In this document: one piece after another, positions 1 to 64,000 of the stretch
Layout: each line of letters begins with the position of its first letter
Numbering within the stretch: the stretch's first letter is position 1
Assembly (NCBI GenBank): GCA_965222715.1
Contig: OZ244961.1
Coordinates: 204,609-268,608 of the forward strand
Direction of reading: 5' to 3'
From: Minisyncoccota bacterium
GTDB taxonomy: Bacteria; Patescibacteriota; Minisyncoccia; Phycocordibacterales; JABMNX01
Length of the DNA stretch: 64,000 bases
Made by a program: the position numbers and the translations under genes
The notes under the pieces: generated by a model
The model's input: only the letters and a program-made list of their open reading frames with translations
Told to the model about the DNA's origin: nothing
Database searches by the model: none

Positions 1-991
1 GTGCTTCCCGATGCATTTGCTCGGTGCGAATCTGTATCTCAACTGTTCCTGTGGCACCAGTAAACACTGTCGTGTGAATACTTTGGTATCCATTCGGTTT
101 TTTAAAAGCAATGTAGTCTTTTATCTTTCCTGGTAGTGGTCGCCAGAGACCGTGCACAACACCAAGGGCGCGATAACAGTCATCAACAGTTGGGACAATG
201 ATGCGTAAGGCAGAGATATCGTGAATTTTTGAAATATCAAAATCTTTTCGCTCTAGTTTTTTATATAAACTGTAGTGACCTTTAATCCGCTCTTCAGTTT
301 TAAAGTCAGTAATATTATGTTTCGCTAACTCTTTCTTTACGGTTTTGAGTATTTTTGAAAGATTTTTTTCATCCTCAGCACTCTTTTGTTGCAATAGTTC
401 TTCAACCTTTTTACTTTCTTTGGGGTAGACATACGGGAAGGCTAGATCTTCAAGCTCTCGTTTAATGCGTCCCATACCGAGTCGATCAGCAATTGGTGCA
501 TAAATTTCAAGTGTTTCAAGTGCGATACGTTTTTGCTTTTTCTTTGGCACATGCTCAAGAGTGAGCATGTTGTGTCGGCGGTCCATAAGTTTAATAATAA
601 CCACGCGAACATCTTGTGAGGTTGCGATAAAGAGTTTACGTAAACTCTCCATGTGACGTTCAACACCGCGATACCTGAGTGTACCGAGTTTTGTTACACC
701 ATCAACTAAGAAAAGCACTTCTTTGCCGAACGTTTCCTCAATTGTTTTTGGAGACACATCAACGTCTTCGATAGTGTCATGAAGAAAGCCAACCGCAACA
801 CTTGTGGGCCCCATACCAATTTCAGCAAGACTCTTTGCAGTCTCAAATACGTGATTAAAATACGGCTCTCCCGAATATCGAATATGCCCTTCGTGCGCTT
901 TCTTAGCAAACGTATACGCTTTCTTCACCAGCGCAATATCCTTTTCGCCTGAGTTAGTAAGTAGGGAAGTAATGTCCTTGACATCATTCAT
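1..991 (-). CDS. relA: bifunctional (p)ppGpp synthetase/hydrolase, RelA/SpoT family (N-terminal HD + synthetase domains; 3' part lies outside window)
   Basis: Manual minus-strand translation: MNDVKDITS...HEGHIRYSGEPYFNHV...GFLHDTIEDV...RHNML...GYQSIHTTV; start ATG at 991; runs off window at 1. Confidence 0.85.
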   Translation of the reverse strand, partial: MNDVKDITSLLTNSGEKDIALVKKAYTFAKKAHEGHIRYSGEPYFNHVFETAKSLAEIGMGPTSVAVGFLHDTIEDVDVSPKTIEETFGKEVLFLVDGVTKLGTLRYRGVERHMESLRKLFIATSQDVRVVIIKLMDRRHNMLTLEHVPKKKQKRIALETLEIYAPIADRLGMGRIKRELEDLAFPYVYPKESKKVEELLQQKSAEDEKNLSKILKTVKKELAKHNITDFKTEERIKGHYSLYKKLERKDFDISKIHDISALRIIVPTVDDCYRALGVVHGLWRPLPGKIKDYIAFKKPNGYQSIHTTVFTGATGTVEIQIRTEQMHREA

Positions 992-1042
992 AATCTCCAT
1001 TATACTTTTTTTAGCTTTTCATGCAACGGGAGGTTACTCGCC

Positions 1043-1258
1043 ATGAGTTGTAGAACGAACGTTCGTCCTGTTTCGGATGACACAAACGTCGCTCGCCTTC
1101 GTAACAAGAAGAAAAAACCTACCGCTCTTTGTCTCCACTGTGGTCAGTCCCACGGTCAAGGAATCGAAGAGCTGTGCACTCCTCTTTTGAAGGGGGTGTG
1201 TGGAGAAAGAACAGTTAAATTCGGGAATCCAAACTTTCTTTCCCCCTACACGATGTGA
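1043..1258 (+). CDS. small Cys-rich hypothetical protein (71 aa, CLHCGQ motif); alternatively a small structured RNA
   Basis: ORF-track ORF; GGGAGG RBS 8 nt upstream of ATG; followed by intrinsic terminator 1273-1308; no recognisable homology. Confidence 0.3.
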   Translation: MSCRTNVRPVSDDTNVARLRNKKKKPTALCLHCGQSHGQGIEELCTPLLKGVCGERTVKFGNPNFLSPYTM

Positions 1259-1272
1259 TTCGAATCTGTAGG

Positions 1273-1308
1273 CCGCCAGGAAGCACGTGCTTCCTTGGCG
1301 GTTTTTTA
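1273..1308 (+). terminator. rho-independent terminator hairpin (CCGCCAGGAAGCACG/CGTGCTTCCTTGGCGG + T6)
   Basis: near-perfect 15-bp inverted repeat followed by TTTTTT on plus strand; abuts topA stop. Confidence 0.6.
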
Positions 1309-3543
1309 TTTAGATGACTTCCGAGTAGTTTTCTTAGCAGTCTTCTTCGCCACTTTTTTAGGAGTACGTTTTCGTGTTTTCTTTTCTTCAGCAAGAATTT
1401 CTAGTGCTCGAGGTAATTCAATAGTGTATACATCATCTGTTTTAAGTGAGCGAAAATCACCATCATGCACAATAAAGGGACCAAATCGTCCAATGCCCGC
1501 GGTAATCTCTTCACCTGTTTCAGGATGTTTTCCAAGAACACGGGGTACGCTTAAATACTTTGCAGCATCTTCCACTGTCACTTCATCAATATCTTTATCT
1601 TTTGGGATACTTGCACGTCGTGGCTTTTCTTTCTTTCGTTCTCCTTTTTGGGGAGTTGCACCAAGTTGTACATAGGGACCAAACCGTCCTGTGAGTAAAT
1701 AAATATCTTCACCGCTTTCTGGGTGCTTTCCAATTGGTTTATCTGGTTCAATAACTTTACCTTCAATTGTGCGAGCACCATCACACTCTGGAAATCGTGC
1801 GCAGCTTAAGAACTTACCACCACGACCAAGTTTGATGACCATCTTACTGTCACATTTGGGGCAGGGGAATTCATCAGGTGCGTCACCAAGTGTAGTAATT
1901 TTTTCAAGATCTTCTTTTGCCTCAACATCTTTTCGAAATGGAGTATAAAAGTCTTGGAGTGTTTTCGTATACTCACGTTTTCCTTCTGCAATTTCATCAA
2001 GTTCATTTTCCATTTCTGCAGTAAACGAGTCACTGATGTAGTTTTCAAAATTCTTTTCCAAAAATGAGCTCACCACATCTCCTGTATCAGTTGGAAAGAG
2101 CGTTCGTCCCTCCTTATAGACATATTCACGATCTTGAAGCGTCTTCATAATAGATGCGTATGTTGACGGCCGACCAATACCTCGCTTTTCAAGTTCTTTA
2201 ATAAGTCCTGCTTCAGTGTAGCGCTGTGGTGGTTGCGTTTGTTTTGCTTCTGAGTGTATATCAGTAAGAGTAAGTACTTCTCCTTCTTCAACCTTAGGAA
2301 GCTCAGTATCTTCACCGCGAGCCCGTGGGTCTGCTTTGAGCCACCCATCAAAGACAACTCGAGAACCATTTGCGGTAAAAGCAGGTATCTCAGCATCTGT
2401 AGTAGTGGTTATTTTTGTACGAAGTACACGAGCATCTGCCATTTGGGACGCAATCGTTCTCTCCCAAATGAGGGTATATAATTTTTTCTGATCATCTGTG
2501 GTGCCGGCACGTTCTTTAGATATGTTTGATGGTCGTATTGCTTCGTGAGCTTCTTGCGCTGATTTACTTGATGTTTTATATGCACGGGTGGTGCTGTATT
2601 CTTCTCCATACTTTTTCTTTACTAACGTCGTAATTTGTCCAAGCGCTTGGTTACTGAGGTTGGTACTATCCGTACGCATATAGGTAATATGTCCAGCCTC
2701 ATACAATTTCTGTGCTACACCCATGGTGCGAGAAGGTGCAAAGCCAAGTCGAGTGCTGGCAACTTGCTGAAGTGTTGAGGTAATAAATGGTGGACGTGGT
2801 GCACGTTTCACTTCAGTTTCCTTTACCATATCGACTGTCCATGATGCTTTTTTACCTTCCGTGACAATACGTTTCGTTTCAACTTCTTCTTTAGGTTCAA
2901 CTGAACAGGTAATGGTAAACGACTCTTTCTTTTGTGTCGCCACATTAGCAGTAATAACCCAAAAATCTTCTGGTATAAATTCACGTATCTCTCGCTCTCG
3001 CTCCATAAGGATACGTAGTGCGGGAGATTGTACTCGTCCTGCTGAGAGTCCATAGCGAACTTTTTTCCAAATAAGCCCTGAGAGATCATAGCCAACCAGT
3101 CTATCAAGTACTCGCCGAGCTTCCTGAGCTTGTTTGAGATGCTCATCAATATCTCGTGGGTGAGCAACAGCTTCCTGTACTGCTTCTTTGGTGATTTCAT
3201 TAAACACCACACGTTTTGGTGTTGTAAGTTGAAGAGCTTCTTTAAGGTGCCAGGCAATTGCCTCACCTTCTCGGTCGGGGTCAGTTGCAAGAAGTACCTC
3301 GTCTGCTTCATTCGCAAGTTCTTTTAACTCTTCAAGAACATCTTCTTTGCCGCGTGATACTTCATAGTTAGGAATAAACCCCCCTTTGATATCGATAGCA
3401 TTTTTATTACTTTTAGGGAGATCGCGCACATGTCCGACTGATGCGCGCACCACAAATTCACCTTTCTGTGTGTGAGGAAGGTCGTCGAGATATTTTGTTA
3501 TTGTTTTTGCTTTCGCAGGTGATTCAACAATTAATAATTTCAT
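1306..3543 (-). CDS. topA: DNA topoisomerase I
   Basis: 745 aa ORF; TOPRIM/Topo IA motifs, C-terminal zinc-ribbon repeats and Lys-rich tail. Confidence 0.95.
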   Translation of the reverse strand: MKLLIVESPAKAKTITKYLDDLPHTQKGEFVVRASVGHVRDLPKSNKNAIDIKGGFIPNYEVSRGKEDVLEELKELANEADEVLLATDPDREGEAIAWHLKEALQLTTPKRVVFNEITKEAVQEAVAHPRDIDEHLKQAQEARRVLDRLVGYDLSGLIWKKVRYGLSAGRVQSPALRILMEREREIREFIPEDFWVITANVATQKKESFTITCSVEPKEEVETKRIVTEGKKASWTVDMVKETEVKRAPRPPFITSTLQQVASTRLGFAPSRTMGVAQKLYEAGHITYMRTDSTNLSNQALGQITTLVKKKYGEEYSTTRAYKTSSKSAQEAHEAIRPSNISKERAGTTDDQKKLYTLIWERTIASQMADARVLRTKITTTTDAEIPAFTANGSRVVFDGWLKADPRARGEDTELPKVEEGEVLTLTDIHSEAKQTQPPQRYTEAGLIKELEKRGIGRPSTYASIMKTLQDREYVYKEGRTLFPTDTGDVVSSFLEKNFENYISDSFTAEMENELDEIAEGKREYTKTLQDFYTPFRKDVEAKEDLEKITTLGDAPDEFPCPKCDSKMVIKLGRGGKFLSCARFPECDGARTIEGKVIEPDKPIGKHPESGEDIYLLTGRFGPYVQLGATPQKGERKKEKPRRASIPKDKDIDEVTVEDAAKYLSVPRVLGKHPETGEEITAGIGRFGPFIVHDGDFRSLKTDDVYTIELPRALEILAEEKKTRKRTPKKVAKKTAKKTTRKSSK

Positions 3544-3606
3544 ATATACGTTACAGGTGTACGTGAAAGTAAATGTTGTGTCAAGTTTTCTATACTACTA
3601 CAGTCT

Positions 3607-4464
3607 TTAATCAGCACAACGAAATTCTCCCATTCGCTCAATAATAATACCCTTTAACTCCATTGCTGAAAGTAGTACGTGCGCTTCTGTCACTGGTAGC
3701 TCAAGTGCATCAATGAGTGTATCTCTATGCATGGGGTGACTAAGTAGCTCTACTACTTTTTTCTCAGCATCGCTTAATGTTTCCAAATGCTGCATGTGGG
3801 GAGTGACGTGTATGCCGAGTGCTTCAAGAATATCATCACTTGAAGTAATAGGTGTTGCACCATTCTTTATTAACATGTGTGGCCCGTATGAAAGTCGTGA
3901 AAACACTGTGTTTGGCACGGTGAGTACATCCCGATTGTATTCCATTGCGAGTCGAGCGGTTATGAGTGTTCCTGATTTTTCCCCTGCTTCAATAACAAGT
4001 GTTGCGTGTGAGAGCCCCGCCATAATTCTATTTCGCTGCGGGAAACTATATGGTGTTGCGCGGAATGTTGGTTCAAATTCTGAAAGTAACCCACCGCCAG
4101 AGGAGAGTATGTCACGCGCAAGTGATTGATTGGTGCGTGGGTAGAGTACCGAGTCATGTAATCCTGATCCAGGGACGGCTACCGTATGAAGCCCTGCAGC
4201 AAGGGCCGCTCTGTGTGCGAGTGCGTCCATGCCAAGAGCAAGTCCTGAGACAATAGCAATGGGGTAACCGCGAAGGCCGTGAATAAACGTCTCACACACA
4301 TCTTTCCCGTACGGTGAGTGACGTCGTGAACCAACCACACACAATAGTATTGTATTTTCCTGTGGAAGAGATCCTCGTAGGTAAAGTGTTTTAGGCGGGT
4401 CAGGTATTTCGTTAAGAAGTTGCGGGAACTCATCTGGAGTAAGTTGTCTCACTGTGTGCTCCAT
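3607..4464 (-). CDS. dprA: DNA processing protein DprA (Smf)
   Basis: 285 aa; Rossmann-like DprA core (GxAxGxDxxAH), conserved dprA-topA gene order. Confidence 0.85.
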   Translation of the reverse strand: MEHTVRQLTPDEFPQLLNEIPDPPKTLYLRGSLPQENTILLCVVGSRRHSPYGKDVCETFIHGLRGYPIAIVSGLALGMDALAHRAALAAGLHTVAVPGSGLHDSVLYPRTNQSLARDILSSGGGLLSEFEPTFRATPYSFPQRNRIMAGLSHATLVIEAGEKSGTLITARLAMEYNRDVLTVPNTVFSRLSYGPHMLIKNGATPITSSDDILEALGIHVTPHMQHLETLSDAEKKVVELLSHPMHRDTLIDALELPVTEAHVLLSAMELKGIIIERMGEFRCAD

Positions 4465-4511
4465 AGTACTATGTAGTGTATCATTGTTGCTGAAACACTG
4501 ACCAATACCTT

Positions 4512-5783
4512 ATGTTAGATATTCAGTTTATTCGAGAGAACAAGAAACTCATTGAAGAGGGCGCACGTAAAAAGCGCATGGATGTTGACATTGATCGACT
4601 CATTACCATTGATGATAAACGTCGAGAACTCCTTAGCTCTATTGAAAAGAAACGTGCACAACAAAACAGTGCAAACGACAGTATCACAAATACAGAAGAT
4701 CAGACTGAAAAGGATCGGCTTATCGCAGACATGAAAGGCATAAAAGAGGCGATCCAAAAAGAAGAAGAAGTATTAAAAGGAGTGATGGAAGAGTGGCAAG
4801 CTCTCATGCTTCAGGTACCTAACATTCCTGACATGTCAGTACCCGAGGGGGAAGATGACGCTGACAACAAAGAAATTAAAGTTTGGGGGGAGAAGCCACA
4901 ATTTTCTTTCACTCCAAAGAGTCACGTTGAGATAATGACAGAACTTGATATTGCTGACTTTGAGCGGGGTACAAAAGTACACGGTTTTCGTGGATATTTT
5001 TTAAAAAAGGATGGCGCACTACTTTCGTATGCTATTTGGAATTACGCACACGAGTTCTTTCTTAAAAAAGGGTTTGTGCCACTTCTTGGCCCAACAATTG
5101 TGCGCAAGAATAACCTCTACGGCACAGGACACTTACCAAATGATGCTGATGATGTGTACCACACACAAGATGACGATTATCTTATTGGGACCTCAGAGAT
5201 TTCTACTATGGGGTATCACTCAGATGAAATTTTAGATAAAAATGCATTACCGCTAAAGTACCTTGCCTTTTCTCCGTGTTATAGAAGGGAAGCGGGAAGT
5301 CATGGAAAAGACACCAAAGGACTCATTCGAGTACATGAATTCTATAAAGTTGAGCAAGTAATTTTGTGTGAAGCAAGTCACGAGGAGTCAGTGAAGTGGC
5401 ATGAGTGGATTAATCGAAATACTGAAGAGTTCATTGAATCACTCGGTATTCCGTATCATACAGTACTAAACTGCGGTGGTGATATTGGGCAAGGACAAGT
5501 AAAGAAATATGATATTGAGCTGTGGGTACCACTTGAGGAGAAGTACCGAGAGATTAGCTCAGCATCATACTTCCATGATTTCCAGACACGCCGTTTTAAT
5601 ACCAAGTATCGTGACGAAGAAGGCAAAGCTCGTTACGCACACTCACTAAACTGCACTGCTATACCAACCCCACGAGTACTCGTTTCATTGGTTGAAAACT
5701 TTCAACAAGAAGATGGGTCTGTAAAGATTCCCGAAGTATTAAGGCCGTACCTTGGTGGTAAAGAAGTAATCACAAAGAAGTAA
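4512..5783 (+). CDS. serS: seryl-tRNA synthetase
   Basis: 423 aa; N-terminal coiled coil + class II aaRS core motifs. Confidence 0.95.
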   Translation: MLDIQFIRENKKLIEEGARKKRMDVDIDRLITIDDKRRELLSSIEKKRAQQNSANDSITNTEDQTEKDRLIADMKGIKEAIQKEEEVLKGVMEEWQALMLQVPNIPDMSVPEGEDDADNKEIKVWGEKPQFSFTPKSHVEIMTELDIADFERGTKVHGFRGYFLKKDGALLSYAIWNYAHEFFLKKGFVPLLGPTIVRKNNLYGTGHLPNDADDVYHTQDDDYLIGTSEISTMGYHSDEILDKNALPLKYLAFSPCYRREAGSHGKDTKGLIRVHEFYKVEQVILCEASHEESVKWHEWINRNTEEFIESLGIPYHTVLNCGGDIGQGQVKKYDIELWVPLEEKYREISSASYFHDFQTRRFNTKYRDEEGKARYAHSLNCTAIPTPRVLVSLVENFQQEDGSVKIPEVLRPYLGGKEVITKK

Positions 5784-5784
5784 T

Positions 5785-6645
5785 ATGGGTATATTTGCTC
5801 GTCGTAGGACGATGCGTTCAGCAAAACGAATACAACAGATTCGGCGGCGGCTCTTGGTACGAGGAGGAATACTCCTTGCCATCATCATTATTGTACTTGG
5901 TGGACTCTCTTTTCTATCACACCACAAAACTTTTTTGATTGAACGTATTGTAGTGAATGGCAATAATGTAGTACAGAATGCAAGTATCGAACATCTTGCA
6001 CGAGAGACGTTTTCTGGAAGCTATTTCTATCTCTTCTCTCGCTCAAACAGTCTCATCTTTCCTTCGGGTGAACTTACGGCACGTATTCTTGAGAATATTT
6101 CACAAATTGAGTCGGTGGATATTGTGCGGACTGATCTACACACTATTTCAATTGATGTAGTTGAACAAAGACCGTTTGCGCTCTGGTGTCGTGAGTTTAT
6201 TATCGCCAAAGACAGCGAAGAAGAGAGTGAGGAAGAATGTTTTTTCTTAAACAGTGAAGGGTTTATTTTTGCTGAAGCACCAAACTTTACTGGAAATGTA
6301 TTCTTCCGTTTTTATGGTGAAGTGAAAGGTGATGAACCAATTCGAAAACGATATACTACTACCACTGAGTTTCTTCGCATGAATGTGCTCATCGATTCTT
6401 TAGAAGGCTTGGCGGTGACACCGATAGAACTTCGTCCAGAAAATGAGCAGGATTTCGCACTTTATCTTGAGGAAGGAGGAAAGATTATTTACAATCGAGA
6501 ACAACGCCCATCAGAAATAGTTGATAACCTAAAGGCAGTTCTGGATTCAGAATTGTTCAAAGAAGTTGGACTTGTAGGAACTGACTATATTGATTTACGC
6601 TTTGGTAACAAAGTCTACTTTAAAGCAAAAAGTGAGAGTAGGTAA
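5785..6645 (+). CDS. ftsQ: cell-division protein FtsQ/DivIB-like (N-terminal TM + POTRA)
   Basis: 286 aa; basic N-terminus, single TM, POTRA-like 'IERIVVNGNNVV' segment. Confidence 0.5.
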   Translation: MGIFARRRTMRSAKRIQQIRRRLLVRGGILLAIIIIVLGGLSFLSHHKTFLIERIVVNGNNVVQNASIEHLARETFSGSYFYLFSRSNSLIFPSGELTARILENISQIESVDIVRTDLHTISIDVVEQRPFALWCREFIIAKDSEEESEEECFFLNSEGFIFAEAPNFTGNVFFRFYGEVKGDEPIRKRYTTTTEFLRMNVLIDSLEGLAVTPIELRPENEQDFALYLEEGGKIIYNREQRPSEIVDNLKAVLDSELFKEVGLVGTDYIDLRFGNKVYFKAKSESR

Positions 6646-6654
6646 AATAGAAAA

Positions 6655-6786
6655 CCGGCGTCGCCTCAACTCCAAGTCCACTGATCAAAAGATCGGGGAT
6701 CAAGAAGTGGGCGACGCCGGGGTGTCAGACGGGTGTCGAGGCCGTCTGACTCGGACGTCGAGCGATGAGGGGGCGAAAATCGCTCG
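6655..6786. other. cluster of three perfect hairpins in a GC-rich segment (11-bp stem 6655-6665/6710-6720; 9-bp stem 6724-6732/6742-6750; 8-bp stem 6759-6766/6779-6786)
   Basis: inverted repeats read directly from sequence; GC ~60% vs ~40% background. Confidence 0.5.
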
Positions 6787-6794
6787 GCCCGATG

Positions 6795-6968
6795 TTACTT
6801 CTGGAACCTGTTGGTAACCCAGAAAAAGAATCGGGAGAGCAGGGCGTCCGGATTCCGGTACACGTAGGCGTCCGGATTGTGACCGTGCTGTTGTTCGACT
6901 TCGTCCATCTCGCGAAGCATCGCTGCTGTTCGAGAGAGAGGACTTGAACATGTTTGGAAAGCGCTCAT
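6795..6968 (-). CDS. small hypothetical protein (57 aa) in GC-rich islet
   Basis: manual translation MSAFQTCSSPLSRTAAMLREMDEVEQQHGHNPDAYVYRNPDALLSRFFFWVTNRFQK; GGAGGAG RBS 8 nt upstream; below ORF-track size cut-off. Confidence 0.25.
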   Translation of the reverse strand: MSAFQTCSSPLSRTAAMLREMDEVEQQHGHNPDAYVYRNPDALLSRFFFWVTNRFQK

Positions 6969-7060
6969 CTTGGTAATTCTCCTCCTCGTGTGGGGTCTGT
7001 GTTGACCCCTCCCTGTTGTAACGTACTTTTATGATTAAAAGTATAGCATAGTATGGTATA

Positions 7061-8095
7061 ATGTCAAGTATGGATACACAGATACATAATAAAGCAGAAC
7101 ATGGCTTCTGGAGCAGCCTTACCAAGCCGTTTTTTGTCCTAGCACCACTTGCGGATGTGACTGATCCAGCATTCCGTCGCGTTATTGCACAGTATGGCAA
7201 ACCAGATGTTATGTGGACTGAGTTTGTATCTGCTGATGGACTTTTCTTAGCAGATGCTGAAGGACAGGAGAAAATAAAAAAAGATCTTATCTATACAGAG
7301 GAAGAACGTCCAATTGTGGCGCAGTTATTTTCTTCACAACCTGAAATGATGCGTCGAGCTTCTCAATATGTTACAGAATGTGGCTTTGATGGTTTTGATA
7401 TTAATATGGGATGCCCTGATCGAAGTATTGAAAAGCAAGGGTCAGGTGCAGCACTTATTAAAACACCTGAATTAGCACAAGAGCTTGTATGTGCCGCAAA
7501 GGAAGGAGTACGCGATGCAGTAAAGAAAGGCGCACAACCCATTCCGGTTTCAGTAAAAACACGGATTGGGTATAACGTAAATGAACTTGAAGAGTGGCTT
7601 CCAAAACTTCTTGAGGTCACACCAGCTGTTATTACTATTCATGCACGAACACGAAAAGAAATGTCAAAAGTACCAGCTCGTTGGGAAGAGGTAAGGCGAG
7701 CTGTTGAAATGCGAAATAGACTACAGAGTAACACCCTCATTATTGGTAATGGTGATGCACTTGATATTGCTGATGCAAGAAAAAAAGCAGAAATGAGCGG
7801 ATGCGATGGGGTAATGCTCGGGCGGGCTATTTTTGGGAATCCATGGCTTTTTGAAGAGTTACATGGAGAGAAAAGTATTGTCTCAGTAGAAGAGAGGTTA
7901 CGAGTCCTTGTTGAGCACACAAAATTTTTTGAAGAACTATTAGGGCACAAAAGTTTTTCCATTATGAAAAAACACTACAAGGCGTATGTGAATGGTTTTG
8001 ATGGCGCAAAAGAACTACGTATGCAGCTCATGGAAGCAAAAGACGCTACTGAAGTTGAAAGAGGGATACAAGAATTTCTTACATCGGTGGCTTGA
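7061..8095 (+). CDS. dus: tRNA-dihydrouridine synthase
   Basis: 344 aa; Dus TIM-barrel motifs (LAPLADVTD, catalytic Cys region). Confidence 0.9.
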   Translation: MSSMDTQIHNKAEHGFWSSLTKPFFVLAPLADVTDPAFRRVIAQYGKPDVMWTEFVSADGLFLADAEGQEKIKKDLIYTEEERPIVAQLFSSQPEMMRRASQYVTECGFDGFDINMGCPDRSIEKQGSGAALIKTPELAQELVCAAKEGVRDAVKKGAQPIPVSVKTRIGYNVNELEEWLPKLLEVTPAVITIHARTRKEMSKVPARWEEVRRAVEMRNRLQSNTLIIGNGDALDIADARKKAEMSGCDGVMLGRAIFGNPWLFEELHGEKSIVSVEERLRVLVEHTKFFEELLGHKSFSIMKKHYKAYVNGFDGAKELRMQLMEAKDATEVERGIQEFLTSVA

Positions 8096-8166
8096 TTTTT
8101 ATTAATAAATGTGGTTTTATTTATACAGAATACGTTTCGTCTGTAACTGTTTAAGGAGAAACACCC

Positions 8167-8550
8167 ATGACGTACCTACGTCTAGTGGTCGTGGTGCTGC
8201 TCGTAACAGCCGCCACAGTTGTAGCTGCGTTACTTGACGTATACGGCTACGTTGATCCTCGCACACCTTTGGGTGCACTTATTCTTGGGGTGCCGGGCAT
8301 GCTTTTCGGCTTCTACCTACACAAAACATCAAAAGTCTATTGGCCCATAAAGCACCTCGCTTTGCTACTCCCGATCGCACTGGTGTGGATGTTTGCAAAT
8401 ACGGCTCAGTTGACACAGTACATCAGCCGTTCCGCTGAACATCTTGCCTTCTCGGTCGAGCCCGCTCTATTCCTCAGTGTTGTGGCGACAGTGTTTTCTG
8501 GGTATGCGGTCTTCACGCTCTCATACCTCATGCGCCGTATTTTTTCCTAG
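8167..8550 (+). CDS. hypothetical membrane protein (3-4 TM), GC-rich
   Basis: 127 aa ORF with strong AAGGAGA RBS; hydrophobic segments. Confidence 0.5.
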   Translation: MTYLRLVVVVLLVTAATVVAALLDVYGYVDPRTPLGALILGVPGMLFGFYLHKTSKVYWPIKHLALLLPIALVWMFANTAQLTQYISRSAEHLAFSVEPALFLSVVATVFSGYAVFTLSYLMRRIFS

Positions 8551-8647
8551 CACATCTACGGTGTCGATTCGTCTATATCGCAGACATTCTGCTATCCGAG
8601 CACAAAGTACATGTGTTCGGATTTTCTTTTAGTGGAACACGAGATAC

Positions 8648-8676
8648 TTGACAAAAATAAAATATATAATTATAAT
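8648..8676 (+). promoter_or_regulatory. consensus sigma70-type promoter TTGACA-17-TATAAT
   Basis: exact TTGACA (8648-8653), 17-nt spacer, TATAAT (8671-8676); AGGAGG RBS then ATG 8708. Confidence 0.55.
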
Positions 8677-8707
8677 ATTAGTTAGAAATCAGTAGGAGGT
8701 TCAAGAC

Positions 8708-8923
8708 ATGCATATAAATGAACGACGTTTTCTACTCCTCTTCGGCATCTTTGTCGGAACACTCATGTTTTCGGTATTTCTTGCCGGGGTTTTCAGTCCG
8801 GTTTTCATGGTGATCGTTCATTTCACCGGATTTCCAATGAGTGCTTTGATCTTGATCTGGTGCCTCGGAATATCGGGATTGGTCACCCTTTGGGCCGCAA
8901 ATAAGGCGCCAAGAAGTTTCTAA
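8708..8923 (+). CDS. small hypothetical membrane protein (71 aa, 2 TM)
   Basis: ORF with consensus promoter and AGGAGG RBS upstream. Confidence 0.45.
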   Translation: MHINERRFLLLFGIFVGTLMFSVFLAGVFSPVFMVIVHFTGFPMSALILIWCLGISGLVTLWAANKAPRSF

Positions 8924-8940
8924 AACCAAATACTCAGATG

Positions 8941-8979
8941 AGCCCAGCAATACGGAGTGATTGTTGGGCTTTCTTTTTG
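8941..8979 (+). terminator. intrinsic terminator (AGCCCAGCAAT...ATTGTTGGGCT + T-run)
   Basis: 11-bp stem with one G.U pair followed by TTCTTTTTG. Confidence 0.5.
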
Positions 8980-9012
8980 ATAAAGTTCACGTGGTATACT
9001 CTACCTAACCTT

Positions 9013-10062
9013 ATGAAAGACTCTCCACAACACACAGCACTGTATCGAAAGTATCGTCCTTCACAGTTTAAGGATGTGCTTGGACAAGATCATGTAGTCT
9101 CAGTGCTTCATAGTGCAATACAGAAAGGAAATATTGCGCACGCATACCTTTTCTCAGGAACACGTGGAACGGGAAAGACAAGCATTGCTCGTATTGTTGC
9201 AAAAGAAATTGGGTGTACCCAAAATGATCTCTATGAAATAGATGCTGCGTCAAACCGTGGTATTGATGATATTCGTGAACTTCGTGAGTCAGTACACGTA
9301 CTGCCACTTGAGTCTCCCTACAAAGTTTACATCATTGATGAGGTGCACATGCTCACCAAAGAAGCTTTCAATGCACTCTTAAAAACACTTGAAGAGCCGC
9401 CACAACATGTCGTCTTTATTCTTGCGACAACCGAAGAGGGGAAGTTGCCAGAAACGATCGTGTCACGGTGTCAGAGTTTTTCATTTAAAAAACCGTCTCG
9501 TATAGTACTTGGAAAGATGGTAAAAGAGGTGGCGAAGAAAGAGGGGTTCAGTATTGAGTCTGCTTCAGCTGAATTGATTGCAATGCTTGCCGATGGTTCG
9601 TTTCGTGATGCACACGGAATGCTCCAGAAAGTGCTCTCGTCAAGTAAAGATAAAAAAGTGAGTGTTGCTGAGGTTGAGGTGGTTACTGGTGCACCTAAGG
9701 GAAAGCTCGTAAATGATTTTATTGAAGCACTCGATACACGTTCACTTGATAAAGGACTTACGGTAGTACAGACTGTGGTGGCAGACAATATCGATATAAA
9801 AATATTTTTGAAATTGGTACTACATAAGGTGCGGGCGATATTATTATTGCGGTATGCGAAACATATGAAAAAGACTATCGAGGAGCAGTTTTCAGAAGAA
9901 GACAGCGCTTTTCTTTTACAGAGTGCTCAAAACAAAGATTCTTATATTACTGCATCAGTGCTCTACGAACTGCTCGGCGCGTATGACGCAACGGATCGTG
10001 CTTATATTTCACAACTTCCTCTTGAGCTTGCCTTGATACAATTACTTAAAACAGAAGCTTGA
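9013..10062 (+). CDS. dnaX: DNA polymerase III subunit gamma/tau (short form, domains I-III)
   Basis: AAA+ clamp-loader motifs (GTRGTGKTS Walker A, DEVHML Walker B, SRC); ATG at 9013 chosen over upstream alt start. Confidence 0.85.
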   Translation: MKDSPQHTALYRKYRPSQFKDVLGQDHVVSVLHSAIQKGNIAHAYLFSGTRGTGKTSIARIVAKEIGCTQNDLYEIDAASNRGIDDIRELRESVHVLPLESPYKVYIIDEVHMLTKEAFNALLKTLEEPPQHVVFILATTEEGKLPETIVSRCQSFSFKKPSRIVLGKMVKEVAKKEGFSIESASAELIAMLADGSFRDAHGMLQKVLSSSKDKKVSVAEVEVVTGAPKGKLVNDFIEALDTRSLDKGLTVVQTVVADNIDIKIFLKLVLHKVRAILLLRYAKHMKKTIEEQFSEEDSAFLLQSAQNKDSYITASVLYELLGAYDATDRAYISQLPLELALIQLLKTEA

Positions 10063-10142
10063 TTTGAAGTATTGAAAGTCGTATAGTGAAATTGGAAGAT
10101 TTTCTTCCTCATTTTGACATAGAAAACAAGGAGGAATACGCG

Positions 10143-10592
10143 ATGTGTAAAGCATCGATTGTTGCACGGTATACCCGTGACGCACGACTTCACGACAGAC
10201 TTCGTCTGGGAGTCTCTGAACACGCTCTGCCGTTCTTTCACCAAGAGGGAGACTCCGACGGTGTCGTCAGTTGCGTGAAGCATGGTCAGCTGCTCGAGCT
10301 CGGGAACATCCCGCTGGAAGCCCAGCGGCGTCTCGGTATCTCATCGACGGTTCTCGCCGAGTTCGTCGAGGAACCGGACGATGTCTCTGATCAGGTCAAG
10401 CTTCTCGACGGCCGCACGATCGACTTATGGGAACTTTTCCCACCGGATGCCGATCTCGAGCAGTTGCTCGGCAGCATCTCCGAGATCACCGCGGTCGTCG
10501 GCGGCTCCGAAAGTCTTCGCGAACAGGATGACGGTGACGATTCGGCTGATACGCCGCATTCCGTTCGGGACTCGGACCTCATCAGCGCCTGA
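10143..10592 (+). CDS. acidic hypothetical protein (149 aa), GC-rich (~60%)
   Basis: AAGGAGG RBS before ATG 10143; strong GC shift relative to flanks; no homology recognised. Confidence 0.45.
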   Translation: MCKASIVARYTRDARLHDRLRLGVSEHALPFFHQEGDSDGVVSCVKHGQLLELGNIPLEAQRRLGISSTVLAEFVEEPDDVSDQVKLLDGRTIDLWELFPPDADLEQLLGSISEITAVVGGSESLREQDDGDDSADTPHSVRDSDLISA

Positions 10593-10612
10593 TCCGGAAA
10601 CCTGCAGGTACA

Positions 10613-10641
10613 AGACCCGCGCACTAACACTGCGCGGGTCT
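10613..10641 (+). terminator. GC-rich hairpin terminator (AGACCCGCGC...GCGCGGGTCT)
   Basis: 10-bp perfect stem, weak T tract after. Confidence 0.4.
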
Positions 10642-10707
10642 TTCAACTTGTAAAGTGTCTCTAATTAAGGCAAGATAAAGTCCACATTGTTTTATTCTTT
10701 CTAGAGC

Positions 10708-10778
10708 TGCCAGATCGTCTAATGGTAGGACGCCTGGTTTTGGTCCAGGTAATCTAGGTTCGAGTCCTAGTCTGGCAG
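10708..10778 (+). tRNA. tRNA-Gln (anticodon UUG)
   Basis: manual cloverleaf fold: acceptor TGCCAGA/TCTGGCA with U1:A72, anticodon loop TTTTGGT, T-loop TTCGAGT, discriminator G73; CCA not encoded. Confidence 0.85.
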
Positions 10779-10801
10779 CTTTGGACGGAATAATAGTACA
10801 C

Positions 10802-11530
10802 ATGGAATACGCACTTGAGATTACAAACTTTTCAAAAGAGTACAATGGTACCTCAGCAGTTTCTGATATCTCACTCACTATTCCCAAAGGGCAATTCTTC
10901 GGACTCCTTGGTCCCAATGGCGCCGGGAAGACCTCAACAATTCATTCTATTACCGGGATTGCCAAAGTAACCTCAGGCTCGATTAAAGTATTCGGTATTG
11001 ATGTAGTGAGTGACTACCGAGAAGCACGTAAAAAGATTGGACTCTCTCCTCAAGAATTTAATGTCGATATTTTTGCAAAGACGTGGCAAATTATTGATTA
11101 CATGGGTGGCTACTATGGTATGCCACACGATCTACGTGAAAAGCGAGTCCAAGAATTACTTGAGCAGTTTGATTTAGAAAAGCATAAAGATAAGCAGTTT
11201 CAACAACTCTCCGGTGGACTGAAGCGTCGCGTAGTGCTTGCCCGCGCACTGGTGCATGATCCAGAGTTATTAATTCTTGACGAGCCAACTGCTGGAGTTG
11301 ATGTCGAATTACGTCATGATTTATGGCGATATCTTGAGGAGTTTAATAAAGCAGGGAAGACAATCATTCTTACCTCACACTACCTTGAAGAAGTTGAGAG
11401 GTTGTGTGAGCGTATTGCGATTATTAATAATGGGAAAATTGTAGCTGACGGAGAGAAATCAGAATTTTTAAAAAATGGAGAGTCACTTGAGGAGACCTAT
11501 TTAAAAATAACTAAGGGACACGACTGGTAA
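10802..11530 (+). CDS. ABC transporter ATP-binding protein
   Basis: Walker A GPNGAGKTS, signature LSGGLKRR, Walker B LLILDEPT; ATG 10802 preferred over TTG 10781 that abuts the tRNA. Confidence 0.85.
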   Translation: MEYALEITNFSKEYNGTSAVSDISLTIPKGQFFGLLGPNGAGKTSTIHSITGIAKVTSGSIKVFGIDVVSDYREARKKIGLSPQEFNVDIFAKTWQIIDYMGGYYGMPHDLREKRVQELLEQFDLEKHKDKQFQQLSGGLKRRVVLARALVHDPELLILDEPTAGVDVELRHDLWRYLEEFNKAGKTIILTSHYLEEVERLCERIAIINNGKIVADGEKSEFLKNGESLEETYLKITKGHDW

Positions 11531-11531
11531 T

Positions 11532-12302
11532 ATGAGTGGTATGAACTGGATTGGACTATGGACATTTTTACGACGAGAATACGAGCGTATTACGCGTATT
11601 AAAGTGCAAACATTTGGTGCGCCACTTATTTCAGCATTCCTTTTTATTTTTATTTTTGGATTTGTGCTGGGAAGAAAGATTGATTTAATTGCAGGTATTC
11701 CATACATGCAGTTTGTCTTTCCAGGAATTTTGACCATGAGCGTGCTCTCTGCTGCGTTTGAGCACACATCAAGCATTATTTATTTTGGACGATGGCTGCG
11801 CACTATTGATGAAATGTTAGTTTCACCATTTTCATACATTGAAATGGTTATTGGGTTTGTGGGGAGTGCGGTGTTGCGTGCACTTACTATCGGGGCAGGG
11901 GTACTCGTTATTGGACTTTTGTTTGGTGCAGTCCAGGTTTCTAACATTTGGTTATTCCTCCTTGTTGCTGGTGCTGTTGCGGCGATCTTTGCACTAGTGG
12001 GTATTTTAGTGGGACTTTGGGCCAATAGTTTTGAGCAGCTTGGTATATTGAACACCTTTATTATCATGCCTCTCTCAATGCTTGGTGGTATGTTCTACTC
12101 TATCAACCTCCTCCCCGAAACCATTCAAACGATTACTCTTTTTAATCCATTTTTCTACTTCATTGATAGCATGCGGTTTGCAACACTTGGCTACCATGAA
12201 TCAAACCTCCTCATTGCCTCACTGTTAATCGGCGGACTAGTACTCGGCCTTGGCGCATTAGTGGTTTACTTATTCCACAAAGGCTGGCGAATACGCCACT
12301 AG
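11532..12302 (+). CDS. ABC-2 family transporter permease
   Basis: 256 aa, 6 TM, ABC-2 topology; immediately downstream of ATPase. Confidence 0.8.
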   Translation: MSGMNWIGLWTFLRREYERITRIKVQTFGAPLISAFLFIFIFGFVLGRKIDLIAGIPYMQFVFPGILTMSVLSAAFEHTSSIIYFGRWLRTIDEMLVSPFSYIEMVIGFVGSAVLRALTIGAGVLVIGLLFGAVQVSNIWLFLLVAGAVAAIFALVGILVGLWANSFEQLGILNTFIIMPLSMLGGMFYSINLLPETIQTITLFNPFFYFIDSMRFATLGYHESNLLIASLLIGGLVLGLGALVVYLFHKGWRIRH

Positions 12303-12323
12303 GAGGCTCAGAATATACAAAAT

Positions 12324-12349
12324 AAACGCCAAAGGTACCTTTGGCGTTT
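12324..12349. terminator. terminator hairpin, member of repeated family AAACGCCAA-(palindromic loop)-TTGGCGTTT
   Basis: perfect palindrome AAACGCCAAAGGTACCTTTGGCGTTT flanked by A and T tracts. Confidence 0.6.
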
Positions 12350-12511
12350 ATTTATACACAGGTAGAGTTATAGCATTGCTTGTATGTAGTAAATAGGTGG
12401 TATACTTTTCTCGAACGTGATGAGCGTTTCGGTGGAGATAGGTAAGAATCCGCCGGGGAATTAATGAGTTTTCTAGAAGTGTCGCTCGACACCCTAGAAG
12501 GCAAGCTCACA

Positions 12512-12568
12512 ATGGCTAAAGCTAAAAAAGCGAAAGCAGTAGTAAAGGCAGGAAAGAAGAAGAAATAA
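12512..12568 (+). CDS. tiny Lys/Ala-rich ORF MAKAKKAKAVVKAGKKKK (possible leader peptide or micro-protein)
   Basis: ATG with weak GAAGG upstream; preceded by a ~100-nt hairpin-rich leader; followed by a perfect terminator. Confidence 0.2.
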   Translation: MAKAKKAKAVVKAGKKKK

Positions 12569-12584
12569 TCTTTTTCACCTATAC

Positions 12585-12614
12585 AAAAACAGTCCGTACA
12601 TACGGACTGTTTTT
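12585..12614 (+). terminator. intrinsic terminator AAAAACAGTCCGTA-cat-TACGGACTGTTTTT
   Basis: perfect 14-bp stem with A and T flanks. Confidence 0.6.
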
Positions 12615-12649
12615 GTATCAACTATCTCGGTATACTATATATATTACAT

Positions 12650-12820
12650 ATGAATAAGAAAGACACATCAAAAAACATGGGTCTCGGGATTGCACTTGGT
12701 GTAGGTGTAGGGGCTGCGTTAGGTGTTGCTATGAATAACATCGCAGTCGGTATCGGTATTGGTGTTGCGCTCGGAGTTGCATTTGGTGTGTCTTTTTCAC
12801 AACAGCAAAAAAATAAATAA
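12650..12820 (+). CDS. small glycine-zipper membrane protein (56 aa)
   Basis: manual translation MNKKDTSKNMGLGIALGVGVGAALGVAMNNIAVGIGIGVALGVAFGVSFSQQQKNK; GxxxG repeats; directly precedes next ORF. Confidence 0.4.
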   Translation: MNKKDTSKNMGLGIALGVGVGAALGVAMNNIAVGIGIGVALGVAFGVSFSQQQKNK

Positions 12821-12822
12821 TT

Positions 12823-13473
12823 ATGAAACAAGCATTAATTGTAGTTGGTATCATTGTTGTTCTCGGTGTTGGGTGGTACCTTGCGTCACCGCTTTTTATT
12901 AACGAAGAGGTTGATGAAGCGTTTCCTCTTTCAACAATAACTGAGGAAGAACGCAAGGAGATGGAAGATGCAATGAAAGAGGTTGGTATGGAACTCCCGT
13001 CACTTAAAGAGTTACAGGGCATGACGCAAGAAGAACTAGACGCGCTTGAAAAAGAAATGGTTGAGAAAAGTGCTGACATGCCAGACAAAGTAATGAATGA
13101 AGAGAGTGTTGAAGAAAATGAGAGTAGTGGACCAATCGCGCTTCTCACTGGAATGTTTCGCGATGCTGATAGCATCCACAAAGGAGAGGGTGAAGCTACT
13201 GTTTATGATCTTGGGAGTGAGGGGCGAATCGTTCGTTTTGAGAACTTTAATGTTACCAATGGTCCAGATCTTCGAGTGCTTCTTGCAACCCATCCAGATC
13301 CGCAAGGGAGAAGTGATGTTGATCAGGGGTACATTGAACTCGGAAAACTCAAAGGAAATATTGGTAATCAAAACTACACTATTCCATCAGATATTAATCT
13401 TGATGAGTACAACAGCATTGTTATCTACTGTAAGCCATTTCACGTAGTCTTTTCAGTCGCACCACTCCAGTAA
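12823..13473 (+). CDS. membrane-anchored DM13-domain protein
   Basis: N-terminal TM; C-terminal DM13-like segment RFENFNVTNGPDLRVLL...IVIYCKPFHVVF. Confidence 0.5.
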   Translation: MKQALIVVGIIVVLGVGWYLASPLFINEEVDEAFPLSTITEEERKEMEDAMKEVGMELPSLKELQGMTQEELDALEKEMVEKSADMPDKVMNEESVEENESSGPIALLTGMFRDADSIHKGEGEATVYDLGSEGRIVRFENFNVTNGPDLRVLLATHPDPQGRSDVDQGYIELGKLKGNIGNQNYTIPSDINLDEYNSIVIYCKPFHVVFSVAPLQ

Positions 13474-13487
13474 TTCAATAAGTAGAC

Positions 13488-13991
13488 TTGATGGAAACCT
13501 CTAGGGAAACAGAGTATCTTGTAATAGTACCCATTGAGAGTATGCATGTTGGTGATGTGTATCCCAAAGGGGAATTATTACCACTACACTGCACCATCAT
13601 GCCCTGGTTTACTTTAGGTACACATTTAGACTATAACAAGCTTGATGGTATACTCACCAAACTTTCTCAAGAGGTAAAAGGTGGAGTCATTGAACTTGTT
13701 TCCAAGTACAAAGATTTTTTTGGACCAGAAAATGATGTTGAGGTACATGTGTTAGAAAAAAATGATACAGTCACACACCTCCACAACCAACTACTTACAC
13801 TACTACATGAGGCACACGTTACACCTATTTCACCACAGTGGTTAGGCAAGGGTTATCGTCCTCATATTACTGATGTGTCTTCGCAAATGCAGACAGGGGA
13901 TTCAGTGAAAGTTCATAGTCTTTGCATATTAGAACATGCAGGAGATAGGGTGAAACGAGTCCTAAAAGAGTATACATTTGGGTCTAACTAA
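13488..13991 (+). CDS. 2H phosphoesterase superfamily protein (LigT-like 2'-5' RNA ligase/cyclic phosphodiesterase)
   Basis: two H-x-T/S-x motifs (LHCTIMPW and PHITDV) at the characteristic spacing. Confidence 0.55.
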   Translation: MMETSRETEYLVIVPIESMHVGDVYPKGELLPLHCTIMPWFTLGTHLDYNKLDGILTKLSQEVKGGVIELVSKYKDFFGPENDVEVHVLEKNDTVTHLHNQLLTLLHEAHVTPISPQWLGKGYRPHITDVSSQMQTGDSVKVHSLCILEHAGDRVKRVLKEYTFGSN

Positions 13992-14033
13992 GTTACATAT
14001 AACTATTCATTTATACATTTATACCCATTCTAT

Positions 14034-14206
14034 CCACAGGTTTTTGCACATTTTGATTTGCAGGACTTTTTACTAGTGTATAAAATTAAAGGACTGAAGC
14101 GTTGACGGTTTTCCTCTCCGGAGAAAAACCTCGCAGTATGCAAGACGACTGCTTGAACGCTTCGGGCAAGCAAACGCACCGCTCACGCGGTGCGTTTGCG
14201 TTTTTA
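14034..14206 (+). promoter_or_regulatory. structured 5' leader copy A: conserved box CCACAGGTTTTTGCACATTT + P1/P2/P3 multi-stem + GGGCAAGC + terminator hairpin (14171-14198) + T5
   Basis: paralogous copy at 15474-15640 with compensatory changes in every stem. Confidence 0.5.
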
Positions 14207-14228
14207 GTTTTGATACAATAGTTAAAAA

Positions 14229-14534
14229 ATGAAAACGTATACTATTTCTTCTGAGCTATGGGTATATCCAACTGAAAAAGCCGCGTGGCACTTTGTTACT
14301 GTTGGCAAAAGAGAATCTGCCCACATTAAAAAAGATCAGCAGAAAAATCAAAAAGGAGTGCGTCGTGGTTTTGGGTCAATTCCAGTAAAAGTAACTATTG
14401 GCAAAACCACATGGACAACATCTATATTTCCTAACGCAAAAGATGGTACATATCTTCTGCCAGTAAAAAGCTCGGTGAGAAAAGCAGAGGGACTTTTTGA
14501 AGGAGATATGGTACAAGCATCTCTATTAATTTAG
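14229..14534 (+). CDS. DUF1905 domain protein
   Basis: 101 aa; DUF1905 (YdeI-like) pattern. Confidence 0.55.
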   Translation: MKTYTISSELWVYPTEKAAWHFVTVGKRESAHIKKDQQKNQKGVRRGFGSIPVKVTIGKTTWTTSIFPNAKDGTYLLPVKSSVRKAEGLFEGDMVQASLLI

Positions 14535-14594
14535 AAATTTATAATCTAGAGTTTGGTATACTGAAACGGTTGTAATAACTTTATATCTCATTAT

Positions 14595-15359
14595 ATGAAA
14601 CACATTCTTACAGTAGTAATCTTACTCATTATTCTTGTTGGTGGATACTATCTCCTCATGCATGATGCTGAGAAAATAAGTAGAAGCACAAACCCCGTTA
14701 CTGTGACTCCAGTATCACACGCAACCTTCGCACTTTCGTGGGCAGGTGAAACACTGTACGCAGATCCTATTGGTGGGAAAGAGGTATTCAGTGATCTTGC
14801 TGCACCATCTCTTATATTTGTGACTGATGTTCATGGAGACCACTTAAATGTTGAAACACTCGAAGCGGTGGTCACCGAGGATACCACTATCCTTGCGCCG
14901 CAAGCGGTTGTTGATATGTTCACTGAAGGACTGCTTGGAAAGACAGTAGTACTTGCAAACGGAGAGACAACAGAGCAAAAAGGGTTCTCAATTGAAGCTA
15001 TCCCAATGTATAACTTACCAGATCAGGGGGTTGAAATTCGTCATGAAAAAGGGCGAGGAAATGGATACCTTATTGAGCGTGATGGCACTCGTGTCTACAT
15101 TGCTGGGGACACTGCTGATATTCCCGAAATGCGCATGCTTACTGACATTGATATTGCATTTATTCCAATGAATATGCCATACACCATGGATATTGAACGA
15201 GCAGCGAGCGGTGTTCTTGCTTTTAAACCCGCACAAGTCTACCCATATCACTACCGTGGGCCCGACGGACTTGCTGATGTTGATCGATTCAAAGAATTGG
15301 TAGAAGAGGGGGATGAAAACATTGAAGTTATATTAGGAAACTGGTATCCAGCTGAGTAA
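14595..15359 (+). CDS. MBL-fold metallo-hydrolase, membrane-anchored
   Basis: HxHxDH-type motif (VHGDHLN), N-terminal TM. Confidence 0.7.
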   Translation: MKHILTVVILLIILVGGYYLLMHDAEKISRSTNPVTVTPVSHATFALSWAGETLYADPIGGKEVFSDLAAPSLIFVTDVHGDHLNVETLEAVVTEDTTILAPQAVVDMFTEGLLGKTVVLANGETTEQKGFSIEAIPMYNLPDQGVEIRHEKGRGNGYLIERDGTRVYIAGDTADIPEMRMLTDIDIAFIPMNMPYTMDIERAASGVLAFKPAQVYPYHYRGPDGLADVDRFKELVEEGDENIEVILGNWYPAE

Positions 15360-15397
15360 GCATAGGTACTATAACTAAAGCTGCAGAAGCTTGAAAT

Positions 15398-15423
15398 AAA
15401 CGCCAAGAGTACTCTTGGCGTTT
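15398..15423. terminator. terminator hairpin AAACGCCAAGAGTACTCTTGGCGTTT (family copy 2)
   Basis: perfect palindrome with A/T flanks. Confidence 0.6.
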
Positions 15424-15473
15424 ATTTTTGCTTTTTAAAGCCACAATGCGGCTTTTGTTTATACACAAGGTGT

Positions 15474-15640
15474 CCACAGGTTTTTGCACATTTCGAGTTT
15501 GGTAAAAGTAAAACACTTATATATACTTTTATGTACTAAGGCGTTGAGATTGATTTCTTCGGAAACCAATTGACGTAGTGAAAACTACACACATCGCCTT
15601 GGGCAAACCACACGCACCGCTCACGCGGTGCGTGTGTGCG
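15474..15640 (+). promoter_or_regulatory. structured 5' leader copy B (same architecture as 14034-14206; terminal hairpin 15609-15636)
   Basis: shares conserved box CCACAGGTTTTTGCACATTT, P1 AAGGCG/CGCCTT, P2 UUCG-loop hairpin, P3 GTAGT-GAAA-ACTAC, GGGCAAAC, hairpin CACACGCACCGC-TCAC-GCGGTGCGTGTG. Confidence 0.5.
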
Positions 15641-15718
15641 TCTACGCTACTTTAAAAATATACTGTTTATTACTTACTAGTAGTTTTATACTCTTGTGTG
15701 GCATACTTATACATAACT

Positions 15719-16132
15719 ATGCATCATAAAATTGTAGTCGGTATTGTTATTGTAGGAGCAGTTATTGCTATTGACGCATTCTTCTGGGGAGGCATTCCAT
15801 CGGTCTTTGAAAGTGGTAATCGTGCCTCTGCACCATTACCAACAACACCCACAGAAACTGGGGAAGACAATGCTAACCCACGAAATGCAGCACAAACACT
15901 TACAGCGGTGCGCGACTATGTTTCTACACATACTGGAGTAGATGAAAATGAAGTTATTGTACCAAGTCTTTTTGAGAAAGAATGGCCAAATGGTTGTCTT
16001 GGTCTTGAGCAAACTGGAGAGTTTTGTACTCAAGTGATTACACCAGGTTTTGAAGTTACTGCAGAAGTTGGGGGAGAGACTATTGTATATCGCACGAATG
16101 CGGACGGCTCAGTCATTCGAGAAGCGCAATAA
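15719..16132 (+). CDS. membrane-anchored hypothetical protein
   Basis: N-terminal TM, Cys-containing soluble domain; ATG 15719 preferred over GTG 15698. Confidence 0.45.
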   Translation: MHHKIVVGIVIVGAVIAIDAFFWGGIPSVFESGNRASAPLPTTPTETGEDNANPRNAAQTLTAVRDYVSTHTGVDENEVIVPSLFEKEWPNGCLGLEQTGEFCTQVITPGFEVTAEVGGETIVYRTNADGSVIREAQ

Positions 16133-16155
16133 TATAACGTCGCTATATATACTAC

Positions 16156-16545
16156 ATGAAAGGATACATTGTTAATATTGAACAAGATACATTACAAAAC
16201 ACTGACTATCGTCGGGTACTCTACACCGCAAAAAATAGTCAACTTGTGGTTATGTCTATAGAGCCAGGAGACGAGATTGGTGAGGAGGTGCATGAACTTG
16301 ATCAGTTTATTCGTTTGGAGAAGGGGAGTGCAAAGGTCGTCCTTAATAAAGAAAATGAACACACACTCAATGCTGATGAGGCGGTAGTCATACCAGCTGG
16401 TATGTGGCATAACGTTATAAATATAGGGACCGAGCCGCTTAAACTATACTCAATTTACTCACCACCCGAACATAAAGATGGTACAGTACATGCAACTAAG
16501 GCGGATGAGCAAGAAGAACATTTTGATGGAGTAACAACAGAATAG
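16156..16545 (+). CDS. cupin-domain protein
   Basis: cupin-2 motifs G(X)5HxH...GxxxH-like (EEVHELDQ... PAGMWHNVIN). Confidence 0.7.
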   Translation: MKGYIVNIEQDTLQNTDYRRVLYTAKNSQLVVMSIEPGDEIGEEVHELDQFIRLEKGSAKVVLNKENEHTLNADEAVVIPAGMWHNVINIGTEPLKLYSIYSPPEHKDGTVHATKADEQEEHFDGVTTE

Positions 16546-16547
16546 TT

Positions 16548-16940
16548 ATGGATTATTCAACATACTATACAAGTATTGCGAAGCCATTTTTTGCGCCACC
16601 AGAATGGGTGTTTGGTCTTGCGTGGGGAATTATTTACCCACTTATTGTTATTGCTGGGGTGTATCTACTCTATCTAGTTTTTAAACGTATAGTCCCAACA
16701 TCACTTCTCTTGGTCTTTGGAGTAAATATAGTAGCAAACCTTTTATTCACCCCTATTCAACTTACTCTTCAGAACAACCTCCTTGCGACCATTGATATAT
16801 TGGTAGTTCTTGGAACTCTGGCATATCTTCAGTATAAAATTTTCTCATTATCTAAAGTCATTTTTATACTCTTTCTTCCGTACTTACTTTGGGGATCTTT
16901 TGCAACCATACTTCAAGTGACTATTTTTTTCATGAATTAA
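16548..16940 (+). CDS. tspO: TspO/MBR family protein (short)
   Basis: KPFFAPPEWVFGLAWGIIYPL N-terminal signature, 4-5 TM. Confidence 0.55.
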   Translation: MDYSTYYTSIAKPFFAPPEWVFGLAWGIIYPLIVIAGVYLLYLVFKRIVPTSLLLVFGVNIVANLLFTPIQLTLQNNLLATIDILVVLGTLAYLQYKIFSLSKVIFILFLPYLLWGSFATILQVTIFFMN

Positions 16941-16982
16941 ATACACTTTACACTGGTAAGTGACCATGTACACTAGTGAGTA

Positions 16983-17342
16983 ATGTTTGGAAGTACTACA
17001 CAAGCCCGAGCACAGAATCACTCCATGTTACGTATGGTATGTTTTGTGATTGCGCTTTTCCTTGTTTTTTCTTTTGTTATTCACGCAATTGACATTGATC
17101 ACTACCACCCTGAAGCTATTTTTGGCGTTGGTCTTGAATCGTTTTTTCATGCTGACAATCGTAAGTGGGTATTTATACTCCTTATGCTGTGCGTCACGTT
17201 GTCCTTGTGGTGTATTAAAAAATACATACACACCCACGTGTTGGAAGAAACAACACAAGAAGATATCGTCCCTACGTCTGTATTTTTCTATTTTGATATT
17301 TCTACCGAGAAAGGAATTATTCAAAATATACTATATGGCTAA
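16983..17342 (+). CDS. hypothetical membrane protein
   Basis: ORF with 2-3 TM; no homology recognised. Confidence 0.35.
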   Translation: MFGSTTQARAQNHSMLRMVCFVIALFLVFSFVIHAIDIDHYHPEAIFGVGLESFFHADNRKWVFILLMLCVTLSLWCIKKYIHTHVLEETTQEDIVPTSVFFYFDISTEKGIIQNILYG

Positions 17343-17381
17343 CAGTTAGTTTTTGTATTAGTTACTAACTTAGAAAAATAT

Positions 17382-17960
17382 ATGAAAGAATATGGTTTAG
17401 CAGCAGGTATGCTGGTTATCGGACTTATTGGCGGATATTTCTTTGGTATGAATAATACCCAATTAAAGATGCCGCATATAGAGACCGAAGAACACATGGA
17501 TGATGGACATATGCACATGGCAGATGTCTCCAGTGACCGAGAATTTATTGAGCATATGATTCCACATCATCAAGAAGCAGTTGATACTGCGCGTGAAGTA
17601 CTTGAGAGAGGTGGAGAGATTTCTGAGGTGAAAACACTTGCTGAAAACATCATCACCGCTCAAGAAAAAGAGATTGTAGATATGAAATCATGGTACAAAG
17701 AGTGGTATGGTACTGATTTCAAAGATGTAGGTGTGTACGAACCAATGATGCGAGAACTCGAGACCTTCTCTGGAAAAGAATTAGATATTATCTTTACAAA
17801 AGATATGATAATTCATCACATGGGAGCGTTAATGATGGCAAACAGCGCCCTTAGTTTTGCAGAGCATAAAGAACTCCAAATGCTTTCTCAAAACATTCTT
17901 ACAACACAACAGGAAGAAATTGAACTTATGAAACATATCCTTCAAAGATACGAGGAGTAG
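17382..17960 (+). CDS. DUF305 domain protein (two HH-x-GA repeats), membrane-anchored
   Basis: MIPHHQEAV and MIIHHMGALMMA motifs typical of DUF305. Confidence 0.7.
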   Translation: MKEYGLAAGMLVIGLIGGYFFGMNNTQLKMPHIETEEHMDDGHMHMADVSSDREFIEHMIPHHQEAVDTAREVLERGGEISEVKTLAENIITAQEKEIVDMKSWYKEWYGTDFKDVGVYEPMMRELETFSGKELDIIFTKDMIIHHMGALMMANSALSFAEHKELQMLSQNILTTQQEEIELMKHILQRYEE

Positions 17961-17981
17961 TTTCAAGAAAAAACAAAAAAA

Positions 17982-18006
17982 ACACAGTGTGCACACTGTG
18001 TTTTTT
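17982..18006 (+). terminator. intrinsic terminator ACACAGTGTGCACACTGTGT + T6
   Basis: perfect palindrome flanked by A8 and T6. Confidence 0.6.
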
Positions 18007-18039
18007 GTTTTATTGTGTAAAATATACTACTATTTTTGT

Positions 18040-18501
18040 ATGATACACAATCAAAAAGAGACAGGTTTTACTATTATTGAACTTCTTGTGGTTGTTGCCA
18101 TTATTGGAGTACTAACATCACTCGGTCTTGCATTTTTGAGTCAAGCACAAGAAAAAGGGCGTGACAGTCGTCGGTTTGAAGATTTACAACAAATAAAAAA
18201 TGCACTTGAACTCTATAGTGCTGATCAAAGCGGCTTGTTCCCAAGTGGAAATTCTATGAGTATCCTTAAAACAGGGGAGTATATTGCAGCTATTCCATTT
18301 GACCCGCTGGGCACTGGGATATACGGGTATTCATATCAAGGCACTGATCTTTCAGGGAATATATGTAACTCTGGTCAGTGTACTAGTTATGTTCTCCGTG
18401 CAGTGCTTGAGGTGCCAGACCAGGAAGCGCTTTCTGTAGACAGAGATGGTATTATTGGAGGTCTGGATTGTACAGATCCCGCATTTTGTTTTACTCCGTA
18501 A
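18040..18501 (+). CDS. type IV pilin / pseudopilin (prepilin N-methylation motif)
   Basis: N-terminus MIHNQKETG|FTIIELLVVVAIIGVL (class III signal, G|F cleavage, E5). Confidence 0.75.
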   Translation: MIHNQKETGFTIIELLVVVAIIGVLTSLGLAFLSQAQEKGRDSRRFEDLQQIKNALELYSADQSGLFPSGNSMSILKTGEYIAAIPFDPLGTGIYGYSYQGTDLSGNICNSGQCTSYVLRAVLEVPDQEALSVDRDGIIGGLDCTDPAFCFTP

Positions 18502-18521
18502 AAATATAGTATCTATAGAGT

Positions 18522-19163
18522 ATGGAAGATTCACAAGAAAAAAGCGCAAAAGAACAATACGAAGAGAAGAAAAGAATAAAAGAGGCGGCAAAGAAGGGCG
18601 TTAGTCAAAAAAAGGAGATACAACAATCTTCGACTCGATTCTTTACGTACTTCCTCGTCATCCTTATAGTATGTGCCATTGGATACGGCATCTACTTTAT
18701 TATTAAAGACGCTCAGCCAGTTGGTCCTGATTTCAGTAGAGATATACCTATTATGGAGTCTAGCGCGCATATTCCCATCGGGAGTGAGCTTCCTGAATAT
18801 AATTCAAATCCTCCAACATCTGGCCCTCATTATGAAATAACTGCCCGCTCAGGATTTCGTGGCGATGATGATATTGCTGACCAACACATTATTCATAACT
18901 TAGAACATGGTGACGTGTGGATTTCATATCACCCTCGAGTTGGTGCAGATGTTATTGAACAACTACGGTCTTTTGGGGCTGGTAAGGTTATTGTCACCAA
19001 GCGTGAGGCAAATGAAACTGACATTGCTGTAGCTTCATGGGGTAGACTCGACACCTTTAATCTTGAAGATAGTGTGGTACCAGAAGATCGAATCAATGAT
19101 TTTATAAAACGGCACCTTAACAATGGGCCAGAGCGAATCACTACACCAACAGGTGGTGTATAA
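18522..19163 (+). CDS. DUF3105 domain membrane protein
   Basis: TM + SGPH...HNLEHG conserved patch typical of DUF3105. Confidence 0.5.
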   Translation: MEDSQEKSAKEQYEEKKRIKEAAKKGVSQKKEIQQSSTRFFTYFLVILIVCAIGYGIYFIIKDAQPVGPDFSRDIPIMESSAHIPIGSELPEYNSNPPTSGPHYEITARSGFRGDDDIADQHIIHNLEHGDVWISYHPRVGADVIEQLRSFGAGKVIVTKREANETDIAVASWGRLDTFNLEDSVVPEDRINDFIKRHLNNGPERITTPTGGV

Positions 19164-19208
19164 AAAATACTCAACTAACCTACACGTAACTTTGTTATAC
19201 TAGAGTGA

Positions 19209-20468
19209 ATGAAATTAGAATTTCCAGAAGGTTTTCTGTGGGGGGCATCAACTTCAGCACATCAGGTTGAAGGGAATACGTATAATAACTGGAGTGAGTG
19301 GGAAGAAAAGAATGCAGAGAGACTTGCTCAGGAGGCCAAAGATAAGCTTGATGTGTGGAAAGAGTGGGAGTCTCGTGATTACGAGCGTTTTCCTGAAATA
19401 AGTGAAAGTAGTAACTACATCTCTGGACATGCGGCTGATCATTACCATCGTTTTAAAGAGGATTTTGATATCGCTCAATCTTTAGGACACAGTGCACACC
19501 GACTTTCAATCGAATGGTCACGAATTGAGCCAGAAGAGGGTACGTTTAATGAGAAAGAAATAGCACACTATCAAGAAGTAATACGAGCACTTCGTAGTCG
19601 AGGTATGGAGCCATTTGTAACCTTATGGCACTGGCCAATACCAGTGTGGCTCGACGCAAAAGGTGGTTGGGAGTCTAAAGAAATAGTGTTTTATTTTAAA
19701 CGCTATACCCAAAAGTTAGTTGAGGCGTTTGGTGATGAGGTTACTTTCTGGATTACACTTAACGAGCCAGAGGTGTTTGCAGGACATTCATACTTAAAAG
19801 GATATTGGCCACCGCAAAAGAAAAGTTATTTTGCGTATAGAAGAGTAATTCGAAATTTAGTAAAGGCTCATAAGGTAGCATACAAGACTATCAAAACACA
19901 CAATGAGAAAGCGCAGGTGTGTGTAGCAAAACACAACATCTATTTTGAAAGTAGTGGAGGAGTTGTTAATACTCTCTTAAAACGATGTGCTGATTGGTGG
20001 TGGAACGATTGGTTTTTACAAAAGATACAAGGGTATCAAGATATCATTACACTAAATAATTATCGTCGGAATCGAGTCGCTTATGGATTTAATAAAAATG
20101 AAAACATACGCGTTTCTGATATGGGATGGGAATTATACCCTCAGTCTTTGGCCCGCATAGCGAGAGAGATGTACGCAAAATATCAATTACCTATTTATGT
20201 AACTGAACATGGTCTTGCTGACGCTGATGATTCGCGACGGGAATGGTTTATTACCGAGTCACTTATGCATCTTCATAAAGCAATACAAGATGGGGTTGAT
20301 GTGCGGGGCTACTTACACTGGTCTTTGCTTGATAACTTTGAGTGGGATAAGGGATTTTGGCCACGATTTGGTTTAGTAGAAGTTGATTACGTGACACAAA
20401 CTCGAACCATTCGTCCATCTGCCCACATCTATAAGAAAATCTGCACAACGAACGTGTTAGAATTGTAG
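19209..20468 (+). CDS. bglA: glycoside hydrolase family 1 (beta-glucosidase/6-phospho-beta-glucosidase)
   Basis: GFLWGASTSAHQVEG N-terminus, TLNEP acid/base, YVTEHG nucleophile. Confidence 0.9.
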   Translation: MKLEFPEGFLWGASTSAHQVEGNTYNNWSEWEEKNAERLAQEAKDKLDVWKEWESRDYERFPEISESSNYISGHAADHYHRFKEDFDIAQSLGHSAHRLSIEWSRIEPEEGTFNEKEIAHYQEVIRALRSRGMEPFVTLWHWPIPVWLDAKGGWESKEIVFYFKRYTQKLVEAFGDEVTFWITLNEPEVFAGHSYLKGYWPPQKKSYFAYRRVIRNLVKAHKVAYKTIKTHNEKAQVCVAKHNIYFESSGGVVNTLLKRCADWWWNDWFLQKIQGYQDIITLNNYRRNRVAYGFNKNENIRVSDMGWELYPQSLARIAREMYAKYQLPIYVTEHGLADADDSRREWFITESLMHLHKAIQDGVDVRGYLHWSLLDNFEWDKGFWPRFGLVEVDYVTQTRTIRPSAHIYKKICTTNVLEL

Positions 20469-20469
20469 T

Positions 20470-21411
20470 ATGCAAGTATGGTTACTACTCGTTGTTATTG
20501 CACAGTTTCTTAATGCAATTGTTGCAATGGTTGATAAATATATACTCACCTCACGGGTGGTGCGTACGCCGGTAACGTACGCATTTTACGTGAGTATCCT
20601 CTCTTCGTTTGCTGCAATTGCTTTTTTATTTAGCTGGATACCTATTCCTCTTGAGGGGGTTGCTATACCATCTTGGGGTAATATATCACCTCCTGATGGT
20701 GAGGTGGTTCTCCTTTCGCTGGTTGCTGGGCTTGCCTTCTTTGGTGCATTGGTAACCCTCTTTACGGCGTTAAAAGAAGCAGATACGTCTGACGTTATTC
20801 CTGTTGCTGGGGCCACATCAGCGGTCGGGTCACTATTACTCAGTTGGTATTTTCTAGAATCGTCTCTTACCCATAACTTCTTTCTTGGTTTCTCTCTCTT
20901 AGTCTTGGGTACATTTTTTATATCGCTTTTTCGTTTCAATACACACACACTTTTTGTTTCAATCCTTGCTGGTATGCTTTTTGCATTACACTTCGTTTGT
21001 TTAAAGGTGTTGTTTGAGTATACAAATTTCGACAACGCGTTTTTTTGGTCGCGTATTGGCATCGTAATTCCTGCCATTGTTGTGTTTATTATTCCGTGGA
21101 TACGAATTCACCCCCAAAAGAAAACAATGACTGCTGAGATGCCAAAAAAGAATCTGGTGTGGCTCATCCTCTTAAACAAATTCCTCGCTGGGGTTGCTGC
21201 GCTTATGCTCCTTAAGGCAATTGAATTAGGTGATGTTACGTTAGTGCAAGCTCTTGGTGGTTTACAGTTTGCGTTCTTGCTCATGTTTGCAATTTTTACT
21301 GGCCGTACACTACCGCAAGCCTGCGGCGAGAAATGTTCCCCTTATGATGTGTGGCAAAAGACTATTGCCGTTGTGGTCATTACCATCGGTTTCTTTGTTC
21401 TCTTTTTGTAA
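20470..21411 (+). CDS. integral membrane protein, DMT/EamA-like transporter (10 TM)
   Basis: 313 aa, duplicated 5-TM halves. Confidence 0.45.
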   Translation: MQVWLLLVVIAQFLNAIVAMVDKYILTSRVVRTPVTYAFYVSILSSFAAIAFLFSWIPIPLEGVAIPSWGNISPPDGEVVLLSLVAGLAFFGALVTLFTALKEADTSDVIPVAGATSAVGSLLLSWYFLESSLTHNFFLGFSLLVLGTFFISLFRFNTHTLFVSILAGMLFALHFVCLKVLFEYTNFDNAFFWSRIGIVIPAIVVFIIPWIRIHPQKKTMTAEMPKKNLVWLILLNKFLAGVAALMLLKAIELGDVTLVQALGGLQFAFLLMFAIFTGRTLPQACGEKCSPYDVWQKTIAVVVITIGFFVLFL

Positions 21412-21414
21412 TGT

Positions 21415-22419
21415 ATGCGCAGCGCCTTTAAAAAAATACTACTCTACATAATCTGTGGCCTCTTAGTTCTTTTTGTACTACTCTCTCTTCTTTCATACAG
21501 GCCAGAGCCAGAACGCATTACGTATGGTGCTTCCTTTAACACACTGTATGCTCGAGAACTAGGCCTTGATTGGAAGAAGGTGTATGTCGAGATGCTTGAA
21601 GATTTGGGTGTGAAGCACCTGCGCCTTGCGGCTCATTGGAATATGGTTGAGCCAGAAAACGATGAGTTTAATTTTGAGGAGCTTGATTTCCAACTCGCCA
21701 AAGCAGAAGAGAACGGCATTGACGTTATATTTGGTGTTGGTCGACGATTGCCGCGATGGCCTGAGTGCCACGTACCACAGTGGGCAGAAAGATTGTCATG
21801 GGAAGAGCAAAAGGAAGAGATTGCTGAGATGATTACTGAAGTAGTGAATCGTTATAAAGATAATAGTGCAATTACTCACTGGCAAATTGAAAACGAGCCG
21901 TACCTCACAGTTTTTGCGTATGAACAGTGTGGGGACCTGGATGAAACCTTTTTAGAAAAAGAGATTGCTCTTGTAAAAGAGCTTGACCCAAGCCGGCCAG
22001 TCCTTGTAACTGATAGTGGAAACTTGGGTACGTGGGCTGGAGCGTATAAAAATGGGGACGCATTCGGTACTAGCGTGTACGTTTATTTTTGGAATGAAGA
22101 CATTGGACCATTTAAATCGATTTTGCCACCCGCGTACTACCGTATAAAACAAAATCTTGTTCGTTTATGGTATGGACCAAAACCAGTCTTTCTTATTGAA
22201 CTTTCAGCAGAGCCATGGTTACTCCAGCCAATTACTGAAACGCCAATAGAAGTGCAATTTGAACGGATGAACATTGAAAAATTTAAGGACATTATTGCGT
22301 TTGCTGAAGATACGCGACTTGAGAAACAGTACTTGTGGGGTGTCGAGTGGTGGTATTGGCTAAAAGAGCGTAACAAGCCTGAATTCTGGGAGTTTGCAAA
22401 GCCACTCTTTAACAACTAG
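21415..22419 (+). CDS. glycoside hydrolase, TIM-barrel cellulase-superfamily-like (GH5-like, NEP motif), membrane-anchored
   Basis: N-terminal TM; WQIENEP catalytic-acid-like motif. Confidence 0.5.
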   Translation: MRSAFKKILLYIICGLLVLFVLLSLLSYRPEPERITYGASFNTLYARELGLDWKKVYVEMLEDLGVKHLRLAAHWNMVEPENDEFNFEELDFQLAKAEENGIDVIFGVGRRLPRWPECHVPQWAERLSWEEQKEEIAEMITEVVNRYKDNSAITHWQIENEPYLTVFAYEQCGDLDETFLEKEIALVKELDPSRPVLVTDSGNLGTWAGAYKNGDAFGTSVYVYFWNEDIGPFKSILPPAYYRIKQNLVRLWYGPKPVFLIELSAEPWLLQPITETPIEVQFERMNIEKFKDIIAFAEDTRLEKQYLWGVEWWYWLKERNKPEFWEFAKPLFNN

Positions 22420-22554
22420 TATGTAGCAGTTTGGAGATAGTGAGCTATACTAAAGAGTACTATGAAAGACACCACCCATATAATAGTCCTTATTGTATTA
22501 GTGATCCTCGCTGTATTCTTTTTTGTATAATTTTTCTTCAGTAAGTTTTAGCAT

Positions 22555-23487
22555 ATGAGTAGTGCACTAGAGACACTTAAACACTTTGATACACACACAT
22601 TACCAGACCTAGACGTCGCCGTTCTTGGGGCTCTTGAGTTGAGTGCCCAGACACATTTTGAAGGTCCGCCGCTTTCCAGTATAGGAAAAAAACCGTTAGT
22701 GATAGGAAGTGGTAATGCACACCAAACTGGCAAGATACTCTTTGATGACATGGCTGCAGTGTTTGCTCGTGCAAGAAATTATGAGAAGTTACTTGCTCAG
22801 TACAGCGATCGTGACAGTGTTGTCATTATTTCTGCTTCAGGAGGTAAGGGGTCCGTTGATATTGCAAAAGATATGAGAGAGCAGGGGATTCCGACTTGGC
22901 TTTTTACAAATAACGATAGTGCACCTGCTCGTGAGTATATTGATAGTGATAAGGTAGTAGTATTTCCTCAAAATCGAGAGCCGTATACGTACAACACTTC
23001 AACCTACCTTTCTATGATTTTGTCGTATAGTAATGAAGATGCAGAAGACATCTTAGGGTATATTCGCAATGAAGTTGACACCCTTCTCCCTACAAACCTA
23101 AACGAATATTCTTCGTTTCTTATTACGGTGCCGCCAAAGTTTCGGCACATGGATAGTATCCTTGAATTGAAATTCTCAGAGTTGTTTGGACCGTGTGTAC
23201 AGGGGCGCATTTGTTCAACCGAGGAAATCAAACATGGGCGCACGGTGGTTTCTTCTGATCATGAGTTGTACATTGGTTTTGATGTAGATAGTAACGTTCC
23301 TGTAAATAAAAACCGTGTAGTAATACCTCTTAATGGTTTTGGGTACGGGGGTATGTTTGCGATAGGGTATTATGTTGTTGGTAAAATACAAGCGGCACAT
23401 CCGCCTTACTTTAAAGATCATATTGGTGCGTATGTAAAACGAGCGTCAGAAGTGTTTCATCAAGACATTAATGTTATTGTTGAATAA
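22555..23487 (+). CDS. SIS-domain sugar isomerase-like protein (tentative)
   Basis: VIGSGNA...VVIISASGGKGS pattern resembling SIS phosphosugar-binding fold; weak. Confidence 0.35.
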   Translation: MSSALETLKHFDTHTLPDLDVAVLGALELSAQTHFEGPPLSSIGKKPLVIGSGNAHQTGKILFDDMAAVFARARNYEKLLAQYSDRDSVVIISASGGKGSVDIAKDMREQGIPTWLFTNNDSAPAREYIDSDKVVVFPQNREPYTYNTSTYLSMILSYSNEDAEDILGYIRNEVDTLLPTNLNEYSSFLITVPPKFRHMDSILELKFSELFGPCVQGRICSTEEIKHGRTVVSSDHELYIGFDVDSNVPVNKNRVVIPLNGFGYGGMFAIGYYVVGKIQAAHPPYFKDHIGAYVKRASEVFHQDINVIVE

Positions 23488-23489
23488 CC

Positions 23490-24335
23490 ATGTATATTCT
23501 TTTTGATGTTGGGGGCTCAAAAATGCGTATTGCAGGAACAGATGACTGTAAAGAATTTACCCGTGAGCCAATTGTGGTAAAGACACCTCAAGATTTTGAT
23601 GAAGGTGTCTCACTTTTAAAAGATAAGATATACGAGATAGCCTCTGGCGAAAAAATTGATGGAATAGCTGGGGGTATTGCGGGGCCCTTTGATAAAACCA
23701 CTCACCTGTTAGTTGGTGGTCCAAATTTGAAAGATTGGATTAGGAAGCCGCTCTATGAGACACTTGAGAACACTTTCCATACGACAGTACAGATTGAAAA
23801 TGATTCAGCTTTAGTTGGTCTTGGTGAAATGCATTATGGCAAAGGGTGTGTTGAGGGAGTTGGTGCCTACATCACGGTAAGTACCGGAGTTGGTGGTGCT
23901 CGCTTTATAGATGGGCATATTGATAGGGCGGCCACCGGCTTTGAGCCAGGAAAACAAATTATTGACCCTACTCAAACACTTTTCCCAAATCTGACAGGTA
24001 GTCTTTTAGAAGACCTTATTTCAGGAAAAGCAACTGAAGAGCGCCTTCACACAAAACCGTATGATATTCTCCAGACTGATACGCTGTGGGATCAGTATGC
24101 AAAAGTTCTTGCATATGGACTCAATAACACTATCGTGCACTGGTCACCAGATGCGGTAGTGCTCGGGGGTTCGATGATAGTTGGTAATCCTAGAATTAGT
24201 ATTGAAAAGACCGAAGAGTACCTAAAAGAGACGCTTACTGTTTTTCCCACACTGCCAGAGATACATGCAGCATCACTTAGTGATCTCGGTGGGTTATACG
24301 GAGCCATGGTGTTACTACGAGAGAGCAAAAAGTAG
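23490..24335 (+). CDS. ROK family sugar kinase (glucokinase-like)
   Basis: DVGGSKMR N-terminal ATPase motif, ENDSALVGLGE, GVGG. Confidence 0.8.
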   Translation: MYILFDVGGSKMRIAGTDDCKEFTREPIVVKTPQDFDEGVSLLKDKIYEIASGEKIDGIAGGIAGPFDKTTHLLVGGPNLKDWIRKPLYETLENTFHTTVQIENDSALVGLGEMHYGKGCVEGVGAYITVSTGVGGARFIDGHIDRAATGFEPGKQIIDPTQTLFPNLTGSLLEDLISGKATEERLHTKPYDILQTDTLWDQYAKVLAYGLNNTIVHWSPDAVVLGGSMIVGNPRISIEKTEEYLKETLTVFPTLPEIHAASLSDLGGLYGAMVLLRESKK

Positions 24336-24400
24336 TTATTTTGTATAAAGATAAAGAAGAACCCCCCCTCAACGCGAACGCGTTGCGGGGGGGGGTGGCA

Positions 24401-24844
24401 TTAAATGCCAGGTCCAGCTCCTCCTCCAGGAGGTCCGGCTCCACCACCGGTGACTGTTTGAGTGACAGATCCACCAGACGAGGAGCTTGAGACGATGATG
24501 ATCCGAAGGACGATGATCGTCACGACGACGAAGGCCGTTCGCCCCCAGTTGACCTCAAACCCATCAGAGATTGGCTCAATCAACTGGCAGTCACCACTTG
24601 TCGAGCAGTGAAGTGCGAGACGCCTCGATACCTTTGAGGTACCGAAAATGGTTTCAAGTTCAACTTGTTCATCGAGGTCGATGATCTGTACTGTCGACTG
24701 ATCCGGAAGAGTCAGCACTTCACCAACCCTGGTTGCATTGACTTCCATTCCATTCGAAGCCGCATAGGATGTGACCGGGGAAAGGATGAGTGAGAGGGAG
24801 AGGATAAGTGTGATAAACCTACTCATAATCCACCTCCTCGACAT
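24401..24844 (-). CDS. secreted hypothetical protein with C-terminal Gly/Pro-rich tail, GC-rich
   Basis: signal peptide, 4 Cys, C-terminal hydrophobic + GGGAGPPGGGAGPG. Confidence 0.45.
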   Translation of the reverse strand: MSRRWIMSRFITLILSLSLILSPVTSYAASNGMEVNATRVGEVLTLPDQSTVQIIDLDEQVELETIFGTSKVSRRLALHCSTSGDCQLIEPISDGFEVNWGRTAFVVVTIIVLRIIIVSSSSSGGSVTQTVTGGGAGPPGGGAGPGI

Positions 24845-25049
24845 TTATCTCAACGAGTTTACAGACACCAGACGAACAGTCGAAGGCCGGGAACACGGTA
24901 ATGCGATCCCAGAAGAGATCATCTGGTTCGGTGGCCATGGGGGTCAGGCCTTTGTCTTCATCCTCTCGAAGTTCGGAAATTGCACTGCAACCGCCGAGTA
25001 GTACGATAAGTGCAATGGCGCTGAGCGCCATGGGAAAACGTTTCAACAC
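24819..25049 (-). CDS. small lipoprotein (lipobox LLGGC), GC-rich
   Basis: GTG start with AGGAGA RBS; MLKRFPMALSAIALIVLLGG|C lipobox. Confidence 0.5.
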   Translation of the reverse strand: MLKRFPMALSAIALIVLLGGCSAISELREDEDKGLTPMATEPDDLFWDRITVFPAFDCSSGVCKLVEINVEEVDYE

Positions 25050-25210
25050 GGTGCTCTCCTTTTATCAAGCATCAACAAAAATCTAACATAATTGTATCAT
25101 ATATAGACGTTTTGTCAAGTTAGGTATCCATACATATGTAGTGCTGAGTAGGTGAGGGTGTGGTAGGCTGTATGTATTATCAATACAATGTAATTTTCAT
25201 TATGGAGGGA

Positions 25211-25678
25211 ATGAATAAAAATGAAAAAATTGCAGTTGCCGTAGGACTTGTTCTTGTTGCAGTTGTACTTTTATTTGGTATACGACAAGTTACTGTAGAT
25301 GTTCCATCCCCTGCTGGTGACCTATCAACCGTGAATACGACACAAAACGAAGGCCTTCAGATCACCGACACTGTTGTTGGAGATGGTGCTGAAGCAACCC
25401 CAGGAAAATTAGTAACCGTTCATTACACCGGTACACTTACTGACGGGACAGTATTTGATAGTTCTGTTAGTAGAGGTACACCGTTCCAGTTTGTACTTGG
25501 CGCAGGTCAGGTTATTCGAGGGTGGGAAATTGGTGTAGAAGGTATGAAAGTTGGCGGCACACGAGAACTCGTCATCCCAGCAGCACTTGCCTATGGTGAC
25601 CGAGCAATTGGTGCCATACCAGCAAACTCAACACTCAACTTTGAAGTAGAATTGCTTGACGTGTCTGATCTACAGTAA
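25211..25678 (+). CDS. FKBP-type peptidyl-prolyl cis-trans isomerase, membrane-anchored
   Basis: VTVHYTGTLTDGTVFDSS...GWEIGVEGMKVGG...LNFEVELLDV. Confidence 0.85.
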   Translation: MNKNEKIAVAVGLVLVAVVLLFGIRQVTVDVPSPAGDLSTVNTTQNEGLQITDTVVGDGAEATPGKLVTVHYTGTLTDGTVFDSSVSRGTPFQFVLGAGQVIRGWEIGVEGMKVGGTRELVIPAALAYGDRAIGAIPANSTLNFEVELLDVSDLQ

Positions 25679-25705
25679 TATCCGTATCAGTCTAACGTTA
25701 TACGT

Positions 25706-26944
25706 ATGAGCACATTCTCATTTACTATTGAGAAAAAACTCACCAACGCGTCCAAGGATACACTCGGGCGCGTTGGTGTTATAGCCACTCCTCATGGGGT
25801 AATTGAGACCCCCGCTTTTATTACTGTTGGAACAAAAGCAACGGTAAAGGCACTTAGTCCTTCACAATTTAAAGAAGCAGGTATACAGTCTGTGCTTGCA
25901 AACACCTATCATCTCTACCTTGAGCCTGGAGAAGAGGTAATTGCTCAGGCTGGTGGACTACATACCTTTATGCACTACAATGGCCCGACCTGGACGGACT
26001 CGGGAGGATTTCAGGTGTTTTCTTTAGGTGCTGCGTTTGGGAAGGGTGTATCTAAATTTGCAAAAGGTGAAGTATCTCCTGATACAGATATACTCCCTAA
26101 TCTCTATAGTAAGGAGTTAGCTCAGTCTCATGGAAAACTTTGTACGGTGGACGAAGACGGTGTCACTTTTACCTCTCATATTGATGGTTCGCTTCATCGT
26201 TTTACCCCTGAGCGATCTATCGAGATTCAGCACAAAATAGGTGCTGATATTTGCTTCTCTTTTGATGAATGCACCTCACCAACAGCAGACAGGGAGTATC
26301 AAAAAGAAGCGCTTGACAGGACGCATCGCTGGGCAAAACGATCTCTTCTTGCACATAAACAAAACTATGACGCACTAAAGAAACAGTGGCTTTTTGGCAT
26401 TGCACAAGGCGGGCTTGAGCCTGATCTACGAAAAGAAAGTGCAGAGGTCCTCTCAAAAATGGATTTTGATGGATATGGAATAGGAGGATGTTTCACCAAG
26501 GCTGATCTTAAGTCATCTCTTTCTATTACTAACAACATATTGCCAGAAGAAAAACCACGACACCTTCTTGGTATCGGAGAGCCAGAAGATCTTTTTATTG
26601 GAATAGAGCAGGGGATTGATACGTTTGATTGTGTGTCGCCAACTCGACTTGCACGAACGGGGACTCTCTATACAACAAGAGGTCCTATTAATATCCTCAA
26701 CAGCAAGTATAAAAATGACTTTTCTCCTATAGATCCAGGCACGCCGAGTTACACCTCACAACACTACACAAAAGCTTATCTCGCACACCTTTTTCGTTCC
26801 AAAGAAATGCTTGGCCCTACACTTGCCTCAATACATAATATGTATTTCATTACCACACTCGTCCGTACTATCCGTCAATCAATGCTTGACGATCGTTTTG
26901 TTGAGTACAAAGAAGCATTTCTTCGCGCCTACTACTCGGCGTAA
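25706..26944 (+). CDS. tgt: queuine tRNA-ribosyltransferase
   Basis: 412 aa; TGT TIM-barrel and zinc subdomain. Confidence 0.9.
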   Translation: MSTFSFTIEKKLTNASKDTLGRVGVIATPHGVIETPAFITVGTKATVKALSPSQFKEAGIQSVLANTYHLYLEPGEEVIAQAGGLHTFMHYNGPTWTDSGGFQVFSLGAAFGKGVSKFAKGEVSPDTDILPNLYSKELAQSHGKLCTVDEDGVTFTSHIDGSLHRFTPERSIEIQHKIGADICFSFDECTSPTADREYQKEALDRTHRWAKRSLLAHKQNYDALKKQWLFGIAQGGLEPDLRKESAEVLSKMDFDGYGIGGCFTKADLKSSLSITNNILPEEKPRHLLGIGEPEDLFIGIEQGIDTFDCVSPTRLARTGTLYTTRGPINILNSKYKNDFSPIDPGTPSYTSQHYTKAYLAHLFRSKEMLGPTLASIHNMYFITTLVRTIRQSMLDDRFVEYKEAFLRAYYSA

Positions 26945-27070
26945 TCTTTGGTGTGGAGAACCCTTGTATCTTATATACGGTGTGATAGAGTGGGTGGTGG
27001 ATGGTGTCTTGTTCTTCGACCCGTCTTGCTTTCCCGTCTCCCCCAGACGTGAAGCCTCCCTGTTTAACTC

Positions 27071-27102
27071 GCCGCCCCAATCCCCTCGGGGCGGTCTTTT
27101 TT
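27071..27102 (+). terminator. intrinsic terminator GCCGCCCC...GGGGCGG + T7
   Basis: 7-bp GC stem followed by TCTTTTTT. Confidence 0.55.
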
Positions 27103-27136
27103 GATACACTTAACACCACTTACTCTGTATATAGGA

Positions 27137-29188
27137 ATGAAAAAATTAAAGATAGAATCTGAATATGCTCCAGCAGGAGATCAGCCTAAGGCGATCGATG
27201 CTTTAGTAAAAGGCGTACAGTCTGGAGAACGACACCAGACCTTGTTGGGTGTGACTGGGTCAGGAAAAACATTTACTGTTGCAAACGTCATTGAAAAAGT
27301 TCAGAAACCGACCTTGGTTATTGCTCATAACAAAACACTTGCCGCACAACTTGCTCAAGAGTATCGAGAATTTTTTCCAAACAATGCCGTACACTACTTT
27401 GTATCCTACTACGACTACTATCAACCAGAGGCGTATGTTCCCACATCAGACACGTATATTGAAAAAGAAGCGCAGATAAATGAAGAGATTGACCGGTTGC
27501 GTCACGCAAGCACCCAAGCACTGTTAACGCGAAATGATGTCATCATTGTTGCATCAGTTTCATGTATTTATGGTTTGGGTAGCCCAGAAGAGTATGAAAA
27601 AGTACATGTGAAGTTAGTAGTTGGCGACAGTCTTTCACGTAGTGATTTTATACGAAAGCTCATTGATATCTACTTTGAACGGACTACTGCTGATCTCACG
27701 CCGGGTACGTTTCGTGCTGTTTCTAATAATATTGACATCATGCCGGTCAATGAGCGTGTAGTCTATCGCATTGGCCTTACTTCAGGGACTATTTCAAGTA
27801 TTACGGTGCTCGATGCAATTACCCGAGAAATTATTGAAGAGACTGATACGCTGTTTCTTTTTCCTGCAAAACACTACGTCACGCCAGAAGATGAAAGAGC
27901 TCGTGCAATTGAAGATATTAAGATTGAGTTGAAGGAACAGTTAGCTCAGTTTGAGCGAGAGGGTAAGGTGCTCGAAGCTGAGCGACTCAAACGTCGAACC
28001 ACACAAGATCTCGCGCTTATTCGTGAAATTGGCTACTGTAACGGTATCGAGAACTATTCTCGCCATTTTGATAGAAGAAAAGAAGGAGAGCCACCGTACA
28101 CACTTATTGATTATTTCCCTCATAAAAAAGATGGCACACCAGATTTTCTTACTGTTATCGATGAATCGCACGTTACTATACCGCAGCTTGCAGGAATGTA
28201 TGCAGGTGATCAGTCGCGGAAGAGTACATTAGTTGAGCATGGATTTCGTCTGCCTTCAGCAAAAGATAACCGTCCGCTTAACTTTGAAGAATTTGAGGCA
28301 CGTGTTGGTGAGACTATTTACACATCTGCAACACCTGGAAACTATGAAATTGAGCATGGAGGAGTACCAGTCGAGCAGATTATTCGCCCCACTGGTCTTG
28401 TTGATCCAAAAATTGAAGTAAAACCAATTACACAAAAGAGTGCGTATCAAGGACAGGTAAAAGACTTTATTGCTGAAACTGAAAAGGTGGTCAAAAACGG
28501 TGGTCGTGTATTAGTGACAACACTTACTAAAAAAATGGCAGAAGATTTGAGTGAGTATCTTAAAGATACAAACGTAAAAGCAGAATATATTCACAGTGAT
28601 GTAAAAACAATAGACCGTATCACTATTTTGACTGAGTTTAGAAAAGGCGAATTCGATGTGTTGGTGGGCGTGAACCTACTTCGTGAAGGACTTGATCTCC
28701 CAGAAGTTGAACTGGTTGGCATACTAGACGCAGATAAAGAAGGATTTTTACGTTCAGAAACATCGCTCATTCAAACCATTGGCCGTGCTGCTCGGAATGT
28801 TCTCGGCCGAGTTATTCTTTACGCTGACAATAGTACAGGTTCTATGGAGCGAGCAATAGATGAGACAAATCGCCGACGTGAAAAACAGCTGAGGTACAAC
28901 AAAGAACATGGTATTACCCCGCAAACGATTAAAAAACAAATTAAAGACATTACTGAGCAGTTACGAAGCGAACACACAAAGGCAGTTGGTACATTACTTG
29001 AAGTAGATAGGGATCTCTATAAGAAAAATCCAAAGAAGGTACTTAAAGAAAAACGACAGCAAATGGAGGAAGCAGTGAAAGTGCTTGATTTTGAGACAGC
29101 AGCAATTATTCGTGATGAGATATATGAGCTAGAAAAAGGAGAAAAAGGTGGAAAGAAAGGAAAGGTAGGGGGTAGAAAAAAGACATAG
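27137..29188 (+). CDS. uvrB: excinuclease ABC subunit B
   Basis: helicase motifs (GVTGSGKT, DESH), C-terminal UVR domain; ATG 27137. Confidence 0.95.
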   Translation: MKKLKIESEYAPAGDQPKAIDALVKGVQSGERHQTLLGVTGSGKTFTVANVIEKVQKPTLVIAHNKTLAAQLAQEYREFFPNNAVHYFVSYYDYYQPEAYVPTSDTYIEKEAQINEEIDRLRHASTQALLTRNDVIIVASVSCIYGLGSPEEYEKVHVKLVVGDSLSRSDFIRKLIDIYFERTTADLTPGTFRAVSNNIDIMPVNERVVYRIGLTSGTISSITVLDAITREIIEETDTLFLFPAKHYVTPEDERARAIEDIKIELKEQLAQFEREGKVLEAERLKRRTTQDLALIREIGYCNGIENYSRHFDRRKEGEPPYTLIDYFPHKKDGTPDFLTVIDESHVTIPQLAGMYAGDQSRKSTLVEHGFRLPSAKDNRPLNFEEFEARVGETIYTSATPGNYEIEHGGVPVEQIIRPTGLVDPKIEVKPITQKSAYQGQVKDFIAETEKVVKNGGRVLVTTLTKKMAEDLSEYLKDTNVKAEYIHSDVKTIDRITILTEFRKGEFDVLVGVNLLREGLDLPEVELVGILDADKEGFLRSETSLIQTIGRAARNVLGRVILYADNSTGSMERAIDETNRRREKQLRYNKEHGITPQTIKKQIKDITEQLRSEHTKAVGTLLEVDRDLYKKNPKKVLKEKRQQMEEAVKVLDFETAAIIRDEIYELEKGEKGGKKGKVGGRKKT

Positions 29189-29205
29189 AGCGAAGTAGAA
29201 CATAG

Positions 29206-29233
29206 AAAACGCCAAGAGTATTCTTGGCGTTTT
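29206..29233. terminator. terminator hairpin AAAACGCCAAGAGTATTCTTGGCGTTTT (family copy 3)
   Basis: perfect palindrome. Confidence 0.6.
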
Positions 29234-29305
29234 CTATAGGATGGCTTAGCTAAGCCATGTAAACACCTTAAGTGCTCAAGGTGTTTCCAAAGGTGTTTCT
29301 AAGAA

Positions 29306-29509
29306 TTATTTTTGTAATTTAAAAGCACTGTAGGCAAGGTAGAGTACACCAACTACCACAACCCAACTCAGCCACAGTGGTACTTCCCAGTCATTGTACA
29401 TAAGCTCCCATTCATTGAAGGCACGAAGTCCGTGAAGTATTGCCACACCAACAAAAAGGTAGCCGGTAATTTGAAAGTACTCTTTTTTCTGTAATGGTTT
29501 CATATGCAT
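29306..29509 (-). CDS. small hypothetical membrane protein (2 TM)
   Basis: ORF-track ORF convergent with uvrB; hydrophobic. Confidence 0.35.
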   Translation of the reverse strand: MHMKPLQKKEYFQITGYLFVGVAILHGLRAFNEWELMYNDWEVPLWLSWVVVVGVLYLAYSAFKLQK

Positions 29510-29625
29510 TGTATTATATACGAAGGTTATAAGATCTATATATTTCGCGTGTGGATATATGTAGGTAATTTTGATATAGTTCCACTACTCACCCTGTGTC
29601 CAACTGCAGGGCGATTTATAGTGTT

Positions 29626-32223
29626 ATGGAAGAACATATACATATAAAAGGTGCAAAGACACATAATCTTAAGGATGTTGATTTAGAAATTCCACGAAAC
29701 AAGATGGTGGTATTTACTGGTCTCTCTGGATCAGGGAAGTCATCACTTGCATTCGATACTATTTTTGCAGAAGGACAAAGAAAGTATGTTGAGTCACTTT
29801 CAGCATATGCACGTCAATTTCTTCGACAAATGCAAAAACCAGATGTTGAAGAAATTTCTGGCCTCTCACCAGCTATTTCAATTGATCAAAAATCACGCTC
29901 AAACAACCCACGCTCAACCGTTGCAACAATAACTGAGATTTATGATTACTTGCGTATTCTCTATGCTCGGGTTGGTAAACCGTATTGTCTTCATCACGAT
30001 GTAGAGATTAAAAAACTTTCGCATGAAGAGGTAATGAGAGTAGTGCTTGCTGTTGTTCAAAAAAATATTACAAAAAAAACAGGGAAGCAGGTGCTTGGTG
30101 CTGAATATTCTGACCTCAAGGTGCGCATTTTCTCACCAGTTGTTGTTGGGCGAAAAGGTGAGTACTATCAACTTCTTTATGATTTACTCGGTAAGGGGTA
30201 TGAGCGTGTACGCATTGATGGGAAACTGCACCAATTACGAGAGAAGATTGAGTTAAAAAAGACTAAAAAACACAATATTGATGTACTCGTTGATGAGATT
30301 TTTGTCAGTGAATTTAAGGATGATAAAGCAAGTGCAACTGAACGGCTTTCTGAGGCAATCGAGCAAGCACTCAATGAGAGCGATGGACTGATTACTATAG
30401 AAGATCCAGAAGGAGAACAGCAGACACTTTCAGCAAAGTTTATTTGCCCAGAAGATGGTAGTTCATTTCCTGAGGTAGAGCCACGACTCTTTTCATTTAA
30501 CTCCCCATATGGCGCATGTCCTGAATGTAATGGGCTAGGAACTAAATATTTCTTTGGAAGTGAGTTATGTGATTCGTGTCAGGGCGCTCGACTGCGGCCT
30601 GAGGCACTGCGCGTATACCTTGGTGGTGATCCAAAAGCGGGAAAGAATATTGTAGACTTCACGTCGCTTTCAATTAGTGATGCGTATGATTTTCTTTCAA
30701 AACTCAAACTCACTAAAAAAGAAGAAGAAATTTCAAATGTGGTAGTGAAAGAGATACTCAATCGTCTACAATTCATGATTGATGTGGGTATCGAATACCT
30801 CTCTCTTGATCGTCGCGCAAACACACTTTCAGGTGGAGAAGCGCAACGTATTCGGCTTGCGTCTCAACTTGGCTCAGGTCTTGTCGGAGCGCTCTACGTA
30901 CTTGATGAACCAACAATTGGATTACACCAGAGAGACAACGACCGATTAATTAAAACACTCCTTAACCTCCGTGACCTCGGTAACACTATTGTTGTGGTTG
31001 AACACGATGAAGACACTATCTATTCAGCTGACTACATTGTTGATATTGGTCCTGGTGCGGGAGTGCATGGAGGAGAAATTGTTGTCTCCGGTTGGCTTGA
31101 TAAGCTTTTGACTGCAAAAACAAATCCATCAAAATCAGTTACGCTTGAGTATTTACGTGGAGACAAGGAGATAGAGATTCCTGAAAAGCGTCGTGATTCT
31201 CAAAAAGGTGCACTCAAAGTGCGTGGTGGAAGCATTTTTAACATACAAAATATGAACATTGATGTGCCACTTGGTCGCTTAGTCACCATTACTGGTGTAT
31301 CTGGCTCAGGTAAATCAAGTTTGATGTATGAGATTATTTACAAAAATCTTCGGGCACGTTTTGAGAAAAAGCATCGTTCAGCAAAAGTCTACAATTGTGC
31401 AAAATTTGAAGGTACTGAGTACCTTGGCCGCTCTATTTTAATTGATCAGTCACCAATTGGGCGTACACCACGTTCAAACCCAGCAACGTATACTGGTGCA
31501 TTTACCCACATCAGAGATCTTTTTGCAGCAACAAGTGAAGCACGTGCGCGTGGATGGAAAGCGGGACGATTTTCATTCAATGTGAAAGGTGGTCGGTGTG
31601 AAGCGTGTCAGGGAAATGGTGTTGTTTCAGTTGAGATGCATTTCCTACCTACAGTGTATGTATCATGCGATGTATGTAATGGTAAGCGATTTACCAAGGA
31701 AACGCTTGAGGTGAAGTATAAGAAGAAAAATATTTATGAAGTCCTTCGCATGACGGTTGAAGAAGCACTGACATTCTTTGAAGATATTCCTGCAATTTAT
31801 GATCGGCTAAAGACGCTCAATGATGTGGGGTTGGGATATCTTGAGCTCGGACAGTCTGCAACAACACTTTCTGGTGGTGAAGCTCAGAGAGTGAAAATTT
31901 CTTCAGAGCTCTATCGTCCACATACACAAAAGACTATCTACCTTCTTGATGAGCCAACTATTGGTCTTCATTATGAAGATGTACAGAAACTCATTGAAAT
32001 TCTTCAAGAGTTAGTTAACAAAGGAAACACTGTAGTGATGATTGAACACAACATGGATATTATAAAAAGTTCAGATTACCTCATTGATATTGGCCCTGAG
32101 GGTGGAGTTGGTGGTGGTAAGGTAGTTGCCAAAGGGACACCTGAGGAAGTTGCTCAAACAAAAGGCTCGTATACAGGAGAGTATCTTAAGAAAATTCTTA
32201 AAAAGAAACGCACAGGTAGCTAG
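29626..32223 (+). CDS. uvrA: excinuclease ABC subunit A
   Basis: two ABC ATPase modules, zinc fingers; N-terminus [20 protein letters not shown] matches UvrA start. Confidence 0.95.
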
Positions 32224-32301
32224 TTGCGGTCTAGTGATTCCATGCTACACTGAGGCTTTAGAGTGTTCTATTTGAGTAACGACTGGAAAGGGGTGTGAAA
32301 A

Positions 32302-32553
32302 ATGAATCTTGGTGCAGCTGCGGCTACCTCTCTCAACGATTCCAGCGACACAATGCTGGAAAGATTGCGAGTTCATTTCGAGGTGCAGAACGATAGACAG
32401 GTATTCTGTCGAGCGTACCGGTGGTATCACAACAATCCGGATGAAACGGCGCCAGAGGGGTATTACGTGAAATTTCAAGAAGGGGAGCTCTCCCTACAAG
32501 AAATCACCTTTGTTCTTCGTGCTTACGAGGTCTTGGTCTGCGGAATGCCGTAG
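32302..32553 (+). CDS. hypothetical protein (83 aa), GC-rich insert between uvrA and uvrC
   Basis: GGAAAGGGG RBS; GC ~55%; own terminator. Confidence 0.45.
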   Translation: MNLGAAAATSLNDSSDTMLERLRVHFEVQNDRQVFCRAYRWYHNNPDETAPEGYYVKFQEGELSLQEITFVLRAYEVLVCGMP

Positions 32554-32566
32554 CGCAAAGGAAGAC

Positions 32567-32600
32567 ACGTCGCGATCTAGTATCGCGACGTTTCGTTTTT
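32567..32600 (+). terminator. intrinsic terminator ACGTCGCGAT-ctagt-ATCGCGACGT + T-run
   Basis: perfect 10-bp stem then TTTCGTTTTT. Confidence 0.6.
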
Positions 32601-32637
32601 GCAGAATATATTTTTTTAATGCACAATTCTTATTGCT

Positions 32638-33876
32638 ATGACTGTTGAAGATGTTAATAAAAAAGACCTTCCTGATGCACCAGGTGTGTACATATTTAGA
32701 GGTGCCCACAAGAAAATCCTTTATATTGGGAAAGCAACGTCACTCAAAAATCGTGTGCGAAGCTATTTTTCATCTGACATTGGGTATGTACGAAGCCCAC
32801 TCATTGCGCGCATGGTTTTGGAGGCGAGAGATATTGATATTGAAGAAACAGATTCAGTGCTTGAGGCACTTATTTTGGAGGCAAATCTCATTAAAAAGTA
32901 TCAGCCGCCATATAACTCAAAAGAGAAGGATGATAAGAGTTTTAATTATGTAGTTATTACTGACGAAGAGATTCCACGTGTACTCACTGTTCGGGGGAAA
33001 GACCTACCATCCTTAAAAGCTGAAAGCTACAAGGTTAAAGCTCTCTATGGCCCCTTCCCTAAAGGTGGACAATTTAAAGAGGCAATGAAAATTATTCGAA
33101 AGATCTTTCCTTACTTTGATACGAAGTATCCAATTACTAACTCACTCTCAAAGTCACAAGAAAAACAAGTGCGGTTTAACCAATCGATTGGTATATTCCC
33201 TGGTGTTCCTGGTGAGCCAATTGATGCAAAAGCATATGCACGAACTATGAGGCACTTACGACTTTTTCTTGATGGGAAAAAGAAACGACTCTTGAGCTCT
33301 CTTGAGAGAGACATGAAACAATTAGCACAAAAAGAACAGTTCGAAGAAGCTGAAAGTAGGAAGCGACAAATATTTGCGCTTACCCACATACAAGACGTAT
33401 CACTTATTAAAGATGAGTATCGCACTACTCGAGGAAGAGAAGGTTTTCGTATTGAATCGTATGATGTTGCACATACTGCTGGCACTGATGTTGTTGGCGT
33501 TATGACAGTTGTTGAAGACGGTGAAGCTGATCCAGGTGAGTATCGGAAATTTAAATTGAAGGTTGATGTAAATAATGACGTTAAGGCATTGAAAGAGATT
33601 CTTGAGCGACGTTTAGGGCACAGTGAGTGGACGTACCCACGACTTATTGTTGTTGATGGTGGAAGAGCGCAAGTAAATGCAGCTGAAAAAGTTTTAAAGG
33701 ATAACGGGTACGACATTTCAGTGGTTGGGGTCACAAAAGACGAATATCACCGACCAAAAGGGTTTGTAGGGGATCGTGTGCTCATTAATATGTATGAGCG
33801 AGAAATACTTCTTGCAAACAGTGAGGCACACCGTTTTGCAATAAACTATCATCGATCACGACGTAGAAAGTATTAA
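32638..33876 (+). CDS. uvrC: excinuclease ABC subunit C (short form: GIY-YIG + UVR + RNase H-like endonuclease, no C-terminal HhH)
   Basis: GVYIFRG...ILYIGKA GIY-YIG, UVR coiled coil, ESYDVAHTAG catalytic region. Confidence 0.85.
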   Translation: MTVEDVNKKDLPDAPGVYIFRGAHKKILYIGKATSLKNRVRSYFSSDIGYVRSPLIARMVLEARDIDIEETDSVLEALILEANLIKKYQPPYNSKEKDDKSFNYVVITDEEIPRVLTVRGKDLPSLKAESYKVKALYGPFPKGGQFKEAMKIIRKIFPYFDTKYPITNSLSKSQEKQVRFNQSIGIFPGVPGEPIDAKAYARTMRHLRLFLDGKKKRLLSSLERDMKQLAQKEQFEEAESRKRQIFALTHIQDVSLIKDEYRTTRGREGFRIESYDVAHTAGTDVVGVMTVVEDGEADPGEYRKFKLKVDVNNDVKALKEILERRLGHSEWTYPRLIVVDGGRAQVNAAEKVLKDNGYDISVVGVTKDEYHRPKGFVGDRVLINMYEREILLANSEAHRFAINYHRSRRRKY

Positions 33877-33909
33877 ATTACGTAGCGGTAGTGCTATACT
33901 AAGAGCACT

Positions 33910-34884
33910 ATGCGAAGAATTCGTGTTGGCGTACTTCGGGGAGGGCCATCGAGCGAGTATGATATCTCACTTAAAACTGGTGGGAATGTGCTCAAACATC
34001 TCAACGAAGAAAAATATGAACCAGTTGACGTCTTAATTTCACGAGACGGTGCGTGGCACTTACGTGGTTTTGAAGTGGTGCCAGAAAAAGTATTGCAGTA
34101 TGTCGATGTGGTATTCAATGCGCTTCACGGAGAGTATGGAGAAGATGGGCAGGTACAGAAAATCCTAGAGTCATTTCATATGCCATATACTGGCTCGCGC
34201 CGCCTTGCTTCAGCTGTTTCAATAAATAAACCACATGCAAAACACATTGTTTCAGAGAGAGGTATTCGTACTCCGCATCATATTATTATTGAACGGACAC
34301 CTCATATTGAATCTAAAGCGCTTGAGATATTTCGCACATTCCCTCAGCCAGTTGTCATAAAGCCGGTAGGGAAGGGTTCGTCGCTTGGCGTTACATTTGC
34401 TGGTTCATACGACGACTTGGTTACCGCACTTCACACTGCACTTGAAGAATCACCAACAGCTATGGTCGAAGAGTATGTCCGTGGAAAAGAGGTTACGAGC
34501 GGGGTTGTTGAGCAATTTCGTGATGAAGATCGCTATACACTGCTTCCGATTCAGATAGTACTCCCTAAAGAAAAGCCATGTTTTGATTATGATTTGAAGT
34601 ACTCTCCACAAAACAGTGGGGTACTACAGTGTCCAGGGAATCTCTCTCCTGAAGAGAAGTTATTGATTCGTGACGCAACGCGACGCGTGCATGAAGCCTT
34701 AGGACTTCGTCATTACTCGCGTTCTGACTTTATTGTGACACCGCGTGGTGTATATTTCCTTGAAGCAAACACACTCCCAGGACTTACTGAGTACTCTCTT
34801 GTACCACATGCTCTTAAGGAGGCAGGATGCGCGTTCGATGATTTTGTTGACCATCTCATTACTCTTGCTGTTGAAAGTAAATAA
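33910..34884 (+). CDS. ddl: D-alanine--D-alanine ligase
   Basis: ATP-grasp fold; VGVLRGGPSSEYDISL N-terminus. Confidence 0.9.
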   Translation: MRRIRVGVLRGGPSSEYDISLKTGGNVLKHLNEEKYEPVDVLISRDGAWHLRGFEVVPEKVLQYVDVVFNALHGEYGEDGQVQKILESFHMPYTGSRRLASAVSINKPHAKHIVSERGIRTPHHIIIERTPHIESKALEIFRTFPQPVVIKPVGKGSSLGVTFAGSYDDLVTALHTALEESPTAMVEEYVRGKEVTSGVVEQFRDEDRYTLLPIQIVLPKEKPCFDYDLKYSPQNSGVLQCPGNLSPEEKLLIRDATRRVHEALGLRHYSRSDFIVTPRGVYFLEANTLPGLTEYSLVPHALKEAGCAFDDFVDHLITLAVESK

Positions 34885-34910
34885 GGTATACTGTTCGAGT
34901 ACATTTACTT

Positions 34911-34984
34911 GGGCCCGTAGCTCAGTTGGCTAGAGCGCCTCATTTGCACTGAGGAGGCCGGGGGTTCGAATCCTCTCGGGTCCA
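34911..34984 (+). tRNA. tRNA-Ala (anticodon UGC)
   Basis: manual fold: G3:U70 identity pair, anticodon loop TTTGCAC, T-loop TTCGAAT, discriminator A73. Confidence 0.8.
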
Positions 34985-35083
34985 CAGCTTAAATCGTCCT
35001 TATTTTTCAAGGCATTTTTTGCCTACTTATTTTGCATTTGGAACCGTTTTTGTAACAACAAATACAAACCTCTTCTTGCGCCT

Positions 35084-35102
35084 TATACCCCCTAGGGGTA
35101 TA
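35084..35102. promoter_or_regulatory. CsoR-type operator: GC-tract palindrome TATACCCCCTAGGGGTATA overlapping -10 (TATAAT 35099-35104)
   Basis: inverted repeat read from sequence, 12 nt upstream of csoR ATG; matches known CsoR/RcnR operator style (ATACCC-N-GGGTAT). Confidence 0.55.
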
Positions 35103-35113
35103 ATGTCCTGTGT

Positions 35114-35383
35114 ATGAAAGCAGAAACGAAAAAGCAGGTACAAAATCGTCTTCGACGTGTCGAGGGTCAGGTGCGTGGACTCCAAAAAATGGTCGATGAG
35201 GAACAGTATTGCGTTGATATTATTACACAGTCGTCCGCAGTACGGAGCGCACTCTCGGCAGTTGAGGATTTGATGCTTGAAAATCACTTGTCCGAACACG
35301 TCATTCACCAGATGAAGCAGGGACAGGAGAAGAAAGCGATCAGTGAAATTATCAACATATTTAATAAAGCTAAGAAAAAATAA
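35114..35383 (+). CDS. csoR: CsoR/RcnR-family metal-sensing transcriptional repressor
   Basis: 89 aa; RLRRVEGQVRGLQKMVDEEQYCVDIITQ...H..H/C pattern of DUF156 family. Confidence 0.8.
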   Translation: MKAETKKQVQNRLRRVEGQVRGLQKMVDEEQYCVDIITQSSAVRSALSAVEDLMLENHLSEHVIHQMKQGQEKKAISEIINIFNKAKKK

Positions 35384-35384
35384 T

Positions 35385-35819
35385 ATGGAAAACAAAAACC
35401 AAACAATCATTATCGGTCTCCTCGCCCTTATCGTCGGGCTTCTTCTCGGCTACTTCTTCGGTGCCAATAACATGCCACACCGAGGATTCTTCTCAAATGA
35501 GTCAATGTACGAGGAAATGGAAGAGCACATGGGAGGGTATGAGTACAATGATGAAATCGTAAGCGGCGACGGCGAATTAATGCATATGATGGACGAAATG
35601 ATGCTTATTGGGCGTGGTCAGACTGGAGACGCATATGAAGAAGCGTGGCTCCGTGGTATGGTCGTGCATCACATAGGAGCGATCAGAATGTCAGAGCAAC
35701 TCTTGAAAGAAACGGATCGTCCAGAACTTATCGAACTTGCAAACAACATCATTGAAAGTCAGTCGAGAGAGGTTGAACAGATGAAAGGTTGGCTTAATTC
35801 ATGGTTCAATGAAAACTAA
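35385..35819 (+). CDS. DUF305 domain protein (single repeat), membrane-anchored
   Basis: MVVHHIGAIRM motif; TM at N-terminus. Confidence 0.65.
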   Translation: MENKNQTIIIGLLALIVGLLLGYFFGANNMPHRGFFSNESMYEEMEEHMGGYEYNDEIVSGDGELMHMMDEMMLIGRGQTGDAYEEAWLRGMVVHHIGAIRMSEQLLKETDRPELIELANNIIESQSREVEQMKGWLNSWFNEN

Positions 35820-35820
35820 T

Positions 35821-36306
35821 ATGAAAAGCAATCTTATTATCGGAATACTGGTTGTCGCAGTGATCGCTGTTGTCGGCGTTATGGCAACACAAGCGTTCCC
35901 TAAGCAAAGCACAATTACTGAAGTTCCAACTAACGGACTTTTGGCAACCATATATAAATCGCCAAGCTGTGGTTGTTGCGGGCAATACGCTACGTATTTA
36001 GAGAAAAAGGGATACGGCGTTGATGTTGAGGGAGTTGCGAATATGCAATCGATAAAAGAACAGTACGACATACCGTATGAGCTTGAGAGCTGTCACACGA
36101 TGGAGATTGACGGGTATGTAGTCGAGGGGCATATTCCGGAGGAAGCAGTGCAGAAGCTTCTTGCTGAACGACCAGATATCAAAGGCATCGGTATGGCAGG
36201 CATGCCATCAGGTTCTCCAGGAATGCCGGGTCCTAAAACATCAGACTTCGTGATTTACGAGATCACTCATAACGGCACAAAGGGCGACGTCTTTATGACT
36301 ATTTAA
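35821..36306 (+). CDS. DUF411 domain metal-binding protein (CxCC motif)
   Basis: SPSCGCCGQY motif, TM anchor; alternative start 35809. Confidence 0.6.
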   Translation: MKSNLIIGILVVAVIAVVGVMATQAFPKQSTITEVPTNGLLATIYKSPSCGCCGQYATYLEKKGYGVDVEGVANMQSIKEQYDIPYELESCHTMEIDGYVVEGHIPEEAVQKLLAERPDIKGIGMAGMPSGSPGMPGPKTSDFVIYEITHNGTKGDVFMTI

Positions 36307-36324
36307 CTAACGATTAGTGGATAT

Positions 36325-36708
36325 ATGAACTACGGACACAAAAAACAAGTCTCGCTATCGTTTGACGAAGCAGTGGAAAAAGTTCGAGTGGAACTCGCTA
36401 AAGAGGGATTCGGTGTTTTAACCGAAATTGACGTTGCAACAACACTTAAAAAGAAGCTCGATGTTGAGTACGACAATTACGTTATTCTCGGTGCATGTAA
36501 TCCGCCGTTTGCTTATGAGGCACTCAAAGCTGAGAAAGACATCGGTCTTCTATTGCCGTGCAATGTCATTGTGTATGAAAACAATGGTAACGTGTTCGTT
36601 TCCGCAATTCTTCCGACAGTAGCAATGAACATGGTGGAGAATGAAACACTCGGTACTATTGCCAAAGAGGTCGAGAGTAAATTAATTAAGGTCGTTAAGA
36701 ACATATAA
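36325..36708 (+). CDS. DUF302 domain protein
   Basis: GFGVLTEIDV...ILGACNPPFAYEAL...GLLLPCNVIVYE signature. Confidence 0.65.
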   Translation: MNYGHKKQVSLSFDEAVEKVRVELAKEGFGVLTEIDVATTLKKKLDVEYDNYVILGACNPPFAYEALKAEKDIGLLLPCNVIVYENNGNVFVSAILPTVAMNMVENETLGTIAKEVESKLIKVVKNI

Positions 36709-36720
36709 TCGAAAGTATTT

Positions 36721-36987
36721 ATGAACAACTTACACATTATAAAAACAGGAAATGCGTTCGGTATCCTTTCAGTCATCTTCTTCCTGTTCTGCATGGCATG
36801 GGGATTCTTGCTCACTGATCCAGTGCTTAAGGAGCTTCATGTAAATATTCTGCGCATTGCATATCCGGGCTTCACCATGAGTCTTATTGGGGCAGTCATT
36901 GGTCTGGTCGAAACTTTTATTTACGGATGGATATTTGGTGCCCTCTTTGCGTGGGTGTGCCGAAAAGTCTGTATCTCTAACGTATAG
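36721..36987 (+). CDS. small hypothetical membrane protein
   Basis: 88 aa, 2 TM. Confidence 0.35.
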   Translation: MNNLHIIKTGNAFGILSVIFFLFCMAWGFLLTDPVLKELHVNILRIAYPGFTMSLIGAVIGLVETFIYGWIFGALFAWVCRKVCISNV

Positions 36988-36998
36988 CAAATGCAAGA

Positions 36999-38975
36999 AT
37001 GTCACACGAACACCATCACAATCATGCAGACCACGGGGCACATGGAATGAGTCACGGTTCTGCCGCACAGTACCTAAAGCGATTCTGGATTGTTACGTTC
37101 CTTCTCATTCCGCTTGTACTGGTGCATCCAAAAGTATCAGAGATACTCGGTATTTCCTTTGGGCTGAACAAGTGGATACAATTCGCAATTGCAACAATTA
37201 TATTCGGCTTTGCACTTGTATTCTTTCAGCATGCATGGCACGAAATAAAGTCGCGCAAGTATGGCATGATGACGCTTGTCTCGCTTGCCGTAGGAAGCGG
37301 ATATTTGTTTTCTGTTGCTTCAACTTTCATTTCTGCTGTAGACGTAGAGTTTTATCTTGAAATCTCAACACTTGTTTGGGTACTGTTGTTCGGACACTAT
37401 TTGGAAGCAAAATCCAGTTCGGCAGCTGGAGATGCGCTGTCTGAGGTCGCAAAGCTTCTACCGAAGAAAGCGCACAAGCTAGAAAATGGTACTGAGACTG
37501 ATGTTGATATCAACGAGCTTCAAGAGGGCGATGTTGTTGTTGTGAAGCCGGGAGAAAAGGTTCCGGCAGACGGCACAATTACTAAAGGATTTGCGAATGT
37601 AAATGAGTCACATATAAGCGGCGAGTCAAAACCAATTGAGAAAAAAGAAGGTATGAATGTGGTCGCTGGAGCAATTTGTCTTGATGGATCACTCACGGTC
37701 AAGCTCTCCCGTGTTGGCGAACACTCAACAGTCGGTCAGATACAAAAGCTTATAGCTCAAGCTGGGCAGACTAAACCTCGATCTCAAAGGATTGCGGACA
37801 AAGCATCTGCTGTACTCACCTTTGTTGCAGGTATTACCGCGCTTGGGACGCTTCTCGTTTGGACACTGATTATTGGACAGCCGTTTGTGTTTGCGGTCAC
37901 GCTCGCTATCACGGTACTTGTTATTGCCTGTCCGCATGCGCTCGGGCTTGCCATTCCAACCGTGACAACCATAACCACCTCGCTTGCGGTAAGGAACGGT
38001 TTTTTCATCAAAGACCTCTCAAAGATTGAGATCATACGCAAAGCAAACTACGTGGTGTTTGATAAGACAGGAACACTTACTAAAGGAGAGTTTGGCGTTA
38101 CTAACATCGTATCTATTAAGGAACAAGACAAGGACAGAATCATTTCTATTGCCGCGTCTCTCGAACAGCACTCCTCGCATATCATTGGGCAATCCATACT
38201 GAAGTATGCGCGTGAGCAAAAGATTCAGGTCTCTGAAATCAGCGACTTTCAGAACATTGCTGGTCAGGGTGTGAAGGCAAAGGTAGGAAGTCAGGAATAT
38301 TTTGCTGGCAATGAGCGTTTGATCCGAAGTTTGAACCTTACATTCAACACACCCACGGATACCGACGGCACACTCGTCTTTGTCGCTGATAAAAAACGAG
38401 TACTCGGTTATCTCGTTCTCTCCGACGCAGTCAAAGAGTCTTCAAAGATAGCTGTCCAGAAACTGCACGACATGGGTGTAAAGGTCGCTATGCTTACTGG
38501 TGATAATGAACAAGTTGCACGATCGGTATCGGAAGAGCTGGGCATTGATACCTATTTTGCAAATGTCATGCCGGAGGATAAATATACGCACATAAAGAAA
38601 CTCCAGGAAGATGGCAGTGTGGTACTTATGGTCGGCGATGGAGTGAACGACGCCCCTGCACTTACCCAAGCTGATGCAGGGGTGGCAATTGGTGCCGGTA
38701 CTGATGTCGCGGTTGAAGCGGGAGACGTAGTGCTCACCGATAATGATCCGCAGGACATCGTGCGACTCATTACACTATCGAAGAAGGTATATACAAAAAT
38801 GATTCAAAATCTTGTCTGGGCGCTAGGGTACAACATTGTGGCAATTCCGGCAGCAGCAGGAGTATTTGCAGTCTGGGGATTCTTCCTACGTCCTGAAATT
38901 GGTGCGCTTGTGATGAGTCTTTCGACAGTAATCGTGGTAGTGAACGCTTTAACGCTCAAGCGAATTAGCTTGTAA
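36999..38975 (+). CDS. copB: copper-translocating P1B-type ATPase, CopB-like (His-rich N-terminus, CPH motif)
   Basis: MSHEHHHNHADHGAHGMSHG N-terminus; CPH in TM6, DKTGTLT, GDGVNDAPAL. Confidence 0.9.
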   Translation: MSHEHHHNHADHGAHGMSHGSAAQYLKRFWIVTFLLIPLVLVHPKVSEILGISFGLNKWIQFAIATIIFGFALVFFQHAWHEIKSRKYGMMTLVSLAVGSGYLFSVASTFISAVDVEFYLEISTLVWVLLFGHYLEAKSSSAAGDALSEVAKLLPKKAHKLENGTETDVDINELQEGDVVVVKPGEKVPADGTITKGFANVNESHISGESKPIEKKEGMNVVAGAICLDGSLTVKLSRVGEHSTVGQIQKLIAQAGQTKPRSQRIADKASAVLTFVAGITALGTLLVWTLIIGQPFVFAVTLAITVLVIACPHALGLAIPTVTTITTSLAVRNGFFIKDLSKIEIIRKANYVVFDKTGTLTKGEFGVTNIVSIKEQDKDRIISIAASLEQHSSHIIGQSILKYAREQKIQVSEISDFQNIAGQGVKAKVGSQEYFAGNERLIRSLNLTFNTPTDTDGTLVFVADKKRVLGYLVLSDAVKESSKIAVQKLHDMGVKVAMLTGDNEQVARSVSEELGIDTYFANVMPEDKYTHIKKLQEDGSVVLMVGDGVNDAPALTQADAGVAIGAGTDVAVEAGDVVLTDNDPQDIVRLITLSKKVYTKMIQNLVWALGYNIVAIPAAAGVFAVWGFFLRPEIGALVMSLSTVIVVVNALTLKRISL

Positions 38976-39046
38976 GGGCTGTAGACGTAAAATCCTGATA
39001 CGCTCTCGCTATTTCCGCAAAATCCCTTATTTCCTGTACGATCTGG

Positions 39047-39075
39047 TTCCAATCATTTAGGATTAAGTCCACATC
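39047..39075. repeat. intergenic repeat family copy (TTCCAATCATTTAGGATTAAGTCCACATC)
   Basis: matches 41396-41424 and related copies. Confidence 0.5.
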
Positions 39076-39113
39076 ACAAAAATAACCTCGCTTCATGCGA
39101 GGTTATTTTTGTG
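39075..39113 (+). terminator. long terminator hairpin CACAAAAATAACCTCGC/GCGAGGTTATTTTTGTG
   Basis: 17-bp perfect stem after copB. Confidence 0.55.
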
Positions 39114-39206
39114 ATGGCTGGGTGTGGGTGGATTCGAAAAGGTTGCCAGATATTTTGTGAGGTACGAAACAAAATATCGACAACCTGTACTGCTCCTGTA
39201 AGGAGC

Positions 39207-39245
39207 GAATCCTCTAAAATTCACCAGTTTTGGACATATTCAAAC
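39207..39245. repeat. intergenic repeat family copy (AATCCTCTAAAATTCACCAGTTTTGGACATATTCAAAC)
   Basis: matches 3' part of 41381-41443. Confidence 0.5.
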
Positions 39246-39316
39246 TTTATAGAAATTATTTAAAAGTAGTGTATAGTAAATTTATACACTGTAATTATTA
39301 GAATTTTCAAATAAAT

Positions 39317-40003
39317 ATGGAACTTATTCTTGCGTGGATTATAATTATTTTTGCAGCATCAACTTTCTCAGTATTGATAGGCAAAAAATATGGGGTTATC
39401 TATCCTACGACCATCTTTGCCACATTGGTTGTACTTGCAAATATTCTTGCTTCAAAAGTTGTGTTAATTGGAGAATGGACTGTCCCAGCGGGGACATTAG
39501 TGTTTATGGCAACCTACCTCATAACTGATCTTGTTTCGGAAATTTGGGGTAAAAAAGAGGCTCGAAATGCTGTTTGGGCGGGTTTTTATGCAAACATTAT
39601 GGCAGCCATTGCTATATGGATTGCAATTATTTGGCCACCAGCACCTTTCGCTCAAGAATTTAGTGAAATGTATGCCACAGTTCTTGGTGGAACATGGAGA
39701 ATAATAACTGCCTCTATGCTTGCATATCTTATATCTATGCATCTTGATGTAACATTCTTTCATTGGATTAAGGATTGGACAAAAGGAAAACATTTATGGC
39801 TTCGAAACAACCTTGCAACTATCCCAGCAAACTTTTTAGGAGCCGCGGTATTCGCTTTCATTGCTTTTTGGGGTGTAGTACCAAATATTTGGGTATTTAT
39901 CTTAACTCTAGCAATAATCCAGTCTGTAATCGTTCTTATTGATACGCCTTTTGCGTACATAATTAGACATTTGGCGAGTAAAATAGAACCTTCAAAAAAC
40001 TAG
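39317..40003 (+). CDS. yhhQ: queuosine precursor transporter YhhQ/DUF165 family
   Basis: 228 aa, 6 TM, conserved DUF165 pattern. Confidence 0.6.
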   Translation: MELILAWIIIIFAASTFSVLIGKKYGVIYPTTIFATLVVLANILASKVVLIGEWTVPAGTLVFMATYLITDLVSEIWGKKEARNAVWAGFYANIMAAIAIWIAIIWPPAPFAQEFSEMYATVLGGTWRIITASMLAYLISMHLDVTFFHWIKDWTKGKHLWLRNNLATIPANFLGAAVFAFIAFWGVVPNIWVFILTLAIIQSVIVLIDTPFAYIIRHLASKIEPSKN

Positions 40004-40064
40004 ACTTTCTACTTCTTTGATTTTTCTTTCCAAAGCAGACTTTAAGTTATGATAAAATAATGTC

Positions 40065-40730
40065 ATGACTGGTTATGATGTTAAGTTGGCGAACGAGTAC
40101 GCAAAAGAAAGGGGTAAATATGTTTACACGGACAAAAATCTTCTTTCCCTCATTGATAGTTTAGATTTGAAAGGAAAAAAGATTTTAGATTTTGGTTGTG
40201 GTGATGGGTATCTCTCAATAAAGTTAGCGATGAAGGGTGTAGGTAAGGTGGTTGGTATAGATTCCAGTCCACAAATGATCCATTTTGCTAATATAAATAA
40301 AGAAAACTCTAGATTATCAAATTTAGAGTTTATAGAATCTGATGGGAAAGAATTGCCCTTCAAAGACAACTCGTTTGATATTGTGTTAGCAAACTATGTT
40401 CTAGTTCATTTTCAAGAACTAGAAAGACCCCTAAAAGAGATATTCAGAGTTCTTAGAGATAGGGGTGATTTTGTTGCTACTATAAATAATGCGAACATTT
40501 CAGATAAGCTAACCAAAACGCCCACACCCTTACTCTTAGGGAAAAAGGTGAAGGTATTTGATTATTTAAGAACTGATACTTATACAAAAAAAGTTTTAAA
40601 AGAAACTAATTTTAATATTATTAAGTATAAAAGAGTCAACAATCCTGACGCAGTGATTGATCACAAATTCGAACACTATGAGGAGATCTCAGACTTCCAC
40701 TGTGTGCTGTTTTGGGCAAAGAAAGATTAA
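40065..40730 (+). CDS. class I SAM-dependent methyltransferase
   Basis: ILDFGCGDGYLS motif I, DIVLAN post-I. Confidence 0.75.
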   Translation: MTGYDVKLANEYAKERGKYVYTDKNLLSLIDSLDLKGKKILDFGCGDGYLSIKLAMKGVGKVVGIDSSPQMIHFANINKENSRLSNLEFIESDGKELPFKDNSFDIVLANYVLVHFQELERPLKEIFRVLRDRGDFVATINNANISDKLTKTPTPLLLGKKVKVFDYLRTDTYTKKVLKETNFNIIKYKRVNNPDAVIDHKFEHYEEISDFHCVLFWAKKD

Positions 40731-40781
40731 ATCACATCACGATCCACATTCATTGGTAAATAATTCTTTCAATCCTACTAA

Positions 40782-40823
40782 CTCTTGGATACATCCATTC
40801 CAACCACCTTTAGAAAGGTCTGC
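40782..40823. repeat. intergenic repeat family copy (CTCTTGGATACATCCATTCCAACCACCTTTAGAAAGGTCTGC)
   Basis: ~80% identical to 41384-41425. Confidence 0.5.
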
Positions 40824-40894
40824 AATACTTGACACACAAGCTGAAATATTATTTACTGTGATTAGTAGGTAATTCAAACAGTGGGGTAAAAAAC

Positions 40895-41311
40895 ATGACT
40901 CCGTATGTCACACGGTTTATTCCAGAGGAGGAACTGGCTCTTTTTGAGAGAGTAAAAGCTGCAGTTCAAGAGATGCCTGATATCGATCTGGGTGTAGATG
41001 AGAGAGGTAGAAAAGTGATTCTCTCTTGTCATATGCTCGCACGAGCAGTCAGTCGGGTCTTCGGTCTTGAGTATGCGGATGGCTACTTCTGTCGTTCCTA
41101 TCAGCATTCTTGGAACGTAACCAAGGATGGACACATTATTGATGTCTACCCAGTTGCAACCATTGGTGGTCCGTTGCTTGTTGACGGACAGGTGGCTTCA
41201 CCTGCACGAACCTTGTATACAAAGACAAGTGCCAAGACAATGTCACGAGGACGCTTCGGTCAAAACTCTTTCCGCAGGTCAGTCTCTCGAATTGTTCATG
41301 CTCTCAAATAA
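40895..41311 (+). CDS. hypothetical protein (138 aa), GC-rich within AT-rich patch
   Basis: ORF-track ORF; no homology recognised. Confidence 0.4.
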   Translation: MTPYVTRFIPEEELALFERVKAAVQEMPDIDLGVDERGRKVILSCHMLARAVSRVFGLEYADGYFCRSYQHSWNVTKDGHIIDVYPVATIGGPLLVDGQVASPARTLYTKTSAKTMSRGRFGQNSFRRSVSRIVHALK

Positions 41312-41380
41312 GAAAAGAAAGTTTTAAAAGGAGGTGTTAAGGCACCTCCTTCCTTGTTTCTAATTGAGCTAAGTCTTTTA

Positions 41381-41443
41381 AGTCTTGGATGCATCCATTC
41401 CAATCATCTCTAGATAAGTCCACTTGTTTTGGATATATTCAAA
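41381..41443. repeat. intergenic repeat family, most complete copy (AGTCTTGGATGCATCCATTCCAATCATCTCTAGATAAGTCCACTTGTTTTGGATATATTCAAA)
   Basis: copies/partials at 10658-10693, 39047-39075, 39207-39245, 40782-40823. Confidence 0.55.
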
Positions 41444-41482
41444 TTTAATTTAAGTAAATAGATATTGTGATACCATAACTTT

Positions 41483-41905
41483 ATGGTGTCCTTAATTTCT
41501 AAAGGTAATTTTTTATCTCACGAAGCTTTTTTAAAAGTTTGGAGTAATTTTGCTTTTCTTATTCCAGTACTTATTGCTTTGCATTTCAGTATGTATACAT
41601 ATGCATCATTAGTTTTTGTAACTATGATTGCGTCTATTTTATATCACGCCTCGAATGAGAAGAGTTTTAAAGCGCTCGATGTCTTTTTTGCTCATTTACT
41701 TATTGTTTCAAACCTATATCTTTGCTACTTATTTAATTTTCAATATCCATACTTCCACATAGCTTTTGTGTTTGTTTTTATTGCATTCTTTTTCTTCTTT
41801 CTTCAACATTATTCAGATAAAGCATTTAATCACGCAATGTGGCACATGGCTTCTGTTGTTATAACAAGTTCTTGCATCCTCGGATTTGGAATATTAATTG
41901 GTTAG
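41483..41905 (+). CDS. hypothetical membrane protein, very AT-rich
   Basis: 140 aa, 4 TM. Confidence 0.35.
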   Translation: MVSLISKGNFLSHEAFLKVWSNFAFLIPVLIALHFSMYTYASLVFVTMIASILYHASNEKSFKALDVFFAHLLIVSNLYLCYLFNFQYPYFHIAFVFVFIAFFFFFLQHYSDKAFNHAMWHMASVVITSSCILGFGILIG

Positions 41906-41936
41906 ATATTCTATCTGTCTACACCCTCCTCGATTT

Positions 41937-42416
41937 TTAAATCTTCAAAAACAAGATACCCTTCTTTATATCAAGGTATACAGAGAATAAATACGTTACT
42001 ATACCGGCTAGAAGTATGTAACTAAAAGATTTTGTATCAACAAGTGTGAACACCAACAAGCTAAGTATTACTATTTGATAAAAACAGTATATGAGGTGAA
42101 GTTTGCCATGATTGGTTATGCTTCCTTTTATATATCCAGAATTGCTTTTTTGTAAACTATTGAGTTTATAGCTTTGGTGCAAAAGAATTGTAACAAGTAG
42201 AGAAATTAGTATAGAAGATACCAAGAAGGGAGCATTAATTTGAGAGAAATCGTAGGTTATTCCAAAGACATAGTTTATAAGAGATAAACCAATAAGATCA
42301 CCAATTATAATAGTGTTGTAACTAGTAAATGTAATAGCAACATTCTTGCTTCTTGTTAGATAGCCAACAAAAATAAAACACAGATTAATACCAACAAAAA
42401 GTAGACCTACGTACAT
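41937..42416 (-). CDS. hypothetical membrane protein
   Basis: 159 aa, 4-5 TM; co-oriented with next gene. Confidence 0.4.
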   Translation of the reverse strand: MYVGLLFVGINLCFIFVGYLTRSKNVAITFTSYNTIIIGDLIGLSLINYVFGITYDFSQINAPFLVSSILISLLVTILLHQSYKLNSLQKSNSGYIKGSITNHGKLHLIYCFYQIVILSLLVFTLVDTKSFSYILLAGIVTYLFSVYLDIKKGILFLKI

Positions 42417-42418
42417 AG

Positions 42419-42787
42419 TTACTTGGATATTTTTTTACTAAACTTTTTACCAAACAGTGAATGGCGATGTCGAGAGATAATACCGTACCCAATGTATAAA
42501 ATGTGTCTCATTACTGGTAATCTTCCAAGCCACACTAACCACCTCCACTGCGGATAGGAGTGTAGTATTTCTAGCATTGCGTCAGCATTTTTATGCACCT
42601 TGCCACTTTCATCAACTACATGTATTTCTTTATTCACCTCTTCAAAAGTAGTATGTTGGGGTCGTGAACCTTTTGTGATATCTTCCATTACAAATTCAGC
42701 ACCTTTTTTTGAATGAGATACTTTGCCCACTAGTGCAGTACACATGGGGCAACTGCCGTCATAATACACCTCCTTCTTTTTGTTCAT
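42419..42787 (-). CDS. thiol-disulfide oxidoreductase DCC / DUF393 family protein
   Basis: YYDGSCPMC motif; start uncertain (ATG 42787 vs upstream GTG 42874, neither with SD). Confidence 0.55.
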   Translation of the reverse strand: MNKKKEVYYDGSCPMCTALVGKVSHSKKGAEFVMEDITKGSRPQHTTFEEVNKEIHVVDESGKVHKNADAMLEILHSYPQWRWLVWLGRLPVMRHILYIGYGIISRHRHSLFGKKFSKKISK

Positions 42788-42845
42788 AGATAGGTACAGT
42801 ATATCGTTAATTTGCTCATACATCATTTGTGGTATCGTGTAGATA

Positions 42846-43130
42846 ATGTTTAAGCGCACTAAAGAAGATTTCACTTGCGAATATTGCGGTTTCGAGGTTA
42901 TTGGAGATGGCTACACGAATCATTGCCCGCAGTGTTTATGGAGTAAGCATGTGGACATAGATCCTGGAGATCGAAAAAGTGAGTGCGGAGGTTTAATGCA
43001 ACCAGTCTCACTAGAGCCAGATGGTGTGGAATATCGCATTTTACACCGTTGTACGAAATGTGGGCTTGAGAAGAGAAATAAGCTTCAAAAAGGTGATGTA
43101 TTTGACCCCGAACAGGTACTAAATGCATAG
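42846..43130 (+). CDS. RNHCP-domain zinc-ribbon protein
   Basis: CEYCGF...YTNHCPQCLWSKH...CTKCG pattern. Confidence 0.55.
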   Translation: MFKRTKEDFTCEYCGFEVIGDGYTNHCPQCLWSKHVDIDPGDRKSECGGLMQPVSLEPDGVEYRILHRCTKCGLEKRNKLQKGDVFDPEQVLNA

Positions 43131-43189
43131 TTTGACTATGCGTTTACACATCTCTTGTGGAGTGTGTGTATCCATGCAATAGTTTATAT

Positions 43190-43615
43190 ATGTTAGATCC
43201 AATTGAGCAAAGTATCCCACGGAAGCCTGAGATTCCTCATTATCATGGCGATACTGTGCGCACCCTCTTTCTTGTTGGTGGTATTGCAATTCTCGCAACA
43301 CTACCGTTTTATACAAACCTTCTTATGATTGGCACAGGTGCACTTACTATTTTTGTTGTACTACTTGTACTTGGCGGCGCCATCGTTAATCCATTTCAGC
43401 GTTGGACTGTCTTTGTAAACCTTCTTGTTGCAGCTGGTGCAGTTGTGCTTTTTGAATATGCAGCAATTACTGGGTATAGTACTGACGAAATATTCCTTTC
43501 AATTATTCGCCAAGGACTCGCAATTATTTTCCTTTTTGCACTGTATTATAGCGGTAGAACACTTCGGGCAATGTATATGCACCAGATTGGTAAGAAGAAT
43601 GGTCTCTACCAATAG
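43190..43615 (+). CDS. hypothetical membrane protein
   Basis: 4 TM; ATG 43190 preferred to alt start 43157. Confidence 0.4.
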   Translation: MLDPIEQSIPRKPEIPHYHGDTVRTLFLVGGIAILATLPFYTNLLMIGTGALTIFVVLLVLGGAIVNPFQRWTVFVNLLVAAGAVVLFEYAAITGYSTDEIFLSIIRQGLAIIFLFALYYSGRTLRAMYMHQIGKKNGLYQ

Positions 43616-46600
43616 CTATCGTTTTACTAAAACACCAGGCTTTCTATGGTAAAGAATTGGCACAATGACCAGTGTCAGGATCACCGAGAAGAGTAGTCCA
43701 AAGATAATTGAGTAGGCAAGTGGTGCCCAAAGATCAGATGCATAGGTGAGTGGGAAGATACCAATTACGGTAGTCACTGTTGTTAGTAGAATAGGGCGGA
43801 GTCGAAGAGACGCTCCTTCAAGCACAATCTCTAACATATCTCGATCAGGATTTTTCCGTCGAAGACTATTAAGTGTATCAATAAGAATAATTGAGTTATT
43901 TACCACGATTCCTGTTAGCGCAATGAATCCCATAAGTGAAGGGAATGAAAGCGCCTTTCCGGTTATCGCTAGACCAAGCATAATGCCAATAAGTGCAAGT
44001 GGTGTTACTGAAAGTACGTAGAGTGCGTGTCTAAATGAATCAAATTGAAGTACTAAGATTGAGAGCATTAAGAGTAGTCCTACAATAAGCGCGTAGAACA
44101 TTTCGATAAACGCTTGGTTGTTTTCTTCATTCTCTCCACCAATTTTCATGGTTACCCCTTCTGGAATGGTGAGTTCATCTTCAGCACGTTTTTGGAATTC
44201 GGTCACAATTTCTCGGACGTTACCAGTTGCAGTGATTTGAGAACCAACAGTAGCTACACGTTCAAGATCTTCGTGTGAAATAGAAGTATTCTTCTTTGCA
44301 ATACTGGTCGTTAACACTGACCCTAGAAGCACCGGACCTTGTGGTGTTTGTATTGAGAGTTGATTAAGCGTGTCGATTGTAGTGCGGTTAGTGTCATGTG
44401 GATCGAGGAATGAGTTATTAAGGTTAAGTTTTACAATTACCTCTATATCATCTTCCTGTTGTTTGATTGTCGTTGCTTCAACACCATTTACTGCTGTACG
44501 GAGTGTTTGAGAAATAATGCTTGCGTTTAACCCAAGCTCAGAGGCTTTTGCGGTATCAACCTCTATAACAAATTGCGTACTATCATTTTTAAGACTAGTA
44601 GTAACATCAGATGTACCGTCAATATCTTCGAGTATCTTTGAAGCGCTAAGAGCAAGGCGATCAAGCTCTTCAAGGTCATCACCTAAGAAATTAATAACAA
44701 CAGGGGTACCAACAGGTGGCCCATCGCTTAATTGTGTGACGCGTACCGTAGATGTCTGCACCTGTGAGAAATCAGACCGGAGTACTTCAACAAATTCGCT
44801 TGAGAGAAGTGGTCGATCTTCGCGAAGTGTAATAAAAGCATTTGCAAGTTTCTCTCCAGATGCACTACTTCCATCGCCACTCGTGAATGCACTTCCTGCG
44901 CCACTAGTAATCAAGAATGACTCAATAACTTCATAGTTATACAGTAACTCTTCAATTTTTCGTGCCTCAAGATCAGTTTGAGAAAGGAGTGTTCCTTCAG
45001 GTAGTTCAACTTCTACCACAAGGTAATCTTGGTCAGTTGTGGCAAAAAATTCAACTTGTACTAACCCGATAATTGGGAATGAAAGGGTAATAAAGAACAT
45101 AGCAATAGTACTCCACACCCAGATTCGTTCCTTTCCTTTACTACCAAGAATGGCTCTAATTTTTCTTTTATACCATTCTTGAAGTTTTTTAGTATACACT
45201 CGCTGTGTGTGTTCAAAAGAGCTTGTTTCTCGACGACGAAGGAAGATTGAACTAATGAGAGGCACGAATCCGATTGCAACAAGAAGGGAAGCAAGGAGAA
45301 CAAAGATAATGGTAAACGGAATACTTGCAATAAATTGACCCACCACACCCGAGATAAAGAAGAGGGGAACAAACACTGCTACAGTGGTTAGTGTTCCGGT
45401 GGTAAGTGGTGTGTGGAAGGTGCGTATTGCTTGAAGCGCAGCCTGAACCTTATCACCTTCAGGGTTTGCCTTCATATTGTGATTAATTCCTTCAATCATC
45501 ACAATTGCCGAATCAACTAAAATACCAACCGCAAGAATGAGGGCAAAAAGAGATACAAAGTTCAATGTATTATCTGAAGCAAAAAGGGCAATGAAGGCAA
45601 TAGTGAAGGAGAGTGGTATCGCAACGCTTGCAATAAGTGCTTCACGCCATCCAATTGCAATTAAAAGTACCACAAGGACGAGAAGGACTGTTTGTAAGCC
45701 AGTGAACGAAAGACTCGAGAGATCTTTTTGTAATTGCTCTCCTGTATCAAACACAATAAGTGTATTTGCTCCATCAAGTAGTTCCCCTGGTTCTTTTAGT
45801 GATTCAACTTTCTCTCTCACACTTTGTGCAATACGAGTAATATCCCCGCCGGTCCGTTTAAACACATCAAAAGAGAGTGCTGGTTGTGATGGCTCTCCAT
45901 TTAAAGAGAGGCGAGAGCGAGTTTGCGCTTCAGAGAGACCATCTACTATCGTTGCAATATCGCGTACATAGACTGGCTCTCCACCAGATTCAAAGAGTGC
46001 TATGTTTGCGATTTCACTTGGATCATCTATATCACCTTCAAACTGAACGGTGTACTCAATGTTGTCAGTTACGATGCTTCCAATAGGGAAGGTGTTGTTT
46101 GCAGCAGCAATTGCGCTTACAACATCAAGAAGTCGAATATCAAATGTAGTAAGTGCCTCGCGATTGACAATAACCTGTGTCTCGCGCACTCTATCGCCAC
46201 CAATCGTTACACTAGAGACACCAGAAACATCAAGAATTGCATCTTCTACGTCTCGCGCCAGCCGAATTAGTTCTGGCTCTGGAAGGTCAGACGCAATTGC
46301 AAAGGTGAGCACTGGTTGATTAACAAAATCGATCTCGAGTACGTTCGGATCCTCTGCTTCACCAGGTAATTCATTTTTTATTTTATCTACCTCATCCTTA
46401 AGGTTGCGTATTGAATCATTAATATCAGCATCAGCATTAAACTGCACCGAGACAGTTGAAACACCTTCTCGTGAACTTGAGGTAATGGTGTCAACATCAT
46501 CGAGATTATTATTTAGCGCACTCTCAACTTTGTTTGTAATTAACTTTTCTATATCAAAAGCTGAGGCACCAGGAAATACTGTGGTAACAATACCAACAGG

Positions 46601-46729
46601 TATTTGTACTTCGGGAGATGATTCTTTAGGAATTGAAAAGAGCGAAAAGAGACCGAAGATAATTAGTACGGTTATGAATAGGTAACTAAAGTTACGACGT
46701 TTTGTAAAAAAGCTCCAAAATCCGTACAT
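43616..46729 (-). CDS. RND family efflux transporter permease (AcrB/HAE-like)
   Basis: 1037 aa, 12 TM, two large periplasmic loops. Confidence 0.9.
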   Translation of the reverse strand: MYGFWSFFTKRRNFSYLFITVLIIFGLFSLFSIPKESSPEVQIPVGIVTTVFPGASAFDIEKLITNKVESALNNNLDDVDTITSSSREGVSTVSVQFNADADINDSIRNLKDEVDKIKNELPGEAEDPNVLEIDFVNQPVLTFAIASDLPEPELIRLARDVEDAILDVSGVSSVTIGGDRVRETQVIVNREALTTFDIRLLDVVSAIAAANNTFPIGSIVTDNIEYTVQFEGDIDDPSEIANIALFESGGEPVYVRDIATIVDGLSEAQTRSRLSLNGEPSQPALSFDVFKRTGGDITRIAQSVREKVESLKEPGELLDGANTLIVFDTGEQLQKDLSSLSFTGLQTVLLVLVVLLIAIGWREALIASVAIPLSFTIAFIALFASDNTLNFVSLFALILAVGILVDSAIVMIEGINHNMKANPEGDKVQAALQAIRTFHTPLTTGTLTTVAVFVPLFFISGVVGQFIASIPFTIIFVLLASLLVAIGFVPLISSIFLRRRETSSFEHTQRVYTKKLQEWYKRKIRAILGSKGKERIWVWSTIAMFFITLSFPIIGLVQVEFFATTDQDYLVVEVELPEGTLLSQTDLEARKIEELLYNYEVIESFLITSGAGSAFTSGDGSSASGEKLANAFITLREDRPLLSSEFVEVLRSDFSQVQTSTVRVTQLSDGPPVGTPVVINFLGDDLEELDRLALSASKILEDIDGTSDVTTSLKNDSTQFVIEVDTAKASELGLNASIISQTLRTAVNGVEATTIKQQEDDIEVIVKLNLNNSFLDPHDTNRTTIDTLNQLSIQTPQGPVLLGSVLTTSIAKKNTSISHEDLERVATVGSQITATGNVREIVTEFQKRAEDELTIPEGVTMKIGGENEENNQAFIEMFYALIVGLLLMLSILVLQFDSFRHALYVLSVTPLALIGIMLGLAITGKALSFPSLMGFIALTGIVVNNSIILIDTLNSLRRKNPDRDMLEIVLEGASLRLRPILLTTVTTVIGIFPLTYASDLWAPLAYSIIFGLLFSVILTLVIVPILYHRKPGVLVKR

Positions 46730-46739
46730 ACAATGAGAA

Positions 46740-48332
46740 TTACCGAACAGTTACTACTTGTTCTGCAATGAGACCACGGGCATCAGTGACAATGTAGTCA
46801 GAAGAAGAAATACCACCTGTAATTTCAACCTTATTTCCAAGAATACGACCAAGTGCCACTGTGTGGGGAATCAGTCTATTTTCTTCTGAGACAGTGAAGA
46901 CGAGCGCATCATCAACCTGCACTTTAAGGGCTGAGAGTGGAATAAAAATAGTCTCAACCTCCTCTGCGGTTGCGGGTCGAGAACGTGCAATCTGTATTTC
47001 AACAGAAGAACCGTTTGGGATAGTCACTGATGTGTCGGTAATACCAACACGTACTTCTATCTTCTTTGTTTGTGGATCAAGTCCAGGTGCAATAGAAGTC
47101 ACTACCCCTCGGTATGTGCCGTCGATAACCACCTCATTATTTACCGCAATGTTATTTCGTTCGTCTTCAGTAATAAAGGAAACAATCTCTAATGCGTTTT
47201 GGTTTGTTACCACTGCTGCAGGGTCAAACTGGGAGACAAAATCCCCTGTTGAAAGTGAGAGCGATGCAATACGACCACTTATTGGTGTGCGAATCAATGT
47301 CTTCTCAAGATTTGCCTCTGCAACACGAAGTGCTGCCTCGGCTGCAGCAATATCTTCTACTCGACCTCCAGATACCCCTTGATTGTAATTTTCTTCAGCA
47401 ATACGAAGTGTATTTTGAGCGCTCTCAAGAGCTTGTTCTCCCTGCGAGAGGGTATCAAGTGTTGTAAGAATACCTGAGCGGGCAGTTGCTATGTCGCTTC
47501 GGTACCCACTAATGTCACTCTGGGTCACAGTATCAGTAGGAATTGCTTTATTTAGAGCTGAAGTAATGGTGTCAAGATACGAGGTTATAAAATCAAGTTC
47601 ATCAATTGCAAATGTAAACGTCTCGTTTAAATCGCTTTGTGTTGAAAGTGCATTCCGTCGTGTTTTCATTTCAGCGAGTCGCTCTTGTAGTTGGACACGA
47701 TCATTTTCTATATCAAGTTCAAGTTGTGCTTCTGATGTGGTGACAATAAACGAAGGGTTTGTAGTATCCGGGTTACTCATTAGTTGGTCAGAGGTGCGAA
47801 TAACTGCGTCTTCCGCCTTTGCAAAAGCTGAAAGGATAATGTTTACCGCCTGACGACGTTCACTTGAGAGAGATTTTCTTGCGTCATCTCGAGTAATTTC
47901 TAGTACAGTTAACTCTTCGTCACGACTTCCTTTTGTTGTTTTATCTAGTTGTGCTCGCGCCTGTGCAACTGAAGCGCGTTCTGCATCATTTTTAATTTCA
48001 GCAATGATTGCTCCAGCAAACACAAAATCGCCAACTTTGCGATAAACGTTTGTTACTATCCCTGTTGATTCAGTCCGTAAGTTAGCCTCGTTTGCTGAAC
48101 GGATAGTACCAATAAGAGAAAGGGGAGTTGTTTCAGTTGAGAGTGCAGCAACTTGCTCAGTTGATACTACTCGAATTTGAGGCTCTCGAGTAATCTCATC
48201 AAGTACCGATGATCCTGCTGCTCGCCACAGAACAATTCCAATAACAATAACAATAACGAATCCTATAATGATACCGTACCGCTTCTTCTTTGAGAGTGCT
48301 CGGTAGTGGTCAAAAAGAGTATGTTGAAACAT
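46740..48332 (-). CDS. efflux transporter periplasmic adaptor (HlyD/MFP family) with long coiled coil
   Basis: N-terminal TM, extended coiled-coil, beta-barrel C-terminus; precedes RND gene. Confidence 0.7.
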   Translation of the reverse strand: MFQHTLFDHYRALSKKKRYGIIIGFVIVIVIGIVLWRAAGSSVLDEITREPQIRVVSTEQVAALSTETTPLSLIGTIRSANEANLRTESTGIVTNVYRKVGDFVFAGAIIAEIKNDAERASVAQARAQLDKTTKGSRDEELTVLEITRDDARKSLSSERRQAVNIILSAFAKAEDAVIRTSDQLMSNPDTTNPSFIVTTSEAQLELDIENDRVQLQERLAEMKTRRNALSTQSDLNETFTFAIDELDFITSYLDTITSALNKAIPTDTVTQSDISGYRSDIATARSGILTTLDTLSQGEQALESAQNTLRIAEENYNQGVSGGRVEDIAAAEAALRVAEANLEKTLIRTPISGRIASLSLSTGDFVSQFDPAAVVTNQNALEIVSFITEDERNNIAVNNEVVIDGTYRGVVTSIAPGLDPQTKKIEVRVGITDTSVTIPNGSSVEIQIARSRPATAEEVETIFIPLSALKVQVDDALVFTVSEENRLIPHTVALGRILGNKVEITGGISSSDYIVTDARGLIAEQVVTVR

Positions 48333-48447
48333 GAAATATCTATATTAAAATTACAGACTAAACAGTACAACATTACCACTTAAAGTCAACGCAGTGTGTA
48401 CAGTTTTGTTAGGCACCTTTATATAAAATTTGATACACTTAGTAAGT

Positions 48448-48681
48448 ATGTTTAAAAATATGATAATGCGAAAGATGCTCAAATCGAAGATGAAGGGCGT
48501 CCCAGAAGAACAACAAGAGCACATTCTCTCAGCAATTGAAGAGAATCCTGAATTTTTTCAAAATATTGCTACTGAAATCCAAGCAAAAATGAAAGAAGGG
48601 AAAGATCAAATGACTGCAACAATGGAGGTTATGCAAAAGCATCAAGATGAAATGCGTACCCTCATGAATAAAAATAAATAA
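48448..48681 (+). CDS. small hypothetical protein (Lys/Glu-rich)
   Basis: ORF-track ORF, ATG 48448. Confidence 0.3.
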   Translation: MFKNMIMRKMLKSKMKGVPEEQQEHILSAIEENPEFFQNIATEIQAKMKEGKDQMTATMEVMQKHQDEMRTLMNKNK

Positions 48682-48686
48682 GAAGT

Positions 48687-49190
48687 ATGGAGTTGCACAC
48701 AGTATTAGTCTTTATTCATATTGCGGGAACAATCCTTGGTGTAGGAGGCGCCACTCTTGCAGAGATATTTTATCTCTCTGCAGTAAAACACGGTAAGCCA
48801 GGCGCGGGGGAGAAACGCCTTATGCATGCTAACTACAAGATGCTCCGTGTTGGCCTTGCGCTCGCGGTGCTCTCAGGAATTGCACTTATTTGGTATTGGG
48901 TTTCTGTGGAGGGAAATCCATGGCCACTTGAGAGCCCTAAGGTATGGGTGAAGGATATTATGGTACTGGTGATTATTATTAATGCAGTACTTATTTCAAA
49001 ACGGTGGGTGCCCATGTGGCTCGGTGCTTCTTTGTCATTTACTTCATGGTGGGGAGCAACACTGCTTGGGGCGTGGAGGGAGATTCCGTTTTCATTTTGG
49101 CAAATTGTATCAGGGTACATTGTTGCAATTTTTGTCATAGCTGCGATACTGGAGGGCATTAAACACTGGTACGTAAGAAAAAGAACATAA
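48687..49190 (+). CDS. hypothetical membrane protein (4 TM)
   Basis: 167 aa. Confidence 0.4.
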   Translation: MELHTVLVFIHIAGTILGVGGATLAEIFYLSAVKHGKPGAGEKRLMHANYKMLRVGLALAVLSGIALIWYWVSVEGNPWPLESPKVWVKDIMVLVIIINAVLISKRWVPMWLGASLSFTSWWGATLLGAWREIPFSFWQIVSGYIVAIFVIAAILEGIKHWYVRKRT

Positions 49191-49783
49191 TGAAAGCAAA
49201 AAACATTTTTATACTTGTCGGTCATCCAGATGCCGATACATCAGTTGGAGCGCTCGCGACTGCATATCAAGAAGGTGCAGAGGAGACTGGGCATGTGGTG
49301 CGTCGCATGAATATCGGCGAGTTATCATTTGATCCGATTTTACATAAAGGATACAAAGTCATTCAAGAACTTGAACCAGATCTTGTATCTGTGCAGGAGA
49401 ATATGAAGTGGGCGGATCACATTGTTATTCTCTATCCAAATTGGTGGTGTACCATGCCAGCACTCCTTAAAGGTATGTTTGACCGAATGTGGCTTCCTGG
49501 TTTTGCGTTTAATTTTGAAAAAGATAAAGAGGGGAAGCGTACTGGAAAAGTACTCAAGCTCCTTAAAGGGAAGACTGCCCGAGTTGTGGTAACGACTGGT
49601 ACACACCCGCTTATTATTCGACTGCGTGACGGAGACTTTACAAATGAGATTGAACGGGGCATCCTTGGTTTCTCTGGACTTTCGGTAAAAACTTCAACAA
49701 TTGGTCCGTGTGATCATGCTTCTGAGAAGAAACAAGAAGGGTGGAAGTCTCAAATGCGGCGTCTTGGAAGAAAAGCACACTAG
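49190..49783 (+). CDS. NAD(P)H dehydrogenase (quinone) family, flavodoxin-like fold
   Basis: FILVGHPDADTS... ILYPNWWCTMPALLKG typical of Flavodoxin_2/MdaB-KefF family. Confidence 0.65.
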   Translation: MKAKNIFILVGHPDADTSVGALATAYQEGAEETGHVVRRMNIGELSFDPILHKGYKVIQELEPDLVSVQENMKWADHIVILYPNWWCTMPALLKGMFDRMWLPGFAFNFEKDKEGKRTGKVLKLLKGKTARVVVTTGTHPLIIRLRDGDFTNEIERGILGFSGLSVKTSTIGPCDHASEKKQEGWKSQMRRLGRKAH

Positions 49784-49789
49784 AATACT

Positions 49790-50887
49790 ATGTCACTTTC
49801 AATTGGAATTGTTGGGCTCCCCAATGTAGGGAAGTCGACACTGTTTAATGCGCTCACTAAACGCTCAGTACCAGCGGAGAATTTTCCATTTTGTACTATT
49901 GATCCATCTGTGGGGGTGGTCGCAGTTCCTGATCAACGACTTATTACTCTCAGCAACTTATCACAGTCAGAAAAAACTATTCCTGCTGCAATTGAATTTG
50001 TAGATATTGCGGGGTTGGTTAAGGGAGCGTCTCAAGGTGAAGGGCTTGGAAATAAGTTTTTGGCAAACATCCGTGAAGTTGACGCAATTGCACACACCGT
50101 TCGTTTATTCGAAGATGCTGATATTACACATGTGCACGGTGCAATTGATCCGGTTGATGATATTGAGGTTATTAACATTGAATTGATTGTTGCTGATATG
50201 CAAACAACTACAAAACGTTTGCAGTCTCTTGAGCGAGAAGTAAAGCGAAATGAGAAAGAAGCAGTGTTTGAACATACTGCAGTACAAAAAGTTGCTCGTA
50301 CACTTGAAGAAGGAAAACTTGCACGACAAACTGATCTTACTGATAAGGAGGTAGAGGTTATTAAGGGACTACACCTACTTACCATGAAACCAATGCTTTA
50401 CGTGCTTAATAAAAAAGCAAACGCACTTAATATAGATGAAGAAAATACTCTACGTTGGCAGCGATTAGAAAACTTTTTAGAAGAACATAATGCCGAGTAC
50501 GTCATTATTGATGCAGGTATTGAACATGAGCTTAAAGATGTAAGTGAGGAAGATCGAGAAGAATTTCTACGTGAGTTCGGAGTAGTTGAAGACGGTATTT
50601 CTAACTTTATTCGCACAAGTTACTCACTCCTTAACCTTATCACTTTTTTTACTACTGGAGAAAAAGAGACTCGCGCATGGACAACTAAGAAGGAAAGTAC
50701 AGCGCCTCAGGCAGGAACAGCAATTCATACTGACTTTAGAGATAAATTCATTCGAGCAGATATTATTGCATACGAGAAGCTTGTTGAAGCAGGATCGTAT
50801 GCTAATGCTCGAGAGAAGGGGTGGGTGCGCACAGAAGGGAAAGAGTATATCGTTCAAGATGGTGACGTGATTGAATTTCGTATTTAG
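49790..50887 (+). CDS. ychF: redox-regulated ATPase YchF (Obg-family GTPase)
   Basis: GIVGLPNVGKST G1, TGS domain at C-terminus. Confidence 0.9.
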   Translation: MSLSIGIVGLPNVGKSTLFNALTKRSVPAENFPFCTIDPSVGVVAVPDQRLITLSNLSQSEKTIPAAIEFVDIAGLVKGASQGEGLGNKFLANIREVDAIAHTVRLFEDADITHVHGAIDPVDDIEVINIELIVADMQTTTKRLQSLEREVKRNEKEAVFEHTAVQKVARTLEEGKLARQTDLTDKEVEVIKGLHLLTMKPMLYVLNKKANALNIDEENTLRWQRLENFLEEHNAEYVIIDAGIEHELKDVSEEDREEFLREFGVVEDGISNFIRTSYSLLNLITFFTTGEKETRAWTTKKESTAPQAGTAIHTDFRDKFIRADIIAYEKLVEAGSYANAREKGWVRTEGKEYIVQDGDVIEFRI

Positions 50888-50954
50888 GGTTGAGTCGACT
50901 TTTTTTAATACTCTTGTATAATTTTCTACATTATTGCGTAGTACCACATTTAGT

Positions 50955-51893
50955 ATGAAAACAACACCAAAAGACTTCTTTCTCTGGGCGGGAGCAATGA
51001 TCTCCTTATATGGAGGAATTATAGCTTTTATTACCCTCCTCTTTAACTACATTAATTACGCGTTCCCTGATCCGCTCCGCTACACACCTGACCCATATTC
51101 AGGTGGTATGCCATACCAGATGGCATCTCTCATTATTCTTGCGCCACTGTTTCTCATACTGATGCGCGTTATTCGTTCAGATATTGCAAAAGATACAAAT
51201 CGCGCAGAGGTGTGGGTGCGTCGTTGGGCACTCTTTCTAACTGTGTTTGTTGCAGGGGCAACAGTTGTTGTTGACCTTATCGTACTCCTTACCACATTTT
51301 TAAGTGGAGAGTCGCTTACTATTGCTTTTCTTCTTAAAGTACTGGTAGTACTCCTTGTTGCTGGCGGCGCATTCTTACACTTCTTGGCAGACTTACGTGG
51401 CTACTGGATTCAAAACCCAGCAAAAGCAAAATCAATCAACTGGGGAGTGGGGGTTGTTGTACTTATAGCAATCGTTACTGGATTCTTTATTGTCGGTACC
51501 CCGCAAGACGCTCGTATGCATCGTTTTGATCGAGAAAAAATTAATGATCTTTCAAGTATACAGTGGCAGGTTGTGAATTTTTATCAACAAAAAGAACGAC
51601 TCCCTGAAGACTTAGAAGAGCTCGAGGATCCACTTACTGGTTTTGTTCTTCCAACAGATCCACAAACAGAAAATAGGTACGAGTATGAGAAGACAGACAC
51701 TCTTACATTTACACTTTGTGCCACCTTTAATCGTGAAAGTCGTGGTTACACAGAAGAAGTACTACGTCCCGTTGCTCTTGAAAGTAGCTTACGATACGGT
51801 TTTGACGACCAAAATTGGGCGCATGGGGTAGGAGAGACATGTTTTGAGAGAACTATTGATCCAGATAAATTCCCCCAACTTAACAAACGGTAA
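50955..51893 (+). CDS. hypothetical polytopic membrane protein with C-terminal soluble domain
   Basis: 4 TM then ~130-aa domain; ATG 50955 (TTG 50934 in track). Confidence 0.45.
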   Translation: MKTTPKDFFLWAGAMISLYGGIIAFITLLFNYINYAFPDPLRYTPDPYSGGMPYQMASLIILAPLFLILMRVIRSDIAKDTNRAEVWVRRWALFLTVFVAGATVVVDLIVLLTTFLSGESLTIAFLLKVLVVLLVAGGAFLHFLADLRGYWIQNPAKAKSINWGVGVVVLIAIVTGFFIVGTPQDARMHRFDREKINDLSSIQWQVVNFYQQKERLPEDLEELEDPLTGFVLPTDPQTENRYEYEKTDTLTFTLCATFNRESRGYTEEVLRPVALESSLRYGFDDQNWAHGVGETCFERTIDPDKFPQLNKR

Positions 51894-51914
51894 ATTACAG
51901 ATATAACACAGCAC

Positions 51915-54287
51915 ATGGAGTCCTATAACCACCAAGAGATAGAAAAAAAATGGCAAGAGCGGTGGCGTGCGGATGGTATCTACACTGTTGGAGAGCGTGA
52001 TACTTCAAAAGAAAAAGAGTATGTATTGGTTGAGTGGCCCTACCCATCTGGAAACCTCCACATTGGTCACTGGTTTGCCTTTGCGGTAGTTGACATATAC
52101 GTTCGTTTCAAACGGATGCTTGGGAAACAAGTACTTTTTCCTATGGGGTTTGATGCGTTTGGCCTTCCTGCAGAAAATGCAGCAATAAAACACGGACTTG
52201 ATCCTAAAGAGTGGACTGAGAAGAATGTCGCACATATGAAAGCCCAGCTTGAGAGTATGGGGAATAGTTTTTCATGGGAGAAGACAGCAAGTTCAACTGA
52301 CCCAGAATATTACCGATGGACACAGTGGATGTTCACTAAGTTTTTTGAGAATGATATCGCGTATCGTGGAAAGGGGGTCGTTAATTGGTGTCCATCATGT
52401 AATACCGTGCTTGCAAATGAGCAAGTAACTACTGATGAACGTTGTGAGCGATGTGGTGCGGAAGTTGAGAAGAAAGAGATGGATGAGTGGAAGATGCGCA
52501 TCACAAAATATGCTGATCAACTCGTTGATGATCTTGACACTCTAGACTGGCCTCAACACATAAAAGAATCTCAACGAAATTGGATTGGTCGTTCAAAAGG
52601 AGCTCGTATTTCTTTTGATATTTCAACGGGAGATAAGGTGGAGGTGTTTACCACTCGACCAGATACACTCTTTGGTGCGACCTACCTTGTCCTAGCGCCT
52701 GATCATCCGCTGGTAAAGAAGTTACAACAATCAATCACAAACACAGATGAAGTATCTCGCTATATCGCGGTCACACAGAAGAAGTCTGAGCAAGATCGAC
52801 TTGATGTAACAAAAGAAAAAACAGGTGTAGTACTCGAAGGCGTTACTGCAACAAACCCAGGAGATAATAAAGAGATCCCTGTGTTCATCGCTGACTATGT
52901 TCTTCTTGGGTATGGTACTGGAGCTATCATGGCGGTCCCGGCGCATGATGAGCGGGATTTTGCCTTTGCGGAGAAGTTTAATCTTCCGACACTACAGGTT
53001 ATAGAAACTTCTGAGAAGCTTCCATATGCTGGTGATGGTGTGCTTATACACTCTGGAGAATTTGATGGCATGGACTCCAGGGAGGCAAAAATAGCTATCA
53101 CCAAAAAGGTTGGTGGCACACTCGAGAATACGTATCGACTTCGTGATTGGTCGGTAGGTCGTCAGCGGTACTGGGGTGTGCCTATTCCAATTGTTTATGA
53201 CCCAGATGGCAAAGCTCACTCAATACCAGAAGAACATCTCCCATGGTTACTACCCGAAGATGTTGATTTCCGCCCAACAGGTGAGCCACCACTTGCTAAG
53301 AGTAAAGAGTTAAAAGAACGTACTGAGAAGGTTTTTGGAGAAGGGTGGACGCCTGAAGTTGAGACAATGGATACTTTCGTTGATTCATCGTGGTATTTCC
53401 TCCGATATATTGATAACAGTAATAATGAAGTATTTTCCTCACTACAGAAACAAAAAGAGTGGATGCCAGTTGATCTCTATTTTGGTGGCGCGGAGCATAC
53501 TACTATGCACCTCCTTTACTCTCGTTTTTGGCAAAAGGCTTTATATGATCTCGATCTGGTAACTGAAAATGAACCATACACAAAACGTGTTAATCGCGGA
53601 TTAGTACTCGGCCCTGATGGTAATAAAATGAGTAAATCAAAAGGTAACGTTATTGACCCAGATGAACAGGTTGCTCGACTCGGGGCTGACACAGTAAAAA
53701 TGTATCTTGCATTCATGGGACCATATGGAGAGGTTACCAACTACCCATGGGACATGGGAGGCATTGTTGGTATTCGACGTTTTCTTGAACGCGTGTATTC
53801 ACTTAAGACACATATTACAGAAACTGATACAGATGAAGTGATAACACTTCTTCATCAGACAATACATAAAGTACAAAACGATATTACTTATTATAAATTT
53901 AATACAGCCATTAGCGCACTCATGGTTTTTGTAAACACAGCTGAGAAGAAAGGTATATCACAAGAAACGTATGAAGTGTTTTTGACGGCGCTTGCGCCCT
54001 TTGCACCCCACTTAACTGAAGAGCTGTGGAGTATGTGTGGTAAGGGTACATCTATTCATCTCGAGTCTTATCCAGAATATGATCCACAAAAACTTCTCTC
54101 CGACAGTGTTTCTATTGTGGTACAGATAAATGGTAAGACGCGGGGTGCGGTTGAGGTGCCTACAGACAGCAGCGAGGGAGACGTGGTTAAGAAAGTACAA
54201 GACACTGATGAATTCTCGCGGTGGATAGAAGGAGAGCCGAGTCGAGTGATCTATATTACAAACAAGTTAATAAATATACTGACATAG
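51915..54287 (+). CDS. leuS: leucyl-tRNA synthetase
   Basis: HIGH-type motif PYPSGNLHIGHW, KMSKS. Confidence 0.95.
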   Translation: MESYNHQEIEKKWQERWRADGIYTVGERDTSKEKEYVLVEWPYPSGNLHIGHWFAFAVVDIYVRFKRMLGKQVLFPMGFDAFGLPAENAAIKHGLDPKEWTEKNVAHMKAQLESMGNSFSWEKTASSTDPEYYRWTQWMFTKFFENDIAYRGKGVVNWCPSCNTVLANEQVTTDERCERCGAEVEKKEMDEWKMRITKYADQLVDDLDTLDWPQHIKESQRNWIGRSKGARISFDISTGDKVEVFTTRPDTLFGATYLVLAPDHPLVKKLQQSITNTDEVSRYIAVTQKKSEQDRLDVTKEKTGVVLEGVTATNPGDNKEIPVFIADYVLLGYGTGAIMAVPAHDERDFAFAEKFNLPTLQVIETSEKLPYAGDGVLIHSGEFDGMDSREAKIAITKKVGGTLENTYRLRDWSVGRQRYWGVPIPIVYDPDGKAHSIPEEHLPWLLPEDVDFRPTGEPPLAKSKELKERTEKVFGEGWTPEVETMDTFVDSSWYFLRYIDNSNNEVFSSLQKQKEWMPVDLYFGGAEHTTMHLLYSRFWQKALYDLDLVTENEPYTKRVNRGLVLGPDGNKMSKSKGNVIDPDEQVARLGADTVKMYLAFMGPYGEVTNYPWDMGGIVGIRRFLERVYSLKTHITETDTDEVITLLHQTIHKVQNDITYYKFNTAISALMVFVNTAEKKGISQETYEVFLTALAPFAPHLTEELWSMCGKGTSIHLESYPEYDPQKLLSDSVSIVVQINGKTRGAVEVPTDSSEGDVVKKVQDTDEFSRWIEGEPSRVIYITNKLINILT

Positions 54288-54374
54288 AGCCATTTTAGGG
54301 ACACCTTGACGAAATACTAGACAAATGATACAAATTAGGGTACACTATCTCGGACATATCAATATTTACGAAAC

Positions 54375-55406
54375 ATGGCAAAAATTGCATTCAAACCAAA
54401 ACAAGTAACCAAAACACTTCTCGCGGTTCTTCCTGATCGCGCTCGAGAAGTGCTTATTAACCGGTATGGTCTTGGTAAGAGTGCAGAGAAGATGACACTT
54501 GAAGCAATTGGTAAAAAGTACAGCATCACCCGTGAGCGAGTGCGACAAATTGAAAACCATGCAATTCAAAGTATTCAAAAATCAGAAGCATTTGAGAAAG
54601 CAGAAAATGCTTTTGATGAGCTAGAAGGTCTTATTGACTCACTCGGTGGTGTTGTCGGGGAAGAAGAACTTCTTGCTAGTATTTCAAAAGAAAAAAGTAC
54701 ACAGAACCATATTCATTTCTTGCTCGTACTTGGAAGCCCATTTGTACATGAAAAAGAAGATAAAGAATTTATTCATCGTTGGCATGTAAACGGCACTCTT
54801 GCCGATCAAGTACATACCGCACTTCGTAGTTTGTATAAAAACCTTTCAGATGATGATCTTATTCCTGAATCAGATTTCATCCAATCATTCCTTGCGGAGC
54901 TTAAGGATTTAAATGAAAAATATCGAGACGAGGAAATTCTACGTCGATGGCTCGCACTTTCAAAGACAGTCGACAAAAACCCTCTTGGTGAATGGGGTGC
55001 TGCACACTCACCAAATGTGCGTGCAAAAGGCATGCGCGACTTTGCATATCTTGCTATTAAACGTCATGGTTCACCAATGCACTTTACTGAAGTTGCTCGA
55101 GCCATTACTGAACTCTTTAACCGAAAAGCACATACCGCAACGTGTCACAATGAGCTTATTAAAGACAAGCGTTTTGTACTTGTTGGTCGTGGACTCTATG
55201 CTCTTTCTGAGTGGGGATACTCACAGGGGGTAGTGAAAGACGTACTTCGTGAAATACTTAAGAGCGAAGGACCACTTACTCGTGAAGAACTTATTGATCG
55301 TGTACGCAAGGAGCGCTATGTGAAAGATAATACGGTCTTTGTTAACCTACAAGATCCTTCTATTTTTAAAAAGGATTCAGATGGCCGCTACTCTGTAGTT
55401 AAATAA
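54375..55406 (+). CDS. sigma-70 region 4 HTH fused to C-terminal HARE-HTH (RpoE delta-like) domain protein
   Basis: N-terminus LPDRAREVLINRYGL...TLEAIGKKYSITRERVRQIE (sigma r4); C-terminus GSPMHFTEVARAI...VGRGLYALSEWGY (HARE-HTH). Confidence 0.55.
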   Translation: MAKIAFKPKQVTKTLLAVLPDRAREVLINRYGLGKSAEKMTLEAIGKKYSITRERVRQIENHAIQSIQKSEAFEKAENAFDELEGLIDSLGGVVGEEELLASISKEKSTQNHIHFLLVLGSPFVHEKEDKEFIHRWHVNGTLADQVHTALRSLYKNLSDDDLIPESDFIQSFLAELKDLNEKYRDEEILRRWLALSKTVDKNPLGEWGAAHSPNVRAKGMRDFAYLAIKRHGSPMHFTEVARAITELFNRKAHTATCHNELIKDKRFVLVGRGLYALSEWGYSQGVVKDVLREILKSEGPLTREELIDRVRKERYVKDNTVFVNLQDPSIFKKDSDGRYSVVK

Positions 55407-55475
55407 AATTAAGAACTCTCTATCTGTTTGTAAAAGAGCTGTATCACACAGCTCTTTTGCGTTATTATTATACCA

Positions 55476-56810
55476 ATGAAGTTAAATCCAATTGAGATTC
55501 TTGAAGAGTTTAATCTCTCTCCACTTTTTATTATTGTTCCACTTTTTTTGGGACTCTTATGGTTTATTTCAACACTTATTCCAGTAAGTATTACTCCTGC
55601 ACTACGATTAATACTCCTTCTTTCTCCTATATGGTTACCCCTCGTTCTTGCACCGCTATTTTGGCGACTGTGGGTTGAATATATTCGAGCTAAATTTATT
55701 GCAAGTCAAGAATACGTCTTACTTGAGATTCGACTACCACGTGAAGTTGTTCGTTCACCTCTTGCGATGGAGACACTTCTCACCAATCTTCATCTTGGAA
55801 TAGGGGAAGGTACGTTTATCAACCGATACATTGAAGGAAAAGTACGCCCATGGTTTTCACTTGAAATGGTATCTCTTGGGGGAAACGTTCATTTTTACAT
55901 ATGGACACGTAAATTCTTAAAAGATGTTGTGGAGACACAGATTTATGGTCAGTATCCTATGGTTGAGGTGCACGAAGTAGAAGATTATACTAATCGGGTT
56001 TTATATAACCCTGAGACATACAACGTCTGGGGGTGTGACTTTAAACTTACTAAAGAAGATGGGTATCCAATTAAAACATACATTGATTATGGGTTAGATA
56101 AAGATCCAAAAGAAGAGTACAAGATTGACCCCATGTCTGGCTTCTTTGAATTCTTAAGCCACGTGGGTCCAGATGAGCAGATCTGGTTTCAGCTGATGAT
56201 CCGTGTCAATAAAGATAAACTTACTGAAGATAGAAAGTACAAAGGGGGAGCACTTTTCGTAAAGACAACAAGTTGGAAGGATGAGGCAAAAGATCTCATA
56301 AAGAAGATACGAGATGAAACAGCTACAAAGTATGTGGACGAAAAAGGAATTGAGCATGCAGGATTTCCCAACCCAACACCAGGGCAAGTTGACCAAATTA
56401 AGGCGCTTGAGCGAAGTATTTCAAAACTAGGGTTCGATGCGGGTATCCGCGGTATTTACATTGCTAAGAAAGATGCGTTTAATCCTTCAAACATTCCAGC
56501 CCTCACTGCATCACTAAAACAACTCAATTCAAATTCATTAAATGGTATTGCGCCTACACGGTGGTTTACACAGTTTGATTACCCGTGGCAAGATTGGCGA
56601 GGTAAAAAACAGGCAAAAATGAGGGGTGATATTATTGACGCATATAGACGACGTTCATGGTTTCATTATCCATACAAGACAGACTTCTTTGTGTTAAATA
56701 CAGAAGAGATTGCAACAATCTTTCATTTCCCAGGTTCAGTGGTACAAGCTCCAAACCTTCCTCGTATACAATCAACAAAAGGTGAAGCTCCTGCAAACCT
56801 TCCACACTAA
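55476..56810 (+). CDS. large hypothetical membrane protein (3 N-terminal TM + ~330-aa soluble domain)
   Basis: 444 aa ORF; no family recognised. Confidence 0.45.
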   Translation: MKLNPIEILEEFNLSPLFIIVPLFLGLLWFISTLIPVSITPALRLILLLSPIWLPLVLAPLFWRLWVEYIRAKFIASQEYVLLEIRLPREVVRSPLAMETLLTNLHLGIGEGTFINRYIEGKVRPWFSLEMVSLGGNVHFYIWTRKFLKDVVETQIYGQYPMVEVHEVEDYTNRVLYNPETYNVWGCDFKLTKEDGYPIKTYIDYGLDKDPKEEYKIDPMSGFFEFLSHVGPDEQIWFQLMIRVNKDKLTEDRKYKGGALFVKTTSWKDEAKDLIKKIRDETATKYVDEKGIEHAGFPNPTPGQVDQIKALERSISKLGFDAGIRGIYIAKKDAFNPSNIPALTASLKQLNSNSLNGIAPTRWFTQFDYPWQDWRGKKQAKMRGDIIDAYRRRSWFHYPYKTDFFVLNTEEIATIFHFPGSVVQAPNLPRIQSTKGEAPANLPH

Positions 56811-56831
56811 ATTCTTGTCACCACACCAGCT

Positions 56832-57863
56832 ATGTATACTCCAGAGCCTCAAGAATTCTCACTACGTACTCGTCTATATGCGCTGTACGTAAATGTATTT
56901 AAAATTCTTTTCGGCACACCACAAAAAAAAGCAATTTCATTCTCAATTATACTTATTGTTTTTGCGTTGTATGTAGGCTTGTATCGAGCGCCCGCTCATT
57001 TCCCAGCACAAGAAATCCTTGAGGTACGTGAAGGAATGACTATTGAAGAGGTGACGCAGTATTTTAAAGAAGAAGGAGTTATACGTTCACCGTTTTTATT
57101 TCGTAGTGCAGTTATTATTCTTGGAGGGGATAGAGGTGCACTTGCAGGAGAATATTATTTTGATAAACACATAGGTGCATTTTCTGTTGCGTATCGAGTA
57201 ACGCAAGGAATTTTTGGAATTGATCCTGTGCGTGTACAAATACCTGAAGGATTCACTATTGAGCAAATTGCAGAGCGACTTGATGTTCTTTTGGATGAAG
57301 ATTTTGATGCAGAACTATTTCTCTCTTATGCTCGAGCAGAGGAAGGGTATCTGTTTCCTGATACATACTACTTACCGCCAAACACGAGTGAGCTTGCAGT
57401 AGTTCGCACTATGAAAGATACGTTTGATGCTCGTATTCAAGAGATACAAGAAAGCATTACTACTTCAGGGAGATCGCTAGAAGATATTGTAACTATGGCC
57501 TCTATCATTGAACGTGAGGCAGATGAGCGTTTCGAGACGAAACAAAATGTATCAAGTGTATTATGGAACCGTATTGATATTGGTATGGCACTTCAAGTTG
57601 ACGCTGCCTTTGTTTACTTTCTTGGAAAGGGAACAGCAGAACTTACGTTAGAAGACTTACAAATTGATTCACCATATAACACCTATGTTAATACTGGTCT
57701 TACGCCAACACCAATTTCAAATCCAGGACTAGATTCATTGAAAGCGGCAGCTACTCCAGCTGAGACAGAATACTTCTATTATCTTACTGGGAACAATGGC
57801 ATAACCTACTTTAGTGAAACCTTTGATGAGCATGTGCGTAAGAAAGCTCTGTACTTAAACTAG
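56832..57863 (+). CDS. mltG: endolytic murein transglycosylase MltG (YceG-like)
   Basis: N-terminal TM, YceG fold motifs. Confidence 0.85.
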   Translation: MYTPEPQEFSLRTRLYALYVNVFKILFGTPQKKAISFSIILIVFALYVGLYRAPAHFPAQEILEVREGMTIEEVTQYFKEEGVIRSPFLFRSAVIILGGDRGALAGEYYFDKHIGAFSVAYRVTQGIFGIDPVRVQIPEGFTIEQIAERLDVLLDEDFDAELFLSYARAEEGYLFPDTYYLPPNTSELAVVRTMKDTFDARIQEIQESITTSGRSLEDIVTMASIIEREADERFETKQNVSSVLWNRIDIGMALQVDAAFVYFLGKGTAELTLEDLQIDSPYNTYVNTGLTPTPISNPGLDSLKAAATPAETEYFYYLTGNNGITYFSETFDEHVRKKALYLN

Positions 57864-57883
57864 TGTTGTGATATAACGGTGCT

Positions 57884-58948
57884 GTGAAAAATAAAGAGAT
57901 ACAAGATACAACAGTGTTTGTAGGCATTTCAGGTGGTGTGGACTCATCTGTTTCTGCTGCACTGTTGAAAGATCAGGGATACAACGTAGTTGGTGTATTT
58001 ATTAAGGTATGGCACCCGGACTTTTTAGCGTGCGATTGGGAACAAGAACGATTAGATGCCATGCGTGTGTGCGTACGTCTTGATATACCGTTCCTCACAC
58101 TTGATTTAGAGAAAGAGTATAAAGAGCATGTTGCTGATTACCTTATTTCAGAATACAAAGCCGGGAGAACACCCAATCCAGATATTATGTGTAATAAGCA
58201 TGTAAAGTTTGGTAGTTTTCTTCAGTTTGCACAAGAAAGGGGAGCTAATTACATTGCAACGGGACATTATGCGCGTATCAAAGAAACTAGTGGTGTATAT
58301 CAACTGTATTCAGGAGTTGATAGCAATAAAGACCAGTCGTATTTCCTATGGACACTTACCCAGGAAGAGCTGAAACATACCCTCTTTCCCGTTGGAGAAT
58401 TAAAAAAGGAAGAGGTGCGTAGAAAGGCAAAACAGTATGGACTTTTTACATCACAGAAGAAAGACAGCCAGGGGATTTGTTTTCTTGGTAATATTGATAT
58501 GCAAGAATTTCTTCCACACTACATTAGTACTGTGCCAGGTAATGTCTTAAATACAGAAGGGGAAGTAGTGGGGACTCATACTGGTGCTCTTATGTATACC
58601 ATTGGACAGAGGCACGGATTTGAAATTACTGAAAAAACAACTGAACGAACTCCATACTACATTGTCTCTAAAGATATAGAGAAGAATACTCTTACTGTCT
58701 CGCACAATCCTAAAGATGAATCTTTTACTACGTCACAGGTAGAATTATGTTCAATTAATTGGATAGATACACCTCCTGTAAAAGATACAAAATATCAAGC
58801 GCGATATCGTCATCTGGGAGAGTTCCATGACTGCTCTGTTGAAGAAAAGACAGTTTTCTTTAGTGAAGCACAGTATGGTATTGCACAAGGGCAGTCGCTT
58901 GTTTTGTATGACAAAGGCAGATGTGTTGGTGGGGGTATTATTGAATAA
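57884..58948 (+). CDS. mnmA: tRNA 2-thiouridine(34) synthase MnmA
   Basis: PP-loop SGGVDSS, GTG start. Confidence 0.9.
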   Translation: MKNKEIQDTTVFVGISGGVDSSVSAALLKDQGYNVVGVFIKVWHPDFLACDWEQERLDAMRVCVRLDIPFLTLDLEKEYKEHVADYLISEYKAGRTPNPDIMCNKHVKFGSFLQFAQERGANYIATGHYARIKETSGVYQLYSGVDSNKDQSYFLWTLTQEELKHTLFPVGELKKEEVRRKAKQYGLFTSQKKDSQGICFLGNIDMQEFLPHYISTVPGNVLNTEGEVVGTHTGALMYTIGQRHGFEITEKTTERTPYYIVSKDIEKNTLTVSHNPKDESFTTSQVELCSINWIDTPPVKDTKYQARYRHLGEFHDCSVEEKTVFFSEAQYGIAQGQSLVLYDKGRCVGGGIIE

Positions 58949-58953
58949 AAAAT

Positions 58954-58979
58954 AAACGCCAAGAGTACTCTTGGCGTTT
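58954..58979. terminator. terminator hairpin AAACGCCAAGAGTACTCTTGGCGTTT (family copy 4)
   Basis: identical to 15398-15423. Confidence 0.6.
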
Positions 58980-59004
58980 ATTGTGGCTCTAAACAGCCAC
59001 AGTT

Positions 59005-59032
59005 TTGCATATACAGTTGAACATACTATTAT
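59005..59032 (+). promoter_or_regulatory. sigma70-like promoter TTGCAT-16-TATTAT abutting the ATG (leaderless mRNA predicted)
   Basis: -10 ends 1-7 nt before ATG 59033/59039; preceded by CCACAGTTTTGCAT box related to 14034 and 15474. Confidence 0.45.
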
Positions 59033-59038
59033 ATGTGT

Positions 59039-59899
59039 ATGAATAGAGTGGTGCAGATTACTAAAGCCGACGGTACACAAGAAGCTTTTGACCCCCAAAA
59101 ACTTGAGCAGTCTCTAAGGCGTGCTGGGGCAACCTCTTCTGTTATCACGGATATTGTTCAAAAGATAACTTCCGAACTTAAAGAAGGAATGACAACAAAA
59201 AAGATTTATCAGCGGGCATTTGCACTCCTTCGTAGAAAAGAACACACTCCTGTTGCAGCAAAATATTCACTTAAAAAAGCGGTTTTTGATCTTGGGCCAA
59301 GCGGCTTTCCATTTGAGGACTTTGTTGCAGAGATTTTTAGAGCACGAGGGTACAGCGTGACAGTGGGGAGTGTTCTTAAGGGAAAGTGTGCTGAGCACGA
59401 AGTTGATATTGTTGCACATGCTTCACCCGAAAAGAATAAGGACTCGTTTGGTGGTGAAGTTAAATTTCATAACCACCCTGGAGTAAAAACTGATTTAAAA
59501 GATGCACTCTACGTGCATGCGCGTTTTGAAGACCTCTCAGGTACTGCTCGCACTTCAGAAGGAAGTACCATTGTCTCAGGGAAACTCATTACCAACACTA
59601 AGTTTACTGAGAATGCTATCAAGTACGGTGAGTGTGTCGGACTTTCATTGCTAGCATGGGACTATCCCGCGAAAGGAAATCTTTTTGAACTCATTGGTGA
59701 GACAGGGCTGCATCCGCTTACTTGTTTAACTACACTACCAAAGCGAGATGCTAAACGACTGCTTGAAAATAAAATTGTATTGTGTCGATCAGTTAAGAGT
59801 AATCCTAGTATTTTAGAAGAATTTGGTGTTTCTCGGAAAAAAATACCAGATATTCTCAATGAAATAAGCGCCTTGTGTCAACCAGGTGCTGGAGTGTAA
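59039..59899 (+). CDS. ATP-cone domain fused to Mrr-cat/PD-(D/E)xK restriction-endonuclease-like domain
   Basis: N-terminal ATP-cone (VVQITKADGTQEAFD...KK..R); C-terminal FEDFVAEIF...EHEVDIVAH...GEVKF nuclease motif. Confidence 0.6.
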   Translation: MNRVVQITKADGTQEAFDPQKLEQSLRRAGATSSVITDIVQKITSELKEGMTTKKIYQRAFALLRRKEHTPVAAKYSLKKAVFDLGPSGFPFEDFVAEIFRARGYSVTVGSVLKGKCAEHEVDIVAHASPEKNKDSFGGEVKFHNHPGVKTDLKDALYVHARFEDLSGTARTSEGSTIVSGKLITNTKFTENAIKYGECVGLSLLAWDYPAKGNLFELIGETGLHPLTCLTTLPKRDAKRLLENKIVLCRSVKSNPSILEEFGVSRKKIPDILNEISALCQPGAGV

Positions 59900-59942
59900 A
59901 ATGGACCATATTAGTAAATACACCAATAAAGACGTCAGCATG

Positions 59943-60470
59943 GAAAAAGTAAACCGAAACACTATCATTTCATTCATTATTGGTGTCATTGTGGGCCTCT
60001 TTGTTTTTTGGTTGTGGAGCGCAACGATGAATCAACTTCAGGTACGAAACACTGAAGAAACTAACTTAGAGTACAGCACTGAGGTTAGTGAAGACACAAC
60101 TCCTCAAGATACGGAAACAAGTGACATTATTAACACACCAGCACCTCAGCTCCGTAGTGATGCGATTGTGGTACAAAACCAAGCCGCCGGTTCACAAGTG
60201 GTAGTAACCCGTGCAGTGTTTGATGAATCTGGGTGGGTAGTTGTTCACGAAGGAAATGGTGAACAGATTGGAAATGCTCTTGGTGCATTACGTTTTGATG
60301 AAGGTGAGCATAGTGGTGTTGTTGAATTACTTCGTGCCACAGAGGAGGGTGAAGTGTACTGGGCAGTTCTGTATCGAGACAATGGAGATAAAGAATTTAG
60401 TCTGGAGACTGATTTCCCATTCATTCGAGAAGGCAATCAACCAGTACTCACTACCTTTCGAGCACTGTAA
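59943..60470 (+). CDS. membrane-anchored hypothetical protein (acidic ectodomain)
   Basis: TM after MEKVNRN; start uncertain (59886/59901/59943). Confidence 0.4.
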   Translation, partial: EKVNRNTIISFIIGVIVGLFVFWLWSATMNQLQVRNTEETNLEYSTEVSEDTTPQDTETSDIINTPAPQLRSDAIVVQNQAAGSQVVVTRAVFDESGWVVVHEGNGEQIGNALGALRFDEGEHSGVVELLRATEEGEVYWAVLYRDNGDKEFSLETDFPFIREGNQPVLTTFRAL

Positions 60471-60491
60471 ATACTATACTTAGAACAATGG

Positions 60492-60612
60492 ATCCCGTTA
60501 GAGACCGCGGTCACATAAGGTATAATCAAGAAGTATGAAAAAAGGTCGAACAAAAGTTTATAAAATAATTCTCGTACAGGGCGCTGAGATCGCAACCTGT
60601 CTCTAACGGGAT
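60492..60612. repeat. 14-bp perfect inverted repeat ATCCCGTTAGAGAC ... GTCTCTAACGGGAT bracketing a 93-bp AT-rich segment that contains TATAAT (60521-60526) and ends on the mgtC start codon
   Basis: read directly from sequence. Confidence 0.5.
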
Positions 60613-61120
60613 GGAACCATTTTTCTCTGGATCACTTCTCATACTCTTTGGACAACTAGTCCTCGCCGCATTTCTTGGGATGGTGTTGGGTACTGAACGC
60701 TCAGTAATCGCTGATAAGCGAGCGGGGACACGAACATATGCTCTTGTTTCCCTTGGTGCCTGTCTATTTTCAGTTGTCTCATTAAGTGTAACCACTGGAT
60801 ATCTTGGGTTGGTGAGTTTTGATCCTATGCGTGTTGCAGCAGGAATTATTACTGGTATTGGATTTCTCGGTGCCGGAATTATTATTTTTCAAGACAATAA
60901 GTTGCAAGGTCTTACTACTGCTGCTGGTCTATGGGTCGCAGCAGGTATTGGAGTTGCGGTTGCCTATAGCATGTATGCTATTGCAATTTTCACCACCATC
61001 GTGACACTGTGTATTTTCACAGTACTATGGTTTGTTGAGAATCGACTTGATGATGTGATTGATACACGGAATAAACTTCGATTTGTTAAAAACAAAAATA
61101 CAGAAGAGCGAAGAGATTAA
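60611..61120 (+). CDS. mgtC: MgtC/SapB family membrane protein
   Basis: LGMVLGTERS...GLVSFDPMRVAAGIITGIGFLGAGIIF MgtC signature. Confidence 0.8.
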   Translation: MEPFFSGSLLILFGQLVLAAFLGMVLGTERSVIADKRAGTRTYALVSLGACLFSVVSLSVTTGYLGLVSFDPMRVAAGIITGIGFLGAGIIIFQDNKLQGLTTAAGLWVAAGIGVAVAYSMYAIAIFTTIVTLCIFTVLWFVENRLDDVIDTRNKLRFVKNKNTEERRD

Positions 61121-61131
61121 TATAAGAATAT

Positions 61132-61446
61132 ATGATACTTACAACAACAGAAATGGTGCCACACAAAGAAGTTGCTGAAGTACTCGGTATTGCGCGGGGA
61201 AGTACCGTTCGTGCACGTAATATTGGTCGAGATATTCTTGCAGTACTTAAGGCAATTGTCGGTGGAGAAATAGAAGAGTACACCAAGCTACAAGCATTTT
61301 CTCGTGAGCAGGCGCTTGAGCGAATGCAACAGGACGCGGAGAAACTTGGTGCTGACGCAGTTATAAACGTGCGTATCACTACATCAGTCATTATGGGTGG
61401 AGCTGCTGAAATACTCGCTTACGGCACTGCAGTAAAACTTAAGTAA
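61132..61446 (+). CDS. ybjQ: YbjQ/UPF0145 (DUF74) family protein
   Basis: 104 aa, GGEIEEY...AVINVRI signature. Confidence 0.8.
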   Translation: MILTTTEMVPHKEVAEVLGIARGSTVRARNIGRDILAVLKAIVGGEIEEYTKLQAFSREQALERMQQDAEKLGADAVINVRITTSVIMGGAAEILAYGTAVKLK

Positions 61447-61449
61447 GTT

Positions 61450-61569
61450 ATGTGGGGCCTTATTTTCACACTTCTGTTCTGGGGAGTCATTGGCCTCATT
61501 CTTATATACTTACTCATACGGCGCATTCGTATACGTAAAGAAGAACGGTTCGAAGAGCGCGATAATTAA
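61450..61569 (+). CDS. tiny single-TM ORF (39 aa) translationally coupled to ybjQ
   Basis: MWGLIFTLLFWGVIGLILIYLLIRRIRIRKEERFEERDN; ATG 3 nt after ybjQ stop; speculative. Confidence 0.2.
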   Translation: MWGLIFTLLFWGVIGLILIYLLIRRIRIRKEERFEERDN

Positions 61570-61575
61570 AAAAAG

Positions 61576-61604
61576 AAACCCGCGGTGCTTTGTATGGCGG
61601 GTTT
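61576..61604. terminator. bidirectional terminator hairpin AAACCCGC...GCGGGTTT between convergent genes
   Basis: 8-bp perfect stem with A-run before and T-run after. Confidence 0.5.
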
Positions 61605-61627
61605 TAGGTTGAGAAAGAATATTATTA

Positions 61628-62284
61628 TTAAGAAGCTTGCGCTATGGCCCATTTTAGATTGTCTTGGGCCAAAGGTTCCAGGTGGGCGAAGTGCTTTGTC
61701 TTGAAGACCTTCGGACGCGAGAGTAGCATCTCTGCAAACTTCCCACGGCCGACTGACCACGCCTCTTCGTCGAGACCAAACTCCTCACGGAGGAGTTCAC
61801 CTGTTTCGATGAAGTCCTTGCGGACATCGCCGAAGCCAGAGAGGTCGACATCGAGCACAACAGCCAGGTCATTCATATTCCCTGGAAACTTGTCGGGAAG
61901 CAAATGACCATTGGTTGCTCGGATGATGGCGGCGGCTCGCTTGATGACGATCGCATCCACCTTGTCCGCCAGTGCCTCAACGACCTGTGCGCTCCGCTCC
62001 TCGTTCTCGCCTTGGTTCACCGTAGTGAGGTAGACGATATCGTGATGGAGCCATGCAAACATGGTGCTCACTGGGTCGTCGAGCTCGTCCCACAGCGCAA
62101 GAAGCTTCTTACAGCCATCCTCAATGTGGGCGAGTGTATGGTAACGTCGCCACGGCTCAGAGTACGCATCAATGAGTTTCTGCACGTACGTGAGATCCAG
62201 TTCAAACTGGAGACCACGGCGCTTCGCTTCTTTTTGGGTGACCACAAAGGCACCAAAGAGGGTAGTGCTCATGTTGGTAGACAT
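61628..62284 (-). CDS. HD-superfamily metal-dependent phosphohydrolase (COG4339-like), GC-rich
   Basis: YHTLAHIEDG...WLHHDIVY motifs; AAAGGAGA RBS before ATG 62284 (track start 62392 is an upstream alt start). Confidence 0.55.
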   Translation of the reverse strand: MSTNMSTTLFGAFVVTQKEAKRRGLQFELDLTYVQKLIDAYSEPWRRYHTLAHIEDGCKKLLALWDELDDPVSTMFAWLHHDIVYLTTVNQGENEERSAQVVEALADKVDAIVIKRAAAIIRATNGHLLPDKFPGNMNDLAVVLDVDLSGFGDVRKDFIETGELLREEFGLDEEAWSVGRGKFAEMLLSRPKVFKTKHFAHLEPLAQDNLKWAIAQAS

Positions 62285-62394
62285 AACAGTCTCCTTTCTG
62301 CCTAAGTTGGAAAGAACATTTCTAGTGAAGTCTGATTCCATTTTCCTGTGAGAGTGCACTTTGTTCAATAATATATTATAATGACTATACAATT

Positions 62395-63159
62395 ATGGAC
62401 TCGCCTGAAATACTTCTTAAAAAACTCGGACTCTCAGACTCAGAAGCGCTGGTGTATGTGGCGATGCTTGAGGGGCACCTTAAGGTGAAAGACATCATGC
62501 AGATTACAGGTATGAAGCGACCGTCTGTGTACTACGCAATATCTCAGCTCATGCGACGTGGACTTATCGGCCGCATTCAAGTTGGTGAGTACAATCAGTG
62601 GAAGGTTAGTCCGCTCTCTCGTCTTGAGGAGATGCTTAATGAGAAACAGGAGGATTTAGATACACTTTCAAACGACCTTACGGCGTTTATCGATTCATCA
62701 GGAAATAAGGTAAGTGAGAGCGAGAATGCAAAAGTGACGTACTACGAAGGTAAGCGAAGTATTCAAGCGATGGTGTTTAATAGTTTGTATTGTAAAGACA
62801 AGCAAATTCTCTCAATCGCACCATCAGACAATTTCTTCTTTCAGGCGGGCAAGGAGTTTGCAACAAAGTACGTGAGCGAACGAAAGCGACGAGGTATTCG
62901 GACACGAAACCTTTGGGAAGAGCTCCTTGAACCAAAGATTCTCCAAGAGACGTATAAGAATATGTCTGAGATTCGTATTCTACCCAAAGAGATGCGGGGT
63001 AAGTTCACTACGACCGTCTTTATTTACGATCATATTGTGATGTATATCGCACCGTTTAAGAGCAACTACGCTGTTACCTTTGAATCAGCCGAACATCGCA
63101 AAATGCTCACCGCCATGTTTGAAACCATCTGGACCGCCTCCAAGCCCGCATTTAAGTAG
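62395..63159 (+). CDS. TrmB-family (sugar-specific) transcriptional regulator
   Basis: N-terminal winged HTH ...EALVYVAMLEGHLKVKDIMQITGMKRPSVYYAISQLMRRGLI. Confidence 0.6.
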   Translation: MDSPEILLKKLGLSDSEALVYVAMLEGHLKVKDIMQITGMKRPSVYYAISQLMRRGLIGRIQVGEYNQWKVSPLSRLEEMLNEKQEDLDTLSNDLTAFIDSSGNKVSESENAKVTYYEGKRSIQAMVFNSLYCKDKQILSIAPSDNFFFQAGKEFATKYVSERKRRGIRTRNLWEELLEPKILQETYKNMSEIRILPKEMRGKFTTTVFIYDHIVMYIAPFKSNYAVTFESAEHRKMLTAMFETIWTASKPAFK

Positions 63160-63243
63160 ACATTTCTAATAAAATATTGTATAGTCTCTTCAGACTAGGA
63201 GACTATTTCTTAACGCAAATAGACATGTTACGGAGGTTTTGAA

Positions 63244-63792
63244 ATGACTGACACTGAAGTGTGGCCTGCTCAAGCTGAGCAGGATAAGGTTTCTGTGGAA
63301 ATCATCCTTGAAGGTGTCTCCGACTGGCGAGAACTCTTTCAGGAAGTCGTGGAACTGGGAAAGCCGTGGAACGAATGGTGTGGCGCAGACAAGGTACCGC
63401 ACCTGGACGTCTGCCGCAAGGTCGCCGAGGTCAACGACGTGAGTCTCGAAAGGGTGGTTCTCGGCCGGCTCATCGACTTCGGATATATCCTCGAAGAGCT
63501 CGAAGTGACATTCGATCACGATGAGCGTTCTGGATGGGGGTTGTGCGTCTGGCACAAAGAGCATCCCTCGTACGAGGACCCGGGCGAAGAACGCCTGGAG
63601 CTCTTTCCGGACCAAAAGGGTAATCCTCGGTTCTTCAGTATTGTCTACTCGGTCTTTACGACTGAGCACGCTGGGGAACAGACTACCGGGATCCTCTCGA
63701 CTCAGGTCGGAGGCGGGTTTCTCTTCCATAAGACCCTCATCTTCCATCGCGTCCGTTTCTCTGCCCCCAAAAAGGCGGCAAAGGTCGCATAG
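63244..63792 (+). CDS. acidic hypothetical protein (182 aa), GC-rich (~57%)
   Basis: GGAGG RBS; chosen over mirror ORF 63190-63852(-). Confidence 0.4.
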   Translation: MTDTEVWPAQAEQDKVSVEIILEGVSDWRELFQEVVELGKPWNEWCGADKVPHLDVCRKVAEVNDVSLERVVLGRLIDFGYILEELEVTFDHDERSGWGLCVWHKEHPSYEDPGEERLELFPDQKGNPRFFSIVYSVFTTEHAGEQTTGILSTQVGGGFLFHKTLIFHRVRFSAPKKAAKVA

Positions 63793-63860
63793 TCGAACAA
63801 CAAGAACACAAACTCTAGCGGCTCTCTGAGTCGCTTTATTTTTTTGATACAATTCTTATA

Positions 63861-64000
63861 TGAATGGTAAATATAAAGGAACAATTATTGAAGAGAGTCT
63901 ATCTGATAAAAGTGTTATCGATGAACTTGAGGTCACACATACATATACAGAAGAAGACCAAGATAATCCTGAAAGGACGTGGCATCTTTACACTGTTTTA
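63861..64000 (+). CDS. hypothetical protein, 3' partial (runs off window)
   Basis: MNGKYKGTIIEESLSDKSVIDELEVTHTYTEEDQDNPERTWHLYTVL... Confidence 0.3.

Follow-up and report, generated by a model that had tools for sequence, protein, structure and literature searches.

A structured RNA of about 110 nt, absent from Rfam, in two copies in a Patescibacteria genome and in related genomes

Two look-alike intergenic regions lie in the window (the whole stretch of DNA that was analysed, 64,000 nt long), and they raise the question of whether their shared blocks mark a DNA site or a functional RNA, and, if an RNA, whether it serves as the leader of the following genes or is a product in its own right. 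We observed that both regions are copies of a real structured RNA of about 110 nt that is absent from Rfam. The initial annotation had proposed a shared modular architecture for the two regions, and this was borne out by exact block matches, by pairwise alignment and by the folds. The 20-nt box CCACAGGTTTTTGCACATTT, said to be identical in both copies, indeed has two exact matches in the window, at 14034-14053 and 15474-15493 (chance expectation 0), and no further copy was found in the window with up to 3 mismatches tolerated. The 22-nt core of the terminal hairpin, ACGCACCGCTCACGCGGTGCGT, likewise has two exact matches in the window (14174-14195 and 15612-15633), as had been claimed. When the two copies were compared pairwise, conserved blocks alternated with diverged stretches; the upstream box and the hairpin core were identical, and GGGCAA was present in both. 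The parts of the two RNAs are as follows, with ends predicted from the folds and the alignment.

14092-14206, + strand: copy A RNA (predicted ends)
14094-14103 with 14156-14165, + strand: copy A P1, 10 pairs
14107-14116 with 14121-14130, + strand: copy A P2
14133-14137 with 14148-14152, + strand: copy A P3, whose loop AUGCAAGACG includes a GNRA-like GCAA
14166-14169, + strand: copy A linker GCAA
14170-14206, + strand: copy A terminal hairpin, 13 pairs with loop UCAC, then GTTTTTA; intrinsic-terminator form
15534-15644, + strand: copy B RNA (predicted ends)
15536-15545 with 15593-15602, + strand: copy B P1
15548-15557 with 15562-15571, + strand: copy B P2, loop UUCG
15575-15579 with 15584-15588, + strand: copy B P3, loop GAAA
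15603-15607, + strand: copy B linker GCAAA
15608-15620 with 15625-15637, + strand: copy B terminal hairpin, loop UCAC, without a U-tract

Copies A and B fold as a P1 helix enclosing P2 and P3, followed by the terminal hairpin, with z-scores near -6 relative to shuffled sequence. The earlier description of a P1-enclosed multi-stem domain and a hairpin was accurate, and the same minimum-free-energy architecture was obtained for all five members of the family described below when each was folded independently. Some details needed correction. P1 is a real helix, but AACGCTTC lies at 14156-14163 and not at 14155-14162, and the helix is longer (10 pairs). GGGCAA, annotated as a conserved single strand, is conserved, but its first two G residues pair at the base of P1 (invariant C-G and U.G). 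The P2 hairpin forms, but both copies have a single non-canonical pair in it (C.A in A, A.C in B). The T-run reported after the copy A hairpin was seen as GTTTTTA, and of the two window copies only A has a U-tract.

The family has at least five members in four related Patescibacteria genomes: window copies A and B and the loci L048, L032 and L155. The genome collection, with one genome per species, was scanned for a pattern of GGGCAA plus the GCACCGC hairpin; among the matches listed, L048 (Paceibacterota) and L032 (Kaiserbacteria) were real and the others were mostly chance matches in GC-rich genomes. A covariance model trained on copy A, L048 and L032 gave 58.7 bits to copy B and 65 bits to L155, both of which were outside the training set. 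L155 was found by running this model over contigs that carry DUF305 homologues. No further copy was detected by the model in the window, none at the loci of MBL hydrolase homologues (L120-L125), and none beyond L155 at the more distant DUF305 homologue loci (L145-L160); the model scan left out L272. Additional members probably exist among the scanned genomes. The pattern scan of metagenomes returned 19 matches, all of which came from one unrelated conserved GC-rich locus (L126-L144), and of the 111 matches in viral contigs none had the full hairpin. BLAST against plasmids and phages gave no match. The metagenome locus has a terminator, GGGCAAAAAAAAGCACCGC...GCGGTGC, after the end of an ORF, unrelated to the RNA, and it illustrates that a single abundant lineage is able to supply all the matches of one pattern scan.

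The five sequences were aligned by hand to the structure, with N padding to hold the columns. In this alignment 92.1% of 189 cells were standard pairs, as compared to 37-43% when the partners were slid by 1-3 columns. Changes on both sides were seen in 16 of the 40 pairs, a count that belongs to a hand-fitted alignment of n=5, and none of 500 shuffles attained the values of the alignment, whether for pairing, for covariation score or for compensatory counts. In P1, 98% of the cells paired and five columns were compensatory; the helix starts from an invariant C-G and U.G, of which the U.G is formed with the first G residues of GGGCAA. P3 was 96% paired, also with five compensatory columns, and P2 was 83% paired, with one position non-canonical in four of the five members. 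Of the doubly changed pairs, 13 belong to P1, P2 and P3. In the terminal hairpin the base covaries, and the upper seven pairs are almost the same in all members. The other invariant or near-invariant elements are the 5' CU, GUUGA (the top of P1 and the start of J1/2), GGGCAA-R-C and GCRCCGC/GCGGUGC. J2/3 and J3/1 vary in length and sequence among the members and are poorly conserved between copies A and B. Every P3 loop includes a sequence of the GNRA type (GAAA, GCAA, auGCAAgacg, auGUAAuagg and auGUAAcagg), and this loop, together with the irregularity in P2, suggests a loop-helix tertiary contact in the modelled fold.

The strand could also be assigned. The complementary strands of both regions fold equally well. 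In the pair-table tally, 10 wobble cells fit the + strand only and 2 fit the - strand only, and the UUCG and GAAA tetraloops of copy B are on the + strand, as are the promoter-like sites and the U-tracts. We therefore place the RNA on the + strand on the basis of the wobble pairs and the UUCG and GNRA loops; an RNA on the minus strand was ruled out by the wobble pairs and tetraloops. The same features bear on a reading in which the locus is a DNA-level cassette, where the repeats upstream and the palindrome GCACCGC-N4-GCGGTGC bind protein, the hairpin is a terminator or insulator, and the RNA structure has no function. The 7-nt half-sites are almost invariant around a 4-nt centre that varies (UCAC vs GCAA), as would be seen in a palindromic operator; the repeats are clearly a signal at the DNA level, and both strands fold equally well. 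However, the pairing of P1-P3 is kept through the 13 doubly changed pairs, which a DNA site would not need, and the strand-specific wobble pairs and the UUCG and GNRA loops indicate an RNA. The next promoter also lies at a variable distance from the palindrome (about 10 to about 60 nt), and the GC-rich stem may be invariant merely for terminator stability. The strand-specific covariation makes a purely DNA-level reading unlikely, and we regard the cassette as very improbable. The earlier view that the regions are more than a DNA site and encode a functional RNA is upheld: homologues with covariation exist and the helices are kept.

We also compared the element with known families. Over the whole window, Rfam 15 at gathering thresholds reported two tRNAs only, and a permissive scan (E up to 10) of 13950-15750 gave only noise, including an NrrF match that was sub-threshold, covered the terminator part and was on the wrong strand. 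No Rfam match was found on the element at the homologous loci L155, L032 and L048. ARAGORN found neither a tRNA-like nor a tmRNA gene. The inability of the initial annotation to place the element in a known family was thus confirmed by a covariance-model check against Rfam 15 at both copies and the homologous loci, and among the outcomes it had named as grounds for dropping the idea, an Rfam match and a lack of covarying homologues did not come true. J1/2 reads UUGAYGA in three members and differs in copies A and B. The hammerhead ribozyme (core CUGANGA ... GAAA ... NUH) was considered and rejected, there being no GAA after P2 and no Rfam match. Literature searches found nothing on a copper riboswitch or on DUF305 together with a riboswitch, and the titles and abstracts listed for Patescibacteria or Parcubacteria RNA motifs do not describe the element. 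It is a new family within a known class, the bacterial small structured RNAs.

Upstream of the RNA, both copies have an array of direct repeats and a promoter-like site.

14011-14050, + strand: copy A array of direct TTATnCACA-like repeats, a putative transcription-factor site upstream of the -35
14011-14017, + strand: extra TTATACA in copy A
14019-14027, + strand: copy A repeat TTATACCCA
14030-14038, + strand: copy A repeat CTATCCACA
14042-14050, + strand: copy A repeat TTTTGCACA
14057-14086, + strand: copy A promoter-like site TTTGCA-18-TAAAAT, predicted start about 14092-14093
15459-15490, + strand: copy B repeat array, made up of the next three
15459-15467, + strand: copy B repeat TTATACACA
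15470-15478, + strand: copy B repeat GTGTCCACA
15482-15490, + strand: copy B repeat, again TTTTGCACA
15499-15527, + strand: copy B promoter-like site TTGGTA-17-TATACT, predicted start about 15534

The 20-nt box is mostly contained in the copy A repeat array. Three direct repeats with a spacing of 11-12 nt and at a fixed distance to the promoter are present in all five members, in the order TTATACACA-like repeat, 2-3 nt, TATCCACA plus GG, TTTATGCACA-like repeat, 6-7 nt, and then the -35. This is continued, again in all five, by a TTTGCA-like -35, 17-18 nt, a TAnnnT -10, about 8-10 nt, and the CU that opens P1. L155 has TTTGCA-17-TATAAT (10 of 12 matches in the scan), an equivalent site was called by the scan in L032, as were the sites of copies A and B, and TTTGTG-18-TATCCT was read by eye in L048. 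These sites would make up a sigma-70-like promoter with a predicted start 1-3 nt before P1. The TTGCAC within the box had been taken as a -35, but this is probably not the case: what had been called a variable spacer contains the promoter-like site, at matching positions in copies A and B. A sigma-54 promoter, and CsoR, CopY and Fur boxes, were looked for at the RNA loci and rejected by eye.

A direct-repeat spacing of 11-12 nt is what is used by factors that bind direct repeats on one face of the helix, and the triple repeat is probably the binding site of a transcription factor. We considered whether this factor might be DnaA, with the repeats as a cluster of DnaA boxes that would form a DnaA-controlled promoter or a DnaA-titrating or origin-related site. 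Each repeat matches the DnaA-box consensus TTATNCACA at 7-9 of 9 positions, and the head-to-tail arrangement with 11-12 nt spacing is conserved in all five members. On the other hand, the window shows no enrichment of DnaA-box-like 9-mers (15 vs 18 expected), the turn in GC skew is near 4 kb and not at 14-15 kb, and the site is always at a fixed distance from the RNA promoter. Judged on these sequence features, the DnaA reading is unlikely.

The skew turn is a separate feature of the window. At about 4000-4600 the GC skew passes from negative to positive and the gene orientation changes from - to + between dprA-like and serS-like genes; TCCACAGG is present at 4359-4366 on the - strand within this region, which could be the replication origin region.

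The genes that surround the two copies in the window, and their transcription signals, are as follows.

Upstream of copy A: a DM13 protein and a 2H-phosphoesterase-like protein
After copy A: DUF1905 and an MBL-fold hydrolase
14211-14219, + strand: TGATACAAT, an extended -10-like element 4 nt past copy A and 9 nt before the DUF1905 ATG (14229)
15393-15428, + strand: terminator-like hairpin with a 16-pair stem and a T-run, after the MBL hydrolase gene
After copy B: membrane protein, cupin, TspO, HYH membrane protein, DUF305, pilin-like protein and DUF3105
16947-16985, + strand: predicted HYH gene promoter TTTACA-16-TACACT-8-ATG (16983)
35085-38975: csoR unit, with csoR (35114-35383, PF02583), a second DUF305, DUF411, DUF302, DUF5676 and a heavy-metal-type P-type ATPase

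HYH denotes a membrane protein with the motif HxxHYHxE...GVGLE...DRKW; it had no Pfam match, and a word-based homologue search returned the query itself only. In L155, L032 and L048 the gene next to the RNA is HYH, followed by DUF305 or a cupredoxin. The MBL and DUF305 proteins have their best homologues in Patescibacteria (Kaiserbacteria, Paceibacterota and similar). In relatives, the MBL homologues are often fused to cupredoxin or plastocyanin-like domains, and in one case the homologue is preceded on its contig by csoR and a P-type ATPase (L122 3697-6753); these contexts appear to link the MBL hydrolase family to copper handling. DUF305 in relatives often has a CsoR or Fur-family gene in front of it (Fur-family in L272). 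From these neighbourhoods, the common theme is probably metal homeostasis, and the metal probably copper. The csoR unit of the window has its own operator, a perfect palindrome ATACCCCCTAGGGGTAT at 35085-35101 that overlaps a TATAAT and precedes csoR. The csoR gene was skipped by a simple longest-ORF pass because a longer antisense ORF overlaps it. No operator of this type (ATACCCC...GGGGTAT) was found at either RNA locus, the site at 35085-35101 being the sole one in the window, and a CsoR-regulated copper operon at the RNA loci was ruled out as the operator is missing there.

We further observed that in all three relatives a gene for a DUF5679 zinc-ribbon protein (61 residues) ends 30-40 nt before the RNA repeat array. 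By tblastn, no copy of this gene was found in the 64-kb window. Its product could be a partner or regulator of the RNA, or the arrangement could be plain synteny.

L048, 2576-2761: DUF5679 gene
L032, 2956-3141, - strand: DUF5679 gene
L155, 1823-2008: DUF5679 gene

All five copies are co-oriented with the following gene and near it (the gap is 22 nt for copy A), and the question is whether the RNA is the leader of that gene. The initial annotation had suggested a riboswitch or attenuator. In such a reading the junction would bind a ligand or a protein and alter the passage of the polymerase through the hairpin, as a riboswitch or a protein-dependent attenuator or antiterminator; the neighbouring genes would suggest a metal ion or a stress-related metabolite as ligand. 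We consider this possible, if somewhat doubtful. The aptamer-like arrangement of P1 around P2 and P3, followed by a hairpin, did hold up, but the folds contained no helix that competes with the hairpin, and there was no conserved leader ORF. The position of the element speaks for a leader, since all five lie directly upstream of, and in the orientation of, genes of one theme (DUF1905-MBL; membrane protein-cupin-TspO-HYH-DUF305; HYH-DUF305 or HYH-cupredoxin), and relatives that have no RNA carry a CsoR or Fur-family gene before DUF305 (L272 lay outside the model scan). So does the geometry: the peripheral stems vary, P3 always has a GNRA loop, and the non-canonical pair of P2 is conserved. Further, the hairpin and U-tract of copy A stand right before an ORF, and copy B, having no U-tract, would be a leader by default.

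The expression platform of a riboswitch has a structure that cannot form together with the ligand-bound aptamer, and no such structure was seen in the folds of the five members. P1 and the hairpin, with the linker between them, both form in every minimum-free-energy fold. When the nascent transcripts of the five members were folded up to the hairpin loop, no conserved competing helix (antiterminator) was found; the same junction domain formed and the 5' arm of the hairpin was in no helix. A short match in copy A, GCGUU/AACGC, was noticed by eye and is not conserved. Moreover, the upper 7 GC-rich pairs with UUUU would terminate even with the base of the stem open. J2/3 and J3/1, which differ in length and sequence between members, also count against a leader of this kind, and their poor conservation between the paralogues disfavours a small-ligand pocket. 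An attenuator with a leader peptide was rejected, as no ORF is conserved among the five members: in copy A a frame of 27 codons begins at the AUG of the P3 loop, but in L048 (where it is the only in-frame AUG) and in L032 this AUG has a UAA directly after it, and in copy B and L155 it has no counterpart.

The signals beyond the RNA also bear on this. By scan, a hairpin and U-tract in the form of an intrinsic terminator are present in copy A, L155, L032 and L048, and not in copy B. In L155, L032 and L048, HYH has its own predicted promoter of a leaderless type, which stands against a leader there. In L155 this is TATAAT-8-ATG with TTGACA 15 nt upstream of the -10 (2282-2322), in L032 TATAAT-7-ATG (about 2673-2715, - strand), and in L048 TATACT-8-ATG, called by the scan with TTGAAG and TG (2973-3013). 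HYH in the window is three genes from copy B and has no RNA adjacent to it, and its -10 is still 8 nt before the ATG. A -10 located 7-8 nt before the ATG in four genomes suggests that the HYH mRNA is leaderless in these Patescibacteria, and HYH-DUF305 looks like an autonomous, leaderless unit. Given the -10 hexamer of HYH in L155, L032 and L048, the RNA of these genomes appears to be transcribed separately from HYH. The element TGATACAAT is possibly a separate promoter for the genes after copy A; no comparable promoter was seen after copy B. The terminator-like hairpin at 15393-15428 lies between the copy A unit and the copy B promoter, and as a strong terminator it would isolate the copy B unit. 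A second hairpin, AAAGCCACAATGCGGCTTT, follows the MBL gene at 15437-15455 and ends 3 nt before the copy B repeat array. Since copy B has no U-tract, its predicted transcript probably continues into the membrane-protein, cupin and TspO genes as their 5' leader.

Together, these observations have led us to favour, tentatively and with slightly less than even confidence, a factor-controlled, stand-alone small RNA next to genes of a metal-homeostasis type. Transcription would start at the sigma-70-type promoter directly downstream of the three TTATnCACA-like repeats, to which an activating transcription factor is presumed to bind. The transcript would begin 1-3 nt before P1 and fold into a three-way junction of P1, P2 and P3, in which P2 carries the conserved non-canonical pair and P3 is capped by the GNRA-type loop. 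The conserved linker GGGCAARC(C)A and the GC-rich hairpin would follow, with the U-tract terminating transcription in four of the five members. The RNA itself would be the product, a regulated small RNA of a metal/stress neighbourhood (DUF305, the HYH-motif membrane protein, cupin, TspO and the cupredoxin-associated MBL hydrolase), and it would most likely bind a protein or an mRNA via the conserved linker and hairpin. The gene of a stand-alone small RNA is expected to have a promoter and a terminator to itself, and both were found here by prediction (the terminator in four of five). The two copies share the upstream box, the hairpin core and GGGCAA and diverge elsewhere, which resembles sibling small RNAs with one regulator.

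Several findings count against a stand-alone small RNA. All five copies share the orientation of the following genes and lie close to them, copy B has no U-tract, and the family as found comprises at least five sequences from four related genomes, with promoters and transcript ends that are predicted. A GNRA loop and a conserved helix defect on a three-way junction are seen more typically in domains that bind a ligand or a protein than in small RNAs that act by base pairing. The search for linker targets in the window, using TGGYTTGCCC (the complement of GGGCAARCCA), found 5 sites vs 5.2 expected, which is chance, and the duplex energies of the RNA with the starts of neighbouring genes were inconsistent. 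A more specific idea is that the junction domain is a sensor of a metal ion (e.g. copper) or of a stress ligand, in place of the CsoR/Fur-type regulators that related Patescibacteria have before DUF305. It could act on read-through (copy B) or as a ligand-loaded small RNA. We regard this idea as quite improbable; if true, the sensor would be the first riboswitch class specific to the Patescibacteria radiation, and possibly the first for that ligand.

Among known systems, the stand-alone small RNA reading has its nearest likeness in sibling small RNAs such as OmrA/OmrB, which are activated by OmpR, and PrrF1/PrrF2, which like RyhB are controlled by Fur. As in OmrA/OmrB and PrrF1/PrrF2, neighbouring paralogous genes each have a factor site, a promoter and a terminator (here predicted), short functional blocks are identical and the rest has diverged, and the genes concerned have a shared stress or metal theme. 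Unlike these and RyhB, to which it has no sequence or Rfam similarity, the element is from Patescibacteria. Unlike OmrA/OmrB and PrrF, it is built around a three-way junction, with a likely tertiary contact, and not as a simple stem-loop, and no target or seed was found for it. With the aptamers of the purine and c-di-GMP-I riboswitches it shares a P1 that encloses two side-by-side helices, a GNRA loop on one helix and an irregularity on the other with a possible loop-receptor contact, a terminator-like hairpin downstream, and the orientation of the following genes. It differs from them in having no Rfam match, junction nucleotides that are only partly conserved, a terminator that does not overlap P1, no antiterminator, and downstream promoters in three genomes. 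SreA/SreB and EutX/Rli55 are small RNAs derived from riboswitches or leaders that act in trans. As with these, a structured 5' element ends at a terminator and would be released as a short RNA, or may start a longer mRNA (copy B); this is an analogy of layout only, as no ligand, aptamer class or partner was identified here.

The practical value of the finding is limited for now, given the narrow known distribution (at least five members in four genomes) and transcripts that are predicted from sequence. How Patescibacteria regulate their genes has hardly been explored, and descriptions of non-coding RNAs specific to them are few. Here the element offers a well-supported fold, a promoter with a distinctive triple repeat, two paralogues in one genome and a metal-type neighbourhood. 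The triple direct repeat could be used as bait to pull down the transcription factor. If the element is a ligand sensor, it would represent a new riboswitch class; should it prove to be a small RNA, it would give access to post-transcriptional control in these reduced genomes.

Follow-up and report, generated by a model that had tools for sequence, protein, structure and literature searches.

Copy B of the element described here is encoded on the + strand of the window (the whole 64,000-nt stretch of DNA analyzed, from a 617-kb contig of a member of the Patescibacteria) at 15536-15636, ahead of a co-oriented operon at 15719-17960. Judged by open reading frames and Pfam matches, this operon encodes, all on the + strand, a 137-aa membrane protein without a Pfam match (15719-16132), a cupin (Cupin_2, 16156-16545), a TspO homolog (TspO_MBR, 16548-16940), a 119-aa membrane protein that likewise has no Pfam match (16983-17342), and a DUF305 protein (17382-17960), and it is closed by a terminator hairpin read from the sequence at about 17982-18007. 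This gene content agrees with the initial annotation of the locus. The stop region of the cupin gene and the start of the TspO gene overlap (16545/16548), and the TspO homolog is short (130 aa), with the Pfam profile matched only from position 20.

Another copy of the element, copy A, occupies 14094-14209 (+) including a U tract (14094-14199 to the end of its terminal hairpin) and precedes a DUF1905 gene (ATG 14229), which is followed by a gene for a membrane-anchored MBL-fold protein. Copies A and B are direct repeats 1440 nt apart, with this two-gene module between them. Directly upstream of copy A lies a 167-aa ORF (13488-13991, +) without a terminator of its own, which shows only a weak match, to the 2'-5' RNA ligase/2H phosphoesterase superfamily, and whose sole homolog among 5.8 billion proteins is itself. 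The closest relatives of the proteins encoded next to the element share only 45-64% identity with them. Elsewhere in the window, a 34-nt palindromic terminator-like hairpin (AAATAAACGCCAAGAGTACTCTTGGCGTTTATTT and variants) occurs four times after unrelated genes (12320-12353, 15394-15427, 29203-29236, and 58950-58983), with the repeats at 15394-15445 and 58950-59001 being 88% identical over 52 nt, including a second small hairpin.

Copies A and B share a predicted fold

Copy B is predicted to form a three-way junction of helices P1, P2, and P3, followed by a GGGCAA linker and a GC-rich hairpin of 12 bp. P1 pairs 15536-15545 with 15593-15602. P2 pairs 15548-15557 with 15562-15571 around a UUCG loop (15558-15561) and contains an A.C mismatch in mid-helix, and P3 pairs 15575-15579 with 15584-15588 around a GAAA loop (15580-15583); both tetraloops had been recognized in the initial annotation and lie where it placed them. 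The strands connecting the helices read GA (J1/2), GAC (J2/3), and ACAC (J3/1). The linker, GGGCAA(A) at 15601-15607 (GGGCAA at 15601-15606), closes P1 with its first two G, and the terminal hairpin P4 (15609-15620 with 15625-15636) has 12 perfect pairs and a UCAC loop. For the junction of copy B (15536-15602), the minimum free energy fold equals the centroid, with a z-score of -4.30. Relative to shuffled sequences, the three-way junction alone reaches a z-score of -4.3 in copy A and copy B alike, while the folding energy of the full element corresponds to z-scores of -6.85 (B) and -5.98 (A).

Copy A has the same architecture on the + strand, with a junction at 14094-14165, GGGCAA at 14164-69, a 13-bp hairpin at 14170-14199, and then the U tract GTTTTTAGTTTT, and its hairpin and U tract were rated terminator-like in a terminator scan. 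In contrast, the terminal hairpin of copy B (15609-15636) is directly followed by TGCGTCTACGCTAC (also read as TGCGTCTACGC), which is not a T tract. This difference between the copies had been pointed out before, and we could confirm it; by its sequence, the hairpin of copy B is not a canonical intrinsic terminator.

The earlier proposal that copy B is the second member of an element first seen at 14034 is borne out by the shared architecture and by two shared words. The 21-mer TCCACAGGTTTTTGCACATTT is identical at 15473-15493 (B) and 14033-14053 (A), and these are its only two matches in the window with up to 3 mismatches (0 expected, 100 shuffles). Likewise, the 22-nt hairpin core ACGCACCGCTCACGCGGTGCGT is found twice, at 15612-15633 (B) and 14174-14195 (A), with 0 expected. 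While identity between A and B is complete for the 21-mer (21/21) and the hairpin palindrome (22/22), it is only 50-60% for the strands of P2. The apical 9 bp and loop of the hairpin are identical at 22/22 positions, whereas the other helices have drifted.

A third copy in a metagenome scaffold

A covariance model built from the two window copies alone (R2) detected a third full-length copy (48.5 bits, E 7e-11) at 821-935 of L210, a 3958-nt metagenome scaffold that was included solely because it carries a DUF1905 homolog (62% identity). Over the other loci, about 1.5 Mb in total, no score of this model exceeded noise. In the L210 copy, P1 and J1/2 (GAC) are as in the window copies, P2 contains a 2x2 internal loop, and a near-identical P3 is followed by GGGCAA, a 14-bp hairpin with a GUAA loop, and then UUUUUU. 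The apical stem CCGC/GCGG of the hairpin and its 3' strand GCGGTGC are retained. The P3 loop is the 10-nt AUGNAANANG in A and L210, with GAAA instead in B, a swap that would resemble those found where a loop docks on a neighboring helix. On this scaffold, a gene for a CRP-family regulator (cNMP_binding and HTH_Crp_2; 1955-2617, -) lies between the RNA-MscS-DUF4389 unit, which is described below, and the DUF1905 gene; there is no equivalent of it near the window copies.

Several other searches returned no further copy. The exact pattern of GGGCAA plus hairpin core had no match in genome or metagenome contig collections, and neither did a hairpin 20-mer in viral contigs. A looser pattern, GCGTTGA..GGGCAA..CCGC-N4-GCGG, hit at least 120 metagenome stretches: 80 listed loci (L090-L169) gave no match to R2, the sequences and folds of the other 40 listed stretches were inspected by eye, and all those listed proved to be chance matches or an unrelated recurring element. 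The three-copy consensus pattern gave one chance match in viral contigs, in a GC-rich coding region, and blastn against plasmids and phages gave none. As for synteny, there was no copy in 80 loci around MBL homologs, in the contexts of homologs of the 137-aa protein, or in the DUF1905 contexts L001-L005 and L211-L214; L210 was the only one among these routes to have a copy. A literature search returned nothing relevant to the element.

The unrelated element just mentioned is a highly conserved metagenome element of ~100 nt (…GAGCCTGAAAGGCTC…CAGCCTGGGGCAAGAGAATCCGCGAATGCGGATGAACGCCGCCCCAGG…) with nested hairpins, on contigs with a GC content of 0.50-0.57. Among the matches listed, it occurs in L090 (2751-2834), L098 (5299-5382), and L100 (2087-2170), as well as in L104, L111, L114, L116, L122, and about 15 others. 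It fits the scan pattern by chance and has no match to R2, nor any Rfam match in L098 or L104.

Direct repeats and a promoter-like sequence precede each copy

An alignment of the three upstream regions revealed conservation extending about 75 nt upstream. Every copy is preceded by three direct repeats of an 8-mer (TATNCACA-like; consensus of the array TATNCACA-N3-TATNCACA-N4-TNTNMACA) whose starts lie 11 and 12 nt apart, and then by -35/-10 hexamers, the -35 hexamer lying about 14-15 nt past the start of the third repeat. In copy B (+), the repeats are TATACACA (15460-15467), TGTCCACA (15471-15478), and TTTGCACA (15483-15490); in copy A (+), they are TATACCCA (14020-27), TATCCACA (14031-38), and again TTTGCACA (14043-50); and in L210 they are TATCCCCA, TATTCACA, and TATAAACA. 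The 21-mer of the initial annotation (15473-15493) corresponds to repeats 2 and 3. A regular expression for the repeat pair, run on 1.72 Mb, retrieved the three RNA promoters (window and L210) plus two unrelated loci, and the triple repeat has no further site in the window.

A consensus scan identified promoter-like hexamers in copy B (-35 TTGGTA at 15499-15504, a 17-nt spacer, and -10 TATACT at 15522-15527, +) and copy A (-35 TTTGCA at 14057-62, an 18-nt spacer, and -10 TAAAAT at 14081-86, +). In L210, -35 TTTGCA (784-789) and -10 TATCAT (807-812) are 17 nt apart, with P1 from 821. In all three copies, these consensus matches end 7-9 nt ahead of P1. Transcription is therefore expected to start one to three bases before P1, which in copy B would be near A15535. 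Hence, 15474-15535, previously taken as part of the structured RNA, is better read as promoter and protein-binding DNA, with these first 62 bases lying upstream of the RNA. Two other promoter types were considered and rejected: for a sigma-54 promoter, the critical GG is CC, and for an ECF promoter, the would-be -10 is not conserved.

We presume that the triple repeat is a transcription factor binding site, i.e., an operator. The genes annotated on either side of the element (1306-29188) include no candidate for this factor or for an RNA-binding protein. Since the copies have this promoter architecture in common, with the same repeats and -35/-10 in A, B, and L210, the earlier suggestion that one signal governs both window copies is well supported.

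Genes downstream of the element have -10-like boxes of their own

In all three cases the element is followed by a co-oriented gene, at a distance from hairpin to ATG of 29 (A), 82 (B), and 48 nt (L210). On L210 this gene encodes an MscS-type channel (ATG 984) and is accompanied by DUF4389. The first downstream genes therefore belong to three unrelated families (n = 3): DUF1905, an uncharacterized membrane protein, and MscS. Among the products encoded downstream of the three copies no family is shared, and membrane or secreted proteins prevail. In L086 (10001-20396), a homolog of the 137-aa protein of operon B (42% identity) is found within a metal/redox gene cluster that comprises MerC-like, MsrA/B, DUF302, a CsoR-type repressor, a P-type ATPase, rhodanese, DsbD, thioredoxins, DsbA, and cupredoxin; this cluster points to a metal/redox role for the 137-aa protein family. 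The metal, oxidative, or envelope stress signal suggested in the initial annotation is therefore plausible, given the mostly membrane or secreted products and the context of the L086 homolog.

By regular expression, an extended -10-like box was identified just upstream of the start codon of operon B (TGGCATACT at 15699-15707, 11 nt before ATG 15719, +) and of the gene after copy A (TGATACAAT at 14211-19, 9 nt before ATG 14229, +), and L210 has one as well (TGATACATT, 7 nt before ATG 984). A -10 box this near a start codon is a known signature of leaderless mRNAs. Of 60 genes in the window, 10 have the box TGN[TC]ANNNT ending 6-15 nt ahead of their start codon, compared to about 2 expected from its overall frequency, which is an about fivefold excess (example genes begin at 3607, 14229, 15719, 19209, 33910, 40065, and 41483). 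Many starts in the window have no Shine-Dalgarno sequence, and leaderless mRNAs seem to be common in this genome. We presume that 15699-15707 is part of operon B's own promoter and would yield a leaderless or near-leaderless mRNA. With a -10 box of their own, the downstream genes would not need the upstream promoter.

Pairing is conserved on the + strand

Conservation of the fold was assessed on two hand alignments. In that of the two window copies (A4), which was N-padded so that MAFFT leaves it ungapped, standard pairs fill 94.7% of pair cells and 7 pairs differ on both sides, while sliding the 3' partner lowers pairing to 34-46%. In that of all three copies (A5), 91.2% of cells are paired and both-side changes are seen in 13 of 38 pairs, spread over all four helices; A5 holds three sequences from two organisms and was hand-fitted with N padding, so that its pair counts lean towards structure. 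As controls, none of 500 shuffles reached the observed pairing, and slid alignments were 36-45% paired. RNAalifold recovered the same four helices from A5, and from a plain MAFFT alignment it again returned the four-helix layout, with P1 and P2 partial (27 pairs, 8 compensatory).

The G.GUUGA junction bases, the P3 stem C-G.AGU, and the GGGCAA linker are invariant in the three copies, and an internal mismatch in the middle of P2 is present in each of them, while J2/3 and J3/1 vary. The junctions read UUGAC/UUGAG, UC/GAC/GC, and UUG/ACAC/GUA. The CAA of the linker could form a pseudoknot with the invariant UUG of J1/2, a pairing that has no covariation backing. Pairing of the UCAC loop with the junction in a second pseudoknot was discarded, there being no conserved GUGA.

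These pairs bear on whether the element could function solely as DNA, with the direct repeats and a 9-4-9 palindromic operator (ACGCACCGC-TCAC-GCGGTGCGT) controlling the ATG-proximal promoters and the RNA fold being incidental. The best-conserved blocks between A and B are indeed the repeats and the palindrome, far ahead of the P2 strands, and in copy A the palindrome is centered about 41 nt ahead of the start that the -10 box at 14214-19 would give. However, 13 pairs over four helices that changed on both sides and are still complementary are not predicted by DNA-binding sites. Furthermore, the L210 hairpin pairs through G.U and is no palindrome in DNA, and the palindrome lies at varying distances from the downstream -10, about 20 nt (A), 70 (B), and 45 (L210). 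We hence consider a function in DNA only quite unlikely.

On both strands, the window copies reach about the same fold stability. If the RNA were made from the minus strand, as an antisense or divergent small RNA, the A.C mismatches in P2 of A and B would become G.U, and the folds would be almost as stable as those of the + strand in these two copies. Against this, minus-strand folding of the L210 copy is much weaker (-30.4 vs. -42.7 kcal/mol on the + strand), and the + strand G.U pairs of P1 and P4, including two in the L210 hairpin, would be mismatches. In addition, the + strand is the reading direction of the tetraloops of the UNCG and GNRA types (cUNCGg in P2 of A and B, GAAA in P3 of B), of the U tracts found in A and L210, and of the conserved promoter. 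The G.U pairs and fold energy of the L210 copy therefore place the RNA on the + strand, and we regard transcription of a functional RNA from the other strand as extremely unlikely.

The same comparison speaks to the notion that the element is a functionless remnant of a repeated or mobile element, either REP/MITE-like or a cassette boundary. Its two copies are direct repeats 1440 nt apart around a two-gene module, and the genome has another family (D1) of repeated palindromic hairpins. However, there are only two copies in 64 kb, with no terminal inverted repeats or target duplications, and no recombinase or transposase is found among the annotated genes (1306-29188). Moreover, compensatory changes, together with a promoter and fold kept in a distant organism and another gene context, argue for selection, making a remnant very unlikely indeed. 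On these comparative grounds, we consider that the element is a real and conserved structured RNA that had not been catalogued before and that has a regulated promoter, itself conserved. In other words, it is very probably a selected + strand RNA.

The element matches no Rfam family

Using Rfam 15 (4227 models) at gathering thresholds, only two tRNAs were found in the window. At E up to 10, the 13950-15750 region gave only chance hairpin matches, the best being NrrF on the minus strand (23.9 bits vs. a threshold of 60), and the L210 element gave no match. Other candidates were rejected by inspection. A hammerhead or other junction-type ribozyme was dismissed since the core CUGANGA ... GAAA is absent and there is no Rfam ribozyme match, a T-box and an integron attC site since their core motifs are absent, and a small coding ORF within the element since its frame is not kept from copy to copy. 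The 21-mer was also examined for pairing with the RNA, and none was found.

Constrained folding, in which the RNA was taken up to the hairpin loop or the 3' strand of the hairpin or the 5' strand of P1 was blocked, left the junction or the hairpin intact. In truncated and constrained folds, the 5' strand of the blocked hairpin finds no replacement helix of >5 pairs, i.e., no antiterminator. As no fold competes with the junction and the hairpin, which form independently of each other, the RNA most likely acts through a protein or small ligand bound at the junction/linker core and not as a terminator/antiterminator switch.

Cis-acting leader or small RNA gene

We considered whether the element might be a cis-acting leader, either a riboswitch or a protein-dependent attenuator, in which the junction would respond to a ligand or protein connected with envelope, metal, or redox stress and set read-through past the hairpin, with copy B as a variant tuned for high read-through. 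This is possible but doubtful. Several features are what a leader would have: all copies lie immediately upstream of a co-oriented gene, the invariant junction and linker bases resemble an aptamer core, the hairpin of A and L210 has a U tract directly next to it as in transcriptional riboswitches, the downstream products are mostly membrane or secreted, and the first protein of operon B has its homolog in a metal/redox gene cluster. However, the junction and the hairpin are not coupled by mutually exclusive structures, each downstream gene has a -10-like box of its own 7-11 nt from its ATG, J2/3 and J3/1 are not the same between copies, and no Rfam riboswitch is matched even at E up to 10. Moreover, the recurrent association with the same gene families that is expected of a riboswitch is not seen in the three cases, the first genes being from unrelated families.

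The term leader, as used in the initial annotation, is thus partly apt. Copy B may be a literal leader, as it has no U tract and read-through into the operon is likely; its RNA would then form a long 5' extension on part of the operon's transcripts. For the element as a whole, the lack of an antiterminator, the strong terminators in two of the three copies, the -10 boxes of the downstream genes, and the unrelated first genes speak against the term, which may hold for B without describing the element's main function.

Our preferred reading over a cis-acting leader, held with roughly even confidence, is that the element represents a family of factor-controlled small RNA genes whose product acts as a free small RNA. 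At the consensus level, each of the three copies has its own promoter directly before the first helix, as expected of a small RNA gene, and the 3' end consists of a hairpin and U tract in A and L210 (UUUUUU), though not in B. Several points weigh against this reading. Promoters and terminators are consensus matches only, from three sequences in two organisms. Copy B, without a U tract and 82 nt from a co-oriented operon, looks like a leader, and the position of 3/3 copies directly upstream of co-oriented, mostly envelope-associated genes is that of a cis-regulator. Furthermore, domains that bind a ligand or protein are where a compact junction with invariant junction bases is more typically seen, rather than in a base-pairing small RNA, and the annotated genes (1306-29188) offer no candidate factor or RNA-binding protein.

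Discussion

In the preferred reading, the element would encode, on the + strand, a structured small RNA about 100-115 nt long, with two paralogs in this genome (within the 64-kb window) and at least one homolog in a related organism. A transcription factor would bind the three TATNCACA-like direct repeats just upstream of the -35/-10 promoter, and transcription would begin one to three bases ahead of P1. As covariation shows, the RNA folds into a compact three-way junction with invariant bases, followed by the GGGCAA linker and the GC-rich terminal hairpin. In copies A and L210, the hairpin and U tract should release a discrete RNA. In copy B, where the U tract is missing, polymerase would for that reason probably continue into the membrane-cupin-TspO-DUF305 operon, which has its own -10 box.

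A more far-reaching proposal, which we think rather improbable, is that the junction and GGGCAA form the sensor of a new riboswitch-like or protein-responsive class of RNA restricted to Patescibacteria, which would couple an envelope, metal, or redox stress signal to operons for small membrane proteins. If so, unequal read-through would result from terminators that are strong in A and L210 but missing from B, in hosts that otherwise have leaderless mRNAs and few known regulators.

To our knowledge, gene regulation in Patescibacteria (the candidate phyla radiation) is very poorly known, and hardly any regulatory RNAs have been reported from these bacteria. The element unites a conserved promoter, a direct-repeat operator, a compensatory fold, and U-tract variants ahead of envelope/stress-type genes. 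With three members, it is a candidate. Were more members found, they would offer a handle on a stress regulon in reduced genomes and would show how upstream regulation operates where many mRNAs appear to be leaderless.

Among known systems, the element resembles the purine riboswitch (RF00167) in having a junction of ~65-70 nt closed by P1, with P2 and P3 hairpins, a further hairpin within a few bases (followed in A and L210 by a U tract), and co-oriented genes downstream. It differs in that its loops are not conserved, which leaves no purine-type loop-loop contact, and in that it has no antiterminator and is followed by genes of different families with their own -10 boxes. As for the upstream region, winged-helix response regulators of the OmpR/PhoB type use operators of direct repeats, and the tandem ~8-nt repeats of the element are likewise spaced by roughly one helical turn (11-12 nt), with the series placed about 14 nt before the -35. 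However, the third repeat is 12 nt from the second, and not 10-11, and there is no response-regulator gene among the annotated genes (1306-29188).

For the preferred reading, the comparison is with factor-controlled small RNAs that exist as paralogs in bacteria, for example OmrA/OmrB (under OmpR), RsmY/RsmZ (under GacA), and the envelope-stress small RNAs of E. coli. Unlike RNAs of these types, the element has no single-stranded seed or repeated GGA-type motif, its body is a closed three-way junction with invariant junction bases and no known partner of the Hfq or CsrA type, and its copy B has no U tract. It nevertheless shares with them a promoter of its own preceded by conserved factor-binding repeats (here predicted), a strong 3' hairpin (here followed by a U tract in all but copy B), and the presence of more than one paralog per genome, in which the promoter and the 3' end are conserved while the middle has diverged.

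Follow-up and report, generated by a model that had tools for sequence, protein, structure and literature searches.

The 14-bp perfect inverted repeat that frames the leader of an mgtC gene is best explained as the terminal inverted repeats (TIRs) of a 119-bp non-autonomous mobile element. The element occupies positions 60493–60611 of the window (by which we mean the whole 64,000-nucleotide stretch of DNA that was analysed) and appears to have entered the ancestral mgtC start at its TGGA (A/TGGA, the slash marking the point of insertion) in such a way that the start codon was rebuilt and mgtC remained intact. It would belong to a large family found in Patescibacteria (Parcubacteria-type genomes), in which full-length parents of 273–278 bp carry a GIY-YIG gene and the short copies are internal deletions. 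We assign this reading a probability of roughly 0.8; the family presumably transposes and its nuclease is presumably active. Neither sequence, concept nor protein family led to a description of these elements in the literature searched, where the GIY-YIG genes of CPR bacteria were mentioned only in rRNA insertions and gene-transfer lists; the family is apparently undescribed.

An inverted repeat ending on the mgtC start codon

The two arms, ATCCCGTTAGAGAC (60492–60505) and GTCTCTAACGGGAT (60599–60612), are reverse complements separated by 93 nt, exactly as an earlier, sequence-only reading of this DNA had described them, and they form the sole perfect 14-mer inverted repeat with a spacing of 20–200 nt in the 64-kb window. 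Such a repeat is expected by chance 0.057 times per window, or in about 1 of 18 windows, and at least one was present in 3.7% of Markov simulations (n = 300). An origin by chance is unlikely on these figures, and rarity by itself is not decisive. The notion of a chance repeat without significance, to which an expectation of 0.057 still leaves some room, is refuted by the occurrence of the same arms, with the same spacing and genomic setting, on at least 120 independent contigs, and we regard its probability as negligible. A search for further copies, of the kind that had been proposed as a check for a miniature inverted-repeat element (MITE), found no second copy elsewhere in the 64-kb window, even with 3 mismatches allowed. 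In metagenomes, at least 128 copies were located on at least 120 contigs.

The repeat resolves into 13-bp TIRs, TCCCGTTAGAGAC on the left (60493–60505) and GTCTCTAACGGGA on the right (60599–60611), outside which lies a 4-bp direct repeat, TGGA, at 60489–60492 and 60612–60615 (these and all window features below are on the forward strand). The 14th base pair is an accident, because the target ends in A. The earlier suspicion that the flanks ATGGAT/ATGGAA represent a target-site duplication was correct, with 4-bp TGGA as the best parse. Read from the left ATG, the left TIR encodes (N/D)PVRD, and it is also present, as such or as a one-base variant, in full-length elements. The right TIR contains a TAA stop in one frame and leaves the mgtC frame open. 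Its last A, together with the TG of the duplicated target, makes up the current mgtC ATG (60611–60613), the A and T of which are overlapped by the right 14-bp arm, as previously noticed; the remaining two bases of the right TGGA are the first two of codon 2. The gene itself (60611–61120; 169 aa) is an intact open reading frame (ORF) of the MgtC/SapB family (Pfam PF02308, E = 1e-32). A 4-bp duplication could also have other origins.

Between the TIRs, a consensus scan recovered the -10 hexamer TATAAT that had been pointed out at 60521–60526 and, 16 nt upstream and within the left TIR, the hexamer TAGAGA, which together form a promoter-like site (60499–60526) with 10 of 12 consensus matches. The small palindrome, GACCGCGGTC, is likewise real, but it occupies 60503–60512 and not 60502–60511 as first given. 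The element contains ORFs of 16 and 23 codons only and no mobility gene. With its 13-bp perfect TIRs, 4-bp flanking duplication and 119 bp devoid of a mobility gene, the short copy at mgtC has the structure of a MITE.

Orthologous loci without the element

Upstream of the element lies a gene for a DUF7282 membrane protein (59886–60470; Pfam PF23951, E = 3e-14), whose stop codon is followed after 17 nt by the ancestral mgtC start codon, now the left copy of the ATG (60488–60490). The gene order MnmA – ATP-cone/Mrr – DUF7282 – MgtC is kept in Kaiserbacteria-like relatives, and a difference in presence and absence of the segment is seen at orthologous sites. In five loci representing four distinct DUF7282–MgtC junctions (L081, L082/L083, L212 and L216) the site is empty, with the ATG of ATGGAACC/ATGGAGCC coming 10–20 nt after the DUF7282 stop, compared with 140 nt between the two genes in the window; at a fifth distinct junction, L214, the insert is an unrelated one. 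Across the element, the window sequence is ...GAACA ATGGA/TCCCGTTAGAGAC...GTCTCTAACGGGA/TGGAACC, and the reconstructed empty junction is ...GAACAATGGAACCATT... The MgtC protein encoded here, which is nearest to those of Kaiserbacteria and Paceibacteria, is 100% identical to P0001 and shares 61–76% identity with the Kaiserbacteria/Paceibacteria homologues in the alignment; each of the 36 homologues aligned starts at the same ATG, with MEP, MES, MDP or MEV. A profile scan of genome contigs with the MgtC alignment returned mostly distant MgtC genes, with the element in none of the matches listed.

These empty sites bear directly on the proposal, made in the sequence-only reading, that the repeat is an mgtC-specific RNA leader in which a long-range helix hides the start codon in response to Mg2+ or a metabolite, in the manner of the Salmonella mgtCBR leader or the M-box. 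The fold that this proposal calls for can indeed form: in read-through RNA a 14-bp helix covers the AUG (-39.5 kcal/mol, z = -2.0). Two short upstream ORFs (uORFs) are also present, so that the window, like the mgtCBR leader with its uORFs mgtM/mgtP, combines short uORFs with alternative helices upstream of an mgtC-family gene. The segment is nevertheless missing from four of five distinct orthologous junctions (the fifth, L214, having its unrelated insert), identical ends stand before more than 80 unrelated genes, conservation is lacking in the interior, and the flanking duplication is the mark of an insertion. Rfam reported no family in the region, either at the gathering threshold or at E = 10, and neither sequence nor structure matches the mgtCBR leader or the M-box, the latter in line with the earlier remark that no M-box resemblance was apparent. 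We therefore consider an mgtC-specific leader extremely unlikely; the insertion is generic to many genes, and the element at mgtC is no Mg2+ sensor.

A family of short copies placed on start codons

Metagenomes were scanned with the pattern CCGTTAGAGAC-N75-105-GTCTCTAACGG, in which exact arms are required and for which, by our own estimate, about 3.5 matches are expected by chance. The scan returned the copies mentioned above, which are 98–130 nt long with variable, AT-rich interiors; the sample having been selected for exact arms, copy frequencies among the matches listed are biased towards intact copies. Among the matches listed, the contigs derive mostly from groundwater and similar samples, the named host proteins on them point to Patescibacteria and Liptonbacteria, and the copies nearest to the window element share 75–78% identity with it. 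Copies on the same contig are more alike (0.64–0.99) than random pairs (mean 0.59). There are 2–3 copies per contig on L114, L117, L134, L145, L202 and L241, and one in the 64 kb of the window; tandem copies have a regenerated ATGAAT junction in common. No arm pair was found in viral contigs, and seven viral matches to an 18-mer of the right end proved to be a single phage locus without the left arm, which we dismiss as a chance match.

The ends of the copies are uniform. Among the matches listed, T...A stands beside the core (TC...GA) in 107 of 123 copies, from which the TIR length of 13 bp follows, and 78 of 123 have a 4-nt direct repeat, TGRR, lying flush against the TIRs, with repeats of 5–7 nt in five more. 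The consensus of the left flank is ATGAA, most of the listed copies reading ...ATGRA/TCCCGTTAGAGAC...GTCTCTAACGGGA/TGRA followed by an ORF, and the flanking repeats co-vary between the two sides (ATGAA/ATGAA, ATGGA/ATGGA, ATGAG/ATGAG, ATGCAA/ATGCAA). Where enough downstream sequence was available, 82 of 113 listed copies adjoin an ATG from which an ORF of 60 or more codons runs. The two bases after this ATG are AA, GA or AG in 94% of copies vs. 38% of background genes, which argues for a real preference for TGRR beyond the position of the start codon. In 59 of 99 copies, an ORF in the same direction terminates no more than 100 nt upstream, and its stop often overlaps the left ATG (ATGA).

The genes behind at least 80 copies are unrelated housekeeping genes, among them ssb (three times), def, rpoC, secY, ruvC, rbfA, rplW, rpsR, rnc, rnhA, glyS, tsaD, polA, pilB/C, ychF and others, including ribosomal protein genes. 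They form no regulon, and their lack of relatedness excludes a regulon or a riboswitch. Taken with the empty orthologous sites, the at least 120 further copies and the co-varying flanking repeats bear out the miniature inverted-repeat element that the sequence-only reading had listed among its interpretations.

Full-length relatives encoding a GIY-YIG nuclease

Full-length relatives of 273–278 bp, bounded by the same TIRs and likewise placed at start codons with a duplicated TGAA, were found on L224, L230, L137, L217, L102 and L241. On L137 and L102, for example, the same TIRs surround about 273 bp that encode a GIY-YIG nuclease of 86–88 aa. The coding content of the full-length element is a single gene for an 86-aa GIY-YIG nuclease of the UPF0213/SLX1-like branch, and the full-length ORFs score against Pfam GIY-YIG with E = 1e-16 and 2e-14. 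In L224 the element stands before a CTP_transf_3 gene (ACAATGAA/TCCCG...CGGGA/TGAAGATT), in L230 before a response regulator gene (AAATGAA/TCCCGCTAGAGAC...CGGGA/TGAAAGAT), and in L217 it has a glycogen synthase gene on one side and a GH57 gene on the other, with the TGA of the nuclease overlapping the ATG of GH57.

A protein search with the nuclease returned 4277 clusters, mostly of 85–86 aa and 70–81% identical, all of which end in ...GMGKRYLKNRLKRFLSLTG (...KRFLSLTG). The terminal LSLTG is encoded by the right TIR, the codons TTC CTG TCT CTA ACG GGA being the CC/T spacer plus the right TIR. At the other end, variants of 94–95 aa start with MNPVRD..M, the duplicated host ATG being translated through the left TIR. 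The nuclease was modelled by AlphaFold with a pLDDT of 90.9, and its length of 86 aa corresponds to a catalytic domain only. By Foldseek and HMM comparison, the nearest solved structures are UPF0213 BH0048, then SLX1 (7cq2, 4xlg), then the catalytic domain of I-TevI; 1zg2 was matched with E = 1e-10 and 35% identity. Residues of catalytic type, namely Y3, Y5, Y16, G18, R24, R26, H30 and E62, are invariant in the full-length relatives, to which this statement applies.

Two observations connect the short copies with these parents. When five full-length elements were made into an nhmmer profile, short copies aligned to its positions 1 to about 100 and 253–275, with E down to 3e-10, and the restriction of the match to both ends identifies the short copies as internal deletions. 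L241 carries a variant TIR pair, CCCCGTTAGAGAT / ATCTCTAACGGGG, which is altered on both arms and is common to its full-length copy and five short copies within 20 kb; the terminal G of this variant makes the host gene start with GTG. On the same contig, copies of 59 nt add, together with their 4-bp duplication, exactly 63 nt in frame inside two genes, and one bare TIR hairpin is flanked by a TTGA duplication, so that start-codon targeting is not absolute. No GIY-YIG gene of this family was found in the 64-kb window, and no homology to the nuclease gene could be detected in the interior of subfamily A, to which the window copy belongs; what ties this subfamily to the family is that it has identical TIRs and the (A)CCT spacer and agrees in target, duplication and orientation.

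That the short copies are classical MITEs, moved in trans by a conventional transposase with the GIY-YIG gene as a passenger or a separately selfish gene, is a reading with arguments of its own. TIRs combined with a duplication of fixed length are the hallmark of DDE transposition, and to our knowledge GIY-YIG enzymes are hydrolytic nucleases and not strand-transfer enzymes, with no transposition chemistry known for them. No recent jump of a full-length copy was seen among contigs with identical nucleases; the identical proteins present on many contigs, considered as candidate jumps, turned out to represent one locus each in different samples. However, when the element-bearing contigs (about 0.8 Mb) were searched for a conventional insertion sequence with the same TIRs, at distances of 250–4000 bp and with as many as 3 mismatches allowed, none was found, nor was any larger element with these TIRs; the search returned only neighbouring short copies and the 273-bp GIY-YIG copy. 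Moreover, the nuclease ORF spans the full-length element with both TIRs inside its extended reading frame, the 4277 clusters retain the TIR-encoded C-terminus, the short copies are deletions of the nuclease ORF, and the TIR variant co-varies between full-length and short copies in one genome. Keeping in mind both sets of observations, we judge mobilisation by a conventional transposase to be unlikely and prefer the GIY-YIG parent as the source of the family.

Polarity and secondary structure

The element is polar: the TIRs are mutually palindromic and the interior is asymmetric. Among the matches listed, 112 of 128 copies have CCT in front of the right TIR, and this CCT/hairpin end points towards the gene in 79 copies and away from it in 3. 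Before CCT, 72 of 112 copies have a local hairpin (AC-GG-N...N'-CC/T) with a stem of 6 bp or more, compared with 1.3% of shuffles, and stems of at least 5 bp comprise 66 distinct sequences. In full-length elements the corresponding helix is long-range, the DLRKRF codons (ACGGAAGCGCTTTAA) pairing with the LKRFL codons (TTAAAGCGCTTCC-T-GT), and compensatory synonymous changes maintain this pairing among full-length copies. The hairpin of the short copies is a remnant of the long-range helix in the nuclease gene. Subfamily A likewise has a long-range second helix, in which CGCGGTCG, adjacent to the left TIR, is paired with CGACCGCG, and an ACCT bulge follows; the pairing amounts to about 8 bp in most members, and the bulge occurs throughout the subfamily. 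In the minimum-free-energy fold of the window copy, this second helix (P2) is predicted to consist of GCGGTC (60507–60512) and GATCGC (60588–60593), with the unpaired spacer AACCT (60594–60598) between P2 and the right TIR; the (A)CCT in this spacer is the family-wide asymmetry that defines orientation.

The left arm would be missing from an RNA that begins at the internal promoter-like site, and the structure of such an RNA is unremarkable (z = -0.45). Across the family, the two strands of the elements are equally rich in -10-like hexamers (134 vs. 124), for which reason a conserved outward promoter was rejected as a family feature; the TATAAT site of the window is peculiar to this copy.

The same figures weigh against a further interpretation, in which the arms are paired operator half-sites, as the sequence-only reading had suggested, or the inverted repeats of an invertible promoter (inverton) controlling mgtC. 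A consensus -10 element between perfect arms would suit either arrangement. Yet the orientation relative to the gene is 79 vs. 3 among the matches listed and thus not mixed, the arms are flanked by target-site duplications, the promoter-like hexamers show no strand bias in the family, and the downstream genes constitute no regulon. The operator version also founders on the same ends preceding at least 80 unrelated genes with an unconserved interior. We hold an operator or inverton at mgtC to be very improbable, and an inserted mobile element remains our preferred explanation of the arms.

Translation across the element

The right TIR provides stops in two frames, cTC TAA and, if the target is TGA-, GGA TGA, and leaves the gene's frame open. 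An ORF beginning at the left ATG reaches these stops in 25 of 64 copies with an intact ATG and produces an in-frame fusion in 1, whereas in shuffled or reverse-complemented interiors such a through-ORF occurs in about 10% (vs. 26/64). When re-initiation near each stop is allowed, a complete relay of up to 4 steps is available in 62% of copies vs. 22% of shuffles (p = 3e-12), leaving 38% of copies without one; 39 of the 40 complete relays take one or two steps. The peptides produced vary at their ends with the frame (...SCL or ...LSLTG before the stop), even within one subfamily, which indicates that it is the openness of the frame and not the peptide that is conserved.

The window copy has a relay of two steps, an arrangement present in 13 of 64 copies and in about 8% of shuffles by chance. 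The ancestral ATG opens uORF1 (MDPVRDRGHIRYNQEV; 60488–60538), whose terminal TGA is merged with the start codon of uORF2 in the sequence ATGA; uORF2 (MKKGRTKVYKIILVQGAEIATCL; 60535–60606) ends at a TAA within the right TIR, 4 nt before the mgtC ATG. Ribosomes could accordingly pass from uORF1 through the ATGA overlap to uORF2 and from there across 4 nt to mgtC.

Shine-Dalgarno sequences are not enriched in these genomes, being found in 10% of genes vs. 9% of random 15-mers. The earlier statement that mgtC has no visible Shine-Dalgarno sequence is thus true but uninformative, and we dropped all arguments of this kind. Since there is no such enrichment and many targets are stop-start overlaps, a hand-over of ribosomes is a plausible means both of coupling and of melting the terminal helix. 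Occlusion of the start codon by the read-through helix is possibly a side effect of the insertion and not an evolved sensor, and the fortuitous TAGAGA-16-TATAAT promoter of the window copy may add transcripts that lack the left arm.

Discussion

We hypothesize that the element at mgtC arose by insertion into A/TGGA, in the course of which four bases would have been duplicated and the new mgtC ATG placed 123 nt downstream of the old start. The GIY-YIG nuclease would mobilise both the full-length and the short forms, and it may recognise the rod formed by the element ends, i.e. the TIR helix, the T or ACCT bulge and the second helix. The rod and the SLX1-like affinity of the protein suggest that folded or cruciform ends are recognised and that targets of the T-N-R-R type receive a 4-nt staggered cut. 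Copies would survive where genes stay unbroken, mainly at ATGRR starts and in the orientation that reads open, less often in frame within genes. At such starts a ribosome may begin at the old ATG, traverse the element and stop in the right TIR, either at the TAA (-7) or at a TGA overlapping the ATG, from where it could re-initiate at the host gene.

From these considerations a more general proposal may be drawn, to which we would give even odds. Patescibacteria may harbour an undescribed class of self-contained mobile elements of about 275 bp, each consisting of one 86-aa GIY-YIG gene that ends in its own 13-bp TIRs. Such elements would settle on ATGRR starts, be translated from the host start codon and pass the ribosome on by the stop-start overlap of the right TIR and the duplicated target, and they would spawn deletion derivatives of about 60–120 bp that keep the relay, as at mgtC. 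A related lineage without TIRs would likewise reside at the 5' ends of tRNA genes.

Of the known bacterial repeats, the Correia/NEMIS MITEs of Neisseria are similar in several ways: both they and the present family are about 100–150 bp long, have perfect TIRs, a short target duplication and many gene-adjacent copies, and are co-transcribed with TIRs that can pair in the mRNA, some copies supplying promoters. In Correia elements the TIR helix in mRNA is cleaved by RNase III (PMC10969869). They differ in that their target is TA, their location is intergenic and indifferent to the start codon, and no parent is known for them other than a presumed DDE-type insertion sequence, whereas the present family sits on a rebuilt start codon in nearly one orientation, with an ORF relay and a GIY-YIG parent. 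Rickettsia palindromic elements (RPEs) are also small, palindromic and mobile, and they survive inside genes with the reading frame kept usable (PMC10969869), a mode that the 59-nt in-frame copies of L241 (63 nt added with the duplication) resemble. RPEs, however, are in-frame peptide insertions within coding regions with no known enzyme, while the present family is found chiefly at start codons and relies on stop-start hand-over instead of fusion. Regeneration of the start, near-fixed orientation with a relay, and a parent encoding nothing but a GIY-YIG protein set the family apart from the bacterial MITEs Correia, RPE, ERIC and BOX (reviewed in PMC10969869).

With respect to the enzyme, the parents resemble the free-standing GIY-YIG homing genes (phage T4 seg, I-TevI type) in being selfish, in having a nuclease as sole product and in the related catalytic fold; the catalytic domain is present in full-length relatives and has been lost from the window copy. 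Homing endonucleases possess a DNA-binding domain and a long specific site in one gene, without TIRs or target duplications. The parent element, in contrast, combines a bare 86-aa catalytic domain with 13-bp TIRs and a 4-bp duplication at the starts of many unrelated genes, and its sites have only ATGRR in common, with neither a DNA-binding domain nor a long single site. In sequence and in fold, no solved relatives are closer than UPF0213/YhbQ and SLX1. The latter cleaves branched DNA, an activity that would fit an enzyme reading the rod or cruciform of the element ends, although these relatives differ in being cellular repair-type proteins not bounded by TIRs.

If the general proposal is true, these would rank with the smallest self-contained mobile elements known, and a bare GIY-YIG catalytic domain, not a transposase, would drive them. 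A selfish element would then occupy essential genes (rpoC, secY, ssb, ribosomal proteins) of streamlined genomes harmlessly, by rebuilding start codons and relaying ribosomes. The pairing of nuclease and rod is open to direct testing in vitro. Upstream inverted repeats of this type can pass for regulatory RNA, as happened at mgtC.

Several other systems were considered and set aside. Integron attC sites, which we take to have the consensus 5'-RYYYAAC...GTTRRRY-3' and to lie 3' of their cassettes, have their core sites in the opposite order to that of the element (GTTAGAG...CTCTAAC), which stands 5' of genes on the start codon. This core-site order excludes attC, and the TIRs with duplications and the frame arithmetic (ATGG/GGAACC being out of frame) exclude Helitron/IS91-like and IS200/IS605-like elements and ribosome hopping.

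For annotation, mobile-element genes are probably the source of the abundant small proteins that go by the name 'excinuclease ABC subunit C' or 'GIY-YIG' in these genomes. The insertions also alter called gene starts, by displacement or extension, in thousands of Patescibacteria metagenome-assembled genomes, and effects on called starts were seen both as the nuclease variants of 94–95 aa and as in-frame N-terminal extensions.

Target sites and terminal variants of the element family

Targets of the element family are not restricted to start codons, since comparison contig L241 holds four very short derivatives with TTTA or TTGA flanks, which carry a genome-specific variant of the terminal inverted repeats (TIRs). 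The three 59-nt copies on this contig are flanked by TTTA, on both sides at 5892-5950 and 10328-10386 and as TTTA/TACA at 5697-5755, and such copies add 63 nt in frame within a Wzy_C gene and a DUF4430 gene. The fourth derivative (11986-12014) is a bare TIR hairpin of 29 nt with a TTGA duplication.

The ends of the element also vary. Among the matches listed, 13 copies (on contigs L086, L107, L108, L121, L155, L164, L168, L173, L181, L188, L193 and L200) carry TIRs whose outermost pair is C...G, not T...A. The direct repeats around these copies are more diverse and comprise TAAA, CGAA, TGAA and TGGA, and where such a copy occupies a start codon, a GTG start is created. As for translation starts in the host genomes generally, contigs L085-L204 together with the window showed no Shine-Dalgarno enrichment, with GGAG, GAGG or AGGA present at -18 to -4 in 10% of long open reading frames (ORFs) vs. 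9% of random 15-mers, and the same set contained many ATGA overlaps between adjacent genes.

Arrays and a decayed copy

Arrays of approximately 50-nt units were found on two comparison contigs (L131, 2010-3064; L168, 8592-8815). The units are bounded by family arms and linked through GTCTCTAACGGGG-TAAA-CCCCGTTAGAGAC hairpins, and the arrays look like tandem or nested family remnants. A decayed full-length element lies between a YgjP-like gene and radC (L231, 385-675), with degraded TIRs and a nuclease ORF lengthened to ...LSLTGAEKR*. Across 14 contigs, drawn from many samples, this copy occupies one and the same position, and it has therefore possibly been immobilised or domesticated.

A TIR-less GIY-YIG lineage at tRNA genes

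Small GIY-YIG ORFs without TIRs form a second lineage (81-90 aa; Pfam E-values of 1e-15 to 1e-16). At each of four loci (L180, 7965-8201; L135, 654-854; L191, 4602-4805; L097, 123-320), the ORF lies immediately 5' of the gene for a tRNA-Gly, -Ser, -Trp or -Gln, and upstream of the ORF is a duplicate of that tRNA's 5' segment. This looks like the strategy of the TIR-bearing family, inserting at the start of a gene and regenerating it, here applied to tRNA genes.

Other inserts and repeats

In another MgtC relative, the gap between the DUF7282 gene and mgtC holds a different insert of approximately 150 nt (L214, 849-1001), which has an inverted repeat of its own (AACTTACGCACTTGG / CCAAGTGTGTAAGTT) and is unrelated to the element family at mgtC in the window. 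Within the window, four near-identical perfect palindromes, AAATAAACGCCAAGAGT / ACTCTTGGCGTTTATTT (12320-12353, 15394-15427, 29202-29237 and 58951-58982), one of them immediately after the mnmA stop codon, are shared terminator-like or REP-like hairpins. A further inverted repeat (10692-10793) surrounds a tRNA gene (10708-10778). Its arms are 23 nt long and 83% complementary, and the repeat reaches past the acceptor stem.
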